Source of the DNA: Ignavibacteriota bacterium
GTDB lineage: Bacteria > Bacteroidota > Ignavibacteria > UBA10030 > UBA6906
NCBI GenBank assembly: GCA_963801355.1
Contig: CAWDEM010000008.1
Location: 2,176,001 to 2,240,000, forward strand
Direction: 5' to 3'
Length of the DNA stretch: 64,000 nt
The position numbers and the translations under genes were made by a program. Below the pieces are notes generated by a model, which was not told where the DNA came from, ran no database searches, and saw only the letters and a program-made list of their open reading frames with translations. This document shows positions 1 through 64,000 of this stretch, piece after piece. The stretch's first letter is position 1. The number at the start of each line of letters is the position of its first letter.

Positions 1-185
1 CATTCTTGGTCATTCCGCGTTCTCCCTAAATGGTGATCCGATCGTCCCGATTGTTTTCAGAATCCGCTTGAGAAGACGACCACCGCAAATTGCATCGACG
101 GAGTATCAGAATCTCTCTGCAGAGATTCGTTGTTTCAGTTTGGTTGAGAGGCTGAAGGACTTCAATGGTGTCTGTCGAAATGTGA

Positions 186-207
186 ATCCCGCCTTCTCTG
201 GCGGGAT
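186..207. repeat. GC-rich inverted repeat (REP-like or terminator-like hairpin)
   Basis: atcccgcc-ttctct-ggcgggat, a perfect 8-bp stem immediately outside the tRNA 3'-end copy. Confidence 0.5.
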
Positions 208-212
208 CCGGA

Positions 213-228
213 GCGGAGAGCGAGGGAT
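213..228 (-). repeat. Duplicated tRNA-Ser 3' end (attR-like direct repeat)
   Basis: gcggagagcgagggat is identical to 21446-21461 within tRNA-Ser. Confidence 0.8.
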
Positions 229-454
229 ACGTTTCGGACGTGCAGTGAGTTTGCTGAATTGGCCGGAAATCAGAAATCGCGAGGATTATTGAGCGCTTAC
301 CAACACCGGCTCTCCCGACGCTTCCCTGCTGTTCCTTATTCTTCCCCGACGAGTGAACGCTTTTTGGGTACCAAGATGTCGTTGTGTGACTGTTGACAAT
401 CCAATATACCATCGGCCGGAACGGCTGTCAAGGCTTCTTCGCACGTTTCTTTGG

Positions 455-823
455 CTAGCGAACTAGTAGAAGCTTCTTCGTTTCCACGTGTGTCCATGCT
501 CCGCTCTTGGAGTCTCGCCCGACGGCGGAGTCCAGAGGGCGGACTTGCAGCCGGTAGAAGTAGACGCCGCTCGACAGGCCGCTCCCCTCGAACTTGACAC
601 ACCTGGTTCGTCGAGGATCTTTGCGCTGGTAACAGCATTGTCGGCAATGCTCGCGGGTGTACAGGCGGAACGTCACGTTGTAGTTCCCATCAGGCACTAC
701 GGTGGAGCCGCTGACAAGCGTCCCTTGGTAGCTCAGGATCCTTGGCATTTGTGCAGTTGCTTTCGAGAGAATGACAATTACCAGGAAAGCCGCGGCGAGA
801 AGAGTAGCAAGAGCGGGTTTCAT
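455..823 (-). pseudogene. Internally deleted T9SS-sorted protein (signal peptide + YQG N-terminus fused to a CTD tail)
   Basis: Signal peptide and AQMPRILSYQG start; ends KFEGSGLSSGVYFYRLQ...KKLLLVR but lacks QNYPNPFN; out-of-frame IADNAVTSAKILDEPGV fragment at 598-660. Confidence 0.7.
500..544. repeat. 45-nt palindromic in-frame insertion in a T9SS CTD, copy 1
   Basis: Encodes VRPLDSAVGRDSKSG; 44/45 identical to 17876-17920; imperfect hairpin. Confidence 0.85.
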
Positions 824-927
824 ACTCTGCCTCCACGTTGTGGTGCAAGAAGATTCACAAAAAAAAACTCTTCATCCTTCCGGACAAAGAGGTCTCTTCA
901 CATTTCCTTCCCCACAAACTTGCGCAA

Positions 928-959
928 CGTCAGGTGCAGCCGCTGGTTAGGTTGCCGCC
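928..959 (-). mobile_element. Truncated attC (R'' and L'' only)
   Basis: Minus strand ACCTAAC-CAGCG-GCTGCACC contains the gene's TAA; L'' is identical to that of the attC at 2472-2631; no right half found. Confidence 0.7.
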
Positions 960-1564
960 TTTGCTGCCTCCTGCGGAAATCCCTTGAACCTCCCAATGAC
1001 TACGATAATGGCATATATGGAAAATGCAATTGAGAGTGCTAGGAAGGTCCATGTAGCGAAATCGCCTACAGTGAGCGCAATGTGAAATAGATCGCCTCTA
1101 AAGCCTGTAGCAAATCCAATGGTTTCACATACTAAGTCAAAAGTAGGTCTCAAACACAGCAACATGAAGAGAAATCCAATGAGAAAAGCGTTATGAGAGA
1201 GTTTCCGTTGAAGAACGTAAACGCCAACTGCAATGCTCAAAAGATCGAAAAAGTAAGGCGAAATAGTCATGATCAACTGGCTCCATTCGTTGATGAAGCC
1301 CTCTGATTTGATCCACGCCCCACCAGTCTCTCCAGCCCAAAACCTAGGAATGAGTTTGACTTCGACAATCTCAGCACCAACAAGATATGCGCCAAGCAGA
1401 TGGCTCAATTCATGTATAGGCGCGTAGACGAAATACCACAGTATTGGAATGGTAGACATGCACGCCACCATCGTTTGTTGTTTCCAAGTTCCCCTTAGGT
1501 AGAGCACAAGAAGGGGAGCAACGACGGTGAAGAGTATTTCGAAAGTGATCAGTAGATGGTTCAT
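947..1564 (-). CDS. Cassette-borne membrane protein with HExxH motif (M50-like putative zinc metallopeptidase)
   Basis: Several hydrophobic helices; PIHELSH motif; visibly AT-richer than the host. Confidence 0.65.
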   Translation of the reverse strand: MNHLLITFEILFTVVAPLLVLYLRGTWKQQTMVACMSTIPILWYFVYAPIHELSHLLGAYLVGAEIVEVKLIPRFWAGETGGAWIKSEGFINEWSQLIMTISPYFFDLLSIAVGVYVLQRKLSHNAFLIGFLFMLLCLRPTFDLVCETIGFATGFRGDLFHIALTVGDFATWTFLALSIAFSIYAIIVVIGRFKGFPQEAAKAAT

Positions 1565-1577
1565 GAAAATGGCGGCA

Positions 1578-1637
1578 ACCTAACGCCCGCATTAAGCCGC
1601 GCCGCAAAGCGGCGTCGGCTTCAATGATTTGTTAGGC
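1578..1637 (-). mobile_element. attC site (60 bp)
   Basis: Minus strand GCCTAAC AAATC ATTGAAGC CGACGCCGC TTT GCGGCGCG GCTTAAT GCGGGC GTTAGGT: R''/L''/L'/R' with an extrahelical base. Confidence 0.9.
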
Positions 1638-1683
1638 ATGATTGGATTTCCCCCACTTTCTGAGTCGCCCGGTAATCCCCTCA

Positions 1684-2430
1684 TCACCGCGGCATCAGCG
1701 CGAACACACCCCAGCCCAGGTATTTACGCGTGTAAGCAGCGTAGCGCTCTGGTTCCGAGGTCAGTTTGGCTCGAACATCTTTCGCGAGCTCGTCCTCGGG
1801 ATTGGCTTCAAGCCATCGGCGCATGGTGAGCCATTTGGCCGCCTCGTATCTGTCAAAGCCGTCCTGGTCAGCCAGAACCATTTCAACGACATCGTAGCCA
1901 AGATGGTCGAAAGACGCGAGAAGTTCTGGAAGCATGAGAAAGTCGGAGATCGAGTTGGCAAGACACCCCTTGGCAACATCTTCCGTCGGCGGTAACTGCC
2001 GCCAGTAGGGCTCGCCGATGAGGATGATCCCTCCGGTGCGCAGGCTTCGCGCCAGGAGCTCGATAGTGCCGACGACTCCCCCGGCGATCCAAGTGGCACC
2101 GACACAGGCTGCCACACTGACCTTCTCGTCAGAGACATAGCCGGCAGCATCGCCATGGATGAACTTGACTTGATCGGCGACGCCGAGTTCTTCAGCACGG
2201 AGTTTCGCTTGCTCGGTGAACAACTGGCTCATGTCGATGCCGATGCCGATGACGCCGTGATCGCGTGCCCAGGTGCACAGCATCTCCCCCGAACCGCTGC
2301 CGAGGTCGAGCACTCGGGCCCCCGATTCCAGACGCAGCGCCGCGCCGAGTGTGGCGAGCTTTTCGGGTGTGATCGGGTTGTGGATGCGGTGAGCACTCTC
2401 AGTGATATTGAATATCCGTGGGATGTCCAC
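1684..2430 (-). CDS. Class I SAM-dependent methyltransferase (YjhP-like), cassette-borne
   Basis: VLDLGSGSGE motif I; FIHGDA; GGIILIGEPYW. Confidence 0.9.
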   Translation of the reverse strand: MDIPRIFNITESAHRIHNPITPEKLATLGAALRLESGARVLDLGSGSGEMLCTWARDHGVIGIGIDMSQLFTEQAKLRAEELGVADQVKFIHGDAAGYVSDEKVSVAACVGATWIAGGVVGTIELLARSLRTGGIILIGEPYWRQLPPTEDVAKGCLANSISDFLMLPELLASFDHLGYDVVEMVLADQDGFDRYEAAKWLTMRRWLEANPEDELAKDVRAKLTSEPERYAAYTRKYLGWGVFALMPR

Positions 2431-2471
2431 TGTGGAAACTTTCCTTACGGGTGTGAATAGATTCGGTCACT

Positions 2472-2631
2472 GCCTAACTGCGGCTCACCCGCGGCAACGA
2501 GACCGCTTGGGTTTCACTGCCGGAAACGAACCAAACCAAAACTATTTCAAATGACGACCATCTTTAACTCTGCTTCACACCTGCCAACCACCACCGCCGG
2601 CAATTCCGTCGGGTGCAGCCGCTTGTTAGGC
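2472..2631 (-). mobile_element. attC site (160 bp)
   Basis: Minus strand R'' GCCTAAC (contains the upstream gene's TAA), L'' GCTGCACC, long central loop, L' GGTGAGC, R' GTTAGGC. Confidence 0.88.
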
Positions 2632-3288
2632 GTCATTGTGCCCTTGGCGCCGGAGTACAACATGGGTGGCTTTCTCCGACGCAACGAACTGAACGCATTC
2701 GTATCCTAGAGCGCGCACGTCAATCCCCTCGAACAGTCGCTCTCCCCCGCCCAGCAGGACCGGCGAGATAGCGACGTGCAGCTTATCTATGAGACCCGTA
2801 CGAAGATATTGCTGGATAGTGTTAGGTCCGCCGCCAATGCGCACATCCATTCCGTTGGCTGCGTCGCGCGCCCGGTCAAGCGCCTCGTGAATACCACCGG
2901 TGACGAAGTAGAATGTCGTCCCGCCTTCCATCTGGATGGGCGGGCGCGCGTGATGAGTCAAGATGAAAGTTGGAACGTGATAAGGTGGGTTGTCCCCCCA
3001 CCAGCCTTTCCAGTTCATGTCGGGCCAGGAACCGCGAATCGGTCCGAACATGTTTCTTCCGAGAATCCAGGCGCCAATATTCTTGAAGCCCCGCGCAGCG
3101 AAGTCGTCATCGATCCCCGTTGTGCCACCGTCGGCGCCAAATAGGGTCCGTTGGATCGTGCGTGTCGGGACTAACCACTGGTGCAAATCTGTACCGCCCA
3201 CGCCGAGCGGATTCCTGATGTCCTGATTCGGACCAGCTCCGTATCCGTCAAGCGAGATGGTAAAGCCCTCAACTCGGACGCGTGTCAT
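2626..3288 (-). CDS. Dihydrofolate reductase/RibD C-terminal family protein, cassette-borne
   Basis: ISLDGY, ILGRNMF, VRIGGG and PVLLGGGERLF motifs; start moved to MTRVRV. Confidence 0.85.
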   Translation of the reverse strand: MTRVRVEGFTISLDGYGAGPNQDIRNPLGVGGTDLHQWLVPTRTIQRTLFGADGGTTGIDDDFAARGFKNIGAWILGRNMFGPIRGSWPDMNWKGWWGDNPPYHVPTFILTHHARPPIQMEGGTTFYFVTGGIHEALDRARDAANGMDVRIGGGPNTIQQYLRTGLIDKLHVAISPVLLGGGERLFEGIDVRALGYECVQFVASEKATHVVLRRQGHNDA

Positions 3289-3318
3289 TGTCACTATGAT
3301 TGCACCCTGAAGATCCAA

Positions 3319-3347
3319 ACGCATTCGTCTGCTGTTCACCCGCAGCA
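3319..3347 (-). mobile_element. Degenerate attC right half
   Basis: GCGGGTGAACAGCAG matches GCGGGTGAGCCGCAG of the 160-bp attC at 13/15 positions; R' decayed to GAATGCG. Confidence 0.5.
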
Positions 3348-3436
3348 GTTTGTGCTCCTACTATACAAACGTTCGGCTGGCCCAGAGCCCCCTACGCTTC
3401 GGGAACAAACGGCGACGGCAGTATAGGCAGCCCACA

Positions 3437-3508
3437 TCACACACTACCCCGACTCCTGTTGTTGTTCTGAAACTCCTCCACTTCGTTCATTTCTTTCAGG
3501 ACCTTCAT
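3437..3508 (-). pseudogene. Remnant of unknown small-ORF family, copy 1
   Basis: MKVLKEMNEVEEFQNNNRSRGSV* is colinear with 12545-12616 and 13467-13538. Confidence 0.6.
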
Positions 3509-3760
3509 TTTGACCGGACCCCAGTGTTGATGCCAATGTTGAGTCTTTTCCGCTTCTCCCAGGCATAGACACCCTGACGCAGGGAGTTTGTTTCCGATGT
3601 TGATGGTCGCCAAGCTGGTAATTGAAAAGCCTCTCCCATCCTTCCGGACAGAAGAGGCTTCAGCTCTTTCCCCGGCACGTCTCTCCCCAAGGACGTTCTA
3701 TGAGGAGAAGTTAGCACGATGAATTGGCATAATCAAGGCAAATATTTGGTGAGTATCCCC

Positions 3761-3793
3761 AAAAGGGCCCGGTGATGAATGCCGAACCCTTTT
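3761..3793 (-). terminator. Intrinsic terminator after the T9SS gene
   Basis: Minus strand AAAAGGGTTCGG-loop-CCGGGCCCTTTT; near-identical copy at 13592-13623. Confidence 0.7.
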
Positions 3794-3814
3794 GTTTACC
3801 TCATCCACCAGAAC

Positions 3815-6800
3815 TCATCTCACGAGCAACAACTTGCGCGTCTCCACGAACGATCCCGCTTGCAGCCTGTAGAAGTACACGCCGCTTGCGAGTCCAGATG
3901 CGTCGAACTTGATCTCGTGATACCCCGCTTCCCTTCTTTCATTCACCAGCCCGAGTACCTCACGACCGAGCATATCGAAGACGCTCAATCTCACCTCCGA
4001 GGACTTCGGCAATTCGTACTTGATGGTCGTGCTTGGGTTGAAGGGGTTGGGGTAGTTCTGTTCAAGACAAAATGAAAGGGGGAGCACTACCTCGTTGTCC
4101 GCGGCGGTTGTCGCTGAGAAATATTGAATATCGAGAGTGTCAATAGTGGAATCGGCGAGCGTATAGCTTTGCCGGGATTTCATGTTCACATTCACAGTCC
4201 TTCCTGCAGTCCGATCCTTCAACATCATTGTTCCTGGTGGGAGTCCGATCGAATCCCATTCCAATGTTATCGGATACCCGCAGGAAGCGGGGTGGAACGA
4301 GAAAGTCCACAGAATCGAGCTAAGTGTGTCGCTCCGTATGTCCGTGAGCGATGTCATTCCGGATTGAGACGGCATTATGAATCGACGGTCAAGACTGACT
4401 GTTGAGAGACGTGGCGGAAGGGGATACTCATTGAAGGTCGAGTCAAAACCATCTGTGGCACTTGGCGCCTGTCCGAAAATGAGCCATCCGTTTGAACCGG
4501 ATGGGTCTTCCAGCGTCAGCATGGCCGACCAGGTCGGTTTCGGGACGGTCGTTCGCAGGATGAAACCGTTGTCGCCGACGATCGTGCCAATCTCCCGGCC
4601 CACAAAACTGACGTCACGCAGCGACCATGTCGTCCCACTTCCCTGCCGACGCCATGTGAGTCCTGCATCGGATGTCCTCAGAATCAAGCCGTCAGTTCCC
4701 ACCGCACAGGCCCGCAGTGAGTCGAGGCACCAGACTCCCGACAAGCTGTTGCTGAAGCCCGTGGCAATCCTGGTCCATGTCGTGCCTGCGTCAGTTGTCC
4801 GCAAAATCACTCCACCGTCACCCACTGCGACTCCAGTGGTGTAATTGCCAAATGAGACACTCCTCAAAGCGGAGTAATCATCAGAGGTCCCCTGAGGGGA
4901 CCAGCTGAGGCCCGAATCGGTCGTATAGAGTATCGTCTCTCCACCGCCAACGACCCATCCACATCCATTTTCTGCAAAGGTCACATCAAAAAGTGTCGCT
5001 GCCACTCCACTGGACACGGGAGTCCAGCTTAGAGCAGCATTCGTTGTCCGGAGGATCCTTCCCGAGCTGCCTACGATGATACCCACGGTTGATGGTGCAA
5101 AATGGACGCCGTAGAAATTGGTGGACATAGGGTCAGTCGTTTGGTCCCATGTCGCGCCGGCGTCGGCTGTTCGCAAAACAATCCCCTCATCCCCCACAAC
5201 GCAGGCCTTGCTCGGGTCCAAGAAAGAGGCCGCATTGAACCCCTGGTAGGTGCTGAGAGTTCCTTGTGCCCAGACCGCGCCTCCATTCGTTGTCGTGAGA
5301 ATGATACCTGGTGACCCCGCGATGATGCCCTGTCGAGGGTTGGGAAGAGAGGTGCTCACAAGAGTCGTGGTGATATTGCTGTTTTGAATCTCCCATCCGT
5401 CGGGTGGCATAGGCGTTCTGAATTGAAAAGCCGAACCGTAGGTGGTCCCGCCCTGACTCACCGCCTTCACGCGCACATGATAGGTCGTGTCGGAGATCAA
5501 ATCGGCTAGCACGACACTCTTCACCGAGAACGTCCCAGTGAGTGCGGCTACTGAATTGGGGATGGCCGGGACGGATTTGCCGAAACTTGAGTCTGTGCCG
5601 TATTCGAAACTGACGAAGGTCTTCGCTCCTCGTGGTTCTACATACCCGAAGAACTGAATTGCATTGTAGAGATAGGAATTCACCCACACAGACGATACTA
5701 CGGGGGGAGGAGGTACGAACCTCCTCAGCGTGATGGAATAATCTCCGGTCGCTGCAAGCATCTGGCTCGACCTTCTCCCTGAATCAATGCCCCCATCCTC
5801 CAGTCGAGCTGCGGCACGAATCGGAGGTTCAGAATTCGACACTGCGTCTTTGTTGCCTCGGCCGACCGTGGCGTTTGGAAAGTTGCCAGAGGAGCCGGAG
5901 GAAGAATAACGCAAAAAGTAGAGTCCGGATGCTGGAATCATGTGAACGAGATGTTGCGAGTAAGGAGGACCGGCATCAGTGTATCCATGTGCAAGGATCC
6001 TTCCTGCGCTGTCGAAGAGAACAACCGTTGCGTAGAACTGGCCATTAGTCCTCTCGCCTGCCAGTATCTCAACGGTGTCGCCGGCCGACGCTGCAAAGAA
6101 GAAGTAGTCTACGTCATTTGGGGGACTGATCGTGCCGTACACCGTGTCGCCATAAACAATACTGTTCGCCACAGAAGCCGAGTTGTTGGGCTCAGCCTCC
6201 GTAGAGGGCCCTACTACGGCGATGGCAAACGTGGTATCGCTGAGGTCGACGAACGACGCACTGTCGACAGATGCGATACGCACTTTGCAGGTCAGTGACG
6301 GCGAGTTCGGCACAATCAACGCCTTCGATGAGCCACCGGCCGGAACAACTCCCAAAGATGACCATGTCGCACCACTATCGACTGTCAGCCAGAGTTCCAC
6401 ATCGCCGATCGCCCATGCACCCCAGCGAATAGTCTTCGTTGAGCCGACTTTCCATACCTCCTTGCCGTTGGGGGATTGAAGATGGACGTAGGGCTTCCTG
6501 AGAATCGTGCCACCGAGCCCGACAAGGACAGGGGATGGGAGGTTCTTGAGAGCCACCGTGGTCAAGTCGTTGAATGTGCCAGTCTCCTCCCGATTCCATG
6601 TCACGCCGCCGTCCGTGGTGATGTAGAGACGCCCGTGGTAACCGCCGATCCAGCCATTCATAGAGTCTGCAAATGCCAGAGTTTGCATCGGCCATTTGTC
6701 TTCCCCCGTGGGATGAGGCGTCCATGATGCGCCGCCATCGGTGGTTCGAGCAACTACGCCAAAGCTGGGCAAAGCCCATCCGTACTTTGTTCCATAGAAG

Positions 6801-9430
6801 GCGATATCGACAACGCCTTGATTCAAGTACGATGGCGTTTCCGCCCATGACGTGCCCCCGTTGGTAGTGTGATATATCGTTGATGACCCTGTGGCAGCCC
6901 AACCGTTGTTCGCATCAATGAAAAATGCTCGAATGATCGTATTTCTTGTTCCAGGCGACAGTTGCAGCCAGCTCGATCCCCCGTTTGTCGTGCGGAGAAA
7001 CGTGCCGTTGTTCCTCCACACCCATCCCATCGATGGGTTGATAAATGTGACACCCCCGTTATTGATTGTCGAGCTGTATTGGTGGGACCATGAATGGCCA
7101 CCGTCTGCCGTGGTGAATATTATCCCCCCCATTGCCGCAGACCCCACCGTCACCCACCCCCTGAACTGATCAACAAAGCATATTCCCGTGAGCCCTTCGG
7201 AGACCGGTAATTGGTGTATTGTCCAGGTGTTTCCACCATCAGTTGTGTGGAGTGTGATCCCGTTTCCCGAGATCAACCATCCGCACTCAGTGTTCACAAA
7301 CGAAGCTTTCCAGATGTGTTCGAGTGTAGCGCGGGGTTGCGGGAACCAGGTAGTAGGAGCGGCGGGCATCGTGAATTCATGGTCCTTGCTGTATGCCATG
7401 CCTTCACTGCTGCGTGCCACCGCGCGCATATGATACGTCTGCCCAGCTTCAAATCCCGTCACGAGCCCGCTCATCGTCCTCACATCAAAGATCGTTCCTG
7501 TGACGGGGTTATCGGCAGCGGGGACCGACAGCCCATAACTTGTCGTTGGGCCGTATTCAAAAGTCACAGTGACGGATCCGCCATTAGGCACGACACCTGT
7601 GCTGAATTGAAGCGAATTCCAGAAGAGGTTCTCGGCATACGCACCACCATACGCCAGTTCCGGTGCCAGGGGCAGCCGATGCAACACGAGCGTGTATTCT
7701 CCGTACGGCAATGCACTGGCATTGAGATTCGGCCCTGGCGGCTCTGTCACTCCCCTCCTTGTGTTTCCTGATTCCGGAAGCGGGGTATCCGGCGTCCCGC
7801 TGTTGGGAAATGGACCGGTTGAGGACGATGAAGAACCTCGAATGTAGTAGAGACCATCCGATGGAAGAGTGTAACACAGAAGTGAGTGACGTGGGGTCCC
7901 TCCCGAGATGGCGTGAAGCGAGAGGAGTTGCCCCGATGATGTCCAGAGACCCAGTCTTACCTCCACTTGTGAGTAAAGCCGCTCGGTGGCGAGGATGTAG
8001 ACCGTGTCGCCGGCGTTCCCCATGAATTTGTAGTAGTCAACATCAGTGTCATATAGGAGGGTGGCCTCAAGGGAATCCCCATACTCAACGTAGTTGGCCT
8101 GGGAGGGAGTCCCATTTGGCTCGATCTCCGCGACAAATCCGGTAGAACTGATCGTGAAGACCTGGTCACTCGTGTCAGCAACCGACGGCATGTCCGTTGC
8201 ACTCACCCTCACCTTGCATGTCGAAGATGGTGCGTCCGGAACCGTCCAGGAATACGATCCAGCCGAAGCCGGAGTCGATGCAGCCACCGTCATCCAACCC
8301 AACCCGTCATCGGTCGTGAGTTCAATCTTGACCATGGCTACGTTCTGGCTTGACCATCTAATCTTCTTCGCTAACCCGATCTTCCAGTTCTCCTCCCCGT
8401 TAGGAAACTGAAGTGTCAGGACGGGCGTCGAAGGGGAGGTATACATGGCAACGGGGGGATAGTTGCTGTTGCCATACACGGCTGCGTATGCGGTGTCACC
8501 ACCTGGGCTGAAGGCCAACGCGCGCGGTCGCTCGTTGACGTCGCCTGCCAGACCAAAGACCCACGACAAGCTGTCCATGACTCTGTCTGTTGCCGGGTTA
8601 TACGCATACCATGTACCCGGAGTGAGGGACGTCGATGTATCGGGATGACGGTTCGGCGGGTCTGCGTATGATCCTGCACTCACCCAGAGAAAGTTGGTTT
8701 TCAGGTTCCAGGCGAAAGACTCTGCATCAAATCCCTTGAGGACCGTGTCTTCACAAACGAACGGGCCGGTTGACAGATCGGAGGTTGTGTACTTGTACAT
8801 GGCATGGTTTGTGTAGCCGGCCCAGTAAATCGTTTTTCCATCGCGTGAGACTTCGAAGGATCGCGAATACCCAAGCGATGCATTGATGGCAACGCGTTTA
8901 AAGATGAGGTTGCGATCATAGATCTTGACAGACCGGCCAGGCACGACACTGGCAACATAGATGTCTCCAACGGCGGATACGGCCGGGGCGGTCAGTGTGT
9001 TCCCGGAATCGGGAACGACCTTTCCAAGACCCGCTCCCGTCAAGTAAGATACCCGATACAGGGTACCACCGGACGCAATAAGAATATTCCCTTCGGCATC
9101 CGTGCGCAAGCCTCTGTTCGAGCTGCTGAGCGTGTCCACACGCCCGTCAACACTAATTGTGTTAAACCCTGAGAACGACGCAGGAGTGCCATCTGGATAG
9201 AAAACAAAGATCTGTCTTGTCGGAACCTTTGTCGCTCCATCATACAACGTGTCGGTCGCACCGAAGAGCTGGATCCAGATCTTACCCTCCGGGTCGACCG
9301 CGAGCCCGTGACAGCCATCTCCACCCACGAAGCTTGCAGAAGGAAAGTGACGGACGAACCTCCACTGACTTCCGCAGGGCCATGCACTCAACATTGAGGC
9401 AAGGCATACGAGCAAGAGCTTCCTATTCAT
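3815..9430 (-). CDS. Large T9SS-sorted protein: beta-propeller, 2x [Ig-like/PPC/FN3-like/YCF48-BNR propeller] and CTD
   Basis: Signal peptide from MNRKLLLVC; PNGxExW and ExEPN...DVDYY motifs; many TTDGGxxW repeats; EQNYPNPFNPSTTI...KLLLVR. Confidence 0.9.
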   Translation of the reverse strand: MNRKLLLVCLASMLSAWPCGSQWRFVRHFPSASFVGGDGCHGLAVDPEGKIWIQLFGATDTLYDGATKVPTRQIFVFYPDGTPASFSGFNTISVDGRVDTLSSSNRGLRTDAEGNILIASGGTLYRVSYLTGAGLGKVVPDSGNTLTAPAVSAVGDIYVASVVPGRSVKIYDRNLIFKRVAINASLGYSRSFEVSRDGKTIYWAGYTNHAMYKYTTSDLSTGPFVCEDTVLKGFDAESFAWNLKTNFLWVSAGSYADPPNRHPDTSTSLTPGTWYAYNPATDRVMDSLSWVFGLAGDVNERPRALAFSPGGDTAYAAVYGNSNYPPVAMYTSPSTPVLTLQFPNGEENWKIGLAKKIRWSSQNVAMVKIELTTDDGLGWMTVAASTPASAGSYSWTVPDAPSSTCKVRVSATDMPSVADTSDQVFTISSTGFVAEIEPNGTPSQANYVEYGDSLEATLLYDTDVDYYKFMGNAGDTVYILATERLYSQVEVRLGLWTSSGQLLSLHAISGGTPRHSLLCYTLPSDGLYYIRGSSSSSTGPFPNSGTPDTPLPESGNTRRGVTEPPGPNLNASALPYGEYTLVLHRLPLAPELAYGGAYAENLFWNSLQFSTGVVPNGGSVTVTFEYGPTTSYGLSVPAADNPVTGTIFDVRTMSGLVTGFEAGQTYHMRAVARSSEGMAYSKDHEFTMPAAPTTWFPQPRATLEHIWKASFVNTECGWLISGNGITLHTTDGGNTWTIHQLPVSEGLTGICFVDQFRGWVTVGSAAMGGIIFTTADGGHSWSHQYSSTINNGGVTFINPSMGWVWRNNGTFLRTTNGGSSWLQLSPGTRNTIIRAFFIDANNGWAATGSSTIYHTTNGGTSWAETPSYLNQGVVDIAFYGTKYGWALPSFGVVARTTDGGASWTPHPTGEDKWPMQTLAFADSMNGWIGGYHGRLYITTDGGVTWNREETGTFNDLTTVALKNLPSPVLVGLGGTILRKPYVHLQSPNGKEVWKVGSTKTIRWGAWAIGDVELWLTVDSGATWSSLGVVPAGGSSKALIVPNSPSLTCKVRIASVDSASFVDLSDTTFAIAVVGPSTEAEPNNSASVANSIVYGDTVYGTISPPNDVDYFFFAASAGDTVEILAGERTNGQFYATVVLFDSAGRILAHGYTDAGPPYSQHLVHMIPASGLYFLRYSSSGSSGNFPNATVGRGNKDAVSNSEPPIRAAARLEDGGIDSGRRSSQMLAATGDYSITLRRFVPPPPVVSSVWVNSYLYNAIQFFGYVEPRGAKTFVSFEYGTDSSFGKSVPAIPNSVAALTGTFSVKSVVLADLISDTTYHVRVKAVSQGGTTYGSAFQFRTPMPPDGWEIQNSNITTTLVSTSLPNPRQGIIAGSPGIILTTTNGGAVWAQGTLSTYQGFNAASFLDPSKACVVGDEGIVLRTADAGATWDQTTDPMSTNFYGVHFAPSTVGIIVGSSGRILRTTNAALSWTPVSSGVAATLFDVTFAENGCGWVVGGGETILYTTDSGLSWSPQGTSDDYSALRSVSFGNYTTGVAVGDGGVILRTTDAGTTWTRIATGFSNSLSGVWCLDSLRACAVGTDGLILRTSDAGLTWRRQGSGTTWSLRDVSFVGREIGTIVGDNGFILRTTVPKPTWSAMLTLEDPSGSNGWLIFGQAPSATDGFDSTFNEYPLPPRLSTVSLDRRFIMPSQSGMTSLTDIRSDTLSSILWTFSFHPASCGYPITLEWDSIGLPPGTMMLKDRTAGRTVNVNMKSRQSYTLADSTIDTLDIQYFSATTAADNEVVLPLSFCLEQNYPNPFNPSTTIKYELPKSSEVRLSVFDMLGREVLGLVNERREAGYHEIKFDASGLASGVYFYRLQAGSFVETRKLLLVR

Positions 9431-9806
9431 CGTTGGCCCCTTTCGATGCTTAAAAGTGTGCAGCATGCTCAGCGATGCTCGTAAGACGTTGCCATTCCCT
9501 CCCGGAGCATCTTCTGGAACATCTCTCGTAGACAACGAAGCCGACCAGAACTGTCTTGAGAGTGGCTGCTCATAGTCCACAGGTCGCCCGAGTGGGCTCT
9601 GTGACGGAAAAACTGGAGTAGAGTCCAGACCAGTGGCTCGATGACTTCTACGTCATACCTTGGACACGGATTGGCGCGATGGCTGGGAAGCTTCGGTAAT
9701 ACGCACGAGAGATGGGAGTGTAAGAGCAGTAGCAAGAATCGGACTCGCGCCCTCAGGTCTCATACGGCACCGCCCCGTCCACCGCATGGAGACCTATGTG
9801 GACCTG

Positions 9807-9836
9807 AATATACATACCCCCCACCAGGATTGTCAA
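9807..9836 (-). promoter_or_regulatory. sigma70-like promoter
   Basis: TTGACA-18 nt-TATATT. Confidence 0.5.
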
Positions 9837-10004
9837 TTCCGGAAAGTCTGATACCCTTGTAGGATTTTAGGAAGTTTTCGTGTAGGACTATTCCTACACA
9901 ACACCTGCGGAAAAGGTTCTCTGAAGCCCCTTATTACCTCACTTCCAAGCCCTTTAGGAGCCCGAACACCGCACAGCGTCATTACTCCAGATGAATCCGC
10001 CCAT

Positions 10005-12149
10005 TCAGAATTGCGGCACGATTCCGAGATATCGGAACAAGAATGCATAGGTGTCTGCTGTGACTTCGAGGCGTTTGGTCGTGCTGCTCGCACCATGGCC
10101 TGACTTAGTTTCGATCCTGATCAGAACGGGAGCGGGTCCGCGGTGCATCTCCTGCAGGGTTGCGGCGAATTTGAACGAATGTGCTGGCACGACACGATCA
10201 TCGTGATCTGCGGTCGTGATGATGGTCGCGGGATATGAAACACCTGCCCGAAGATTATGCAGAGGTGAGTACCGGTACAGGTACTCAAACATTGTTGAGT
10301 CCTCGCTCGTCCCGTAGTCGGGAGCCCAATTCCAGCCGATGGTGAAGCGGTGATAGCGGAGCATATCCATGACCCCGACTGCAGGAAGGGCGACGGCAAA
10401 GAGGTCGGGGCGTTGCGTCATGACTGCTCCCACGAGAAGACCACCGTTCGATGCACCTTGCATGGCGAGGTGTTTCGGAGATGTGTATTTATTCGCGATG
10501 AGCCACTCGGCAGCCGCTATGAAGTCATCAAAGACGTTCTGTTTCTTTGCTCTCGTCCCCGCCTGATGCCACTGTTCCCCATACTCGCCACCGCCCCGGA
10601 GATTTACCGACACGTACACGAATCCCTGCTCAAGCAACGAGATCTTCAGGGGATCAAACGTCGGAATCTGTGTACTATTGAAGCCTCCGTATCCGTAGAG
10701 AAGTGTAGGAAGTGATCCATCAAGAGCGAGGTCCTTTCGATGGACTATGAACATCGGAATGCGCGTGCCGTCCTTACTCGAGAAGAATACCTGCTTCGTG
10801 AGATATTGCTCTGGGGTGAAAGGCACTTTGACGGTTCGGAAGATGTTCGATACGTTTGTCCTGAAGTTGTACTCATAGATGGCGGTCGGGTATGTGAATG
10901 AGGTAAAGCTGTAGTACCCGATCGTGTCTTTCCGACTTCCGACGATGACTGAGATCGTCCCTGGGGCGGGCGGAGTAATTTCCCGTTCAAATCGTCCCTG
11001 AAGGTCGTACAGGTAGAGCCGTGTGACGACATCCTTCAGATAGACCGCAACGATACGGTTGCCCACGATGTTAACATCGCGAAGCGGCGAATCTTGCTCG
11101 GGGAGGATGGTCTTCCAGTGTTGTTCATCAGGATGCTCAGCATCGATCAAGACGACCTTGCCATTCAACGCCCCGTGGTCGGTATACACGTAGAATTTGC
11201 CTTCCACATGGTCGATCACATCGTACGTGTCTTCGAACGTTGTAACAATGGGATGGAAGGGTTCATCCAGCTGGGCGGCTTTCCGAATGAAAAAGGCATT
11301 CCCCCTCTTTCCCGATCCGTGGTCAGAGATGGTCAGAATGTCGTACTTCTCGTCATCAGTCGTGCCAACAGAGTTGAGGCGTTTCGGAAAACGTGAGTTC
11401 TCAAAGATAAGTTGATCGTCAACTTGTGGAGTGTTCAGTCGGTGAAAGTACACTTTATGATTCTCGTTGGATGCAGAGAGCGCTTTGGCTGTGTCTTTCG
11501 GTGCATCGTAGCAGCTATAGTAGAAACCGTCCCCTTCCCACGAAATGTCGGAAAACTTGGTCCACCTGATGACTTCCGGAAGCTGACGGCGTGTGGCCAC
11601 TTCCATGATGAGAATGTCATTCCAATCTGAGCCTCCACGTGAAATCCCGTACGCAACGTATTTCATGTCTTTTGAGAAGCTCAAGACGCCAAGGCGCGAC
11701 GTTCCGTCTTTTGAGAAGGCATTAGGGTCGAGAAGAACCTCGGCCTGTCCCTTATCGCCCTTTTGGATATAGACCACCGACTGATTCTGCAGCCCGCTAT
11801 TCTTCGAGTAGACAATGTATCCTTCACGGCGCCTTGGAACCGTGAATTTGGGATAATTGTAAAGGACCTGAATCCGGTGCAGCAGTTGCTGTCGGTAAGG
11901 AATGTCATCGAGATAGCGGCTGGTAACGGCGTTCTCTGCTGCAACCCACTCCGCAACCGCTCGGGATGTGTCATCCTCTAGCCATCGATATGGATCTGGT
12001 ACCGCAGTACCGAAGAAGTTGTCGACAATTCCAACCTTCGCCGTTCTGGGATATGTGATCGGAGTGTCGCTCTCCTGAGACGCAGCGACATAGATTTCGA
12101 CGGATAACGACACGGACAGCATGACAACGGTGCGCAGATAGTGATTCAT
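10005..12149 (-). CDS. Prolyl oligopeptidase (S9A), exported
   Basis: DPYRWLED; GASNGG nucleophile; DHDDRV; SGHG. Confidence 0.95.
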   Translation of the reverse strand: MNHYLRTVVMLSVSLSVEIYVAASQESDTPITYPRTAKVGIVDNFFGTAVPDPYRWLEDDTSRAVAEWVAAENAVTSRYLDDIPYRQQLLHRIQVLYNYPKFTVPRRREGYIVYSKNSGLQNQSVVYIQKGDKGQAEVLLDPNAFSKDGTSRLGVLSFSKDMKYVAYGISRGGSDWNDILIMEVATRRQLPEVIRWTKFSDISWEGDGFYYSCYDAPKDTAKALSASNENHKVYFHRLNTPQVDDQLIFENSRFPKRLNSVGTTDDEKYDILTISDHGSGKRGNAFFIRKAAQLDEPFHPIVTTFEDTYDVIDHVEGKFYVYTDHGALNGKVVLIDAEHPDEQHWKTILPEQDSPLRDVNIVGNRIVAVYLKDVVTRLYLYDLQGRFEREITPPAPGTISVIVGSRKDTIGYYSFTSFTYPTAIYEYNFRTNVSNIFRTVKVPFTPEQYLTKQVFFSSKDGTRIPMFIVHRKDLALDGSLPTLLYGYGGFNSTQIPTFDPLKISLLEQGFVYVSVNLRGGGEYGEQWHQAGTRAKKQNVFDDFIAAAEWLIANKYTSPKHLAMQGASNGGLLVGAVMTQRPDLFAVALPAVGVMDMLRYHRFTIGWNWAPDYGTSEDSTMFEYLYRYSPLHNLRAGVSYPATIITTADHDDRVVPAHSFKFAATLQEMHRGPAPVLIRIETKSGHGASSTTKRLEVTADTYAFLFRYLGIVPQF

Positions 12150-12223
12150 GTGGTACCTCAGTATGCAAGGAGGTAAGATCGCAGCGTTCGTGTGGAATTC
12201 GTGTGAATCTTGGAGGAACGAGA

Positions 12224-12340
12224 AAACTTGAGGGCCACAAGACGATCAAGCTTCGTGTCCTCGGCTTTATAGACGACTCCCATGCCGCCTTCGCCGAGCT
12301 TTTCGAGGATCTTGCAGTGGGAAACTGTTTTGCCGACCAC
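12224..12340 (-). pseudogene. N-terminal fragment of a Hanks-type Ser/Thr kinase
   Basis: [29 protein letters not shown], after which the similarity ends. Confidence 0.85.
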
Positions 12341-12398
12341 GGGACCCCCCGGGGGCGTGTTTGATTCCTACGGCACGAAGAGCCAACGGTACGGCGGC

Positions 12399-12427
12399 AA
12401 TATACACTAGGGTGGGATGGTAGTCAA
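12399..12427 (-). promoter_or_regulatory. sigma70-like promoter of the kinase fragment
   Basis: TTGACT-17 nt-TATATT. Confidence 0.6.
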
Positions 12428-12544
12428 ACAAGTTGGTCAACGAAATGACCTGTGATTTCCATCCTCTTCACCTAATGGAAGACCCATTGGCAGCCCCTCT
12501 TTACCTGGTTCAAAGACCCTTTTCACTCCCTCTAAACCCCGACA

Positions 12545-12742
12545 TTACACTGCCCCCTTGCTTCACACATCGTCCTGGAACTCCTGGAGCTCGTTCATGT
12601 CCTTCAGGATCGTCATCTCCTGATTCCCTCCCGACACCGGCAACCCTTCGGGAGCAGTATCCTTGTTCAGGGACTCCAGCAGTCTGTTCCTGTGCCTCGA
12701 ATCGTTCAACTTTGCCAGTATTCTCTTCGCTTTCGCGCTCAT
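12545..12742 (-). pseudogene. Unknown small-ORF family, copy 2 (59 aa, probable W-to-stop near the end)
   Basis: MSAKAKRILAKLNDSRHRNRLLESLNKDTAPEGLPVSGGNQEMTILKDMNELQEFQDDV*SKGAV*. Confidence 0.55.
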
Positions 12743-12821
12743 GGGGTGGTAGGAGTGGGTTTTAGAACATCAGACGCATATATGGATTGACGCGCGACAG
12801 AAGTACTGCAATGCCAATCGG

Positions 12822-12850
12822 TTGAATCTCTCTTTGCTGATATCTATATT
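12822..12850 (+). promoter_or_regulatory. sigma70-like promoter
   Basis: TTGAAT-17 nt-TATATT upstream of the plus-strand lipoprotein remnant. Confidence 0.4.
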
Positions 12851-12944
12851 TTCCTGTAGAGTCGAGGTCAAGTTGACTGACCATCAGGGGAAAGCCACAC
12901 CGAGCCTATCGCCGAATCCTGCCGTCGGGAGCTCAGAAAGACAT

Positions 12945-13410
12945 CTGATTTCACGTGCAATTTCTCTCCTCCGTGTCTTGCTCTGTCTTGCATTGACCGG
13001 TTGCGCACAAAGCAATGAGCCAACTGCGTCGGTCGAATTTGTGTTCCCCCTTGAAGCTGGAACCACGTGGCACTACACCTACAGTTGGTCCGAACATAGT
13101 ATTGCAGGTCTGCAGTCGGAACAACGCGGCCACCAAGTCTGGCGATCGATTGGACCCGAGACACCAAATTCCGTTGAGATTCTCGTCACCAGAATTGACA
13201 CAATACGCACGTGGTATTCGTACGTGGGCAGCGACACCACGACGCAGATCACACAGGTAGATACTTCCTTCTCTATCATTGTCACGCCCGACTCATTATA
13301 CATCCAAGAGTCGATGTCCCCGTAGCGGCATGTGGACCAGATAGGGCTTGTCACGTGCGGGATGCATGCGCAACATGGCAACTACTTTCGCGACGAACGG
13401 GCGTACTTGG
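12945..13410 (+). pseudogene. Decayed lipoprotein gene
   Basis: Lipobox LALTGC and FPLEAGTTWHY motif; no clear start codon; in-frame TAG at 13323 with plausible continuation. Confidence 0.5.
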
Positions 13411-13466
13411 GTCCGCCGAGGCCGCACGAGTTCCGCCCCTTCTCACTCCCCTTAGAAGCCCCTTCA

Positions 13467-13560
13467 TCACACCCTCCCTGGACTCCAAACGTCATTCTCA
13501 AATTCCTGCAGCTCATTTATCTCAGAAAGAGCCTTCATCTCCTGGTCTTTCCCGACCTGA
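13467..13560 (-). pseudogene. Remnant of unknown small-ORF family, copy 3
   Basis: QVGKDQEMKALSEINELQEFENDVWSPGRV*. Confidence 0.6.
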
Positions 13561-13591
13561 GCCGGCGCATCCTGATCGAGCTGAAACGAGC

Positions 13592-13623
13592 AAGGCCCGG
13601 TGATGAATGCCGAGCCCTTTGTT
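13592..13623 (-). terminator. Terminator-like hairpin after the T9SS gene
   Basis: Shares ggcccggtgatgaatgccga with 3766-3785; U-tract degraded. Confidence 0.55.
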
Positions 13624-13642
13624 CAAACCTATGGTGCGCCCG

Positions 13643-16104
13643 CTATTTTAACAAAAGCAATTTGCGCGTCTGGAGGAAATCGTCGGCTGTCAACCTGTAG
13701 AAGTACACACCGCTCGAAAGCCCGGTCCCGTCGAACTTGACTTCGTGAACCCCAGCGTCCCTCCTTTCATTCGCAAGCACGGCAACTTCTCGACCAAGAA
13801 TATCATACACACTGAGGTTCACTTGAGATGCTCTGGGCAACTCGAACTTGATGGTCGTGCTCGGGTTGAAGGGGTTAGGGTAGTTCTGGCTGAGACCAAA
13901 TTGCATTGAAGTCGCGGCATGCGCCACCGAAGTGGCCGTGGCAGTGAACTCGAAGGTATCCGCGGCTGTTGTCGGCTTCAGAGTCTTCACCTGAAACACC
14001 GAACCTGGCACGGGCAGCGTATCGCCAGGGGAGGCAACAAAGAACACCCCCCAGGAGAGTCTTGGTGATCCGGTGGAATCCGTTTCCAACATATCCACCT
14101 CGTCGAACGAAGAAATCGTCTGGTTCCCATCTGGATCGTCAAACAGGACGTCGGCCTTCCGGTTCTTAGTCAGGTTCCAAACGATGAACTTCATAGGAGA
14201 TGCATTAATCCCGAAGGCAGCTTTTGAGGTGTCGACTACAGATCCTGTTAGAGTAATACGATAGTCATATGGATCGGGGTGACCGATGACCGTCACGGGA
14301 TCGACAAACCTCTCCACAACGGCGACATTCGTGTGAAGCGTTGTATAGCTGTCGAGCCAGCGTGTGCTGTCCTGATTGATGATAGCCCGTGGCAAATCCT
14401 TCACCCGCAACCGCAGTCCGTCAAAGAGCGGTCCCTCCGTTGTGCCGTCCATTTCTGTTGCCTCCCTGACGACCTTCACTCCGACATCGCTGTCCAGCAC
14501 GTCATACGATTTCGCAAAGGACGTCGTGTCGTTGAATGTGACGCGGTACCGGTGCCCAGTGAGCGCAGCGGGATCGATGATGCTGACCGAAACTGTCGTG
14601 CCACCGCTCCCCGCGATATGATCGACGGTCGGACCATTCTTCCTTGTTGTACGTTTAGCAAACGCACAGGTCTTTGAGGATGCGGTGTTGCTGCCGTTGC
14701 TTACCACCATCTTCAGAATAGCCTGGTCGGAATTCGCCAGTGCTGTCATCCCTATCTTCCGCACCTGAACGATTGTGTCGGGATGGGCGACATAGGCGTC
14801 TGCCTGTACAAATGTCTCACCACCATCGGCGCTGTACATGGCCGCAACAGAGAGCGTCGACCATTTCGAATCTCCAAGAAAAAGAGAGATCTCGAGGGAA
14901 TCCGACATAAAGGGGATGCCAGTGGTGAAGTCGTCATCGAGCACCTTGACAAAGGGCATTCCGGTAGTGGAATTGCTGATGGAGAAGCTCCCTGACCGAG
15001 TGACACCATAGATATGACGATCCGCGTTCTTGAGGTAAACTGCAATCTGACCGAATGAACAATCCCCCACGCGCGCAGTATTCCAATTGTAGCTTCCCGT
15101 ATTCGGTTCGGAACGACTGATCAGGCCCCAGGTATCCCCCAGATCCGGACTGAACCAGATCTCCACGCTGTCGCCGACGGTCGTGCTGGTCCAGGTAATG
15201 GATTCGATTCCTTTCAGAGTCCGGTGGGACTTCAGGTTGGAAAGCGTGATCGCTCCCGGCTGCTTCTTATATTTATCGAACACCCACGGGAAGAGGTAGG
15301 GATAGTTGTAGGCTTGGCTCCACGTCAATCCGGTATGGTCGCCGTTCTGAAACTCTGTATAGAATAGAAGAGATCGGCATGGCTTTGCACGTACATGGCA
15401 ATCGTGCTGTCGGGAAGAACGGTGCAGTCGAGATTGTGGCAATGTGTGTACACGACCGGCCGCCCGATGATGTGAAGAGCATTGATCATATCCCGCGAAT
15501 ACTGGACAGGGACGATCGCATCGATCGCACCGTGAAAATCCCAGATCGGCACGCCGACGCAATTGATGGCATATGCTGGGTCTCCACCGCCGCTCATAGG
15601 GACCGCGGCAGCGAATCGTCCCGGGAACCGAATGATGAGGTCCCACGTCCCGAATCCTCCGTCGGAGAGGCCGGTGACATAGAATCGGTTCGTGTCGACT
15701 GCAAACTCCCGAGCAAGGGAATCGAGGATATTGTTCGCCACTGCCAGTTCCGGGCGGATAGGGAGTGAGGCACCTAGGCTCCATGTCCCGGTGTCCGAAT
15801 GCTGGGGCGAGACAACAAAACAGGGGTTCTTCGCCTGGTTCGTGGGATCGGCCCACGATGTGGCCATCGGGTAGGTTACTATTTGGCGGAGATTGTCCGT
15901 CCCGCTCTCGCCGGATCCGTGCAGGCATAAGACGATGGGGTACTTTTTGGCGCTCGAATAGCCGGTGGGGATAAAGAGGCGATACGGAAGCGTTGTCCCC
16001 ATATATGTGTGAGACCGGGAGATAAATCCCTCGTAACTAGCCTGTCCGAACATAGTGCCGGAGAGCAGGATGAAGCACACCGAGAGCGTAAACGTCTTCT
16101 TCAT
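13643..16104 (-). pseudogene. Frameshifted T9SS-sorted alpha/beta-hydrolase (predicted peptidase/esterase)
   Basis: Signal peptide; LPYRLF, LHGSGE, GLSDGG and FHGAID motifs in ORF 15325-16104; GDH and CTD in ORF 13643-; a 5-bp duplication at 15359-15369 explains the shift. Confidence 0.85.
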
Positions 16105-16796
16105 TTTTTGGCTCCATTATTTTTCTGCCGGACTATCAAGAGCAGCCGGTACCGCCGGCCGTGTCGTTCGAGTTGAGCCGGCAAACCCCAATTTCTCATA
16201 CACTCCATCAAAGCGGATCACTGGTTTTCTATTCAAGTTGTCAGGGACCAGCACCGGTTGTCGCGACACGGTGGTCTGAATTGCGTCATTTCCATTTCAT
16301 AGCGATCCCCGCGGAAGCGGTGGTTGTGAACTGATGGGAAGAGCAGGGATGCAGAACGTTTCGTGGGCGGTGTGCTGAGGGGGGTGCCATGGCCAGTGCA
16401 GTAAGAGTTCGGGCTTGGCTACTCCTTGACGATGGACGATTCGCCGAGCATGATATCCCGTAGTGCACGGGACCTCCCGTAAGTGATGATGACCTTCCCA
16501 ACTGGGTGGGACAGGTTACTCGGCAATCATGATACAAAAGAACAGGAACAGAGAAATGACGGCTACAGAGTGCTATCTAGAACCACTATCAAATCGTATT
16601 TGTTCCCGTAGCGATAACAGAGCAAAACTCAACCAAGCGTAACGGTTTTTCGCTCTACAAGGCCGGGGGGGCCACCGCTTCAGTTTGAGTGCCCCACGCT
16701 CTTCAGGTCCTGCATATGCTGGTCATTGCTCCTGATCAAGGCTCTCGATGTCCTTGAGGAACCACTCAACCGGAAGGCCATTTATTCACTTTCTCG

Positions 16797-16815
16797 AGTG
16801 GTTTAGTACCACTCT
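16797..16815. terminator. Short hairpin downstream of the lipoprotein pair
   Basis: gagtggt-ttagt-accactc. Confidence 0.3.
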
Positions 16816-16832
16816 CAGTCAGCATCATACTC

Positions 16833-17198
16833 TCACGGCAACCGGATTTCAACCGGCTTGGATAAAGCAATGAATGCAACAATAATGCCAACGCCCAACA
16901 CGGCTGTTATGACAGTCTTGGTTATATCAAGTTCAATAATGACGACCTCTTTGATTTGTTCGTCTTGAACTATCCCATCGAAGTCCCACTCAGTCCTGAA
17001 CTCCCTATTGCGGATTGTTCCGATGACATGATACCCATTCGCGATTCTCTCATAGGTACGAGAAACAATGACTCTTCCATCGTTGAGTCGAAAGGTGACT
17101 TCAGCTGCAACTGGTGGACTATCTTTCGTTAGCGGTGTATTGGTGTAGCAACCAGTTACAAGGATGGCAAAAGACAGACAAACACAAATAAGTTTCAT
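16833..17198 (-). CDS. Hypothetical lipoprotein with C-terminal TM helix
   Basis: Lipobox LVTGC; paralog of the adjacent gene. Confidence 0.75.
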   Translation of the reverse strand: MKLICVCLSFAILVTGCYTNTPLTKDSPPVAAEVTFRLNDGRVIVSRTYERIANGYHVIGTIRNREFRTEWDFDGIVQDEQIKEVVIIELDITKTVITAVLGVGIIVAFIALSKPVEIRLP

Positions 17199-17223
17199 TT
17201 CAGACCTTCCCTGATGTGTGGTA

Positions 17224-17604
17224 TCACTTGAAGATAGGTGTCCGGTAAGCAGCTACAATCAATCCTACTGATACACCTACAACAAGAAGCCCAAATCCCA
17301 CCAGCCCGACAGTCTTTGCCACATCAATCTTCTTACTGACGACTTTTGCAATTTGGTCATCACGCAACACGACAGAAATCTCTTTGCAGTAGTACTGTCC
17401 GCTCATATGCTCGCCTGTGACTTCGTATCCATTTTCTATTCGATGGTGGTTACCAGCCTTTGATCGGATATATGTGCCATCGGTTAGATAGAACGTGAGT
17501 GCTACGTTGTCTAAATTGGGGGTATCATCCTTTGTTATGGTCGTAGGAGAGTAGCATCCTGTAAGCAGGATGGCAAAAGACAGACAAACACAAATGAGTT
17601 TCAT
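17224..17604 (-). CDS. Hypothetical lipoprotein with C-terminal TM helix
   Basis: Lipobox LLTGC; paralog of the adjacent gene. Confidence 0.75.
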   Translation of the reverse strand: MKLICVCLSFAILLTGCYSPTTITKDDTPNLDNVALTFYLTDGTYIRSKAGNHHRIENGYEVTGEHMSGQYYCKEISVVLRDDQIAKVVSKKIDVAKTVGLVGFGLLVVGVSVGLIVAAYRTPIFK

Positions 17605-17830
17605 AGCGCCACCTTCTATGCTGTCCCCAGATTCCAGACTCCCTTGTTTTCATAGGAAATATAGCATCTGGCGGACGGATTCCTGTCACAGTATTGTCAA
17701 AGAGGTGTCATGTGAGTATAGCCCTGTCTGGTCGAACAAAGGCTGGCGATTCGTGGGGGGAGACTGCCCATCAGGACGGAAATGATATTGTCTTCCGATA
17801 GGTTAACGGTTGAAGGTCAAACGGGAAGGA

Positions 17831-20638
17831 TTACTTCACAAGTAAGAGTTTCTTCGTCTCCATGTATGTTCCTGCTCCGCTCTTGGAGTCTCGCCCGACG
17901 GCGGAGTCCAGAGGGCGGATTTGCATCCGGCACAGATACACGCCGCTCGCCAGGTTGCTCCCATCGAACTGCACTTCATGGTATCCTGCATCTACTTCCC
18001 CTTGCACGAGCTGCGCCACCTGCTGGCTAAGCGTGTTGAAGACCGCCAGAGTCACGTGTGATCGTTGCGGTAGTCCATAGCGGATCGTAGTCAAAGGGTT
18101 GAAGGGATTGGGATAGTTTTGCCGGAGAGCGTATTCCGCGCACAGTTCATTCACCGCGCCATCCCGAACGTCGGAACCTGTCTCCACTCTGAAAGCCGGG
18201 TCGTACCATCCGCTCGCGTCCGTAAGCATCGTGGAGTATCGAGCGGAAGACGCATAGGCAGCGACCGAGTAGTAATAGTTCCCGTGCGCGGCTGGAGCAG
18301 TGCAGTTGAAGATGACAGTATCGGTTGTGCCAGCAGCGAAACCCTGTACACTTGTAGTCAGGTGCGCGTCATACGGAGAGGCCTGGTCTCTGTCAAAATA
18401 CAGACCTCCATGTGCTGACACAGCCAAAGCTCCCGGATAGTCGGGGTTCTTCATCTGAAGCTCAACCCGCAGCGCTGTCCCCGGAGCAACGGGGCTCTTT
18501 CCCCCGGGCGAGAGCTCCTCGTTCGTGCTATTGAGGAACACATGGACAGCAGGCATGTACGGCGAATTGTGGATGAACGATTCAGTCGTTACCCGGCCGC
18601 CAATCACACCTATCCCTGATTTCTCCCCCCAGAATTGTTCACCCCAGGGTCTCGAAGGATCGGTCACATAGACCCTGTAGAAGTAATCACTCCCTACCGG
18701 TATGTCTGCAAATGTGACAACACCACTCGCATTCGTCGGACCTTCAGCCACCTGAGCGTTGCTGTTGTTGTGCAACACTACCCTGGCAAGCGCGCCGGGG
18801 CTCCCCCAATTCTCAGCGTTAGTCACAGTGATTGCGAGGCTGCCAACAAAGGTCGTTAATTCCGACAAGGGCCGTCGCCAGACGCCGTCCTTGCCTGTCC
18901 CTGCGAACAAGTACTCCCCACGCACGGCCAGAGAGCGAATCCATTTGTTGGGGCTGGTGCACGTCAGACCTTCCTCAGCTGCGACCCAGGTTGTTCCATT
19001 GTTGGTTGAAACGGCAAACTTATCAGCGGTGCCAGCGAAGATAGTGCTCCCGCTGGCGGCAAAGGCCAGGACCCATCTGCCTTCTATCCCGGTATTTGCC
19101 GTTGACCACGTTGTGCCATTGTCGGTCGAACGAAAGAGGGCGGTCGGTGTTCCCACAAGTAGGTTCGTGCCGTAGACGCCGAGGGCCTCAACACCCACAT
19201 CTGATATTCCCGCATTGGCGGGAGTCCAGTTCGCGCCGTGATCAGTCGATCGGTAGACTCCCCTGCCGCCTGTACCGGCGAAGAGATATGTATCATTGGC
19301 AGCGAGAGCATTGATAGAAGCATCGGGCAGACCCGAGCTGGCCAAAACCCAAGTCGCACCACGATCTGTTGTACGAAAGACTCCACCAAAGGTGCCTACA
19401 AAGACGTCTGTTCCATCGGTAAGGAGCGACGTTACCAGGTAGTTCGTGAGGCCGGCGTTGACACTTCTCCAACTCGCCCCATGATTTATAGAGAGGTAGA
19501 CGCCTCCCTCCCATGCACCGGCGAAGAGATCGTCACCGCTGCCAGCCAGGCACTCCACGACAGTCCATAACATGCCCTCGTTGACAGGTGTCCACGTGTT
19601 GCCATTGTCAGTCGACCGTGCAATACCGTTGCCGTCCGCGCTGGCAAACAGATCATTGCCCAGAGCTGTCAGAGCCGAGATATATGAATGTGTGATCCCT
19701 GAATCGACCTCAGTCCAAGTGGCGCCTTTGTCTGAAGAACGGAAGATTCCACCGGCCGTCCCTGCAAAAATGTACGCAGCATTGCATGTAACGGCCCATG
19801 CAAAATGGCCCGCCGGTCCGCACGGCGTCCAGTTCGCCCCGTTGTCGGTGGTCCGAAAGACTCCCCCTCCGAATGTTCCTGCCAGCAGGGATGTGCTATC
19901 AGAGGCGAACGTGACGACATAGTGATTGCGCAGACCTGAAGTGACTGGCGTCCACGTAGCGACGCTGTCTGTTGAGCGATACACACCATGGCCGTACCGG
20001 GAACCCGCAAACAGGTCGTCTCCCCTAGTGGCGAGCGCCCAGACACTGGCCAAGGGCAGACCGGTGTTGAATGAGGCCCAGCTGGCGCCACGATTGGTGG
20101 AACGAAAAACGCCGCCTTCGGTCCCGGCGAAGAGGCTGCTCCCACGTGCAACCAGGGCACGCACAAATGTGTTCGTCAATCCGGAATTGACGGGAGTCCA
20201 GTCGGTACCGTTGTTCGTTGAAAGAAAGACACCGTCCCGAGTGCCCGCATACAGATTCGTTCCGATACGGGCAAACGCAAAGACATATGGGTCCTTCGGG
20301 AACCCCGCATTGATAGCTGTCCAGTGCACCCCAAGGTCTGTCGTAAGAAAAGCACCCCCCTCCTCGGTGCCTGCAAAGAGATTCGTTCCATCAAACAAAA
20401 GCGCCCACAGGTACAGGTTGGTCAGCCCTGAGTTGACTTGACTCCAGTGCATCCCGTTGTCGGTCGAATGGTAGATGCCGGCACCGCGTATCCCGGCAAA
20501 GATATGCGAACCGCTGGTGGCAAGCGCCATGGTGCTGCCGCCATACGGTCCGTTGGTCTGGACCCACTGCGCATAGCTGACATACCTTCCCAGCAAAACG
20601 ATCAAACACACGAGAACGACTCGGCAAGGAGTAGCCAT
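17831..20638 (-). CDS. T9SS-sorted BNR/Asp-box beta-propeller repeat protein
   Basis: AQWVQTNGPYGG; many LFAGT..GVFRSTDNGxxW repeats; GVWRRPLSE; RQNYPNPFNP CTD. Confidence 0.9.
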   Translation of the reverse strand: MATPCRVVLVCLIVLLGRYVSYAQWVQTNGPYGGSTMALATSGSHIFAGIRGAGIYHSTDNGMHWSQVNSGLTNLYLWALLFDGTNLFAGTEEGGAFLTTDLGVHWTAINAGFPKDPYVFAFARIGTNLYAGTRDGVFLSTNNGTDWTPVNSGLTNTFVRALVARGSSLFAGTEGGVFRSTNRGASWASFNTGLPLASVWALATRGDDLFAGSRYGHGVYRSTDSVATWTPVTSGLRNHYVVTFASDSTSLLAGTFGGGVFRTTDNGANWTPCGPAGHFAWAVTCNAAYIFAGTAGGIFRSSDKGATWTEVDSGITHSYISALTALGNDLFASADGNGIARSTDNGNTWTPVNEGMLWTVVECLAGSGDDLFAGAWEGGVYLSINHGASWRSVNAGLTNYLVTSLLTDGTDVFVGTFGGVFRTTDRGATWVLASSGLPDASINALAANDTYLFAGTGGRGVYRSTDHGANWTPANAGISDVGVEALGVYGTNLLVGTPTALFRSTDNGTTWSTANTGIEGRWVLAFAASGSTIFAGTADKFAVSTNNGTTWVAAEEGLTCTSPNKWIRSLAVRGEYLFAGTGKDGVWRRPLSELTTFVGSLAITVTNAENWGSPGALARVVLHNNSNAQVAEGPTNASGVVTFADIPVGSDYFYRVYVTDPSRPWGEQFWGEKSGIGVIGGRVTTESFIHNSPYMPAVHVFLNSTNEELSPGGKSPVAPGTALRVELQMKNPDYPGALAVSAHGGLYFDRDQASPYDAHLTTSVQGFAAGTTDTVIFNCTAPAAHGNYYYSVAAYASSARYSTMLTDASGWYDPAFRVETGSDVRDGAVNELCAEYALRQNYPNPFNPLTTIRYGLPQRSHVTLAVFNTLSQQVAQLVQGEVDAGYHEVQFDGSNLASGVYLCRMQIRPLDSAVGRDSKSGAGTYMETKKLLLVK
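17876..17920. repeat. 45-nt palindromic in-frame insertion in a T9SS CTD, copy 2
   Basis: Encodes IRPLDSAVGRDSKSG between RMQ and AGTYMETKK. Confidence 0.85.
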
Positions 20639-20830
20639 TGGACTGACCCTCCTGTAAGAAGTGCCCGAGAGACTCCGGTTTGTCCTTCCGTTGTTCGCTT
20701 GCTGTGGCGGCTTCTTGTGTGACAGTGGGTCTGGATATTCCCCCTGTCGGACACAGAACGAACGATGGGATGCTATACTGCAGGAACGGCTGGTTTACAG
20801 TCGGGGAAGAGAGAGGCGTCTCCCGCCATT

Positions 20831-20859
20831 AAGATACCCTGCAGCACTAACAGTGTCAA
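20831..20859 (-). promoter_or_regulatory. sigma70-like promoter
   Basis: TTGACA-17 nt-TATCTT. Confidence 0.55.
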
Positions 20860-20863
20860 ATGG

Positions 20864-21325
20864 TCAAGCGGGGCAACGGATCCTATTCTTGCCATATTTC
20901 TTGGCGCATTTCGGGCAAGTGGTGTACCACATATACCATTTTTTAACATTCATCCCCTTATCCTTAACAATACTTTCAAAATCCTTGCACCACTTTCCAG
21001 TTTCCTTAAAATCGCCTTCGTAAACCTTGCTGAAAAACATTCCCGACAAACCGACATTCTCCGCCCCGGGGACTTCTCGATCAACCGCCACATACAAATC
21101 CATATTCCATTTTGAGGTATGATCGGAAAGACTCACCCATGCATGCAATTTAGCTCCGACCGCATCCATTCTTTTCATAATCTTCTTTATCACAGAGCCA
21201 AAATTCACGGGCATGTAAAAGATTGTAAAGACTTTATCTTTAATGAATTGTTTGTTGTCTCACTCTAAAGCTATCCCATCCCAGGGCGCGGGGTCAAATT
21301 TTGGACAACATTCTTTATCCTGAAC
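20864..21325 (-). pseudogene. Decayed conserved hypothetical gene (CCPKFDP...YTTCPKCAKKYGKN family)
   Basis: Continuous frame interrupted by TGA at 21260-21262; no start codon; C-terminus appears truncated; AT-rich. Confidence 0.7.
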
Positions 21326-21443
21326 GTTGTTGAAGGATTGATAAAGAAATGATTTTTGAGAGTAGCCAAGCCAAAAGTCTTTCGCGCCTAAGATCGGCTG
21401 GCGAGCTCTCGCAGAGGGCGAGCCAAACCTTTCTTTTTCCAAC

Positions 21444-21529
<86 letters not shown>

Positions 21530-21748
21530 GTGCCGTCGGTTTGCCAACCGGTGACGAGAGTGGCAATAACGGCTACGGCACCAGTTGGTCTGAAGAGAAT
21601 GTACGAAATACCGGCAACCGTCGCAAGCCAAGTTAATGGGATTCGGCTCTTGCCGCTGTTCCTGTTTCCTATCTCCAGCTTCCGCTTGCCTCTCTCCTCA
21701 CTCGCCTTCGCCCATCAAACACGTACATCAATCGCCGCTTACCGCGTG

Positions 21749-21829
21749 CACGAGCAGAAGCTTCTTCGTCTCCATGTACGATCCCGCCTGCATCCGGTAC
21801 AGGTATACTCCGCTCGCCAGCCCACTTGC
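21749..21829 (-). pseudogene. Orphan 3' fragment of a T9SS CTD
   Basis: ASGLASGVYLYRMQAGSYMETKKLLLV with no upstream gene body. Confidence 0.8.
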
Positions 21830-21884
21830 TTGCTTGTTGCGATTAGTCCCTCGAGGTCGTATTTTGTGGGGAAAAGACTCCGAT

Positions 21885-22949
21885 ATGGCTCGCTTCTTCC
21901 GAAAACGCGATCAGCTCCAGGGCCAGGTCCCCGGATCCCTCATCTTCGTCGGCACACGAAAGGTCGAACGAAGCTCAATACATGTGATCGATTACGACGC
22001 TGACCACCTGAACGAATTCGACCTGACGGACGTCAATCAACTTGAAGAGCTCCCGTCTGCGCCCACATGCCGATGGGTGAACGTTTACGGATTGCACGAT
22101 GTCGACCTGGTCAGCCGCCTCGGTGCACACTTCAACATCCACGCCATGGTGATCGAAGACGTCCTGAATACCGGCCAGCGACCCAAACTGGAAGAATTCG
22201 ACGACTTCCTCTTTCTGGTGATCAAAATGTTCAAGTATGATCAGGAACAGGAGGCGGTCCTCCAGGATCAACTGAGCATGCTGATTGGAAGAAGCTTCCT
22301 TATCACCTTTCAGGAGCAAAGTGGGAATGTGTTCGCGCCGGTCCGGGATCGTATCCGCAAGATGAAGGGACGGATCCGCCAGCTGGAAGTTGACTACCTC
22401 ATGTATGCGCTTCTGGATACGGTGGTGGACGGCTACGTCGACGTTATCGAAAGAATCGGGGGGCACGTGGAAGAGCTTGACGAGAAGGTGCTGGACGAGC
22501 CCGACAAGGAAGTGCTCACAGAGGTCGCCAACGCCAAACGCGAGATCAACTATCTACGCAAGTCCATCCGCCCAGCACGCGATGCAATCATCCATTTGGG
22601 AAAGGTGGATACCGACCTCCTCCACGATTACATGGTGCCGTTTCTGAAAGATCTTCAGGAACTGATAACACATGCCACGGAGGTTGTCGAGATCTACCGC
22701 GAGATGGTCACCGACCAGCTGAATATCTACCATTCCTCTCTCAGCAACCGCATGAACGATGTGATGAAGGTGCTGACAATCTTTGCAGCGATCTTCATTC
22801 CGTTGACATTTATCGCCGGTGTCTACGGGACGAACTTTGACTACCTGCCGGAGCTGCATTACCGCCACAGTTACTTCATCTTCTGGGGAGTCATCATCAT
22901 CGTGGCGGCAGTCATGCTCATCTTTTTCAAAAGAAAGAAATGGTTGTGA
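21885..22949 (+). CDS. corA: CorA family Mg2+/Co2+ transporter
   Basis: WVNVYGLHD; QRPKLEE; MNDVMKVLT; PLTFIAGVYGTNF. Confidence 0.93.
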   Translation: MARFFRKRDQLQGQVPGSLIFVGTRKVERSSIHVIDYDADHLNEFDLTDVNQLEELPSAPTCRWVNVYGLHDVDLVSRLGAHFNIHAMVIEDVLNTGQRPKLEEFDDFLFLVIKMFKYDQEQEAVLQDQLSMLIGRSFLITFQEQSGNVFAPVRDRIRKMKGRIRQLEVDYLMYALLDTVVDGYVDVIERIGGHVEELDEKVLDEPDKEVLTEVANAKREINYLRKSIRPARDAIIHLGKVDTDLLHDYMVPFLKDLQELITHATEVVEIYREMVTDQLNIYHSSLSNRMNDVMKVLTIFAAIFIPLTFIAGVYGTNFDYLPELHYRHSYFIFWGVIIIVAAVMLIFFKRKKWL

Positions 22950-23003
22950 CGTGCACCACCGCATTCATTCAGCCTGGTCTGTTTTCCGGAAGATCGTCTA
23001 AAG

Positions 23004-23089
23004 ATGCACGGTATCGATGTCGTAACGATCCTGGAACGCATCACCCGTGAGCACGGTTTTCCCAAACGGATCAAGGAGGCGAGTTCGTC
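23004..23089 (+). mobile_element. Tiny IS3-family transposase (rve core) remnant
   Basis: GIDVVTILERITREHGFPKRIK then out-of-frame GEFV, resembling the ..GxPxxIxxDNGxEF.. motif with DN deleted. Confidence 0.5.
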
Positions 23090-23097
23090 AACGGAGA

Positions 23098-25545
23098 CTA
23101 TTTAATCAACACCATCTGTTTCATCAGCATCTTGCTATCACATGCAAGCCGCGCGTAATACACTCCGCTTGCCAGGCCCGATGCATCGAATCGCGCCAGG
23201 TATTGTCGGCCGGCTTCCGCTTCTTCGTCATACAGTGTCGCGATTTCCTGTCCGAGCGCGCTCAGTATCGTCAGGGTGGCACGTCCATTGACCGGAACGG
23301 TGAACTGAAGGAAAGTCGTCGGGTTGAACGGATTCGGATAGTTATGCGTGAGGGTAAACCGGGCAGGAAGATGTCCCTTCTGGTGTGAAATGCCTGTGAC
23401 GGTCGTGAGATCACCCATGCCAGCCCACGTCATGAGGAACGGCCAGATACTCCCGGTCCGCTGTTCTGGCAGCGTCACCTTCTCCACGGCTGAAGCACCC
23501 AGGCGGTCTTGCAGCTGCTGGTAGTACAAACTTCTCGGGAATACCCGCACTCCCCAGCTTTCCCAGAATCCCGCGCCGTTCTGCACGAGACCGGAACACC
23601 CGATACCCCAGTTCATGGCTCCGAGAGGACTTTCCACCTTGAACTCACTTACATCGGACTGGCAGTTCCAGAACATGGTCTGAGCACCTGCCCAGCCATG
23701 ACCGGTACCCATGGCTTTCCTGTTCTGCACGCGCGTTTCCCCGCCCCGGATGTTGTCAAACAGGAGACCGGTCGCGTACCGGTGATGCGGCCCGATATCT
23801 GCATATGTCTGCGTAGAGAATCCATCCACAAACACATTTGGCCCTGCGACACGCGACCCGGTGACGAAATCGTGTCTGCCGCCGCGCGTATAACACCGCT
23901 GGAAGAGGTTGAAAGAGCCTTTGTCGATATTGAACGAATACTTCCTGGATCCGGTGGTGATCGATTTGGGATCCAGCATCGCACATTCTTCGATTGTACT
24001 GAAATACGCCCAACTCAACATCACACAGGAATACCCGAAATAGCGCGCGGTCACATTGCGCACCCAGCAATCCGTTGTCTGGGAAAGAATCACGGCGGTC
24101 CATCCATGACTTTCATCCTCTTCACCCGCGTACACGGAAGAGATCAGCAGACGTTCCACACCACAATTGCTCAGCCTGCCTTTGATGGTCACTCTGGTGA
24201 CTTCCCCTCCGCCGAAAAGGCTCTCAATTGCCTGCACAAGCGGGACATTGAACGAGAGCTGATTCCCGTTGATGCCGGTGATGACTCTTTCATAGGAGAC
24301 CCTGTACTCGGAAGCGACCCATCCGTACTGCGCCATATCCAGGGCGGCAATCCACGCCTCGTTTGGTGTCCTGGTGATTCTTATCGTATCGCCGACGGCA
24401 AATCCGGCCGCATTGTCGACGTCGACAGTGGTTGCACCTGTCGGCACATACGGCGTCGTTATTCTCCTTGCCCCCAGAGGTACGGCTGGCAGCGGGCGCG
24501 TCGCATAGGTGAGTGTCATTTCATCCCACGAATCGGCCTTGATAACCGATACGGAGATATTCACCGTCTTGATGGCCGCGGAATCCCCGGCAAGATCCTT
24601 CTTGGCATACATCCTCAGCACGGCGCCTTTCACGCTGTCATGCACCGCCGTCAGGTCAAATCTGAGATAGCCTTCACGGGTCACATCGTCATTCACCCCG
24701 GCATTCTTCAGGGCCACGGAGACGTCCGCTCCAAAATTGAGATTCGCACTGGTCCCGCCTTGAACGTACGTATCGGCAACCGGAGAGAGGGAAACAACGC
24801 TGTCGAGGCCGGTGGTTGCCGACTGTACGGTGATGCGCACGATCGGACGATTCGCGGCCGATTCTTCCCGGCTGGCGAAATTGACGTACTGGCTCACATC
24901 GGCGGTGAGATGGAAAGAAATGATCTTGTCTCCGGTTATTTCTTGTGCCACACCTCTGAGAACATTGAACTCCTGCCACGTCCGGGCCGGGGGAAAGAGT
25001 TGTGTATCAAGAAGATCTTCCGTTGTGGGCTCGGAGAATGATTCGTTACCGGAGAGTTGAATAAAATCGTGCTGTGTGGGAGAAGTCGCAACAAGTTCCG
25101 TCCCGCCCCCCTCCGGGGTATTTTGTCCTTCCCCTCTGAGAACAACACCGCTTGTGTTGATGAAGAGCGAACCGTTCACTTCATAGCGGCCTCTTTTGAG
25201 AAGCACCGCGCCGCGAAATCCATCCTTGTCCATCGAACGGGAGGAGACACGGTCGATTGCAGATTGGATGACCGTCCTGGCATCTCCGCTCGCCGCCTCA
25301 ACTGTTTCCGCGACCGGGACACTCGGCAGGGGGATGCCGCCGCCCCTGTATCCTGCAAAGGAGAAGTCGGGAATCGTATTCACGGCATTCGTTTGGCCGG
25401 TATTGGCATAAGGCGCATACGCCAGTTTCCCTCCGGAACCCATCCAGACAAGGCTGCTTGTCTGTGCGTAGAATGGCTGCCAGCCTCCGAGAAGCGCAGT
25501 CATCATGAGCAGAGAGCGCATGTGTGTCATTTCTAATCGCAACAC
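23098..25545 (-). CDS. T9SS-sorted beta-helix polysaccharide-lyase-like protein with DNRLRE/CBM96-like insert
   Basis: IPDFSFAGY; IQSAID; SGVVLRGEG; GRHDF; GPHHRY; HNYPNPFNP CTD. Confidence 0.8.
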   Translation of the reverse strand: MLRLEMTHMRSLLMMTALLGGWQPFYAQTSSLVWMGSGGKLAYAPYANTGQTNAVNTIPDFSFAGYRGGGIPLPSVPVAETVEAASGDARTVIQSAIDRVSSRSMDKDGFRGAVLLKRGRYEVNGSLFINTSGVVLRGEGQNTPEGGGTELVATSPTQHDFIQLSGNESFSEPTTEDLLDTQLFPPARTWQEFNVLRGVAQEITGDKIISFHLTADVSQYVNFASREESAANRPIVRITVQSATTGLDSVVSLSPVADTYVQGGTSANLNFGADVSVALKNAGVNDDVTREGYLRFDLTAVHDSVKGAVLRMYAKKDLAGDSAAIKTVNISVSVIKADSWDEMTLTYATRPLPAVPLGARRITTPYVPTGATTVDVDNAAGFAVGDTIRITRTPNEAWIAALDMAQYGWVASEYRVSYERVITGINGNQLSFNVPLVQAIESLFGGGEVTRVTIKGRLSNCGVERLLISSVYAGEEDESHGWTAVILSQTTDCWVRNVTARYFGYSCVMLSWAYFSTIEECAMLDPKSITTGSRKYSFNIDKGSFNLFQRCYTRGGRHDFVTGSRVAGPNVFVDGFSTQTYADIGPHHRYATGLLFDNIRGGETRVQNRKAMGTGHGWAGAQTMFWNCQSDVSEFKVESPLGAMNWGIGCSGLVQNGAGFWESWGVRVFPRSLYYQQLQDRLGASAVEKVTLPEQRTGSIWPFLMTWAGMGDLTTVTGISHQKGHLPARFTLTHNYPNPFNPTTFLQFTVPVNGRATLTILSALGQEIATLYDEEAEAGRQYLARFDASGLASGVYYARLACDSKMLMKQMVLIK

Positions 25546-25603
25546 TATGATCTCCGAAAAGCCGCAATATCACAACTGCGCACAGCCGGTACGCTTCTCC
25601 TCA

Positions 25604-26809
25604 TCACATACTTCCCATCATGTGACCCGATACATACTGTTTGTATCGTAGCATTGCCTCTATGAAGTAATAGTCTCCGTAGATCAGCGACACATCAACC
25701 TCACTGCGGGCCGGTTTGCTCCCGACCGCGTGCTTCAGGATACCGCCTGTATGCGGGCCAGCCGAGAAGTACGGTTCCGCAGAGAGCGCCTCCAGCGAGG
25801 CCTCAGCCGTCTGGAAATATCTGTTCTTCGTCGCCGTGTCGTTGACGAGCGTGCTCAGCTCAAGCAAGGCCGAAGTGGCGATGGCACCCGCAGAGGCATC
25901 GCGTGGCTCATCAGGGATGTTGGGCGCGTTGAAGTCCCAGTACGGCACGTGATCAGCCGGCAGATGATCGACGTAATAGTCCGCGGCTCGTTGTGCGGTT
26001 TGGAGGAACCGCGGGTCCCTGGTGAAGCGATAGCTCATTGTGAATCCGTATATCGCCCACGCCTGGCCGCGCGACCAGCATGAACCATCCGCGTAGCCCT
26101 GGTGCGTGCCCTTCCAGATAACCGATCCATTCGTGGTGTCATAATCCAGGACATGATATGTGCTTCCATCCGGCCTGAAGTGATTCCGCATGGTCTTTTC
26201 CGCGTGTGTGACGGCAATGTCGTACAGGTGCCGGGGGCCGCCATTCTGCGAAGCCCAGAACAGAAGCTCCAGGTTCATCATATTGTCGACGATGACCGGA
26301 TACTCCCATTTGCGGTTGTCCCACGATTTGACACATCCGACCGTGGGATTGAACCGCGTCGCGAGAGTAGCGGCTGCCCGCAGGATAGTCGTCCTGTACT
26401 GTTCATCCCTGGTCAGCCGGTACCCATTTCCGAAACTGCAAAACACCATGAAGCCAATGTCATGCGAACCCGAATACGATTGAAGCGGCGTCAGCCCTTC
26501 CGTCCAGCGTTTTGCCCATTGCGCAAACTGACTTCCTCCGGTCATCTCCTGCATATACCAGAGAATACCGGGAAAAAATCCGCTGGTCCAATCGCGGATG
26601 GGTACCGTGTTCCATTTTCCACCGGGCACTATGCTGCGCGGATATCTCACGGAATCACCGCACTCCTGTACCGTCTGCACCACCCTGTCCGCAATCACTG
26701 GAGTGATGGTATCTATTCGCGAGACAAGCGTGCGGAGAAGTGCGTCATTGACGTGAGACGTTGCGCACCCGCACAATGCCAGGAAACTCAGAAGAATCGC
26801 ATTACGCAC
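25604..26809 (-). CDS. GH88 unsaturated glucuronyl hydrolase, lipoprotein
   Basis: WTSGFFPG; HDIGF; IVDNMMNL; WSRGQAW; YGDYYF. Confidence 0.93.
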   Translation of the reverse strand: MRNAILLSFLALCGCATSHVNDALLRTLVSRIDTITPVIADRVVQTVQECGDSVRYPRSIVPGGKWNTVPIRDWTSGFFPGILWYMQEMTGGSQFAQWAKRWTEGLTPLQSYSGSHDIGFMVFCSFGNGYRLTRDEQYRTTILRAAATLATRFNPTVGCVKSWDNRKWEYPVIVDNMMNLELLFWASQNGGPRHLYDIAVTHAEKTMRNHFRPDGSTYHVLDYDTTNGSVIWKGTHQGYADGSCWSRGQAWAIYGFTMSYRFTRDPRFLQTAQRAADYYVDHLPADHVPYWDFNAPNIPDEPRDASAGAIATSALLELSTLVNDTATKNRYFQTAEASLEALSAEPYFSAGPHTGGILKHAVGSKPARSEVDVSLIYGDYYFIEAMLRYKQYVSGHMMGSM

Positions 26810-26834
26810 CTGTTATGCCTCTATTGATGGGTGA

Positions 26835-27155
26835 TCAGTTCATCTTCGCTTTGTTCATCCTGTGAAAGTGTGCTTCCTGGCCCTGTGGCCCGGTAGCATG
26901 CTCTATCACGAGGACGAAGAACTCTTCACCTATTTCTGACTCTGTCAACCCTGCCAGCAACTCTCTGTCGTCCATTCCCCCCTGCTGAATGTAGTCCCTG
27001 ATCTCCGCCATGGACCACCACTCCCACTGGAGTTCCCGGCCGGGGAGGAACACCAATGCTCCGAGCTCATCGGTCTCATGCACCTTCCGGCGCCACAGTT
27101 CATGGTACCGGGTGAAATTCGAGTAGAGATGCATTATGATCGAGGCGTGCTTCAT
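26835..27155 (-). CDS. Hypothetical protein
   Basis: Fills the operon gap on the minus strand; protein-like composition; start uncertain. Confidence 0.55.
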   Translation of the reverse strand: MKHASIIMHLYSNFTRYHELWRRKVHETDELGALVFLPGRELQWEWWSMAEIRDYIQQGGMDDRELLAGLTESEIGEEFFVLVIEHATGPQGQEAHFHRMNKAKMN

Positions 27156-27183
27156 CAACGTCACTGCGTCCGGAGGAAGGCAG

Positions 27184-27609
27184 CTATGCGCTGCATAGAC
27201 GGCGGAATGCCGGGGGAACCGGCGACGGTGTGCGGTTGGCATAGTCAAAGAACGCAATCCCGGTTTTCACCCGGGCCACCTCTTTCCCCGACGCCTTGTT
27301 GACCATACGGAAGAGGAAATCACACCTGAGCTGCTGCAGGTCTGCCACCGCGACATCGATCGTCAGGACATCGCCGTAGAATGCCTGCGACCGGTACACG
27401 ACCACGGCATCCGTCATGATGATGCCCACGCCGTCCACATTCTGTTCCGACCAGCCGTGCGACTGTAGAAAACGCATCCGCGCCTCCTGCGCAAGCGAAA
27501 GCACGGCATCGTTGCCGAGATGCCCGCCATAGTTGATGTCGGAAACCCGCAACGCGACTTCCGTCGCAAACAGAAACCGCTCCGGCAGATCAAGTCGAAC
27601 TCTGCTCAC
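27184..27609 (-). CDS. Hotdog-fold acyl-CoA thioesterase
   Basis: RVSDINYGGHLGND motif. Confidence 0.88.
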   Translation of the reverse strand: MSRVRLDLPERFLFATEVALRVSDINYGGHLGNDAVLSLAQEARMRFLQSHGWSEQNVDGVGIIMTDAVVVYRSQAFYGDVLTIDVAVADLQQLRCDFLFRMVNKASGKEVARVKTGIAFFDYANRTPSPVPPAFRRLCSA

Positions 27610-27639
27610 GGCAAAACACTCCTTGAGGGAACCGGGCTC

Positions 27640-28866
27640 TCACGAACCCGTAAAACGCTCTTTCACCATCCGGTCGATGTGCTCTTTGAACCCCGGGTGA
27701 TGTGCGATGATCTGGTCGAACGTATCTTTGTGCAGAGCATAGAGGTCGCAATATCCGACCGCGCGGACGGTGGCATTCCGGGGTTGTCCTTTTACCAGGG
27801 CGACCTCCCCGAAGAAGTCCCCGTCACCCAGGGTCGCCTGTACCGAAGTCTCATCCCTGCCGAGAACCTCGACAGTCCCCCGACCGATGAAGAACATCTC
27901 CTTCCCCTGGTCTCCCGCCCGGAAGATGAAATCACCGGGAAGATAGACCAGAGGACGCATCGCCAAAGCAATGTCGCGGACCAGATCGGTTCCCGCACCC
28001 TTGAACAACGGCACCTTTTCGATGACATCCTTCTTCAGAAACAGCGAGACCTCCGCGTGCAACGACGGGGGGAGTTCGTCGACAATTGCCGACTCGTCAA
28101 AGCCAAGCCGCTTTTCCCACCGGTAGCCATGATACTCCCGTATCCGATGCTGCAACCCGGCGGGAAGTCCGCGGTACTCCATGAACGCATTGATTTTCTC
28201 CATTGCTTCCACGTAGCGCGTGCGTGAAGGATGGAGGTTGGCGATGATATGCGCCACATTGCCGATAATGTAGCCGAACATCCCGACCCCGAGAGCCATG
28301 ACGGTAACGGCGAATATCATCTCGTAGTCCGTCCGCGGGGTTATGTCGCCGTAGCCGACCGACGTCAGCGTGGTCACACAATAATAGAGTCCGCGCAAAT
28401 AGGTGTTCGGCACACCTTCCTGTTGATGCAACGATCGAAGCGCCACCCACGTGCACGCAAGTGCGTGCACAAGAAGTCCGATGAAGTAGGCGGAATACAA
28501 CAGGCGGAGGGTGTTCCACCGTACACTATACTGTTGCCACCACTGCTTCATGGTCTCCACGATGCGCCCCAGTTTCACCAACCGGATGAGGTCAAGAGGA
28601 GAGCCCGGGAACAGCAATCCCAACGGGAGGGCAGCCAGCAGATCCACCAGGAACCAACGCCAGCGGTACATCTCGAACGATCCTGCGTATTTCCACCGGA
28701 CCACCAGATCAGTGATCAACAGTGGCACAAGGATGATATCAAAGGAAGGCATACCGGCAAGGAATGAGGACCCCAGCACGAGTCGCGCGGGGACACCCAG
28801 GACAAGCAGCGTCGTGACAACGAACGAGAGAACACTCCATGCACGGGGGAGCGGTGTGGTAGTCAT
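27640..28866 (-). CDS. Cyclic nucleotide-gated K+ channel (SthK-like)
   Basis: TM segments; TSVGYGD filter; C-linker; CNBD FFGEVAL..PRNATV. Confidence 0.9.
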   Translation of the reverse strand: MTTTPLPRAWSVLSFVVTTLLVLGVPARLVLGSSFLAGMPSFDIILVPLLITDLVVRWKYAGSFEMYRWRWFLVDLLAALPLGLLFPGSPLDLIRLVKLGRIVETMKQWWQQYSVRWNTLRLLYSAYFIGLLVHALACTWVALRSLHQQEGVPNTYLRGLYYCVTTLTSVGYGDITPRTDYEMIFAVTVMALGVGMFGYIIGNVAHIIANLHPSRTRYVEAMEKINAFMEYRGLPAGLQHRIREYHGYRWEKRLGFDESAIVDELPPSLHAEVSLFLKKDVIEKVPLFKGAGTDLVRDIALAMRPLVYLPGDFIFRAGDQGKEMFFIGRGTVEVLGRDETSVQATLGDGDFFGEVALVKGQPRNATVRAVGYCDLYALHKDTFDQIIAHHPGFKEHIDRMVKERFTGS

Positions 28867-28877
28867 CGCAGCTCCTG

Positions 28878-29324
28878 TCAGAGGGCGATCTTGAGCACGA
28901 CCTTGCGAATATTCCCGTTGCCCACAAGCGGCGCGTGAGCATCCCACGGAAAAAACACCGCGAATGTACCCGGGTGCATTGTCAACCAGAGTGCCGGCTC
29001 ATCGGTGAAAAAGGCGATATCCCTTTCCGGATTGTACTCCCGCTCGACCTCGCGGCACTCATCGGCGGCGCGCCATCCCATGGTCTCTTTTCCGGCAAGC
29101 AGATAGTGGATATCGATGTAATTGCGGTGTGTTTCAAGCCGCGCTTCACTCGGCCATCTGCCGGGCTGGGCGCTGACGATGGCGTACAGGTTCGCCCCGT
29201 CGATATCGATCTTTCCCGAAGGAACTGTCATAAGGTCCTGCGACGACAGGAACTCCAATGCCCGCACGAACTGCGGATGAAGTGCATAGTACCGTTTTGC
29301 GTTGGCAAGCGTATCGAGAATCAT
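28878..29324 (-). CDS. YhcH/YjgK/YiaL family protein
   Basis: ETHRNYIDIH; DIAF; FFPWDAHAP; KVVLKI. Confidence 0.88.
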   Translation of the reverse strand: MILDTLANAKRYYALHPQFVRALEFLSSQDLMTVPSGKIDIDGANLYAIVSAQPGRWPSEARLETHRNYIDIHYLLAGKETMGWRAADECREVEREYNPERDIAFFTDEPALWLTMHPGTFAVFFPWDAHAPLVGNGNIRKVVLKIAL

Positions 29325-29373
29325 GTGCGTACCGGATAGAGTTATTGAAAAAGATGTTGCGCGAATGGAGAAG

Positions 29374-30309
29374 TCACCAGCTGCCGGAGGAACCGCCTCC
29401 GGAGAAGCTGCCGCCTCCTCCTGAAAAACTGCTGCCGCCACCGCCGGACGACGACCCGCCGCCCGATCTCCCGCCTCCGCTGCCACCCTGCGCTGATGCC
29501 ACGGCCTTTCCCCATTTCTGAGCCCAGGCCTTCCCTTTGGGGGTCTTTGCGAAGACAAACTTCAGAATCGGGAAACCGATCACATATGCGGCGAACAAGA
29601 CCAGTCCGGGGAGCATTCCCAGGATGCTTATCGGGAACATGGACCAAAAGGGAATAAGGAAGAAATACAGAAACCAGGAGGTGAACCCGCGCGAGAAGAG
29701 TGCAATAAAAGTGAAGGGACTGATGATTGCCAGGAAGAACATGAACGGGATGAGAGCTAGGCCCGGAAAGACAAAGCCCATGCCGGAGTCATCTTCCTCT
29801 GCATCAGCCGTATAGGCTCCCTGAATCGCCGCCAGGATCGACTCGACACCCGCCCGGACGCCTCCGTCATAGTCTCCCTCCTTGAAGCGCGGGACAATCT
29901 CATGCCGGATGATGCGGCCGCAGGTGAGATCGGTCAGGTCACCCTCGAGGCCGCGCCCGACCTCGATGCGCACCTGGCGGTCATCTTTCGACACGAGCAG
30001 GAGGACTCCGTTGTCTTTTCCCTTCTGGCCGAGTTTCCACGTCTCCACGACCCGCATCGAAAAGTTCTCAATTTCCTCCCCTTCGAGTGAAGTCACCGTG
30101 AGCACCACCACCTGGTTGGAAGTCGAATCTTCCTGAACTTTCAGCATATCTTCAAGAGCCGCCGTGGTCTTGTTGCTGAGGAGACCCGCGGTGTCATTCA
30201 CCCTGCCGCCAAGAAAAGGAATTTCCGTAGTGCGGCCGGGTGCAACTCCTGCAAGAAGCAGGGCGATTGCCGGCAAGACTGTCCTGAGTGCGCGCATGGC
30301 GTGTCTCAT
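29374..30309 (-). CDS. TPM domain protein (YgcG-like) with Gly/Ser tail
   Basis: RVNDTAGLL; WKLGQKGKDNGVLL; RIEVGRGLEG; SGGGSSGSW. Confidence 0.88.
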   Translation of the reverse strand: MRHAMRALRTVLPAIALLLAGVAPGRTTEIPFLGGRVNDTAGLLSNKTTAALEDMLKVQEDSTSNQVVVLTVTSLEGEEIENFSMRVVETWKLGQKGKDNGVLLLVSKDDRQVRIEVGRGLEGDLTDLTCGRIIRHEIVPRFKEGDYDGGVRAGVESILAAIQGAYTADAEEDDSGMGFVFPGLALIPFMFFLAIISPFTFIALFSRGFTSWFLYFFLIPFWSMFPISILGMLPGLVLFAAYVIGFPILKFVFAKTPKGKAWAQKWGKAVASAQGGSGGGRSGGGSSSGGGGSSFSGGGGSFSGGGSSGSW

Positions 30310-30968
30310 CGATCGCTCATGCGAAGGTCATCGCGAAGCTCGTCCGAGTCGTCGACTTTCCTCTTGACACCACGTCGTTCCAGGAGCACGCCGCATTTTC
30401 CGATGGCCTCAATGAGTCCTTCCGCAATGGATCCCCGGCGGATGCCCTTGATAACGGTTTGCATAACGTCATCCCATTCCGCCTGCTTCACGCGTGCATT
30501 GATGCCCGAGTCGCCGACGACGAGGACGTGGTGCTCGAGGAGACTCACGAAAAGGAGGATACCCGTGCGTTCGCGCGTGTCGAACACCTCTTCCGCGATG
30601 AATGCTTCCGCGGCCCGCTGGCGCACACGCTTCTGCATCAACGCCGGTCCGGCGAACAGACGTTTCACGGGATGGATGAACTGGGTCAATGCCATGCCGG
30701 CGCAAAACGCCGCCATCATCGCAGTCAGGACCACCGGCAACCGAAACGGGAGCCAGAGCGGTGTGAAAAAGTGCACAGCGAAGAATGCCAGGACAGCCAC
30801 AGCGCCGGCAGCCGATGCACCGCGCCATACGGCACGCTCGTAACCGTCGCTCTGCTCAACAATGTAGGGGACGATCTCCCCCGATGTTTTCAGTTCTGCG
30901 TCCTGCACCGCCTGCCTGATGCGCAAGAGGTCCTGTTCGGAAAAGAGACGGGAAACGGATGATCTCAT
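30306..30968 (-). CDS. TPM domain membrane protein
   Basis: AELKTSGEIV; TRERTGILLFVS; DELRD. Confidence 0.85.
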   Translation of the reverse strand: MRSSVSRLFSEQDLLRIRQAVQDAELKTSGEIVPYIVEQSDGYERAVWRGASAAGAVAVLAFFAVHFFTPLWLPFRLPVVLTAMMAAFCAGMALTQFIHPVKRLFAGPALMQKRVRQRAAEAFIAEEVFDTRERTGILLFVSLLEHHVLVVGDSGINARVKQAEWDDVMQTVIKGIRRGSIAEGLIEAIGKCGVLLERRGVKRKVDDSDELRDDLRMSDR

Positions 30969-31034
30969 GACAACCTCAAAGAGTATTTGGTCGGTTCAGT
31001 GCGTTGCGGTGTCGCCTCGCGTTGCGGTATCGCG

Positions 31035-31355
31035 TCACGTTGCGGGTCCATGCACGGCAATCCAGATGCAGGGCGGCTGTGCGGAAGTCGCGGCGACGCG
31101 ATGCTTCCGGTGTGCAGGCAGCATGAGAGTGTCGCCCGTCCCGAGCCGGACGTCCGGACCTTCCTCAAATGCCACCACACCCTCTCCCTGCACCACCGCG
31201 ACCCATTCATCGTGATCCTGGTCGTACCACGATCCCGGGGGCGTCGACTGACCCGTGGAGATGATGCGCTCGATGCGTACGCCGGCGATGACGGCAAGGT
31301 TGTCGACGACTTCCTCCGTGCGGCCGGCAAGACTCCTCAGGTCAAAGAGATTCAT
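31035..31355 (-). CDS. Cupin domain protein
   Basis: RIERIISTGQ; WYDQDHDEWV; PAHRKHRV. Confidence 0.85.
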   Translation of the reverse strand: MNLFDLRSLAGRTEEVVDNLAVIAGVRIERIISTGQSTPPGSWYDQDHDEWVAVVQGEGVVAFEEGPDVRLGTGDTLMLPAHRKHRVAATSAQPPCIWIAVHGPAT

Positions 31356-31367
31356 GGGACTCCGTTG

Positions 31368-32420
31368 TCAGAGAACAGCGGGCTCTTTCATGACAATCTT
31401 CCCTGCACCCGCATCCATCTCCACTTCGGTTCCCAGGGGAAGGGTGAATTTGTTTTCGATGTGCCCGATCATCGCTCCCGCATATGCCGGGACGCCGAGC
31501 GATGCAATCTGCTCGTGGAGCACTTCCTCGAGCGTCAACGATCCGAAACCCTCGCCGGGTTCGCAATTGGTGCACTTGCCGATAACGACTCCCGCAAGCT
31601 GCTCCGCAATCCCCGCGATGCGGAGTTGCGTCAGCATACGATCCACCCGGTAGACCGCTTCGCCGTCATCCTCAAGAAAGAGGATGACGCCTTTCCACGG
31701 CGGAAGGTACGGGGATCCGATCATGGCGCTCAGGACGGAGAGATTCCCCCCGACAAGAATCCCGCGCGCGGTTCCCGGCGTAACAGTTTCGACACGATCC
31801 TTTGTCTGTATGAGGTTGTCACCTCGATGCGAAGGATTCTCGAAGGTGACCGCCTCTGCATCAAAGAGTACACGGCGAAAATAGGATGTAGAAAACTCGT
31901 TCCATGTCGAAGTGCCCACGGGCCCGTGAAACGTGACGAGTCCAGACCGCGCGAACATCGCGATGAGAAGCGACGTGATGTCACTGTAGCCTACAATGAT
32001 CTTCGGGTGATCGCGAACAGCCCTGTAATCGATAAGCGGAAGAATACGATTGCATCCCCACCCCCCGCGAACCGCCAGGATGGCGTCCACATCGGGATCC
32101 CCGAACATGGCGTTGACGTCCTCCGCCCGGTGGGCATCGGTCCCCGCCAGAAACCCATGCCGGTCAAACACATGCTCGCCGAACTTCCACCGCAGATCGA
32201 GTGCCTTGAGTACCTCCGTGACCATCGTGAGGTCCGACCGGACGTAGGTCGGCCCTGCCGGGTTAATCAATCCGACCGTAGCCCCCCGCGAAAGCCGGCG
32301 TGGCTTCAGGAGCGGCATGCCGCTTTCCGCCCGGAGGAATGGCGGCAGGATGGTCGCCAGCGTTGCCGCGCCGAGTGACTGCAACACACCGCGTCGCGTC
32401 ATGCTCCCCGTGTTGGTCAT
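31368..32420 (-). CDS. S66 LD-carboxypeptidase with Tat signal
   Basis: TRRGVL Tat motif; RGGWG; GYSDIT; GGNLS; FLED; IGH. Confidence 0.88.
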   Translation of the reverse strand: MTNTGSMTRRGVLQSLGAATLATILPPFLRAESGMPLLKPRRLSRGATVGLINPAGPTYVRSDLTMVTEVLKALDLRWKFGEHVFDRHGFLAGTDAHRAEDVNAMFGDPDVDAILAVRGGWGCNRILPLIDYRAVRDHPKIIVGYSDITSLLIAMFARSGLVTFHGPVGTSTWNEFSTSYFRRVLFDAEAVTFENPSHRGDNLIQTKDRVETVTPGTARGILVGGNLSVLSAMIGSPYLPPWKGVILFLEDDGEAVYRVDRMLTQLRIAGIAEQLAGVVIGKCTNCEPGEGFGSLTLEEVLHEQIASLGVPAYAGAMIGHIENKFTLPLGTEVEMDAGAGKIVMKEPAVL

Positions 32421-33256
32421 ACGATCTCCCGCAAAAGTGCGCATCGCGTGTATGCCACGCGGAATCCCTGGCGCTCGAGATTGCGCTGCGAAACGCTTCC
32501 CGGCCGCGTCAGGGTGTAGGCAAGATCGCATTCTGCTTCCATTGCGTGATTCATCAGGGTACGGATCACGGCTGACTGCACACCCAGCCGGCGGAATGAC
32601 GGGATGGTGCTCGCTCCATAGATCGCGGCCACTCCATCGTGAGCCGACAGCGCGCCGCCTCCGGCAGGACGGCCGTCCACCCAGGCGAGCACACACGTTG
32701 TCGCGGGCTGCAGCAAAATGCTCCGCAACACGGCCAGATTCTCGGGTGTTTGCACCTGCTGATCACCGAATCCCGAGGCAACGGTCTTTGCCCATACGTC
32801 TGCATCTTCAGGGGTGCTGAACTGCACGCTGATGCCGGAGTCAGGAGGTATTGCCGGCTCCAGAACCCGGATCCTGCGCACCATCATGTTGCTGAAGTCC
32901 ACCAACCGGTAACCGCGCCCGGCCATTTCACGCACCACAGTACTGTCGGCGAGCGGACAGAGTTCCACATGCACGGCAGACGCCCGGCTGACGAAAAAGT
33001 GCTCAAGCGCTTCGATGTCCGATCCGTGCACGGGGCCTTCCATCCCAATACCGATCGCCTGGGTCAGCGGAGAACCGACACCCACGAATACCGCAATACC
33101 GCCTGCGAGCGGTTCAGCCACAGCCCCGGAGCCGGGATTTAGATGTGCATGAATCTCCGCCGACTCCTTACCGATGGCGGTATCGACGGCTTCAACACGA
33201 CGCGCGAGTGCGTGGTCTGCGAGCAGCACCGCACCAGCAGGATCTCCAGAAGCCAA
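32417..33256 (-). CDS. GNAT family acetyltransferase
   Basis: STIPSFRRLGVQ motif A; SQRNLERQGF. Confidence 0.85.
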   Translation of the reverse strand: MASGDPAGAVLLADHALARRVEAVDTAIGKESAEIHAHLNPGSGAVAEPLAGGIAVFVGVGSPLTQAIGIGMEGPVHGSDIEALEHFFVSRASAVHVELCPLADSTVVREMAGRGYRLVDFSNMMVRRIRVLEPAIPPDSGISVQFSTPEDADVWAKTVASGFGDQQVQTPENLAVLRSILLQPATTCVLAWVDGRPAGGGALSAHDGVAAIYGASTIPSFRRLGVQSAVIRTLMNHAMEAECDLAYTLTRPGSVSQRNLERQGFRVAYTRCALLREIV

Positions 33257-34312
33257 TTATTCACCCTTGAGTGCAGATGGTACAACATATCCCTTTGACA
33301 ACAGCCGGGCTTCATGGGAACGCAGGAATTCCCGGATCGATTCAACCGGCACAGCCTGCGTAATGCCGGATTCCACCTCGGTTCTCCGTTCGACAAATAC
33401 CTCGCCCGTGTACGGCACCGCGGGATCAAAGACAAGTTCGCCGCCGTCTTTCTCCGGGGTCAGGACGAACGATGAATGCGCGGAGACCAGCTTGATCATG
33501 CCCACGAATTCGAAGTTCGGAATGCCATCACGGATGGCCAGGACGATACCTCCGCTGAACCCGCGGCTGAACATCGCGTCAACCATGAACATGCCGCGCC
33601 GGTCCTTGTTCGGATTGCTGACAATGCCCTTCGTGACCATTTTATAGCCGGAAGGGTAGCCGAAGAGATACACGAACGATCCCCACTCAAGTTCTTTGGC
33701 TTTGCCGAACGGATATTTGAAGACGGGGGGCGGTATCGGAGGGTCCACGGTCAGCCTCTGGCCGAGCACGGCGATATCCGCCTGCCTGTCCATCGCCAGC
33801 AATTCCAGATCCCCTCCCTCGGGGAAGACAGCGGTGTAGTTGGACTGTTTCTCCTTGACAGCAATGCTCTTGATGTACGCAGTGGGGCGGCGGTTCGTGC
33901 CGATATGGTAATTGATGACCGTATCCTCAAAATCCACAATGTGGGCGCACGTCAGAGCAAGGATCCCGCGGGCGTGATACGACAGCGTGGTGATTGTCCC
34001 TGACGCGGTACGGTTGACATATACCGATGAGCTCTCTTTGCTTTTGAGCAGTCCCTCGGTGATGCTCGATCCGGTAATCCGTTCCTCCGGCAGGAAGAAA
34101 TAGGTCCTGTAGTACGCGATGCAGCTCAACATGTTAACGCTCTCGCTGATCTGCTCCAGCTGTTGCGAGCAGCCGCGGTAGGGGAACTCGGAATCATACT
34201 GCCCATCAGAGAGCGTGGGATACACATCGCGATAGATTTCCCGGGAACAGCCTGCGGGCAAGAGAAGGCTCAGCAGTGCAATACCTGCATGCACAAGGCG
34301 ACGATGGGCCAT
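33257..34312 (-). CDS. Trypsin-like serine protease, lipoprotein
   Basis: Lipobox PAGC; LTCAH; DIAVL; GFSGG. Confidence 0.8.
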   Translation of the reverse strand: MAHRRLVHAGIALLSLLLPAGCSREIYRDVYPTLSDGQYDSEFPYRGCSQQLEQISESVNMLSCIAYYRTYFFLPEERITGSSITEGLLKSKESSSVYVNRTASGTITTLSYHARGILALTCAHIVDFEDTVINYHIGTNRRPTAYIKSIAVKEKQSNYTAVFPEGGDLELLAMDRQADIAVLGQRLTVDPPIPPPVFKYPFGKAKELEWGSFVYLFGYPSGYKMVTKGIVSNPNKDRRGMFMVDAMFSRGFSGGIVLAIRDGIPNFEFVGMIKLVSAHSSFVLTPEKDGGELVFDPAVPYTGEVFVERRTEVESGITQAVPVESIREFLRSHEARLLSKGYVVPSALKGE

Positions 34313-34314
34313 GG

Positions 34315-35337
34315 TTATTCCTCCATGCCGGCGAGGGATTTGAGTCTGCGGACCTCCCCGGGTGTCAGCGGACGGGTCGCCCCGCGCGGTAATCCTTCGG
34401 TGGTGACGGGACCGTAAGCAACGCGGTCGAGTTTTCGCACATCATAGCCCAATTCTTCAAACATGCGCCGCACCTGGCGATTCCAACCTTCACGGATGGT
34501 GATGCCGACTTCGCGGCCGCGGCCGCCGGGAATGCTGAACACTTCTGCAGGTGCAGTGCGCCCTTCGGTGAGGTCGATGCCGTCACTCAAGGCCCTGAGA
34601 TGCTCTCCGGTGACCGCCTCGTCGCAGGTGACACGGTAAGCCTTGGGAACACCGTGGCGCGGATGCATCAGCCTGTTGGCGAACTCGCCGTCGTTCGTGA
34701 ACAACAGAACCCCGGTGGTATTGCGGTCCAGACGACCGATCGGGAAGACCCGTTTCCGTGCATGGATATGGTCCATGACCGTCTCCCGTCCGCGCTCGTC
34801 ACTCATCGTCGTGATGGTGTCTTTGGGTTTGTTGAGCACAAGATAGATCGGCGCATCGACATGTGCGACTTCTTTGCCATCCACGAATACACGATCCGTT
34901 CCGGGAACGAGCGTTGTGGCAAGCGAGGAGATAGTCACACCGTTCACATTCACGCGGCCTTCGAGAACAAGGTTTTCCGCCTTGCGGCGCGATGAAACGC
35001 CGCACATGCTTAAATACCGGTTGATGCGCACCCGCCCGGTGACACGCGGCGCCGGTGCCCTGCGGGAACTTTCGCCCGACTGTGGGCGTGGCCCCTGTGC
35101 CCTGCCGGGTCTTTCGCCCGCCTGTGGACGTGGCCCCTGTGCCCTGCCGGGTCTTTCGCCCGCCTGTGGACGTGGCCCCTGTGCCCTGCCGGGTCTCTTG
35201 CCCGCGTGTGGACGTGGCCCCTGTGCCCTGCCGGGTCTCTTGCCCGCGTGTGGACGTGGCCCCTGTGCCCTGCCGGGTCTTTCGCCCGCCTGTGGACGTG
35301 GCCGGCGCGGCGGACGGCCTTTATGAAATGAGTTCAT
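34315..35337 (-). CDS. rluB: 23S rRNA pseudouridine synthase (RsuA/RluB family) with repetitive N-terminus
   Basis: S4 domain; GRLDRNTTG; EGWNRQVRRM; synteny with scpAB. Confidence 0.88.
   Translation of the reverse strand: MNSFHKGRPPRRPRPQAGERPGRAQGPRPHAGKRPGRAQGPRPHAGKRPGRAQGPRPQAGERPGRAQGPRPQAGERPGRAQGPRPQSGESSRRAPAPRVTGRVRINRYLSMCGVSSRRKAENLVLEGRVNVNGVTISSLATTLVPGTDRVFVDGKEVAHVDAPIYLVLNKPKDTITTMSDERGRETVMDHIHARKRVFPIGRLDRNTTGVLLFTNDGEFANRLMHPRHGVPKAYRVTCDEAVTGEHLRALSDGIDLTEGRTAPAEVFSIPGGRGREVGITIREGWNRQVRRMFEELGYDVRKLDRVAYGPVTTEGLPRGATRPLTPGEVRRLKSLAGMEE
35055..35303. repeat. 42-bp in-frame tandem repeat, about 6 units
   Basis: gtgccctgc at 35055, 35097, 35139, 35181, 35223 and 35265; encodes PRP(Q/H)AG(E/K)RPGRAQG. 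Confidence 0.95.
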
Positions 35338-36017
35338 TCGTCATCCCCAAGCAGTCGTAGTCCCTGACCCGGAGCATCCTCTTTCTCCTGCTTCTCCTCA
35401 AGCTCCTGCAACATCCGCTTCTCCACTTCGAATTGCGCTTCTGCGAGGAGCTCGTCAATCTCCCGTGGCTTCGGAAGCTCGGCCAGGTCGTTCAAGCCAA
35501 AGTGTTTGAGAAACTCTTTCGTGGTTCCATAGAGCAACGGCCTGCCTGGTGTGGCCGCCCGGCCGATAATGGCAACAAGGCTGCGCTCGAGCAACGAATG
35601 CAGCACATAGTCCGCATTGACTCCCCGGATAGCTTCAAGTTCCGGCTTTGTGACCGGTTGCTTGTACGCGATGACGGCGAGGGTTTCCAGGGCGGAGACA
35701 GACAGCTTGCGTTTTGACCGCTCCTTCATCATGCGGCCGAGCCAGACGCCATGCTTGGGCAGCGTCGCAAACTGGTATCCGCCGGCGACCTTGACGATGC
35801 GGAAGGCGCGCTGTCCGGCCTCAAATTCCCTGTTCAGGAATTCCACCGCCCGCAGAATAAGATCCTGGTCGATGCGCTCCGGCCGCTCGGGATCATCCAG
35901 GTAACCGAGCAAATCGATAAGTTGCCGCACGCTGAGCGGTTCGTCTGTAGCAAAGAGCAGCGCCTCGATCACTTCGAGGATTGCCCGGGGCATCGGGATG
36001 CTGATATCGGCACTCAT
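35334..36017 (-). CDS. scpB: SMC-Scp subunit ScpB
   Basis: IEALLF; LETLAVIAYKQPVT; PGRPLLYGTT. Confidence 0.95.
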   Translation of the reverse strand: MSADISIPMPRAILEVIEALLFATDEPLSVRQLIDLLGYLDDPERPERIDQDLILRAVEFLNREFEAGQRAFRIVKVAGGYQFATLPKHGVWLGRMMKERSKRKLSVSALETLAVIAYKQPVTKPELEAIRGVNADYVLHSLLERSLVAIIGRAATPGRPLLYGTTKEFLKHFGLNDLAELPKPREIDELLAEAQFEVEKRMLQELEEKQEKEDAPGQGLRLLGDDE

Positions 36018-36757
36018 GGTGATGCGAGGGTGAGAGGAACAAGCGGGTTCAACGGGCGAATGGCAACATCGTCTTTCCCCTCCATCGGGGCAATCGCGAG
36101 CACTTTGTTCTTTGTCAGTTCGAGAATGGCCATCACCGTCACGATAATCCTGATTTTGTCCACCATGTGCGCAACGAGTTGCAGCAGGCTCGATGGCCCG
36201 TGCACGCGCAGGAAGTCGAGCACGAAGCTCATCTGTTCATCTACCGAGACGTTCATCAGCTGGACTTCATGCACGTTTCTTTTCGGCATTTGATCAAGCG
36301 CAGCCTTGTACGCAGCGATGAGATTGAACAGCGAGATGTCCTGCAGGAACTCGTCCCCTTCGTCCTCGGTCATCACCCGTGTGTCCGCCTGGAAGAATTT
36401 GCGGTAATAGATGCGGCGTTGCTCTTCTTCCATCCCGCCGAGCTCACCGGCCATTTCTTTGAAGCGCTTGTACTCGACGAGGCGGCGCACCAGTTCCGCC
36501 CGGGGGTCATCTTCCTCGACCGCGTGTTCGTCCCGCGGCAGGAGCATGCGGACCTTGATCTGCATCAGGGTTGCCGCCATGACGATGAATTCCCCGGCAA
36601 CCTCCAGATCGAGGGTCGCCATCAGGTGCAGGTACTCGAAGAATTCCTTCGTAATCCTGGAGATCGGGATATTATAGATATCCAGCTCGTCCCGTTTGAT
36701 GAAAAACAACAGGAGATCAAGCGGTCCTTCGAAGTCTGTGAGCTTCACGCGATACAC
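36014..36757 (-). CDS. scpA: Segregation/condensation protein ScpA
   Basis: FEGPLDLLL; DPRAELVRRLVEYKRFK; GTG start. Confidence 0.95.
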   Translation of the reverse strand: MYRVKLTDFEGPLDLLLFFIKRDELDIYNIPISRITKEFFEYLHLMATLDLEVAGEFIVMAATLMQIKVRMLLPRDEHAVEEDDPRAELVRRLVEYKRFKEMAGELGGMEEEQRRIYYRKFFQADTRVMTEDEGDEFLQDISLFNLIAAYKAALDQMPKRNVHEVQLMNVSVDEQMSFVLDFLRVHGPSSLLQLVAHMVDKIRIIVTVMAILELTKNKVLAIAPMEGKDDVAIRPLNPLVPLTLASP

Positions 36758-36761
36758 GATG

Positions 36762-37748
36762 TTACCCCATCTGCATGACCGACCGCACTTCCGCCATGGT
36801 TTCTTCGGCGCGGACCCGTGCCCGGCGTTCGCCATCACTCAGCACATCCATCACTTCCTGCGGGTGTGCGTCGTAGTGGGCGCGCGTCTCACGGAACGGC
36901 GTCAGACTCACAGCGAGCCGATCGGCAATGCGTTTCTTGCATTCGACACATCCGAGGGAACCAGACCGGCAACCGGCGGCGATCTCGTCCGCTTCCCCGG
37001 GGTTGAATTTCTGATGGTAGGTGTATACCAGGCAGATTTCCGGACGCCCCGGATCGTTCTTTCTGATTTTCAGCGGATCGGTCACCGCGGTACGGAGTTT
37101 CTTCTGGATGACGTCCGGCGCATCGGAGAGAAAGATCGTGTTCCCCGCCGACTTGCTCATTTTCTTGTCGAACCCATCCAGCCCCGGGAGACGGGCAAAT
37201 GGCGTCAGCTTCGGCTCGGGTTCGGGGAACACGGAGCCGTATTGATTGTTGAACCTCCGGGCGATTTCCCGTGAGATCTCCACGTGGGGCACCTGATCTT
37301 CGCCCACGGGCACAAGATCCGCCTTGTACAGAAGGATGTCCGCCGCCTGCAATACCGGATACCCCAGGTGACCGTAACTCATGTGTTCAATATTCAGGTC
37401 ACGGACTTGCTCCTTGACCGCCGGATTGCGTTCGAGTCGTGTGGTGGTGATGAGCATGGAAAGGAGAAGGTGCAGTTCCGTGTGCTGCTTCACCCGTGAC
37501 TGGCGGAACATCGGACTCTTCGCCGGATCGATGCCGGCGGCCAGCCAGTCAATCACCATGTCGATGGAATCGCCTGTGATGTGCGACGTGTCCAGGTCTG
37601 TGGTCAGTACGTGGTAGTCTGCAATCAGGTGATAGTTGGCGTAGTCTTTTTGCAACGCAACCCAGTTTTCAAGGGCGCCGACAAAGTTGCCGAGGTGGAG
37701 CTTGCCTGTTGGCCGCATGCCACTCAGGATAGTTTTGCGCACTGTCAT
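36762..37748 (-). CDS. trpS: Tryptophan--tRNA ligase
   Basis: HLGN; YPVLQAADIL; VPVGEDQ; KMSKS. Confidence 0.97.
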   Translation of the reverse strand: MTVRKTILSGMRPTGKLHLGNFVGALENWVALQKDYANYHLIADYHVLTTDLDTSHITGDSIDMVIDWLAAGIDPAKSPMFRQSRVKQHTELHLLLSMLITTTRLERNPAVKEQVRDLNIEHMSYGHLGYPVLQAADILLYKADLVPVGEDQVPHVEISREIARRFNNQYGSVFPEPEPKLTPFARLPGLDGFDKKMSKSAGNTIFLSDAPDVIQKKLRTAVTDPLKIRKNDPGRPEICLVYTYHQKFNPGEADEIAAGCRSGSLGCVECKKRIADRLAVSLTPFRETRAHYDAHPQEVMDVLSDGERRARVRAEETMAEVRSVMQMG

Positions 37749-37810
37749 TCGGATAATGGTGGATGGTCATAAGACCCGTGCCGTTTCCGGACCACGGGAC
37801 GTGAAATGCG

Positions 37811-38341
37811 TCAGTTCAAAAAGAGGTAGGGCTTCCAGCGCTCGTCCAACGAACCGACGACATGCCGGATAAACGTGACATGATTCGGACGCATGGGCTT
37901 CCGACGGAGCGGCATGTGCGCCTCTTCAGGAGTACGGTCGCCTTTCTTGTTGTTGCACACGACGCAGGCACACACCAGATTTTCCCACGTATCCTCGCCA
38001 CCCCGGGAAATCGGCACGACATGGTCCACCGTCAGCGGCAAATCAGACCGGCCGCAGAATTGACAGCGATGCGCATCCCGCCGGAGAATATTCTTGCGAG
38101 AAAGGATGATGCGTTTGTACGGAACCTTCACATACACAGACAATCGGACGATGCTCGGATAGGGTACCGCGAGGCTTACCGATCTAATCATCTGCCCGTT
38201 ATGCGCCTCGATCATTTCCGCTTTGCCAAGGAAGAGGAGAGCGATGGCCTTCCTTACGTTGACCACACTCATGGGCTCATAATTCTGGTTGAGTATGAGA
38301 ACCTTGGCGTTGAGGCGTCCGCAAACCCCTCTGGCATTCAG
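37811..38341 (-). CDS. HNH endonuclease (McrA-like); start uncertain
   Basis: VLILNQNYEP (upstream of the called ATG at 38272); CQFCG; TVDHVVP..GG..WENLV..C..CN. Confidence 0.85.
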   Translation of the reverse strand: MNARGVCGRLNAKVLILNQNYEPMSVVNVRKAIALLFLGKAEMIEAHNGQMIRSVSLAVPYPSIVRLSVYVKVPYKRIILSRKNILRRDAHRCQFCGRSDLPLTVDHVVPISRGGEDTWENLVCACVVCNNKKGDRTPEEAHMPLRRKPMRPNHVTFIRHVVGSLDERWKPYLFLN

Positions 38342-38394
38342 TAGAGCGCTGAAAGTCTTCCCTCCTGTCCGGATCTGTTCATTTCCATTTAAAA

Positions 38395-38423
38395 AATATA
38401 CGTTGAGGCTCCCTCTTTGTCAA
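38395..38423 (-). promoter_or_regulatory. sigma70-like promoter, likely leaderless
   Basis: TTGACA-17 nt-TATATT, then 6 nt, then ATG at 38388. Confidence 0.65.
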
Positions 38424-38460
38424 GTTGCGGGCGGTCCCGGACAATACCCGGAGAGCCACA

Positions 38461-38499
38461 ACAAAACAGAGGAGGCTCCGGTAGAGCACCGGAGCCTCC
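38461..38499 (-). terminator. Intrinsic terminator after degP
   Basis: 12-bp perfect stem ggaggctccggt/accggagcctcc followed by a T-rich run on the minus strand. Confidence 0.75.
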
Positions 38500-38546
38500 C
38501 AGGATTGCCTAAAAAGGGGTGTATTCGCAGAATGCAGCAGTCCGCC

Positions 38547-40073
38547 CTAGCGCGGTATCTGCACGGCCACGAACACAGGTTTGCCACCCGCCTGAGGGCG
38601 GACACGCATCAGCACCGAATCACCAGCCTTGCGGGATTCAATGGCCTTCTTCAAATCTCCCGGAGTAGCCACACTCTTCTTGTCGGCTTCAAGAACCACA
38701 TCTCCCTTGCCTATCCCGCGTTTGTTCGCCTCACTGAAGGGCTTCACCTCCGTCACCACAACGCCGGTCTCGACATCCAGCGATTTCTTCTCCTGCGGTG
38801 TGAGCGTGCGAACCGTGAAGCCAAGTTCCCCAAATGATACGGATTTCGAGGGTTCTTCTTTGGCTTCCGACTCGTCCTGTGCATCGTCCTTCCCTGCAGC
38901 CGCCAACTGGTCATCCGCCCTTGGACGCAACGTCACCTTCTTCTCCAGGGTCTTCCCGTCGCGGAAGATTTTCAAGGTTACCTGGTCCCCCTGATGGTGT
39001 GTGGCAATGATCGCCTGCAATTCGTTTTGCTTGTTCACTTCCTTGCCATCAACCGAGAGGATCACATCTCCCTCCTTGATGCCTGCTGCAGAAGCGGCCC
39101 CATCTTCAACCAGCGCCTGGACGATGACGCCTTTGGCATCACCCAACCCCAGGGCGTTAGCCATCGTCTGGTCTACCGCACCGATTTGGACGCCGATGTA
39201 GCCGCGCTTCACCTCACCGTACTTGATAATGTCGCTCGCGACGGTCTTGAGCAGGTTGACCGGGACCGCAAAGCCGTACCCCTGGTATCGGGCGTTGGTG
39301 GTGGCTATGGCGGCATTAATACCAATAACCTCGCCGTTCATGTTCACGAGGGCGCCGCCGCTGTTCCCCGGATTGATCGCCGCATCGGTCTGAATGAAAC
39401 TCTCGATGCCGTAGCTGTCCTGAATGATACCGATCCCCCTTCCGACTGCCGAGACGATACCTGCAGTGACACTTGACGTCAAACCTAACGGGTTGCCGAT
39501 AGCCAGGACCCACTCACCAACTTGCACGGTCTCGGAGTTTCCGAGCGCGGCCGCAGGCAAACCTTTCCCGTCAATCTTGATCACCGCAAGGTCCGTCAAC
39601 GGGTCGGTCCCGATGAGCTTGGCTTTGAAGTTTACCTTGTCGTGCAACACCACTTCGATGCCACCATCCTTGGCATCTTCAACGACGTGGTTGTTGGTGC
39701 AAATGTACCCATCCGCGGTCATGATCACGCCGGAGCCCGAACCTTCAGAAGGCTGGGGTTCAGGTGCTTTGAATTCTGGTCCGAAGAAATGGAAAAAATC
39801 CTGAGGCATTCTCCGTTGGCCTTCCTTGCCGGTTGTCACAACATTGATTGCGACAACGGACGGAGTGACGGCTTTTGCCACGTTGGCAAAATCCTGGCTC
39901 AACGCCTTTGCGCCTGTGACCTGGCTACCGATCTGGGACGGGCCGCCGAGTTTCACATCACCGCCGCCGGCCAGAACGCCGGTTGCACCGTTACCGAACG
40001 ACGAGATAAGGAAGGCGCCAAGGAGAACGAAAGCCACCAGGATGAATGATGCAAGAAGATATTTGCGCTGCAT
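38547..40073 (-). CDS. degP: DegP/HtrA (Do family) serine endoprotease with 2 PDZ domains
   Basis: TNNHVV; DLAVIKI; IQTDAAINPGNSGG. Confidence 0.92.
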   Translation of the reverse strand: MQRKYLLASFILVAFVLLGAFLISSFGNGATGVLAGGGDVKLGGPSQIGSQVTGAKALSQDFANVAKAVTPSVVAINVVTTGKEGQRRMPQDFFHFFGPEFKAPEPQPSEGSGSGVIMTADGYICTNNHVVEDAKDGGIEVVLHDKVNFKAKLIGTDPLTDLAVIKIDGKGLPAAALGNSETVQVGEWVLAIGNPLGLTSSVTAGIVSAVGRGIGIIQDSYGIESFIQTDAAINPGNSGGALVNMNGEVIGINAAIATTNARYQGYGFAVPVNLLKTVASDIIKYGEVKRGYIGVQIGAVDQTMANALGLGDAKGVIVQALVEDGAASAAGIKEGDVILSVDGKEVNKQNELQAIIATHHQGDQVTLKIFRDGKTLEKKVTLRPRADDQLAAAGKDDAQDESEAKEEPSKSVSFGELGFTVRTLTPQEKKSLDVETGVVVTEVKPFSEANKRGIGKGDVVLEADKKSVATPGDLKKAIESRKAGDSVLMRVRPQAGGKPVFVAVQIPR

Positions 40074-40103
40074 TGGATGTATTCCTCCATGTAATCGATG
40101 CTG

Positions 40104-40877
40104 TTACTGAATACGTGAAAACACCTGCTCCGACCTGCGTGATCGCATACCGATGAGGTGAACCCGGACCAGGTGGTGGAGGGTTTCTTCAACCTCGGCC
40201 GCCACAACCGGCGTCACTGCCACCTGCAGCGAAGCATCAAGTCCGTCGCATGACTGGAACCGCTCCAGCGCGCTGCAGGCAGCGGCCGAAATCGCCATGC
40301 CGGCATCGCTCGCTTCACCACACCGCTCACACAGTATTCCCCTGCCCGTCATGCGAATTCTCGATCGGGCCGGAGCACTCTGAACCGACTCTAATTCGTC
40401 TCTACATGAGACACATTGCCGGAGAGAAGGTTTAAAGCCCAGGAGCCCCAGCAACTGGATCTCATACGCATATAACGCATTTTTGTGCCTGCAAGTTGCA
40501 TTTTGCACCGCACGAAAAAGGTCCACGGTAAGATGGAAGAGTTCCGGATGAACCTCGTCATGTTCGGTCGCGAGGTGCAGTAATTCGACGGCGCCCATCC
40601 CGATCTCCATGCGGGAAAGATCTTCCACGAGGGCGGGATAGCGTTGAACCAGATCACATTGCGTGAGCAATTGAAGTTCGCGCTGGGCTTTGTAGTAGAT
40701 GACCGCCCGCACGTGGTTCATGGCCTCGATCGAAGAGCCGAACGGGCGGCTCTTGCGCCGGGCGCCTTTTGCGATGATAGAGATCTTACCATGGTCGCGA
40801 GTGAAGAGCGCGGCGATCAGGCTCGACTCGCTGTATTTCATCGTCCGCAGGACGATCGCTTCCGTGGTCAGAATCAT
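40104..40877 (-). CDS. recO: DNA repair protein RecO
   Basis: EAIVLR..YSESS; IAKGAR; CxxC...CxxC. Confidence 0.92.
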   Translation of the reverse strand: MILTTEAIVLRTMKYSESSLIAALFTRDHGKISIIAKGARRKSRPFGSSIEAMNHVRAVIYYKAQRELQLLTQCDLVQRYPALVEDLSRMEIGMGAVELLHLATEHDEVHPELFHLTVDLFRAVQNATCRHKNALYAYEIQLLGLLGFKPSLRQCVSCRDELESVQSAPARSRIRMTGRGILCERCGEASDAGMAISAAACSALERFQSCDGLDASLQVAVTPVVAAEVEETLHHLVRVHLIGMRSRRSEQVFSRIQ

Positions 40878-41911
40878 ACGGGTCCGTGAATCCGGGCTAT
40901 CCGGTCCTGAAAAGGAGGACGGAGCACACCCCTGTCCGTAACAATCGCGGTAATGAGTTCATGAGGCGTCACATCGAATGCCGGGGAGTACACCTGCACA
41001 CCCTGCGGCACCACCCTTATCCCTCCAAAGTGCGTCACCTCCGCCGGATCTCTTTCCTCGATGGGAATTTCCTTCCCCGTCGGCGTGCCCGGATCGAACG
41101 TGGAGATCGGTGCGGCGACATAGAACGGCACCTCGTGGCGCCGGGCCATGACGGCAAGCGGGTATGTTCCCACTTTGTTGGCCGTATCGCCATTTGCTGC
41201 AATACGGTCCGCTCCCACAATCACGGCCTGTACCCGCCCTTCCCGCAGGACGCTCGCTGCCGTACTATCGGTGATTACCACGACCTCAATGCCTGCCCGC
41301 AGTAATTCCCAACTCGTCAGGCGTGACCCCTGAAGCAGCGGGCGAGTTTCATCGGCGTACACCCGCCGGATCTTTCCCTGGCGATGAGCAGCGGTGACAA
41401 TACTGAGCGCTGTTCCTTCGCCCGCGGTTGCCAGGACACCGGCATTGCAGTGCGTGAGAACGGAGGTTCCCCTGTCGAGCAGCGCCGACCCGTATTCCCC
41501 GATGAGGCGGCAGGCTTCGATGTCTTCGGCCTGGATCATCCGCGCCTCACGCTCCATCCTCCCGGGCACATCGCGGTCGTCACCACCGGAAGCAGCCATC
41601 CACGTCGCCCGCATGCGGTTTAAGACATTGAACAGATTCACTGCGGTGGGACGCGTCGACGCCAGGAGGGTGACGGAACGGTCAAACCTGGATGCCAGGG
41701 AGGTCTCTCCTGGACGGGACGGCCCGCGGAGCCCGAGCACGATACCAAAGGCGGCGGCCACACCAATGGCGGGCGCCCCGCGGATGCGCAAAGCCCTGAT
41801 CGCCTCAGCGACGACCTGGATGTCGTCCGTCTCAGTATAGCGCTCTTCAAAGGGGAGCAGCGTCTGGTCGATAAACCGCACCTTCCCGTCGATCCAATCA
41901 ACCGCCTTCAT
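40874..41911 (-). CDS. mtnA: Methylthioribose-1-phosphate isomerase
   Basis: IRGAPAIG; RPTAVNL; THCNAG; ETRPLLQGSRLT; ANKVGT. Confidence 0.93.
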   Translation of the reverse strand: MKAVDWIDGKVRFIDQTLLPFEERYTETDDIQVVAEAIRALRIRGAPAIGVAAAFGIVLGLRGPSRPGETSLASRFDRSVTLLASTRPTAVNLFNVLNRMRATWMAASGGDDRDVPGRMEREARMIQAEDIEACRLIGEYGSALLDRGTSVLTHCNAGVLATAGEGTALSIVTAAHRQGKIRRVYADETRPLLQGSRLTSWELLRAGIEVVVITDSTAASVLREGRVQAVIVGADRIAANGDTANKVGTYPLAVMARRHEVPFYVAAPISTFDPGTPTGKEIPIEERDPAEVTHFGGIRVVPQGVQVYSPAFDVTPHELITAIVTDRGVLRPPFQDRIARIHGPV

Positions 41912-41917
41912 GCCGCC

Positions 41918-42832
41918 TCAATCCTCTTCGAAACGGGAGAGTTCCCTGAATTCACGAAAACGGTCCTGGATGCTGAGGTAGGTAAGATCGGAAAGCCCCG
42001 CGACCCCGAACTTCTCCACGCAGAACGATGCAAGTGCGCTCCCGTAAATAACCGCGCGCTTCAGGTTTTCCTCTGACATGTCTTCGGTCCGGGCCAACCA
42101 CCCCACAAAGCCCCCTGCGAAAGAATCACCTGCTCCGGTGGGATCGAAGATATTCTCCATCGGATATGCAGGTGCGGAAAAGACCATCTGCTCTGTCAGC
42201 AACAGTGCGCCATGTTCCCCCTTCTTGATGATGACGACCGATGGTCCCATTCCCCGGATGACCTTCGCCGCTTTTATCAGATTGGGTTCTCCTGACAACA
42301 ACCGCGCTTCAGAATCGTTGAGGATCAATACGTTGATCATCGTCAACGTTTCCGTCAGCTCAGCACGCTTTCCGTTGATCCAGTAATTCATGGTGTCGCA
42401 GACGACCAGACGGGGATTCTCCATCTGGAGCAGCACTTTTCGCTGAAGGACCGGATCGATATTGCCGAGACATACGTTCCGCGTCTTCCGGAACTTCTCC
42501 GGAATCTTCGGATCGAATGTCTCGAAGACATTCAGGTTCGTGTACAACGTGTCGCGCTCGTTGAGGTCATAGTGATACCGGCCGGCCCAGCGAAACGTTT
42601 TACCCTCTTTGATGACCTCCAGCCCCTCGAGGTCGACCTTGCGCTCTTCCAGAAACGACAGTCCCTCACCGGGGAAATCGCCCCCGACAACACCGACGAG
42701 ACGGATCGGACTGACGAAATAGCTCGCTGCCGCTGAGATGTAGGTCGCGGAGCCGCCAACCGCATCCTTCACCGCGCCGAACGGCGTTTCGATCGAATCC
42801 AGGGCAAGTGAACCGACGACAAGAACGCTCAC
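41918..42832 (-). CDS. PfkB family carbohydrate/nucleoside kinase
   Basis: GGSA; DPTGAGDSFAGG. Confidence 0.9.
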   Translation of the reverse strand: MSVLVVGSLALDSIETPFGAVKDAVGGSATYISAAASYFVSPIRLVGVVGGDFPGEGLSFLEERKVDLEGLEVIKEGKTFRWAGRYHYDLNERDTLYTNLNVFETFDPKIPEKFRKTRNVCLGNIDPVLQRKVLLQMENPRLVVCDTMNYWINGKRAELTETLTMINVLILNDSEARLLSGEPNLIKAAKVIRGMGPSVVIIKKGEHGALLLTEQMVFSAPAYPMENIFDPTGAGDSFAGGFVGWLARTEDMSEENLKRAVIYGSALASFCVEKFGVAGLSDLTYLSIQDRFREFRELSRFEED

Positions 42833-42930
42833 GGAGGTCTCCTCAGATTAGGTGCGTACCGGACGCTCCCCGTCCATTCCGGGAGAACACCGGCAAAAGC
42901 AGATAAATATACGGAAACTCTGCGGCCATT

Positions 42931-43401
42931 TCAAGAAATCGGGATGTACAACCGGGCCGAAGCTTCTTCGCCGCGGACAATGACCGTGTCGACCATGTCC
43001 ACTACTGCGCGATGACTCGGCCACACGAGACGGCGCCTCGCCTGCGCGAGCGGAAGCCACGCGAAGTCGCAGTGTTCGTCAGATATCCTCACCTCAGCCG
43101 CGGCATCCGCCTGTGCGGCGAACACCGGACAGTGATGCAACGCTCCGCCGTTGCGGTCATAAAACGAGGTCAGCACCGGAACCGACCAGAAATGCAGCGG
43201 CACGAGACCTGTCTCCTCCTGCATCTCGCGAATGGCAGTCCGCACCCCCCTTTCCCCTTCTGTCACCGTTCCGGTAATGAGCTGCCACATCCCCGGGTGG
43301 ATCCGCTCATCAGGTGATCGCTTCAACACAAGGTACTCTATCGTGTCGTTGAGAAAACGGAACACACACACTTCCACGATGTTGCTGACGACGGGTATCA
43401 T
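42931..43401 (-). CDS. NUDIX hydrolase (NudB-like)
   Basis: WQLITG..EGE....AIREMQEETG; SDEH. Confidence 0.85.
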   Translation of the reverse strand: MIPVVSNIVEVCVFRFLNDTIEYLVLKRSPDERIHPGMWQLITGTVTEGERGVRTAIREMQEETGLVPLHFWSVPVLTSFYDRNGGALHHCPVFAAQADAAAEVRISDEHCDFAWLPLAQARRRLVWPSHRAVVDMVDTVIVRGEEASARLYIPIS

Positions 43402-43408
43402 ATGTCGC

Positions 43409-44197
43409 CTACCTGTTGTTCATGATGACCGCCAGCATAACCCCGCAGGCGACGCTGACGTTCAGTGATTCCGCGGCACCGTGGCGACGGATCGCCACAC
43501 GCACATCCGCCGTCTGCATGACCTCCGGAGTAACCCCCCATGCTTCATTACCGAGTATCAGGAATATCTTCTCCGCATACCGGACCTCATCGGTGTACGT
43601 GACACCGTCGGCGGACGTCGCGTACACCGTGTACCCGGATTCCTTGACCTGCGTCACCACACGGGGGAGCTCATGATCCGTGAGAATGGGAAGATGGAAA
43701 ACGCTGCCGACGGTGCTTCTCACGACCTTGGGGTTGTACAGCTCGACACAGTCACGGCCAAGAATCAGCGCATCGACGCCGAACCAGTCGCATGTGCGGA
43801 TGATTGCACCCAGATTACCAGGATCCGCCACCCGGTCGAGCGCGACGATCACCGACGTGCTGTTCCCCTTCCGCAGCACCTCCGCTAGCGTCCACTGCGT
43901 CTGCTGCATCACCGCAACGACTCCCTGCGCGGTGACGGTTTCGGATATCTGCTCCATCTCGCGCGGGGTGATCAGATGGACCGTCCGTGCCCGCTTTCTG
44001 GCTTCGGCAACAAGAGCATTTCCCGTGGCATCCGCCAGCAATGCCCCGGTATGAAAGAGTTCCAGCATTGGAAACCGGGACCGTAACGCCTCGCGGACGC
44101 CGCGGACACCATCCACCATAAATCGCCGCGTGGCATCCCGGTCTTTCTTCCGGCCCAGGTTCTGCAATTCTCGAATTTTCGCTTTTGTGAGTGGCAC
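43409..44197 (-). CDS. TrmH/SpoU family RNA methyltransferase
   Basis: DPGNLGAIIR; GNEAWG; ESLNVS. Confidence 0.9.
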   Translation of the reverse strand: MPLTKAKIRELQNLGRKKDRDATRRFMVDGVRGVREALRSRFPMLELFHTGALLADATGNALVAEARKRARTVHLITPREMEQISETVTAQGVVAVMQQTQWTLAEVLRKGNSTSVIVALDRVADPGNLGAIIRTCDWFGVDALILGRDCVELYNPKVVRSTVGSVFHLPILTDHELPRVVTQVKESGYTVYATSADGVTYTDEVRYAEKIFLILGNEAWGVTPEVMQTADVRVAIRRHGAAESLNVSVACGVMLAVIMNNR

Positions 44198-44262
44198 GTG
44201 GACGCGTCCCCGGCTGTTCCGGAGAAATGATAACCAACAGGTGGGCGAGAAGCAAGGCAACA

Positions 44263-46674
44263 TCACCTCCAGTGCATCGGGCGTATCACGCTCCCGTCCG
44301 TCGCCAGAAATACCGCCCCCATCTCATCAGTACGGAACACCTCGACCCCCGCCCCCTCCAGACGCTGCAGAGTAAACCCGGCGGGATGGCCGAAGCGGTT
44401 TGCCCTCCCCACCGATATGAGCGCGACATCGGGACGGACCGCCGCAAGGAATTCTTCGCCTGTCCCGGCTTTGCTGCCGTGATGCCCGATCTTCAATATG
44501 TCGGATGCAAGAAATGCACCGTACCACGCCACAAGGCGCTCTTCTTCATCCCGTTCCGCATCACCCATCAGAAGCATGGACACGCTCCCGAACTGCATCT
44601 TCACCACAAGTGATTGCTTGTTCGGATCGCCGGGTGCGCTGGATTCCCTTCTTTCCGGTGCGAGCACGTAGTACCTGCTGAGCGCATCCCCGAGGATTTC
44701 GCCGCGAGAGGCAACAGAGACCTGTACCCCCAGGCGGGCACACAGGGCGCCGGCAGGGCGCCCGATATCAAGAGGAACGACCAATCGCCGGACATTGAAC
44801 GATCGGAGCACCTGCACAAGGCCGCCGGCATGATCGTCATGGAAGTGTGTGATGATGACCTCGTCCAGGTTCTGCACGTCGAGCCGCTTGAGAAGCGGTA
44901 CGACGGATGTGCCCCAGGGGCTTCCGTCGCGCGAAGGGGGACCGGTGTCGACCAGCACGTTCTGCCCCCCCGGCGATTGAAGGAGTATCGCATCGCCCTG
45001 ACCCACATCGATCATGACGATCCGGCATTCCCCGGACATGAATTCCGCGATCTCCGCGGAGGGCCAGAAAAAACTCGCGTTCATTGCTGCAAGAAACGCA
45101 ATGAGCATCCACCGGACGGCGGGAGGGTTTCCCAGAACGACGAAACAGGCCAGCGCTGTGTAGTATGGGAGCGCGTCAATCGGCCGGAACCAGATCGTCT
45201 CCACGGTTGCCCAGGGGAGCGACGCTGCGCGTTCAGCCCCTTCGATGGTGAACATCAACACCATCCGGTTCAGCGCCGCATACGACGCCGCAACCCACGC
45301 TTGTACCGGAGCCACCGCCGCCGATACGATACCAAGAACCACCGACAGGCCGGTCGCCGGCACTATGACCAGGTTCGCGATGAATCCGATGATGGAAAGG
45401 CGCCCGAACGCCATCGCCGTCAGGGGCAGTGTCCCGACCGATGCCGCTATGGAGACGGCAAACAGACTGTACACAGTTCGCACGAGCCGCCACATCATCG
45501 TCCGGTGCTCACGGTGAATGACGATCTGCAGCAACCGGGGCGTCAGCAGCAATATTGCGATCACCGCGCCGAACGAAAGCTGGAAACCAACATCGAACAG
45601 CTGCCGGGCATCCGCCGTGAACATGATCATGGCGGCAAGACCAACACTCTGCAATGGATGGACACGGCGGCCCAGGGAACTGCCGAGGAACAAGGAGAGC
45701 GCCATGATCGTGGCACGCACGACAGGCGGCTGCGAGCCCGTGATGAGCATGTACACAACGAGCGCGCATGCCGTGAGCATGCGGCTGACAACTTTCGAGA
45801 CCCGGAAGAATGAAATGACCGCCAGTACCGCTCCGGCCATCACAGCGACATTCGAACCCGATACTGCCAGAATGTGTGCCACTCCCGAATCCAGGAACGC
45901 CCGCCGGACTCCCGGTGACAGACCTGATCGTTCACCAATCATCAATCCTTTCAGAAACTCCCCTTCCTCTCCGCCGATATCCCGGTCGATCTCCGAGAGG
46001 ATATGTGCCCGCAGCGGGAGCACCACATCGCGCATAAACGTCCCGCCGCTGCAGGTATCCAGGACGCGCACGCATTGGCGACCCCGCACTCGCATCACGA
46101 AGGAAATGCCATTGGCGTTGTAGTACTGGCGGGGACTGAACTCTCCGGGATTACCCGATTCCGGCGGACTCTCGATCGCACCCCACAAACCCAGTATCCA
46201 TCCATACCGGATGCTCGAGAGGTCCGGGCCGCTGCCGGATGCGCTACATGTCACGATGCCTCTCTCTTCGCAGGGGTATTCCAGAGGCCCATTGATGACA
46301 GAGCGCACCCGGACCTGTAACCGGACACGATTCCCCATAACTTGCGGAGCGTCGATGACCTGCACGACGATCGCCGCGGTGCGCCGCTGACTCGGACCGG
46401 ATGTGAGAATGCTCCCGGCGTCGTCACTTCGATACTTCAACGCACCGATACTGAAACACAGCACGACACAACAGAAGGATCGAGCCGGCGCGGCCGTGCG
46501 TCCTTGACCGAGCAGGAGGACTGCTGCCGACAGTACCAGAGATGCCGCCGCAAGAGCAAAGAGGGGTGTAACAGAGGAGGCGGGCAATTGCCTGCCGGCC
46601 CAGATGCCGGCAGCAATCAGGGTGGACAGAATCAGCGCAGGGTACTTATGAAAGCCCCCCCATCCCGGCGTCAT
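44263..46674 (-). CDS. comEC: DNA internalization competence protein ComEC/Rec2
   Basis: HILAVSG; GFQLSF; DVGQGD; THFHDDH; HHGS. Confidence 0.92.
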   Translation of the reverse strand: MTPGWGGFHKYPALILSTLIAAGIWAGRQLPASSVTPLFALAAASLVLSAAVLLLGQGRTAAPARSFCCVVLCFSIGALKYRSDDAGSILTSGPSQRRTAAIVVQVIDAPQVMGNRVRLQVRVRSVINGPLEYPCEERGIVTCSASGSGPDLSSIRYGWILGLWGAIESPPESGNPGEFSPRQYYNANGISFVMRVRGRQCVRVLDTCSGGTFMRDVVLPLRAHILSEIDRDIGGEEGEFLKGLMIGERSGLSPGVRRAFLDSGVAHILAVSGSNVAVMAGAVLAVISFFRVSKVVSRMLTACALVVYMLITGSQPPVVRATIMALSLFLGSSLGRRVHPLQSVGLAAMIMFTADARQLFDVGFQLSFGAVIAILLLTPRLLQIVIHREHRTMMWRLVRTVYSLFAVSIAASVGTLPLTAMAFGRLSIIGFIANLVIVPATGLSVVLGIVSAAVAPVQAWVAASYAALNRMVLMFTIEGAERAASLPWATVETIWFRPIDALPYYTALACFVVLGNPPAVRWMLIAFLAAMNASFFWPSAEIAEFMSGECRIVMIDVGQGDAILLQSPGGQNVLVDTGPPSRDGSPWGTSVVPLLKRLDVQNLDEVIITHFHDDHAGGLVQVLRSFNVRRLVVPLDIGRPAGALCARLGVQVSVASRGEILGDALSRYYVLAPERRESSAPGDPNKQSLVVKMQFGSVSMLLMGDAERDEEERLVAWYGAFLASDILKIGHHGSKAGTGEEFLAAVRPDVALISVGRANRFGHPAGFTLQRLEGAGVEVFRTDEMGAVFLATDGSVIRPMHWR

Positions 46675-47611
46675 GCTTGAACATCTCCATGAGCGCGGGC
46701 AGTACGTGAGTCAGATCGGGCGCACGTCCCCCGTAGTGGCCCACACGAGCGGCAAACGCACGGTGGTTTCTGCCTGTAAGCATGAGGGGAACAGGATTGC
46801 GGGTGTGGGTCTTCACACTCAGATCTTCAAGATTGCCGTGGTCACTCGTCACGATGATGAGCGTTCGTGATCGATCGATTGTCGCCAGGAGACCTTCCAG
46901 CAGGCCGTCAAATCGCTCCAGAACCCCAACCGCGTCCGCCATCTTCTGCTCATGGCCGGCATGATCGGTTTTCCAGTACTCAAAGAGCACGAACTCATGT
47001 GCCGTCACCATCCCGGCAAGGTGCCGGCCCGCTTCGGATGACTCAATCACCTGAACCGATGTATGCCCGAGCCTGGACCACCCTTCGCGGGTGATATCGG
47101 CGGAGACGCCGCGTCCGTCCAGGAGCTCCTTTTCGCGGCGCAGCGGGATGCCGGCATACCTGCACGAAAGCGTCGTCACGGTCAGCCGCGAAAGGTGGGT
47201 TTCAAAGTAATCGAAGAACTTTTGCGGGTAGGCGTTCGCAAAGCAGGGACGCAGGCCGGCCTGCTGAACCCTGCGAAAGATGTTGTGGGCCTCAATAAGC
47301 GGTCTGAGAGTCGAATAGGGATAGGGTCCGAAGTGCTTGCCGACAAGAAGTGGAGCATTGACGCCGGTGAACAATGCCGTCTGTCCCGTACCGCTCTGGG
47401 GCAATCCTCCAACGTGCAGCGTTGCATCCAGTGGGAGTACCGTTGCCTCTGCGGACTCTACCGACCGATGGTGCAGTGACGGAAGCGTTCCACCCAGGAG
47501 TGCAGTGAGGGCAGGAAGACGGGCCGCAAAGAACGGGTTCACCGCGGCATCTTTCCTGCCGATCCCCACACCGTCAAGAAACAAGAAAAGAATGTGCATG
47601 GGGTCTTTCAC
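46646..47611 (-). CDS. Alkaline-phosphatase superfamily metalloenzyme (phosphoglycerate mutase/phosphopentomutase-like)
   Basis: FLDGVG; PQSGTG; DHAGH; TSDHGN; HTRNPVP. Confidence 0.8.
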   Translation of the reverse strand: MKDPMHILFLFLDGVGIGRKDAAVNPFFAARLPALTALLGGTLPSLHHRSVESAEATVLPLDATLHVGGLPQSGTGQTALFTGVNAPLLVGKHFGPYPYSTLRPLIEAHNIFRRVQQAGLRPCFANAYPQKFFDYFETHLSRLTVTTLSCRYAGIPLRREKELLDGRGVSADITREGWSRLGHTSVQVIESSEAGRHLAGMVTAHEFVLFEYWKTDHAGHEQKMADAVGVLERFDGLLEGLLATIDRSRTLIIVTSDHGNLEDLSVKTHTRNPVPLMLTGRNHRAFAARVGHYGGRAPDLTHVLPALMEMFKHDAGMGGLS

Positions 47612-47612
47612 C

Positions 47613-48077
47613 TCATTGACCCTTCGGAACCTCCGGACTCTCTATTACTATCGTGACGGGGCCATCATTTACGATGGTGACCTCCATCATGGCGCCGAAA
47701 ATTCCGGTGCGGACCTTGTCCGGACCCAGGCGCTCGCGCAGCCGCCGTACGAAGTGGTCGTACAACGGCTCCGCATCCTCAGGGCGTGCCGCCAGGACAA
47801 AACTCGGACGGTTTCCCTTCCGCGCATCGGCGTAGAGCGTGAATTGGGAGACAGCAAGGACACTGCCGCCCGCATCCTGAAGCCCGATATTCATCTTCCC
47901 CTGATCATCCTCAAATATCCGCAGGCCCGCGCATTTGTCAGCGAGGAATTCCGCATCTTTCATCGTGTCCCCCTGCCGGATCCCCAGGAGCACGACCAGG
48001 CCTTTGTCGATACTTGCATGCCCGGCCCCGTGAACGGCAATGGATCCCCTGGATACCCGCTGTACGACGACTCGCAT
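47613..48077 (-). CDS. dtd: D-aminoacyl-tRNA deacylase
   Basis: SQFTL; NDGPVT. Confidence 0.95.
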
Positions 48078-48093
48078 ACTCGCCGGATCTTTC

Positions 48094-48990
48094 CTATAAT
48101 GGCAGATTTGCTTCTACGACGCGGGGAATGCCCGCATAATCAGCGTGGACGGTGACAACAGAAAACCCCGCGCGTGCAACAACCTCCCGCGCAACCTGTT
48201 CCTGCCCATGGCCGATTTCGCACAGGAATATGCCTGCCGGCTGCAGCAACTCCTTCACCCGGGGGGCGAGTTTGCGGAGAAATCCGGAGCCGTTATGTTC
48301 ATCAATCAGCGCCTCCCGCGGTTCAAACAGGCGCACTTCCGGCATTAAGGTTTCAAACTCGTCCCTCGCGACATAGGGAGGGTTTGCCACCACCATGGTG
48401 AATCGTTCACGCACGGAGGCCGGATCAAACACATCGGCGCGGATGAAATCGACACGGTCCATCTTGAGACGGGCTGCGTTACTCCTGCTCCGCTCCACGG
48501 CCGCCTCGCTCACGTCCAGACCGGTGACACGGACATTGGCAGCATGGTGCACCAGAGCGAGGGCGATGTTGCCGGACCCCGTCCCGACATCCAGCACGCG
48601 CACTCCGGGTTCCGGGATTCCGCGAATTCTGGCCAGCGCACATTCAACCAGCAGTTCTGTCTCCGGACGCGGGATGAGCACTCCGGGTCCGACGCCGAGG
48701 GTAATGCCCATGAACGCGGTTTCGCCCAGAATGTACTGCAGCGGCTCATGGGCCAGACGCCGTTGGAACAATCCGCGGTACGCGGCCAGTTCTTCGGAGA
48801 CAAGCGGTCGGTCGAACTGGAGGTAGAGTTGCAGTCTGGTGACGTGCAACACGTGCGCCAGCATCAGTTCCACATGCAACCGGGCCTCATCGAAGCCATG
48901 GTCTGCGAGGTAGTCACGTGACCACTCGATCAGCGAGAGCACCGTCCATGTGCGCGGCGGCGAAGGCGGGCGCTGTTGGCCCCCCGTCAT
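48094..48990 (-). CDS. prmC: Release factor glutamine methyltransferase
   Basis: EPLQYI; LIPRPETE; DVGTGSG; NPPY. Confidence 0.95.
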
Positions 48991-50246
48991 GATGCGCCCC
49001 TATGAACGACAAGCGGATCGCGGACACGTGTGATGAGAAGATAGATGCCGATCACGGAGAACAGAGCGCCAACGATGAACATACCGCGGTAGCCGATCAG
49101 GTCGGCAATAAATCCCCCCGCCAGCCCCGCAAAGTAGCACGGCGCCAGCACAGTGTTCATGAGCCCGATATACGAAGCTCGCTGTGCCGGCGGGCTGTAC
49201 TCGATTGCCATATTGGATCGGACCATGCCTTCGGCAGCGAAATTCACGCCGAGAAAGGCGAACACGACGACGAACCATCCCGGGGCCGGGGCGACAACCG
49301 CCGCGAGTGAAGCAACAAGCATTGACGCCGCGGCGCACAGCAAGCCGGTCTTGTTGCCATAGTGATCAATCACAAAGCCGATCACGAGTGCACTGACCAC
49401 CTGTACGCAGACCATCGCAAGCGTGAACAACCCGACAACCGACTCATCGGCGGCAAAGTCCTTGAGCACATAGACAATAAAGAACCCCTGCGGCATCATC
49501 GCCATGATCAGGAAGCCGGACGCCACAAGAAACCGGCTGAAGTCACGGTCGGCATTCAGGACTGCGCGAAGATCCTTGAGGAACGGGAAGAATGGCCGGC
49601 GTGGAACGACAGGACTCGGTTCGCTCTCGATCATGTAGTGTTGGACTACCACAGAGCCGATCTGCAGCACGAACGCAAAGACAAACGCAAGCGCATAGCC
49701 GATGGGAAATGCAAACGTCGCAAGAAGCCATGTCAGGACGAATCCGCAGATGAATGCGCCCAAGCCGCCGAGTGAATTCCTGTATCCTATCAGGCGCCCG
49801 CGCCTCTTCCGGGACGTCAGCTTCACAAAGAATTCAAACCAACCGACCGACGTGATGCCGCCGATCATCTGATTGACAAGGTACAGAAGGAGAAATACCC
49901 ACAGGACGAGAGGAGAATTCACCGAACCGAAAAGGAGTATGAACAGGCCCATGACCAGCACGACGAACCTCTGGGCCGAACCGAACCTCACCGCCCAGGG
50001 TTTCTTCCAGGGCTGGGTCTCAACGATGCGCGCGGCAAACAACTGAGGAAGCACTACGCCGATATATGCAATCGCCGCAACGAGCCCTACCTCGGCATTC
50101 GAGCCCCCGAGCCGCGTGACAAGGGCGGGGAGGACGGTTTGAAACGAAAGGAACGCTCCGGTGGAGATATAGAACCCTCCCTCTACGACGTTGAGGGTCA
50201 GGTTTCTCTGTTCAATCGCGGTACTGGATGTCACGGGAGCGGTCAT
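48987..50246 (-). CDS. MFS transporter
   Basis: About 12 hydrophobic segments in two halves. Confidence 0.8.
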   Translation of the reverse strand: MTAPVTSSTAIEQRNLTLNVVEGGFYISTGAFLSFQTVLPALVTRLGGSNAEVGLVAAIAYIGVVLPQLFAARIVETQPWKKPWAVRFGSAQRFVVLVMGLFILLFGSVNSPLVLWVFLLLYLVNQMIGGITSVGWFEFFVKLTSRKRRGRLIGYRNSLGGLGAFICGFVLTWLLATFAFPIGYALAFVFAFVLQIGSVVVQHYMIESEPSPVVPRRPFFPFLKDLRAVLNADRDFSRFLVASGFLIMAMMPQGFFIVYVLKDFAADESVVGLFTLAMVCVQVVSALVIGFVIDHYGNKTGLLCAAASMLVASLAAVVAPAPGWFVVVFAFLGVNFAAEGMVRSNMAIEYSPPAQRASYIGLMNTVLAPCYFAGLAGGFIADLIGYRGMFIVGALFSVIGIYLLITRVRDPLVVHRGAS

Positions 50247-50318
50247 GTGAATCGGAACACAATAGCGAGATTCTGATACGATTGCAAGTCAGCAATGAAA
50301 TGGGTAGTTTCAGTCATT

Positions 50319-51125
50319 ATGGCTAAAAAATACCCTCCTATACCTTCCGGGGACTTCGCAAAGTTCATCCACGTCATCCGACGCCTTCGCCGGGATTGCC
50401 CGTGGGACCGCAAGCAGACACACCGGTCGTTGCGACACAGTTTGATTGAGGAAACGTATGAAGTGGTGGAAGCCCTCGACCGGGGGGATGTGCAGCACCT
50501 TCGCGACGAACTGGGAGACCTTCTTCTGCACGCAATCCTGCAGACGACGATCGCCGAGCAGTCAGGGGAATTCACGCTGCGCGACGTTTTCCGCCGCGAA
50601 TCCGCCAAATTGATACGGCGGCACCCGCACGTCTTCGGCACGACAACGGTGCGCGATGAAGAGGAAGTGCGGCGCAACTGGGAGCGCATCAAGCTTGCGG
50701 AGGGACGAACATCTCTGCTCGAGGGCGTGCCCCGGAGCATGCCGGGACTGCAGCGGGCATTGCGCGTCCAGCAGCGCGCTGCAAAAGTCGGTTTCGATTG
50801 GGAGAACGAGGACCAGGTCTGGACGAAGGTCCGGGAGGAATTGGAGGAAGTGCGCCATGCGCTCCGGTCACGCAAGCAGGCGGAGAAAGAGGAAGAATTC
50901 GGGGATCTTCTGTTCGCGCTGGTGAACTATGCGCGATTCTTCAAGATCAATCCGGAGAACGCACTCCGGCACACGATTGACAAGTTCATACGCCGCTTCC
51001 AGTACATCGAACGGGCGCTGGCGAAGCAGGGCACCACCGTCCACGACAGCTCTCTGAAAGAGATGGATTACTACTGGGAGAAAGCGAAGCGAAAGAGGAA
51101 GAAAAGAGGAACGGCGGTGCGTTGA
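50319..51125 (+). CDS. mazG: Nucleoside triphosphate pyrophosphohydrolase MazG
   Basis: CPWDRKQT; EETYE; ELGDLL; RRHPHVF; EFGDLLF. Confidence 0.95.
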   Translation: MAKKYPPIPSGDFAKFIHVIRRLRRDCPWDRKQTHRSLRHSLIEETYEVVEALDRGDVQHLRDELGDLLLHAILQTTIAEQSGEFTLRDVFRRESAKLIRRHPHVFGTTTVRDEEEVRRNWERIKLAEGRTSLLEGVPRSMPGLQRALRVQQRAAKVGFDWENEDQVWTKVREELEEVRHALRSRKQAEKEEEFGDLLFALVNYARFFKINPENALRHTIDKFIRRFQYIERALAKQGTTVHDSSLKEMDYYWEKAKRKRKKRGTAVR

Positions 51126-51143
51126 ATCCCTGTTCGGGACATG

Positions 51144-52148
51144 CTATTCGTTATCCCCTTCACTGTGGGGCGGCCCGCCGTTCTGGAACTTTTCGTAGGC
51201 ATCGATGATATCCTTCACCAGTCGGTGCCGGACAACATCGTTCCTGTCGAAGTACACGAAGGAAATACCCTCCACACCCTGCAGGACCTCCTGAATCTGT
51301 ACGAGCCCTGAACTCTGCCTCGCAGGCAGATCGATTTGCGTGACGTCACCGGTCACAATCGCGCGGGAGTTCGGGCCCAGCCGCGTGAGAAACATCTTCA
51401 TCTGCATTGCCGACGCATTTTGCGCTTCGTCGAGGATCACAAACGCATTGTTCAGCGTTCTCCCCCGCATGTACGCGAGCGGGGCGATCTCGATCACGCT
51501 CTTCTCAATGTATCCCCGCAATTTTTCCGCTGGAATCATGTCGTCAAGAGCATCATACAGCGGCCGGAGGTAGGGGTCGATCTTTTCCTTCAGGTCGCCG
51601 GGCAGAAAACCGAGGCTTTCCCCTGCTTCGACTGCCGGACGTGTAAGCACGATCTTGGTGATCTCGTTGTTTTTCAGGCTCGCGACTGCGAAGGCAACCG
51701 CCAGATAGGTCTTGCCGGTCCCCGCCGGACCGATGGCGAAAACAATATCGTTGGCCCGGATCTGCCGCACGTACTCACGCTGGCCCGGAGTCTTTGCACG
51801 GATGATCTGGTTCTTCGTGAAGAGGATGACGTTATCCACTTCGTCATGCGAAAGACCCGAGGTGACGCCTTTCGGTACAGCCGGTTCACCGTTCGCGGTG
51901 ATAAGATCGATCACCGTGTCAACATCGTTTGTGGTCAGGGATCCGTTCTTGCGCAGGAGGAACATGAGTTCCCTGAAGATGCGATCCAGTGTATCGACCT
52001 CGGCCGGATCGCCGCGCAGGGTGATGGTATCACCGCGGACGACCACGGTGGCATCGAACCGGCGCTCCAGCACTTCGAGGTTCGCGTCATTCAGTCCGAG
52101 CAGGCCCAGCGCATCTACCCCCTCGATCTTCAGCTTCTTATCGGTCAT
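51144..52148 (-). CDS. phoH: PhoH family ATPase
   Basis: GPAGTGKT; RPAVEAGE; LAYMRGRT; DEAQN. Confidence 0.93.
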   Translation of the reverse strand: MTDKKLKIEGVDALGLLGLNDANLEVLERRFDATVVVRGDTITLRGDPAEVDTLDRIFRELMFLLRKNGSLTTNDVDTVIDLITANGEPAVPKGVTSGLSHDEVDNVILFTKNQIIRAKTPGQREYVRQIRANDIVFAIGPAGTGKTYLAVAFAVASLKNNEITKIVLTRPAVEAGESLGFLPGDLKEKIDPYLRPLYDALDDMIPAEKLRGYIEKSVIEIAPLAYMRGRTLNNAFVILDEAQNASAMQMKMFLTRLGPNSRAIVTGDVTQIDLPARQSSGLVQIQEVLQGVEGISFVYFDRNDVVRHRLVKDIIDAYEKFQNGGPPHSEGDNE

Positions 52149-52170
52149 GCCGCTTGTTGGTCCTCAAAGA

Positions 52171-52213
52171 AAAACGTAAACCCCCTCCCCTGCGGCGGGC
52201 GCAGGAAAGGGGG
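52171..52213 (-). terminator. Intrinsic terminator after the LysM gene
   Basis: Minus strand CCCCCTTTCCTGCG...CGCAGGGGAGGGGG followed by TTTACGTTTTT. Confidence 0.65.
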
Positions 52214-52238
52214 CTCACGAAACTGATAACGCTGTTCA

Positions 52239-53015
52239 CTACTTCGTCGAAGGCTCTGCCGGGGGAGTGAGCACCGCGGCCGCTCTTGCCGCAACTTTTG
52301 CATAATACTTCTTTGCGGCTGCCTTTTCGTCTCCGGTCATTTCCTTCCCCTCGGGAATCTTCAGTATCTGACCGGTATGAATGACGTCCGGATCCTTGAT
52401 CTGATCGCGGTTCCCCTGCCAGATGCGCGGCCACAGCCAGGCATTGTCATAGATGTCGGGCTTCTTGGAGATGTTCCAGAGGCAGTCGCGGTCACGGGAC
52501 CACGTCCCGACCGTGTACACTTTCACCTGCTTCGCAAGCGTTTCCTGAAGGCTCTTTACCCTCGTGTCGAGTGCGGTCAGGCGATCCCAGAATTCCGGGA
52601 TAAGCGACAGCTTGTTTCCCCAGAGTTCCTTCGATTTGGCAGCCAGTTCCGTCAGCTCGCTGCTCCGGGCCATCAGATCCGCATCCGAGAGACGCATGAG
52701 GTCTGCGGCCTTGGCTTCCGCATCATCGATTTCACTGCGATAGGCACTTGCCTTCTCGCGATCGGAACCGACAAGGGCATAGAGCTCGTCAAGGCACTTC
52801 TGGCAATCGCCGTCCAACTTATTGGATTGCGATGTGAGAGTGCCGACGGTGGTTCCAAGTGTCTTGAGCTTTGCCTGCAGGTCAGTCCGCATCTGGGTGT
52901 ACTTATTCATATCTTGCTGCCACTGCTCTTTTGTCAGCTCCTGGGCCGTCGCAAGCCCGACTGACAAGGTGAGCACGACAGCGACGATCATCATCAGAGC
53001 GCTGTGCAATTTCAT
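52239..53015 (-). CDS. Exported coiled-coil protein with C-terminal LysM domain
   Basis: Signal peptide; YTV...DCLWNIS...WPRIWQGNRDQIKDPDVIHTGQILKIP. Confidence 0.88.
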   Translation of the reverse strand: MKLHSALMMIVAVVLTLSVGLATAQELTKEQWQQDMNKYTQMRTDLQAKLKTLGTTVGTLTSQSNKLDGDCQKCLDELYALVGSDREKASAYRSEIDDAEAKAADLMRLSDADLMARSSELTELAAKSKELWGNKLSLIPEFWDRLTALDTRVKSLQETLAKQVKVYTVGTWSRDRDCLWNISKKPDIYDNAWLWPRIWQGNRDQIKDPDVIHTGQILKIPEGKEMTGDEKAAAKKYYAKVAARAAAVLTPPAEPSTK

Positions 53016-53040
53016 GTTCAGAGACTCCTCGCTGGTTGTG

Positions 53041-53310
53041 TCACTTTGCTAGCCGTTGCTTGACAATTGCCTGGTCATCCGCGCACTTTTTCATCTGGGC
53101 ATTCTTTTCGGCGATGACTTTGTCCAGGTCGTTCTTCTTCACCTCCAACTCCTTGATCTCCTTCTCGAGCTGCGCCGTCTCGTCCTTCAAGGTCTGAAGA
53201 GCCTTCAGCTGCTCCTCGTCGGGACTTGAAGAACAACCAGTGAGGAAGAGCGATCCGCTGAACAGGAGCGTCATCCCAATGGTCATGACTGTTTTTGTGC
53301 ATTTCATCAT
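53041..53310 (-). CDS. Small coiled-coil lipoprotein
   Basis: Lipobox LTGC; heptad-rich; AGGAGG RBS. Confidence 0.8.
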   Translation of the reverse strand: MMKCTKTVMTIGMTLLFSGSLFLTGCSSSPDEEQLKALQTLKDETAQLEKEIKELEVKKNDLDKVIAEKNAQMKKCADDQAIVKQRLAK

Positions 53311-53380
53311 GTGAACCCTCCTGAGATATAGGGAAACAGGTAGATTGACACTGTGATTGCGCTATCGGGTAGTAGTTGCC

Positions 53381-53409
53381 AGTATAACAAATATTTAGTT
53401 GCTTGTCAA
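53381..53409 (-). promoter_or_regulatory. Near-consensus sigma70-like promoter
   Basis: TTGACA-17 nt-TATACT with TGn extension. Confidence 0.7.
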
Positions 53410-53462
53410 TTCTTAATTTTTCCCCGTGTTTTCTGAATTACCAGTGGATTCCGGGGAAGGGC

Positions 53463-54227
53463 CTACAACAGCCCTTTCTCGGCCAGACTCGTGAAGCGGT
53501 CACCGGCTACGATAAGGTGGTCGTGCAGTGGAATGCCGACAATGCGCCCGGCCTCGGCGAGTTGACGGGTGACTTCAGTGTCTTCTCTGCTGGGATCGGG
53601 ATTGCCCGAGGGGTGGTTGTGCACGACGATAATCGATGCGGCGCGTTGATCTATCGCCACTTTGTACACTTCGCGGGGATGCACGAGGCTCGCGTTGAGG
53701 GTGCCGCTGCTGATCTCCACTTTGGCCCTCAGAGCGTTCTTCGCATCGAGCAAGAGCACGAAAAATGCTTCCGTTGCGCGTTCTCTCAATAACGGCACCA
53801 TATGCCGGGCGACATCCTCGGGGGAATGAATGACCGGCCACGGTTCCTCGTGCTCGGCCTGCATCCTCCGTCCGATCTCAAACGCCGCGACCAGTTCAAC
53901 GGCTTTGGCCGGCCCGATGCCATGGACCCTCATGAGCTCTGCCGGCGTGCGGGAACCCAGCATCCGCAATGACCGCCCGCCGGAAAGCAGATCACGCGCA
54001 AGGTCCACCGCCGAGGAGCTGCCCGTCCCGGTCCGAAGAAGCAGCGCCAGCAACTCGGTTTCGGTCAGTGCCGAAGGTCCCTTGCCGAGGAGTTTCTCAC
54101 GGGGTCGGTCTCCGGAAGGCCATTCTTTAACGGAACCACGACGTTCAGGAATATCGGATGCTTTGCGGGGAGGTATGCCTGGCGGCCCATGACTGGGCCG
54201 TCGGGATTCATTCAACCCTGACTTCAT
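53463..54227 (-). CDS. radC: RadC (JAB/MPN domain) protein
   Basis: RPREKL; GIGPAKA; VHPREV; HNHPSG; HDHLIV; start uncertain. Confidence 0.9.
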   Translation of the reverse strand: MKSGLNESRRPSHGPPGIPPRKASDIPERRGSVKEWPSGDRPREKLLGKGPSALTETELLALLLRTGTGSSSAVDLARDLLSGGRSLRMLGSRTPAELMRVHGIGPAKAVELVAAFEIGRRMQAEHEEPWPVIHSPEDVARHMVPLLRERATEAFFVLLLDAKNALRAKVEISSGTLNASLVHPREVYKVAIDQRAASIIVVHNHPSGNPDPSREDTEVTRQLAEAGRIVGIPLHDHLIVAGDRFTSLAEKGLL

Positions 54228-56268
54228 CAATGCGGATAATATTGTGTCCGTCAAACTGGAGAATAGACAACGCGTTGTTGACGCGCCCGGAGGTGAGTCC
54301 GATGACCGAATGCAGGCCGACATAGTTGTGGATCCCGGACAAGGCGCGCGCCAGCGCCTGGCGCGTCGTCGCCCCGTCCCGCATTGCGCCGAGCACCATT
54401 GCCGCCGCATCATACCCGAACAATGAATTTTTCGTCGGCCGGCGGTGAAAATGTGCTCTGTAACCGGCGGCCCAGTCCCGGTACACCGCTGCAGTTGTAT
54501 CCGTATACGATTCAGATTCAAAAACGGCACCCGTGCTGTACCGGCGATGCTCATCCAGATCGGGAAGACTGTACCATTCGCCTGATCCCAGGATTTGCGC
54601 CTGGATGTTGAAGTAGACGGTCTGTGCGGCCACCACGCCGATTTCCTCCGGGGAGCCGATCGGTGCATACAGCGCTTCGATGGTCTTGATGGGGTAGTCG
54701 AGGCTGTCCGCAAGGACTTCGTTGTACACAACGGAAATGCCGAGGGAATCCAGGCGTGCGGCGGCATCGGGGCCGACGAGCTTGGCGGCGTTCACCAATG
54801 CCCCCTTGTGCAGCAGTGAGTCCAGAGTCTTGACGGGGACGCCCAGAGCGACAAGTTTCATAAGTTCCCCGAGTTTCTTCTTCCCGCCGAAGGCGATGAA
54901 CCCCTCACTGCCCACACGCAAGCCCGCGCGACGGATGCTTTTCAGCTGGACACTCAAGTCCGTCTTGCCCCGCTCGTACCACTCCGCCGCCACTATCGTC
55001 GCACCGAGATGATGCGCTTCCTCAACAAACCCTTCCGCCAGGAACTTGCCGTACGCATCCGAGGGCGCAAGCACCGCGAGGCGCTTGTAGCCCTTCTTTG
55101 TGACGGCGTAACGGGCCATCGCACGCCCGCGCATGTCATAGTCGGGGTTCGCCTGGAACACGAACGGTCCCGTGGCGGCAATACCGTTTGCATTGGCGGT
55201 CGGGGTAATGAGCGGAATAGATTCCTCCTGGGCTGCCCGCGCCGCAGGCACTGTGGTGCTCGAGAACATCGGTCCGATGATCCCGACGATCCGTATGTCC
55301 GATGCCATGGCGCGGACAGCGTTGGACGCACGGTCGGGATCCCGTTCGGTATCATCCGTGACGAGCGTGACCTTGATCCGGTTCTTCGGATCATTCGCAA
55401 AGAGTTGAACGGCATAGATGATGCCGTCGTTGACGTCCCCTGCGATCTCTTTCGCCGCTGACGGCGAAGCATTGCGCATCAACGGGAGGAGAACCCCCAG
55501 CTTCACGTCGCTCCGTTCGGTAATCTGCTCGAGCAACCGCATCACACGCGGCTGACTCTGCAGTTCGGGGAATGTTGAGAGCATGGTGTCGAGCGTGATC
55601 CGCGCAGCCCGTGTATCCTCCGCCCTCACATGTTTTTCCGCCACATTCACGAGCAGACGGATCCGGAAGTCCCGCGGCCCTCCCGCTGCGAGCTCGCGCT
55701 CGAGTTCACTGACAGTGAGGTATCGTGCGGCGATCGTGTCCACCATGGAGCCGAGGGATTCCCGCAACCGAGGAGGTTCCGGGCGCGGCAGGAGTTCCCA
55801 CGCGCGGGAAAACTCCCGGAGGGACTCCTCCCGGCGACCGATTCTGAAGTACACCGATCCCAGTACATAGTGCGCATCGGCTGCGTAAGCGGATGACGGT
55901 GATGTCGTGAGCAACGCCCGGGCGGCTTTCACACTCTCCATGTTCTCGCCGAGCCAGAAGAGTGCTTTCGCCTGCATGATTTGCGCCGCGGTCACCCGCG
56001 GGCTCGCGGGATACGCGACGGGAAGCCGGGCAAACTGCTCCGCCGCTGCACGGTACTGGCCCTGATCGTACAATGCCACTGCATGCTGAAATAGCTCTTC
56101 CGGCCCGGCGCCGGAATCGGGCTGTTGGGCCGGAGCCAGAGTCCACGCGGCGAGGACACAGATCAACACCAGCGTTGCTGCACGTGCCGGCACTCCTCCG
56201 GGCCGGTGAGCCGCGCCCGGTTTCTGGCCCGGGGAAATGAAGTACGATCGACGCGCATGATTCATCAT
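54208..56268 (-). CDS. TPR + periplasmic-binding-fold protein (LpoA/ABC substrate-binding-like)
   Basis: Signal segment; TPR-like helices; KLGVLLPL; IIGPMFS; GYDAA. Confidence 0.75.
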   Translation of the reverse strand: MMNHARRSYFISPGQKPGAAHRPGGVPARAATLVLICVLAAWTLAPAQQPDSGAGPEELFQHAVALYDQGQYRAAAEQFARLPVAYPASPRVTAAQIMQAKALFWLGENMESVKAARALLTTSPSSAYAADAHYVLGSVYFRIGRREESLREFSRAWELLPRPEPPRLRESLGSMVDTIAARYLTVSELERELAAGGPRDFRIRLLVNVAEKHVRAEDTRAARITLDTMLSTFPELQSQPRVMRLLEQITERSDVKLGVLLPLMRNASPSAAKEIAGDVNDGIIYAVQLFANDPKNRIKVTLVTDDTERDPDRASNAVRAMASDIRIVGIIGPMFSSTTVPAARAAQEESIPLITPTANANGIAATGPFVFQANPDYDMRGRAMARYAVTKKGYKRLAVLAPSDAYGKFLAEGFVEEAHHLGATIVAAEWYERGKTDLSVQLKSIRRAGLRVGSEGFIAFGGKKKLGELMKLVALGVPVKTLDSLLHKGALVNAAKLVGPDAAARLDSLGISVVYNEVLADSLDYPIKTIEALYAPIGSPEEIGVVAAQTVYFNIQAQILGSGEWYSLPDLDEHRRYSTGAVFESESYTDTTAAVYRDWAAGYRAHFHRRPTKNSLFGYDAAAMVLGAMRDGATTRQALARALSGIHNYVGLHSVIGLTSGRVNNALSILQFDGHNIIRIDEVRVE

Positions 56269-56272
56269 TCTG

Positions 56273-57958
56273 TCAGAAATCCTTACGGAGTGCAAGTATG
56301 CCCATGGTGTTGGCAAGCACGGCAACAGTCACAGCAATGGCGGCTATGACCATCACGGCGGTACGCAACAGGCCGCCCGCAACGGCCGCCGTCGCTCCGG
56401 AGAGGACCCGGGCTACAGGAATCACCAGGAGTGCAGCTATCAACATAATGTACGATAAACTCACGAGAAACGTGACCGATGCACCCTGCGATGCTGCCAC
56501 CTTGACCGGATTTTCTTCACGCTGCGTCGCATAATACGCGCCGGCGCCAAGGTTGATGCTCACCAACCCGATCACGGCGAACACCGTAGCGCCCGCGCAA
56601 GCCCACATGACCTGGTCCGGCGCACGCGCCATGGGCAACGTGAACCACACCAGTATTTCCGCGGGCAGCAGCAGAAGGGGCACCCAGACAACAAACTTCA
56701 TCCAGTAGAGACGGGAGAGGGAGATCGGCGACGTGCGCACGCACCAGAAGGCGTTCCCTTCCTGACTGACAGCCGGAAACACAAACCGCAGCGCGATGGA
56801 CGCGACCAGAAATCCGTCAAATACTAGAATCGTCACCAGAGCGACCGCCCAGGGGAGCGTGTGCATCGGCGGGAGGATTGACATCGCCCCGATCACAGCG
56901 GTCAGGACCACGAGAACTCCCATCATGACGCCATGGATGCGCTGCACAGGATCGCGGAAGAACTGAAGCAGGTCCCGCTTGATGACCGCCTCTGCGTTCG
57001 GCCGGCGCGTCCACCGCCGGCTGAGATCCAGCCACTTAGTCGTCCGCCCGCGGTGCGCATGCTCCCTATGGCCGTGCAGTTCCCCCACCAGCAGCCAGGT
57101 GGTGTAGTACAGACGGGAGCCTGCATAGAGCACGATCACTGCAAGGAGGACGAGCATGCCCAGGAGTCCGGTAATCGACAGCAATGCTCCACCCTGATCG
57201 CCGGCGATGATACTGCGAAGGGCAGACGACGCCATTTCGTGCGGGAGCCAGAGTGCAGAAGGCCCGGCCAGCTCCCCGGCAGCCGGTGCTTCCCCCTGGC
57301 TGCTCGCGACCGCGAAACGGATGATACGCACCGGATCGGTGAGCCGGTACGACAGAAACAACACTGCAGCGTACAGAGGCAGAGCCACAGCCAGCATGCG
57401 GCGCACACCGATTTTCGAGGCAATGTAAATCACCACCATCAACATGAACACGCCGAGGATGCCGGCGATGCACACCAGAGGCATCATCACCGTAAACATC
57501 ATCAACACGTATTGGTGCCAGGCAAGGTGGAACACCGCTCCATATCCGAGCACCCCGGACACCCCGATCAGGAGAAGCACGCCGGTGCTGGTGATCACGT
57601 TTTCTCCCATGCGAAGCGCGAAGAGGTTCCTGTGCGCAACGGGCAGCGCCTGAAGGAATTCCACCTCACGGGCTGTGAAGAGGGTTGCGTAGCTCAGAAT
57701 CACGCTCATGAAGTTCGCCGAGACGAACAACGCGAACAGGATGACGGTCACGAGCCTGTGCAGGGGCTCCGGTCCCACTCCCAGTTGACTGACCAGAAAC
57801 CATGTGAAGTTCCTCATCATCAGGAACATCCCGATCGCCATGCCGCCGAAAATAACAAGGGAAGAAAGGTTTCTGATCAGGCCGTGCGGCCGGAAGTCGG
57901 AAAGACTCTTGATGATCACGACCGCCTTGGCTCCCAGCACTGTCCGCAGATCATTCAT
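56273..57958 (-). CDS. Putative ABC exporter permease
   Basis: Many TM helices; EVEFLQALPV; RFVFPAVSQEG; adjacent ATPase. Confidence 0.8.
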   Translation of the reverse strand: MNDLRTVLGAKAVVIIKSLSDFRPHGLIRNLSSLVIFGGMAIGMFLMMRNFTWFLVSQLGVGPEPLHRLVTVILFALFVSANFMSVILSYATLFTAREVEFLQALPVAHRNLFALRMGENVITSTGVLLLIGVSGVLGYGAVFHLAWHQYVLMMFTVMMPLVCIAGILGVFMLMVVIYIASKIGVRRMLAVALPLYAAVLFLSYRLTDPVRIIRFAVASSQGEAPAAGELAGPSALWLPHEMASSALRSIIAGDQGGALLSITGLLGMLVLLAVIVLYAGSRLYYTTWLLVGELHGHREHAHRGRTTKWLDLSRRWTRRPNAEAVIKRDLLQFFRDPVQRIHGVMMGVLVVLTAVIGAMSILPPMHTLPWAVALVTILVFDGFLVASIALRFVFPAVSQEGNAFWCVRTSPISLSRLYWMKFVVWVPLLLLPAEILVWFTLPMARAPDQVMWACAGATVFAVIGLVSINLGAGAYYATQREENPVKVAASQGASVTFLVSLSYIMLIAALLVIPVARVLSGATAAVAGGLLRTAVMVIAAIAVTVAVLANTMGILALRKDF

Positions 57959-57965
57959 GAGGGGC

Positions 57966-58673
57966 TCAGCGCGTGATATCAAGAAATGTCTTTTCGAGTG
58001 TACCGTGCTGCGCACCGCCGGCGACGAACTTGTCTTCGTAGACGATTTTACCCTGCTTGATGATGGCAATCCGCGTGCATAATTCCTCGACGACGCGGAG
58101 CAGGTGCGTGGACATGAAGATAGTCGTCCCGGACGCAGCTCGTTCCTTCAGGAACTCCCTGACAATCCACGAGCTGCGGGGATCCAGTCCGAGCAACGGT
58201 TCATCCAGGATCAGCACCGCGGGTTCATGCACCAGGGCCCCAGCCAGCGCCACACGCTGCCGCATGCCTTGAGAATACTCCTCGGCCGTCTTGTCGATAA
58301 ACCCCTCCATCTCGAAGCAGCGGGAGTACTGTTCAATTCGTGAGTGGAGTTCCTCTGCGCGCACGCGGAACAATCCCCCGATGAAGTGCAAATACTCCCT
58401 TCCCGTCAGCTTATCATAGAGAAAGGGCTGATCAGGAAGATAGCCGAAGTTTCGCTTCGCGGAAACCGGATGGGCGTGCACGTCGAACCCGCTCACGGCA
58501 CAACTCCCCGACGTCGGTCTGTACAATCCCGTGAGCGTTTTGATGGTTGTAGTCTTCCCCGCCCCGTTCGGTCCGAGGAAACCGAAGAACTGCCCGCTTT
58601 CGACGGTGAGCGAGATGTCATCGACCGCGGTGCTGGCACCGAATTTCTTGGTAAGATTTCGTATTTCGATCAC
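57966..58673 (-). CDS. ABC transporter ATP-binding protein
   Basis: GPNGAGKT; YSQGMRQ; ILDEP. Confidence 0.93.
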   Translation of the reverse strand: MIEIRNLTKKFGASTAVDDISLTVESGQFFGFLGPNGAGKTTTIKTLTGLYRPTSGSCAVSGFDVHAHPVSAKRNFGYLPDQPFLYDKLTGREYLHFIGGLFRVRAEELHSRIEQYSRCFEMEGFIDKTAEEYSQGMRQRVALAGALVHEPAVLILDEPLLGLDPRSSWIVREFLKERAASGTTIFMSTHLLRVVEELCTRIAIIKQGKIVYEDKFVAGGAQHGTLEKTFLDITR

Positions 58674-58699
58674 GCTGGATTCCCGTACGGTGTAATATA

Positions 58700-59890
58700 C
58701 TACTTTCTGTGTGCGGATTTTCCGACGCCGCCCAGCAATTCTTTCTGCTGGGCGCGAAGTATAGCGATCCCGTCGTCAAGGAGCGTAAGTGCTTCCGTCC
58801 GCCGGGTCCCGGCCCCTGCCCGCTTGATCATCCGCTGCCGCAGCACATGGTCGTACAGCGTCAGTGCAACCATCGCTTCCGCCACCGGCACGAGACGCGG
58901 GCAGATGCACGGGTCATGCCGTCCCCCGACGACCAGCCGGGCAGTGCGCCCGTCGACCGTTGCGCTCTCCTGCTCTTTATGAATCGACGACGTGGGCTTC
59001 ACGGCAATCCGGACCACAATATCTTCTCCGTTGGATATTCCTCCCGCTATCCCCCCGGCGTTGTTCGTCCGCGTGCGGAACCGGACGGTCTCCCGATCAA
59101 AGTAGATCGGGTCATTGTTCTGGCTCCCTCGCAGTCTGGCCGCGGCAAAGCCGTTGCCGACTTCAAAGCCACGCACGGCTCCTATCGACATCAACGCTTT
59201 TGCGAGGTCTGCCTCGAGTTTGTCAAATACCGGATCCCCCAGACCGACAGGCGGATTGCGCACGGTAACTTCGACAACCCCGCCGACCGAGTCTCCTTCC
59301 TTCTTTGCGCGCAACACGGCACGCTCCATCCTGACCGCGGCTTTGGGATCGGCACAACGGAGGGGATTCTGTTCGATGGCGTCGATCCGGAATGATTTCG
59401 CACGGATGCCGGCAACCTCCGTCGTGTAACCATAGATGGCAGTGCCCAGCCGGGTAAGCTCTTGCTTCGCCAGCGCTCCCGCCGCGACACGGCCGGCGGT
59501 CTCACGACCCGATGAACGCCCTCCACCACGGTAATCCACGACACCGAACTTTGCCAGATAGGTGTACCCTGCATGTCCCGGGCGGAAGATCTTGTTCAGA
59601 TGCGCATATGCTGCGGGGCGCTGATCCGTGTTCCGGATAATCATGCAGAGTGGAGTGCCCGTGGTCTTCCCTTCAAAAACGCCGCTCAGGATTTCCACAC
59701 GGTCCGCCTCTTTCCTGGTAGAGGTCATCCTGCTCTGCCCCGGGCGCCGTCGATCGAGCTCGCGCTGTATCACCGCAGCGTCGAACTTCATTCCCGGCCT
59801 CACGCCATCGATGACAACACCGAGGGCGGGTCCGTGACTTTCACCAAACGTGGTGATGCGAAAGTGTTTGCCGAACCGATTCCCTGCCAT
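58700..59890 (-). CDS. aroC: Chorismate synthase
   Basis: GESHG; RPGHA; RSSGRET; GRHDPC. Confidence 0.96.
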   Translation of the reverse strand: MAGNRFGKHFRITTFGESHGPALGVVIDGVRPGMKFDAAVIQRELDRRRPGQSRMTSTRKEADRVEILSGVFEGKTTGTPLCMIIRNTDQRPAAYAHLNKIFRPGHAGYTYLAKFGVVDYRGGGRSSGRETAGRVAAGALAKQELTRLGTAIYGYTTEVAGIRAKSFRIDAIEQNPLRCADPKAAVRMERAVLRAKKEGDSVGGVVEVTVRNPPVGLGDPVFDKLEADLAKALMSIGAVRGFEVGNGFAAARLRGSQNNDPIYFDRETVRFRTRTNNAGGIAGGISNGEDIVVRIAVKPTSSIHKEQESATVDGRTARLVVGGRHDPCICPRLVPVAEAMVALTLYDHVLRQRMIKRAGAGTRRTEALTLLDDGIAILRAQQKELLGGVGKSAHRK

Positions 59891-59893
59891 ACG

Positions 59894-61165
59894 CTATCTC
59901 CCTCCTGCCAGTCGATCCAACTCCTCCCAGAACCGCGGGAACGATTTGTCCACGCAGTCAGGCCCGAGCACGCTGACCCCCGGTACCCGTACACCGATGA
60001 GTGCGAAACTCATTGCGAGACGGTGGTCATCGTGCGCGTCCACGGCGGCTCCGTGTAACGGAACGGGCGTCACAATCAACCCGTCGTCAAGCACGGCGAT
60101 GTCGGCGCCGAGCCGGCGCAACTCAGCGGCCAGTGTGCCCAGCCGGTCTGACTCCTTGTACCGGAGGTGCGCCACATTCGTGATCCTCGTCGGCTCGAGC
60201 GCAAACAGGGCCACGGCGACCAGCGTCGGCACGGCATCGGGTGCCCGGTTCATGTCGACCGTAACGCCATGAAGATCACCCGGACACGATACAGCCACAC
60301 CATCAGTCATCCACTCAACCACACATCCCATCGCGCCGAGCACATCCAGGAGACATGCTTCACTCTGCAGCGACTCCCGTTGCATTCCCCGCACAGACAC
60401 GCGACCCCCCGTCACCGCAGCGGCGCCAAAAGCATACGTCGCACTCGATGCATCCGGTTCCACAATATACTGTGCGGGGCGATATGACAGGCCGGGAGGA
60501 ACCCGGTAGACCGGACCCGGCTCTTCAAGCACACCTACGCCGAATTTCTTCATGACATCCATCGTCATCGCGAGATAGGGTGCTGAAGCAAGCGGACCAG
60601 TGAGATGCACGCTGATGCCCTCTGCGGTACCCGGAGTTGCCAGCAGCAATGAAGAGATGAACTGCGAACTCTTCTCTCCGCTGATCGACACGGCACCACC
60701 CCGGAAGGCCCCGCCGTGAATCACGTAACGTCCCAGCCCATCCGGATGCTCGAACGGAATCCCGAGTTCATCGAAGGCCTTGAGCAGGTCCGCAATCGGC
60801 CGTTGTCCCATCCGCGCCGAGGCTTCAAACACCGTTCTCCCCTCGGCACGTGCAGCGACGGAAAGGAGGAACCGCAGAGTCGTTCCCGCATTTCCCACCG
60901 GGATGGGATACCGCGGTGCATGGAGCCTCCCGCCCGTGCCTTCAACCGCGAGCTGACCGGCATTCAGCCTTACCAGAACTCCCAACAGGTTCAGACCGTT
61001 GATCATCTTCGCCGTGTCGGTACTGTCGGACGCGTTGCGGATAAGCGACTCTCCTTTTGCCAGGGCCGAGCACACCAGGGCCCGGTTTGTAAGACTCTTC
61101 GACCCCGGCACAGACATTGTGCCGTGAAGAGGCCCTGTGGGATGAAGGACGCGCGAAGGAGGCAT
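59894..61165 (-). CDS. aroA: EPSP synthase
   Basis: GSKS; GNAGT; SSQF; KESDR; DHRLAM. Confidence 0.96.
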   Translation of the reverse strand: MPPSRVLHPTGPLHGTMSVPGSKSLTNRALVCSALAKGESLIRNASDSTDTAKMINGLNLLGVLVRLNAGQLAVEGTGGRLHAPRYPIPVGNAGTTLRFLLSVAARAEGRTVFEASARMGQRPIADLLKAFDELGIPFEHPDGLGRYVIHGGAFRGGAVSISGEKSSQFISSLLLATPGTAEGISVHLTGPLASAPYLAMTMDVMKKFGVGVLEEPGPVYRVPPGLSYRPAQYIVEPDASSATYAFGAAAVTGGRVSVRGMQRESLQSEACLLDVLGAMGCVVEWMTDGVAVSCPGDLHGVTVDMNRAPDAVPTLVAVALFALEPTRITNVAHLRYKESDRLGTLAAELRRLGADIAVLDDGLIVTPVPLHGAAVDAHDDHRLAMSFALIGVRVPGVSVLGPDCVDKSFPRFWEELDRLAGGR

Positions 61166-61185
61166 GGATTAGTGGGATTTGGTGT

Positions 61186-62688
61186 TCAGGGTCCGATGTC
61201 TGAGGTGTAGGGCCGGGACTCCGGAATCGGATCCCGTGTTGCAGCAATGAAAAGCCGTTTGACATCCGCCGTCAAGGGTCTTCGCCCCGTGAAGAGCCTG
61301 ATCTGCTCAACCGCCTGACGGGCGAACATCTCCACTCCGGTCACCGTCATGATCCCTTGCTGTTCCGCTTTCGCCAGGAATTTCGTCATCGCCGGATTGT
61401 AGATCGCGTCGAATGCAAGGCGGACGGTGTCAGGAATCGACGTCACGGGCGATGCATCGATGTCCGGCCACATGCCCGCCGAAGTTGCGTTCACAAGAAT
61501 TTCGGGATTGAATAACGGTATCTCCTCGATCGTTGTCCACTCCGCGCCGAGAGCGCGGGCCACACGTCTGGCACGTGCATCCGTGCGGTTGGCGATGCAC
61601 ACCATGGCACCGCGGCGGATGGCCTCTCCTGCAATTGCCCGTGCGGCGCCACCCGCTCCGATGACGAGACAACGCCTCCCGGCGACACGGAGCTTGCGCT
61701 CGATGGCATCCAGGGCACCGCACGCGTCGGTGTTCGCCCCGTAGTAGCCCGGGCCACGGCGTACCACGGTATTCACGGCACCCAGCCGGCGCGCGTTTGC
61801 ATCGACCCGAGACAGAAGCTTCAACATCGCCTGCTTGTGGGGAACAGTCACACTGCAACCTTGCAGCACCCCATCAAACGATTCCATGAACCGCGGAAGG
61901 TTGTCCACCCTGAACCGGCAGTAGATGGCATCTCTGCCGAGCCGGCGGTAGAGGGTGTTGTGAATGTATGGCCCCTTACTCTGTCCCACCGGGTTGCCGA
62001 CAAGGCCGAAGACTCTTGTCCGGGGGGTTCGTTCGTGAGCGCGAAAGACACTCCTCAGGGTGGAAGCCGGGAGCTGTCCGGGGGCTGATTGCCGGCCAAC
62101 TTCCGGGCTGGCAAACGTCGCCCACCCGCCGAAGACCTTGTACAGAACGCGGCTCGCCTCTCCCGCTTCACCCATGGCAATGGCAAGCGCCCGCTGCCTG
62201 TCTCTCCGTGCAAGAGTGAGGAATTCCATGGCAGCGCGGATCTGCCAGGCGTCTTCCGCTGCGTAAGCAAATTTCAGAATCTCTGCGCCGGAGTTCTTCA
62301 TCGATCCATACAGCACATCGACGCGCCGGGGATAGCCGGTGAGCACGTGGTGGGAGACAATCCACTGCAGCCGCCCGGCACGCGAACGGAGCTGTCGCCG
62401 GCCCGGGGTCCAGGCATCCAGCTCAAGATCCACGTACCTCGCCCCCGCATCGATCGCCTGCTGGAGCAATTCAAAGCGTTCGCTTTCCGGTCCTTCGAAA
62501 CTGCCCCCTTCTCGCACCGGCCGGCAGGTTGCAATCACCGGCTTCCTGGTTGCTCTGAGTGCCCCGCGCACGTCGGCACCGGCAAGAAGATCAAGGCGGA
62601 GCTCAAAAAGATCCGCGTAGCGCGCCGAAGAGGCGATCTGGTTGAACGCCTCCGGCATCGATGGACCGGTGATAGAGACGATGATCAT
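61186..62688 (-). CDS. aroDE: Fused type I 3-dehydroquinate dehydratase / shikimate dehydrogenase
   Basis: ELRLD; SAPGQ; SVTVPHK; AVNT; NTD; GAGGAARA; NAT. Confidence 0.9.
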   Translation of the reverse strand: MIIVSITGPSMPEAFNQIASSARYADLFELRLDLLAGADVRGALRATRKPVIATCRPVREGGSFEGPESERFELLQQAIDAGARYVDLELDAWTPGRRQLRSRAGRLQWIVSHHVLTGYPRRVDVLYGSMKNSGAEILKFAYAAEDAWQIRAAMEFLTLARRDRQRALAIAMGEAGEASRVLYKVFGGWATFASPEVGRQSAPGQLPASTLRSVFRAHERTPRTRVFGLVGNPVGQSKGPYIHNTLYRRLGRDAIYCRFRVDNLPRFMESFDGVLQGCSVTVPHKQAMLKLLSRVDANARRLGAVNTVVRRGPGYYGANTDACGALDAIERKLRVAGRRCLVIGAGGAARAIAGEAIRRGAMVCIANRTDARARRVARALGAEWTTIEEIPLFNPEILVNATSAGMWPDIDASPVTSIPDTVRLAFDAIYNPAMTKFLAKAEQQGIMTVTGVEMFARQAVEQIRLFTGRRPLTADVKRLFIAATRDPIPESRPYTSDIGP

Positions 62689-63770
62689 CTCACGAGCGCC
62701 TGGATCATTGGGGCGGGGAGGCGGACACCGATAAGTGACACGCCGATTCTCCGGAGAAGCACGAACGAGGGCCCGGCGCCGGTGTTCTTCTTGTCGACAG
62801 AAAGGGCATGGAGGAACTTTCCAATTGCAATTCCCGGCGGCACTTGTGTCGGAAGGTGGCATTTCCCGAGCAATCGTGCCAGGCGCAGGCAGTCGTCAAC
62901 ATCCAGAAGACCGGCGGTGACCGCAAGCCGGGATTCCGCCACGAGTCCCACCGCCACCGCCTCGCCATGTCGCATTTCGAAGTCTGTCGCCGCCTCCAGC
63001 GCATGTCCGATGGTGTGGCCCAGGTTGAGCGACGTGCGCAGGCCTGACTCGCGCTCATCTTGTTCGACGACTGCGGCCTTCAATGCCACAGCACGGTGGA
63101 TCATCCGCGCGAGCAGACGGCCGGCGGTCCGGGTCATGCGCGGGATGTATCGTTCCAGCAGACGGAAGAAGTCGGCATCCAGCGCTGCTGCGATCTTGAC
63201 GACTTCGGCGAGACCGTTCCGGAATTCTTCCTGCGGGAGCGTCCGGAGGACCAGAGGGTCGATCAATACGAATGACGGTTGATGGAACGCGCCAATCAGA
63301 TTTTTCCCGGCATGATGATTGATACCTACTTTGCCTCCAACGCTGCTGTCCACCTGCGCGAGAAGTGTTGTGGGCACCTGGATGAACTCCACTCCGCGCA
63401 GAACAGACGCTGCCGCAAATCCCGCAAGATCGCCCACAACGCCTCCGCCCAGGGCTACGACGAGACTGTTACGCTTGATCCCGGACTCGAGCATCGCTCC
63501 GACCAGAGCGTAGTAGATATCAATGGACTTTGATTCCTCCCCGGGGGGCACCTCAAAAAGCACATTGTCGATCCCCGCATCGTCAAGTGCATGCCGGAAG
63601 GCTGTTGCGTACAACCGCGAGACGTTTGTGTCGGTAACCACACACACAGGCCTGCCCGACCACTTTTTCCGGATGAGCAACGGCAGGGTCCTGAGACCGC
63701 CCGGCGCAATCAGAATGTCGTACGAGCGCTCTGATCCCCGCCGTAATCGCACTGTGATCTGGTTTTTCAT
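62685..63770 (-). CDS. aroB: 3-dehydroquinate synthase
   Basis: GEESK; GGGVVGD; PTTLLAQVDSSVGGK; LNLGHT. Confidence 0.96.
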   Translation of the reverse strand: MKNQITVRLRRGSERSYDILIAPGGLRTLPLLIRKKWSGRPVCVVTDTNVSRLYATAFRHALDDAGIDNVLFEVPPGEESKSIDIYYALVGAMLESGIKRNSLVVALGGGVVGDLAGFAAASVLRGVEFIQVPTTLLAQVDSSVGGKVGINHHAGKNLIGAFHQPSFVLIDPLVLRTLPQEEFRNGLAEVVKIAAALDADFFRLLERYIPRMTRTAGRLLARMIHRAVALKAAVVEQDERESGLRTSLNLGHTIGHALEAATDFEMRHGEAVAVGLVAESRLAVTAGLLDVDDCLRLARLLGKCHLPTQVPPGIAIGKFLHALSVDKKNTGAGPSFVLLRRIGVSLIGVRLPAPMIQALVR

Positions 63771-63777
63771 ACTAAAA

Positions 63778-63806
63778 AGAGTACGGGAACCCTCAGAGAA
63801 AGTCAA
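63778..63806 (-). promoter_or_regulatory. sigma70-like promoter, likely leaderless aroB transcript
   Basis: TTGACT-17 nt-TACTCT, then 7 nt, then ATG; no Shine-Dalgarno. Confidence 0.6.
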
Positions 63807-64000
63807 GAGAAAGAACGATGGAGAGCCGGAGACGGACGCGGTCACACGGGAATCCGGGGTGCAGGCGGCGTTCGTTGGAAGTCAGCGGCGACTTTCGTAG
63901 ATTGACATGATGCGCGCCGTTACGCGCCTGGATGCCACATTCACAGCCAAGCCAGCAACCCTGGAAAAACACTACGTCCGATCGCTCTTTGATTCGATTG

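Follow-up and report, generated by a model that had tools for sequence, protein, structure and literature searches.

The array occupies the minus strand near the left end of the window, as we call the whole 64-kb stretch of DNA analyzed here, which is part of a 3.03-Mb contig and encodes proteins with T9SS sorting tails; the array itself is located between genes for T9SS-secreted proteins, one of which has 1921 aa. Read along the minus strand, the order is a RibD_C/dihydrofolate reductase (DHFR)-like gene, a complete attC site (attC B), a SAM-dependent methyltransferase gene, a second complete site (attC D), a gene for an HExxH membrane protein, and a truncated third site (attC C) (Table 1). 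The two complete sites are 835 nt apart, and the RibD_C gene (TAA at 2628-2626) and the HExxH gene (TAA at 949-947) each have their stop codon within an R'' box. Distal of the array are a terminator and then a decayed gene with a T9SS tail; the core of the terminator-like hairpin has two matches in the window against 0.04 expected, the second lying in a hairpin upstream of the array. None of the small ORFs beside the array matched a Pfam family at E <= 0.01.

Table 1. Features of the cassette array and its borders, in window coordinates
Feature	Coordinates	Strand	Details
Terminator-like hairpin with T run, just past the truncated attC	868..891	-	14-nt core in common with hairpin 3627-3660
attC C, truncated	922..952 (922 approximate)	-	R'' ACCTAAC (952-946), L'' and a few more bases; without L' and R'
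Cassette 3 gene: HExxH (HELSH) multi-pass membrane protein, 205 aa, no named family	947..1564	-	Conserved motif
attC D, complete, 60 nt, aadA/aadB type	1578..1637	-	R'' 1637-1631 GCCTAAC; R' 1584-1578 GTTAGGT
Cassette 2 unit, 894 bp	1584..2477	-	From TTAGGC after the attC B crossover G to the attC D crossover G
Cassette 2 gene: class I SAM-dependent methyltransferase, 248 aa, GTG start	1684..2430	-	Pfam Methyltransf_31/25/11
attC B, complete, 160 nt	2472..2631	-	Folds; R1 55.6 bits; nhmmer E 5.8e-11; R'' 2631-2625 GCCTAAC; L'' 2622-2610; L' 2491-2480; R' 2478-2472 GTTAGGC
Cassette 1 gene: RibD_C/DHFR-like, 220 aa	2626..3288	-	Pfam RibD_C E 1.1e-18
Claimed degenerate attC right half	3315..3347	-	Not supported; undefined proximal border of the array

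A first-pass annotation had described this locus as a cassette array with attC sites and no visible intI, in which a DHFR/RibD-family gene, a methyltransferase gene between attCs and an HExxH membrane protein gene were separated by a 160-bp and a 60-bp attC, with two stop codons within R''. The core of that description holds on the evidence of covariance model scores, site folds and the integrase search; the genes were identified as annotated through their Pfam matches and, for the membrane protein, its invariant motif, and both stop codons and both complete sites are where they had been placed.

The integrase search recovered no Phage_integrase match among the 64 ORFs scanned, and the best tblastn match of IntI1 to the window had an E value of only 2.6. 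Nor did an IntI homologue adjoin the first cassette, where a complete integron would have intI, attI and Pc (attI itself has no general model). IntegronFinder clusters elements at a distance of 4 kb by default; the integrase-free stretch here covers 60 kb on the upstream side of the array and 927 nt on its left side.

Cassette proteins

The cassette 1 protein is 86 to 87% identical at the amino acid level, over all 220 residues, to ORFs on Ralstonia megaplasmids, an alignment that sets its ATG at 3288. The same RibD_C gene stands behind one attC in the window and a different one in Ralstonia. The methyltransferase of cassette 2 shares 84% amino acid identity over residues 1 to 248 with proteins on Azospirillum replicons. 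No attC lay alongside the methyltransferase homologues on Azospirillum and Enterobacter replicons, so this gene is not always a cassette. We also considered a role in a defense system and discarded it, as PADLOC returned only a generic methyltransferase-domain match to mad2.

The cassette 3 protein has no Pfam or NCBIfam match; it has 643 homologous clusters, and all 23 homologues that were aligned share its HELSH motif without change. Its predicted fold is helical (pLDDT 74.5), and the best PDB matches of that model are site-2 proteases (E 0.06 to 0.3, TM 0.33 to 0.40, with none at E <= 0.001), a weak likeness that may serve as a lead only.

The GC content of the three cassettes is approximately 44 to 47%, 56 to 64%, and 57 to 59%, against approximately 55% in the flanks, and the nearest relatives of their proteins are in other phyla (Terriglobia, Azospirillum, and Ralstonia) at 81 to 87% amino acid identity. 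The chorismate synthase encoded in the window reaches 73% and 68% to named Bacteroidetes and Ignavibacteria MAG proteins; its counterparts in the closest relatives share 84% identity and come from metagenomes alone. With these matches and the T9SS sorting tails, the annotated Ignavibacteria-like assignment is plausible. Because of the GC contrast, and because these cross-phylum relatives are closer than the named ones of the chorismate synthase, the cassette genes are probably of foreign origin.

Complete attC sites and their relatives

We scored the sites with R1, an in-house covariance model. Its seed was a motif of the site in the window, and all 28 sites used to build it come from other genomes. 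The model gave attC B 55.6 bits (E 2e-14) on the minus strand versus 23.1 bits on the plus strand, and attC D 35.9 bits (E 1.9e-8); besides these three matches, nothing in the 64 kb exceeded 10.6 bits. As a positive control, a 6-kb class 1 integron yielded its aadB attC (24.6 bits) and its aac(6')-33 attC (34.7 bits), the next match having an E value of 0.21. An Rfam search of the whole window returned tRNA only and no attC-like family. Two other pairs of the form RYYYAAC...GTTRRRY (12704-12827 and 16893-17088) were rejected as candidates since R1 scores neither, and the first folds no better than its shuffles (z 0.07 and 0.26).

Both complete sites carry the complementary RYYYAAC/GTTRRRY core, of which attC C retains only the R'' side. 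Folded as single strands, they show the R box, a short unpaired spacer, the L box and a stem that ends in a variable structure, together with two 1-nt bulges (z -3.0 and -2.5 for attC B; z -3.2 and -3.1 for attC D). In attC B, the bottom, recombining strand is the plus strand, and the bulged bases are at 2616, within L'', and at 2609. The geometry described for attC sites has extrahelical bottom-strand bases in the L'' arm at positions 16 and 23/24, six pairs apart, with a conserved far T and usually a G at 16 (PMC5027507). Both sites show this spacing of six pairs on the plus strand, the bulges occupying positions 16 and 23 and the latter being T; position 16 is C rather than the usual G in attC B, in attC D and in the whole related family. 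With 160 nt, attC B is longer than the 57 to 141 bp quoted for attC sites (PMC5027507), and its recombination by an integrase is a prediction only. Its inner part, the 111 nt between the arms, is its own, with only weak similarity inside to the 131-nt family discussed below, and a plasmid search with attC B recovered no relatives beyond a single 28-nt chance match (E 0.1).

The shorter site is not exotic and is of the aadA/aadB type known from class 1 integrons. Matches in 3134 plasmid records showed attC D to be 84 to 89% identical to attCs behind aadA/aadB genes (aadA1, aadA7, aadA10, aadA16, and aadB), and the aadB example lies within a class 1 integron carrying intI1. Table 1 of Ghaly et al. 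2021 (PMC8352920) places aadA1a, aadA7, and aadB in a Xanthomonadales-like clade, and that paper counts 935 of 941 Xanthomonadales-like attCs in Xanthomonadales. attC D shares with these aadA/aadB sites its length (60 nt), R boxes and bulge positions as well as the 84 to 89% identity, but its first bulged bottom-strand base is C, not G, it stands behind a methyltransferase gene rather than a resistance gene, and it lies in a Bacteroidota/Ignavibacteria-like chromosome, whereas the sites of Ghaly et al. are mostly from Xanthomonadales (PMC8352920).

The first-pass annotation had proposed a lineage-specific attC family. A 21-base arm of attC B is exactly conserved in 24 other genomes, from Bacteroidota/Ignavibacteria, Acidobacteriota, Delta- and Gammaproteobacteria, Armatimonadota, Spirochaetales, and Elusimicrobiota, so the arm is not lineage specific; a narrower distribution applies to the inner part alone, the 131-nt form, which occurs mainly in two MAGs of Bacteroidota/Ignavibacteria and two of Terriglobia. 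By pattern we recovered 86 distinct complete sites with the arm, and R1 finds more same-strand sites in most of these loci. IntI homologues are present in 4 of the 86 arm loci (L016, with 56% identity over 316 aa, and L073, L078, and L013), and one MAG by itself yields 65 distinct attCs of 128 to 147 nt.

Pairing in the related sites is consistent with the modeled structure. Across 54 sites, 94.4% of cells were paired and 19 of 26 pairs had double changes, with slid controls at 27 to 43%, in an alignment that was fitted to the model structure and thus favors it; in an unfitted MAFFT alignment of 28 sites, the one free L-box position covaries (UA 16, CG 7, GC 3). The crossover rule, by which the last six R' bases belong to the next cassette, can be read at the D-to-C junction and in related arrays, where the last R' base pairs with the R'' of the next site in 42 of 44 successive pairs and with that of its own site in 29 of 44. 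Among the 14 cases that discriminate between the two, 13 follow the next site, none the own site, and 1 neither.

Cassette units and the ends of the array

Cassette 2 is the sole cassette with a complete attC on both sides. Its boundaries (Table 1) follow from applying the G/TT crossover rule (PMC5027507) to the R1-scored sites, and its first six bases, TTAGGC, are complementary to its own R'' (GCCTAAC). In cassette 3, the 5' end on the minus strand (1568..1584, G followed by TTAGGTTGCCGCC) is complementary at 16 of 17 nt (94%) to its own 3' end (946-962, GGCGGCAACCTAAC), the footprint expected from a circular cassette opened at G/TT.

The distal end of the array is broken. An attC left half had been annotated at 928-959, with an L box in common with the long site; the left part is genuine, matching the attC B arm at 22 of 24 bases (the arm pattern of B and C has two matches in the window against 0.07 expected), but the extent is 952 to about 922, which is the left third of a site. 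A sequence profile detects attC C with an E value of 7.5e-8, over profile positions 2 to 37 only, and then breaks off. A copy of cassette 3 in a Terriglobia MAG is 88% identical and carries a complete 131-nt attC, and its similarity to the window ends at 922; the orthologue of attC C in locus L085 is a full member of the 131-nt family (107.5 bits). No L'/R' partner arm was found downstream of 952, where R1 reaches only 3.7 bits, and on these grounds we rejected a full but degenerate site there. The last attC has lost its distal two thirds.

At the proximal end, a degenerate attC right half sharing L-box sequence with the long site had been annotated at 3319-3347, and this claim does not rise above chance. 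The segment agrees with the L' of attC B at 16 of 19 bases, no better than several chance families within these 4 kb; 3.6 copies of its 8-mer GCGGGTGA would be expected in the window and 6 are present; the segment goes undetected by the sequence profile at E <= 100; and R1 finds nothing in 3250-3820. A pattern composed post hoc on 3319-3347 matches once, which is an unfair test, and the region folds into a small hairpin of its own. A decayed left partner near 3440 was rejected, there being no profile, model or fold support for it. The proximal border of the array is consequently undefined, and no attI, intI pseudogene or convincing upstream attC remnant was found in the window. The annotated reading of a piece broken off a chromosomal array is supported at the distal end, which is broken. 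With no proximal border found, we infer, rather than see, a former full integron at this locus.

Discussion

In this study, we analyzed an array of true integron cassettes with true attC sites. No integrase is visible in the window, and the array fits a CALIN-type element. CALINs are attC clusters that have no integron integrase (Cury et al. 2016, PMC4889954; Néron et al. 2022, PMC9024848), defined by default in IntegronFinder 2 as having at least two attC sites (PMC9024848), and the window has two complete clustered sites and a truncated one. According to Cury et al., 95% of CALINs have no recognizable intI pseudogene (PMC4889954), and CALINs are proposed to be degraded integrons whose cassettes may still move in trans (PMC4889954, PMC9024848). 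The array resembles them in its small size, its lack of an integrase or recognizable intI pseudogene within the window and its possession of at least two same-strand attCs each behind a single ORF. It does not differ from them in kind; one terminal site is visibly truncated, and the Bacteroidota/Ignavibacteria-like host belongs to a group in which they are rarely reported. For these groups, Néron et al. mention complete integrons rather than CALINs, from Chlorobi and Ignavibacteriae and, in one case, from Salinibacter (PMC9024848).

We consider the element to be a small CALIN, and most likely the decayed fragment of a once larger array. Three unrelated genes would each have been caught as a promoterless cassette by an integron integrase, which would cut the folded bottom (plus) attC strand between the A and C of the AAC triplet, equivalent to G/TT on the cassette strand. 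The array would then have decayed until its proximal border, whether attI, intI or an earlier attC, was no longer recognizable. As it stands, the RibD_C and HExxH genes appear to be fixed in place, and only the 894-bp methyltransferase cassette (2477..1584) could leave as a circle, given an integrase acting in trans.

A different origin, which we regard as unlikely, is that the cassettes were never in an integron at this locus and that a remote or transient integrase put them at a genomic GTT (attC x attG), singly or as a multicassette circle. Such insertions have been seen experimentally by Loot et al. (bioRxiv 10.1101/2022.09.11.507474), who state that 1362 of 2961 CALINs have only two cassettes and may arise by off-site insertion. 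The small size of the array, the lack of an intI pseudogene or attI upstream, a scan of 64 ORFs that gave no transposase or IS gene, and the piecemeal arrival that two attC types within one short array would fit are all in line with this origin; cassettes outside an integron platform with no IS nearby are also what the window shares with the SALIN and attG insertions of Loot et al. However, the window array has several cassettes and a truncated terminal attC, which insertion alone does not make. Insertion at G/TT leaves the last attC whole up to the crossover G, whereas here the VTS, L' and R' are missing, so that off-site insertion would need a later deletion anyway, and no GTTRRRY junction is recognizable upstream of the RibD_C gene.

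Somewhat less probable again is a complete integron whose integrase lies just past the left end of the window, as could follow from an inversion or an atypical arrangement. The window extends just 927 nt past the truncated attC, and a minus-strand gene starting at position 12 runs off the window there. In integrons, though, intI and attI are upstream of the first cassette, and the 60 kb on that side (from 3347 onward) are free of an integrase; the broken distal attC, the terminator and the decayed T9SS-tail gene look like the end of an array; and neither Pfam nor IntI1 gives a match to the 96-aa open frame at the left edge. That the sites are chance palindromes, terminators or a REP-like repeat family resembling attC is already refuted as far as sequence analysis reaches: while attC B and attC D are both GC-rich imperfect hairpins in intergenic spacers and the window holds two other RYYYAAC...GTTRRRY pairs by chance, those pairs go unscored by R1 and the one tested folds no better than shuffles, and the R1 scores with their positive control, the 84 to 89% identity of attC D to class 1 attCs, the IntI genes adjoining sites of the same family, the covariation and strand asymmetry, and the cassette-phase result (13 of 14) all speak for attC.

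The 131-nt attC family is found in the MAGs "Bacteroidota bacterium BIN5" and "Ignavibacteria bacterium BIN7," and we take it to be the counterpart of the homogeneous attC families of sedentary chromosomal integrons (Vibrio VCRs, Xanthomonas attCs). attC C has the arm of this family, and the orthologous Terriglobia cassette carries the whole 131-nt site; attC B has both arms and the bulges, with an inner part of its own. In contrast to the homogeneous chromosomal families, the window holds two complete sites of two types, not tens of near-identical ones.

Integrase-less cassette remnants are a common and already described type of element, and on its own this array is one more small CALIN where thousands have been cataloged. 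It draws attention to a Bacteroidota MAG with a large, fragmented cassette array, from a phylum in which few integrons have been described, and it yields a testable prediction, namely, that the methyltransferase cassette alone is excisable. The RibD_C gene behind two different attCs bears on how genes gain attC. Further, a chromosomal attC of the aadA/aadB type so distant from Xanthomonadales is a case that the clade analysis of Ghaly et al. (PMC8352920) lacked for deciding whether the Xanthomonadales-like clade is taxonomic or ecological; the near-identical cassettes and the 21-base arm conserved across many phyla support attC types that track habitat over phylogeny. Tentatively, Bacteroidota/Ignavibacteria might hold large chromosomal integrons whose cassettes are traded with Acidobacteriota and Proteobacteria through a common, almost invariant attC arm, from a pool that also includes the aadA/aadB-type attC. 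If this is true, the Xanthomonadales-like clade would be defined by ecology and not by taxonomy, and soil or freshwater bacteria of the FCB group would be part of the reservoir that supplies cassettes to class 1 integrons.

Results

The minus strand of the array region comprises three single-gene units (see the table), of which the methyltransferase cassette alone (2477..1584, 894 bp) has a complete attC site on both sides. The ATG at 3288 is the true start of the RibD_C gene, a 220-aa Ralstonia ORF aligning with it over its full length at 86 to 87% amino acid identity, and the TAA stop codons of the RibD_C and HExxH genes both fall within the RYYYAAC box of R'', as had been recognized in the first-pass annotation. 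The 205-aa membrane protein matched no family in Pfam or NCBIfam, and the best matches of its predicted structure, the intramembrane site-2 proteases SpoIVFB and MjS2P, were below significance. Its HELSH motif is kept in all 23 homologues compared (50 to 96% identity), and the other invariant residues include C35, D107, C146-E147, and D158. This family is unnamed and abundant in metagenomes, with 643 homologous clusters, some holding 87 to 120 member sequences; dozens of these clusters are 85 to 96% identical, many from contigs of ~1 kb.

Genes and repeats of the cassette array
Feature	Position	Strand	Basis or remarks
RibD_C/dihydrofolate-reductase-like gene	start ATG 3288	-	Pfam, E 1.1e-18
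attC B, complete imperfect inverted repeat, 160 nt	2631-2472	-	GCCTAAC...GTTAGGC, after RibD_C gene
Class I SAM methyltransferase	2430..1684	-	Pfam
attC D, complete imperfect inverted repeat, 60 nt	1637-1578	-	GCCTAAC...GTTAGGT, after methyltransferase gene
Membrane protein, 205 aa, HELSH motif	1564..947	-	ORF
attC C, truncated repeat	952-~922	-	ACCTAAC + ~24 more bases, after HExxH gene

Folded as single-stranded DNA, the two complete repeats form attC-like hairpins (z of -2.5 to -3.2 versus shuffles), in which a short internal loop separates a 6- to 7-bp terminal box from a stem whose one arm carries two single-base bulges. If the genes are cassette genes, the plus strand is the bottom strand; there, both bulges fall on the 3' arm, six pairs apart, with C at position 16 and T at position 23 from the end. 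Published attC geometry has a conserved T at 23/24, usually a G at 16, and a six-pair stem in between (Nivina et al., PMC5027507); the sites described here agree in bulge spacing and in the T at 23 but carry C at 16. The bulged bases are retained in related sites whose stems have changed.

A left-arm pattern with 21 specified bases was scanned against 185,579 species genomes, where ~0.3 chance matches were estimated, and recovered 91 stretches in 86 loci; the genome described here was absent from the matches. One MAG, "Bacteroidota bacterium BIN5," accounts for 58 loci and "Ignavibacteria bacterium BIN7" for 6, while the remaining 22 each represent a different additional genome: four Vicinamibacterales, four Acidobacteriota, two Terriglobia, three Deltaproteobacteria, and one each from Desulfobacterales, Armatimonadota, Spirochaetales, Elusimicrobiota, "Proteobacteria," Zobellella, Halomonas, Oceanospirillaceae, and Perlucidibaca. 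Matches in BIN5 and BIN7 are spaced 0.5 to 1.8 kb apart on one strand. From these loci we extracted 86 distinct complete sites (65 from BIN5, 8 from BIN7, and 13 from others), most of them 128 to 132 nt long.

We built a covariance model (R1) from 28 representatives with <93% identity, excluding the window's own sites. With filters off across the whole window, R1 scored both repeats taken for attC sites in the first-pass annotation, 2472-2631(-) at 55.6 bits (E 2e-14) and 1578-1637(-) at 35.9 bits (E 1.9e-8), R1 being our own model and not that of IntegronFinder; the reverse strand of the long site scored 23.1 bits, and the next best match 10.6 bits (E 0.9). As a positive control, a 6-kb class 1 integron from a Klebsiella plasmid (intI1, aadB, aac(6')-33, qacEdelta1, sul1) yielded the aadB and aac(6')-33 attC sites on the right strand at 24.6 and 34.7 bits, the next match having an E of 0.21. 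Rfam gave no attC-like family in the window, its only match being a tRNA on the minus strand (21447-21529). R1 also found further same-strand attCs, outside the pattern selection, in most of the 22 loci from genomes other than BIN5 and BIN7. Among 54 model-aligned sites, in an alignment fitted to R1's structure, pairing holds in 94.4% of cells, compared with 27 to 43% when partners were slid by 1 to 3 columns, and compensatory double changes occur in 19 of 26 pairs. In an unfitted MAFFT alignment (n = 28), the only L-box position left free by the search pattern covaries with its partner (UA 16, CG 7, GC 3, UG 1, AA 1).

Among the 86 loci, IntI1 tblastn recovered integrase homologues in 4, one (L016) with 56% identity over 316 aa ~1 kb from an attC and three (L073, L078, L013) as partial matches. 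The 65 distinct complete BIN5 attCs (128 to 147 nt) are spread over numerous short contigs and also occur at the termini of contigs of 170 kb and 24 kb (e.g., L011, L026, L048, L066); they probably represent a single large cassette array on which the assembly broke up, and the flanks examined contained no IntI homologue.

The window itself shows no intI, as first noted: the best IntI1 tblastn hit has an E of 2.6, and none of 64 ORFs carries an integrase domain. At the distal end, attC C is truncated; the profile matches only its positions 2 to 37 (E 7.5e-8), it matches the left arm of the 160-nt repeat at 22 of 24 positions, a search for the partner arm found none, and similarity to the Terriglobia copy of the HExxH cassette ends at 922. 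The degenerate attC right half proposed at 3319-3347 did not survive scrutiny. Its L' match (16 of 19 bases) lies amid many similar chance repeats, its 8-mer occurs 6 times in the window versus 3.6 expected, and it has no profile match at E <= 100, nor does R1 match anywhere in 3250-3820, so that the proximal border of the array is undefined.

Left-arm-only (R''-L'') sites also occur elsewhere (L078, 300-531; L054, from 2000; L015, from 646; L008, from 2328, with a weak full-length R1 match of 21 bits). In L078 an intI-like gene (70% to IntI1) is present as its last ~57 codons, to which the arm is joined, and in the Halomonas locus L054 the arm passes straight into other sequence. Arrays may recurrently end this way, in an attC that has only its left arm.

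Because the integrase crosses over at G|TT, each R' contributes its final six bases to the following cassette (PMC5027507). Across 44 distinct successive site pairs in related arrays, the last R' base pairs with the first R'' base of the next site in 42 and of its own site in 29; where the predictions differ (14 pairs), the next site is matched in 13, the own site in 0, and neither in 1. The window behaves likewise: the final base of the R' of attC D is a T, which fits the A of the ACCTAAC following the HExxH gene and not its own G, and the start (1584..1568) and end (962..946) of the HExxH cassette are complementary at 16 of 17 nt. This complementarity and R' phase are the footprint of a cassette that was once circular.

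Sequence comparisons point to a foreign origin of the cassette genes. GC content is ~44 to 47% in the HExxH cassette, 56 to 64% in the methyltransferase, and 57 to 59% in RibD_C, with flanks at ~55%. The final 330 nt of the HExxH cassette recur in a Terriglobia MAG (L085), with 88% identity at the nucleotide level and 81% at the amino acid level (over 94 residues); a complete 131-nt attC and a further cassette come next there. Azospirillum proteins match the methyltransferase at 84% identity, their genes having no adjoining attC, and the RibD_C protein is 86 to 87% identical to Ralstonia megaplasmid ORFs. In contrast, the window's chorismate synthase is 84% identical to unnamed metagenome proteins and 73% and 68% identical to named Bacteroidetes and Ignavibacteria MAG proteins, respectively. 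On the Ralstonia solanacearum megaplasmid (L088, 2973-3720), GTTAGGC precedes the RibD_C ATG by 22 nt, and the stop codon overlaps GCCTAAC, behind which comes a decayed 63-nt attC-like hairpin (R' GTCAGTG; R1 8.1 bits, E 0.54). Just past GCCTAAC, the nucleotide similarity to the window stops. The Ralstonia gene looks like a fossil single cassette, and the same gene is thus associated with different attCs in the two genomes.

The surroundings are chromosomal (aro genes, trpS, scpAB, recO), and the contig spans 3,025,578 bases, so the CALIN state is not a contig-edge artifact; however, no more than 927 nt separate the array from the left end of the window. Upstream is the gene for a 1921-aa T9SS-tail protein; downstream are a terminator and a 122-aa ORF (455-823, minus strand) without a Pfam match. 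This ORF starts like a signal peptide and ends like a T9SS tail. Its end shows 74% identity to the C terminus of ORF 17834-20638 (47 aa) and 78% identity to the end of the 1921-aa protein (18 aa), and it has the look of another T9SS-tail secreted protein gene that collapsed by internal deletion, next to the broken attC. Terminator-like minus-strand hairpins at 868-891 and 3627-3660 share a 14-nt core (TGTCCGGAAGGATG) and ~35 similar bases overall, forming direct repeats 2764 nt apart that bracket the array (2 motif matches in 64 kb versus 0.04 expected). The pair may be a footprint of the array's arrival or simply a local terminator family. Farther away, trpS and an HtrA-like protease gene flank a stand-alone HNH endonuclease ORF (37811-38272, 153 aa).

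Discussion

Judged on the window, the element qualifies as a CALIN under the published definition, which requires two or more attC sites and the absence of an integrase (PMC9024848). CALINs have been proposed to be degraded integrons, with intI pseudogenes near only 15 of 279 (Cury et al., PMC4889954), and small ones may instead come from integrase-mediated insertion at non-att genomic sites (Loot et al., bioRxiv 10.1101/2022.09.11.507474). The unreadable proximal border would accommodate such off-site insertion of the cassettes, but that route keeps the last attC intact as far as its crossover G, whereas the one here breaks off after a third of its length; we therefore prefer to regard the array as a probable product of decay. 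Since the published record already includes integrons from Chlorobi and Ignavibacteriae, along with thousands of CALINs (PMC9024848), this array is a further example of a described kind.

The suggestion of a lineage-specific long attC holds in part: the 131-nt inner portion is concentrated in BIN5 and BIN7, with two Terriglobia loci besides, but the arms are common to many phyla, in agreement with the report that attCs group by habitat and not phylogeny (Ghaly et al., PMC8352920).

The 60-nt attC D is 84 to 89% identical to sites behind aadA1, aadA7, aadA10, aadA16, and aadB in 3134 plasmid records. On the Zobellella sp. chromosome (L001, 959-1018), a 60-nt attC is 86% identical to it over 57 nt (R1 24 bits) and shares its array with a site bearing the long-type arm, so the two attC types co-occur in a gammaproteobacterial array too. 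Ghaly et al. placed the aadA/aadB type in a "Xanthomonadales-like" clade, 935 of 941 sites being in Xanthomonadales, and described taxa outside that order as lacking for separating taxonomy from ecology (PMC8352920). The site described here is of the same type but resides in a Bacteroidota/Ignavibacteria-like host, which we consider the most interesting detail of the array, although such hosts may already be on record.
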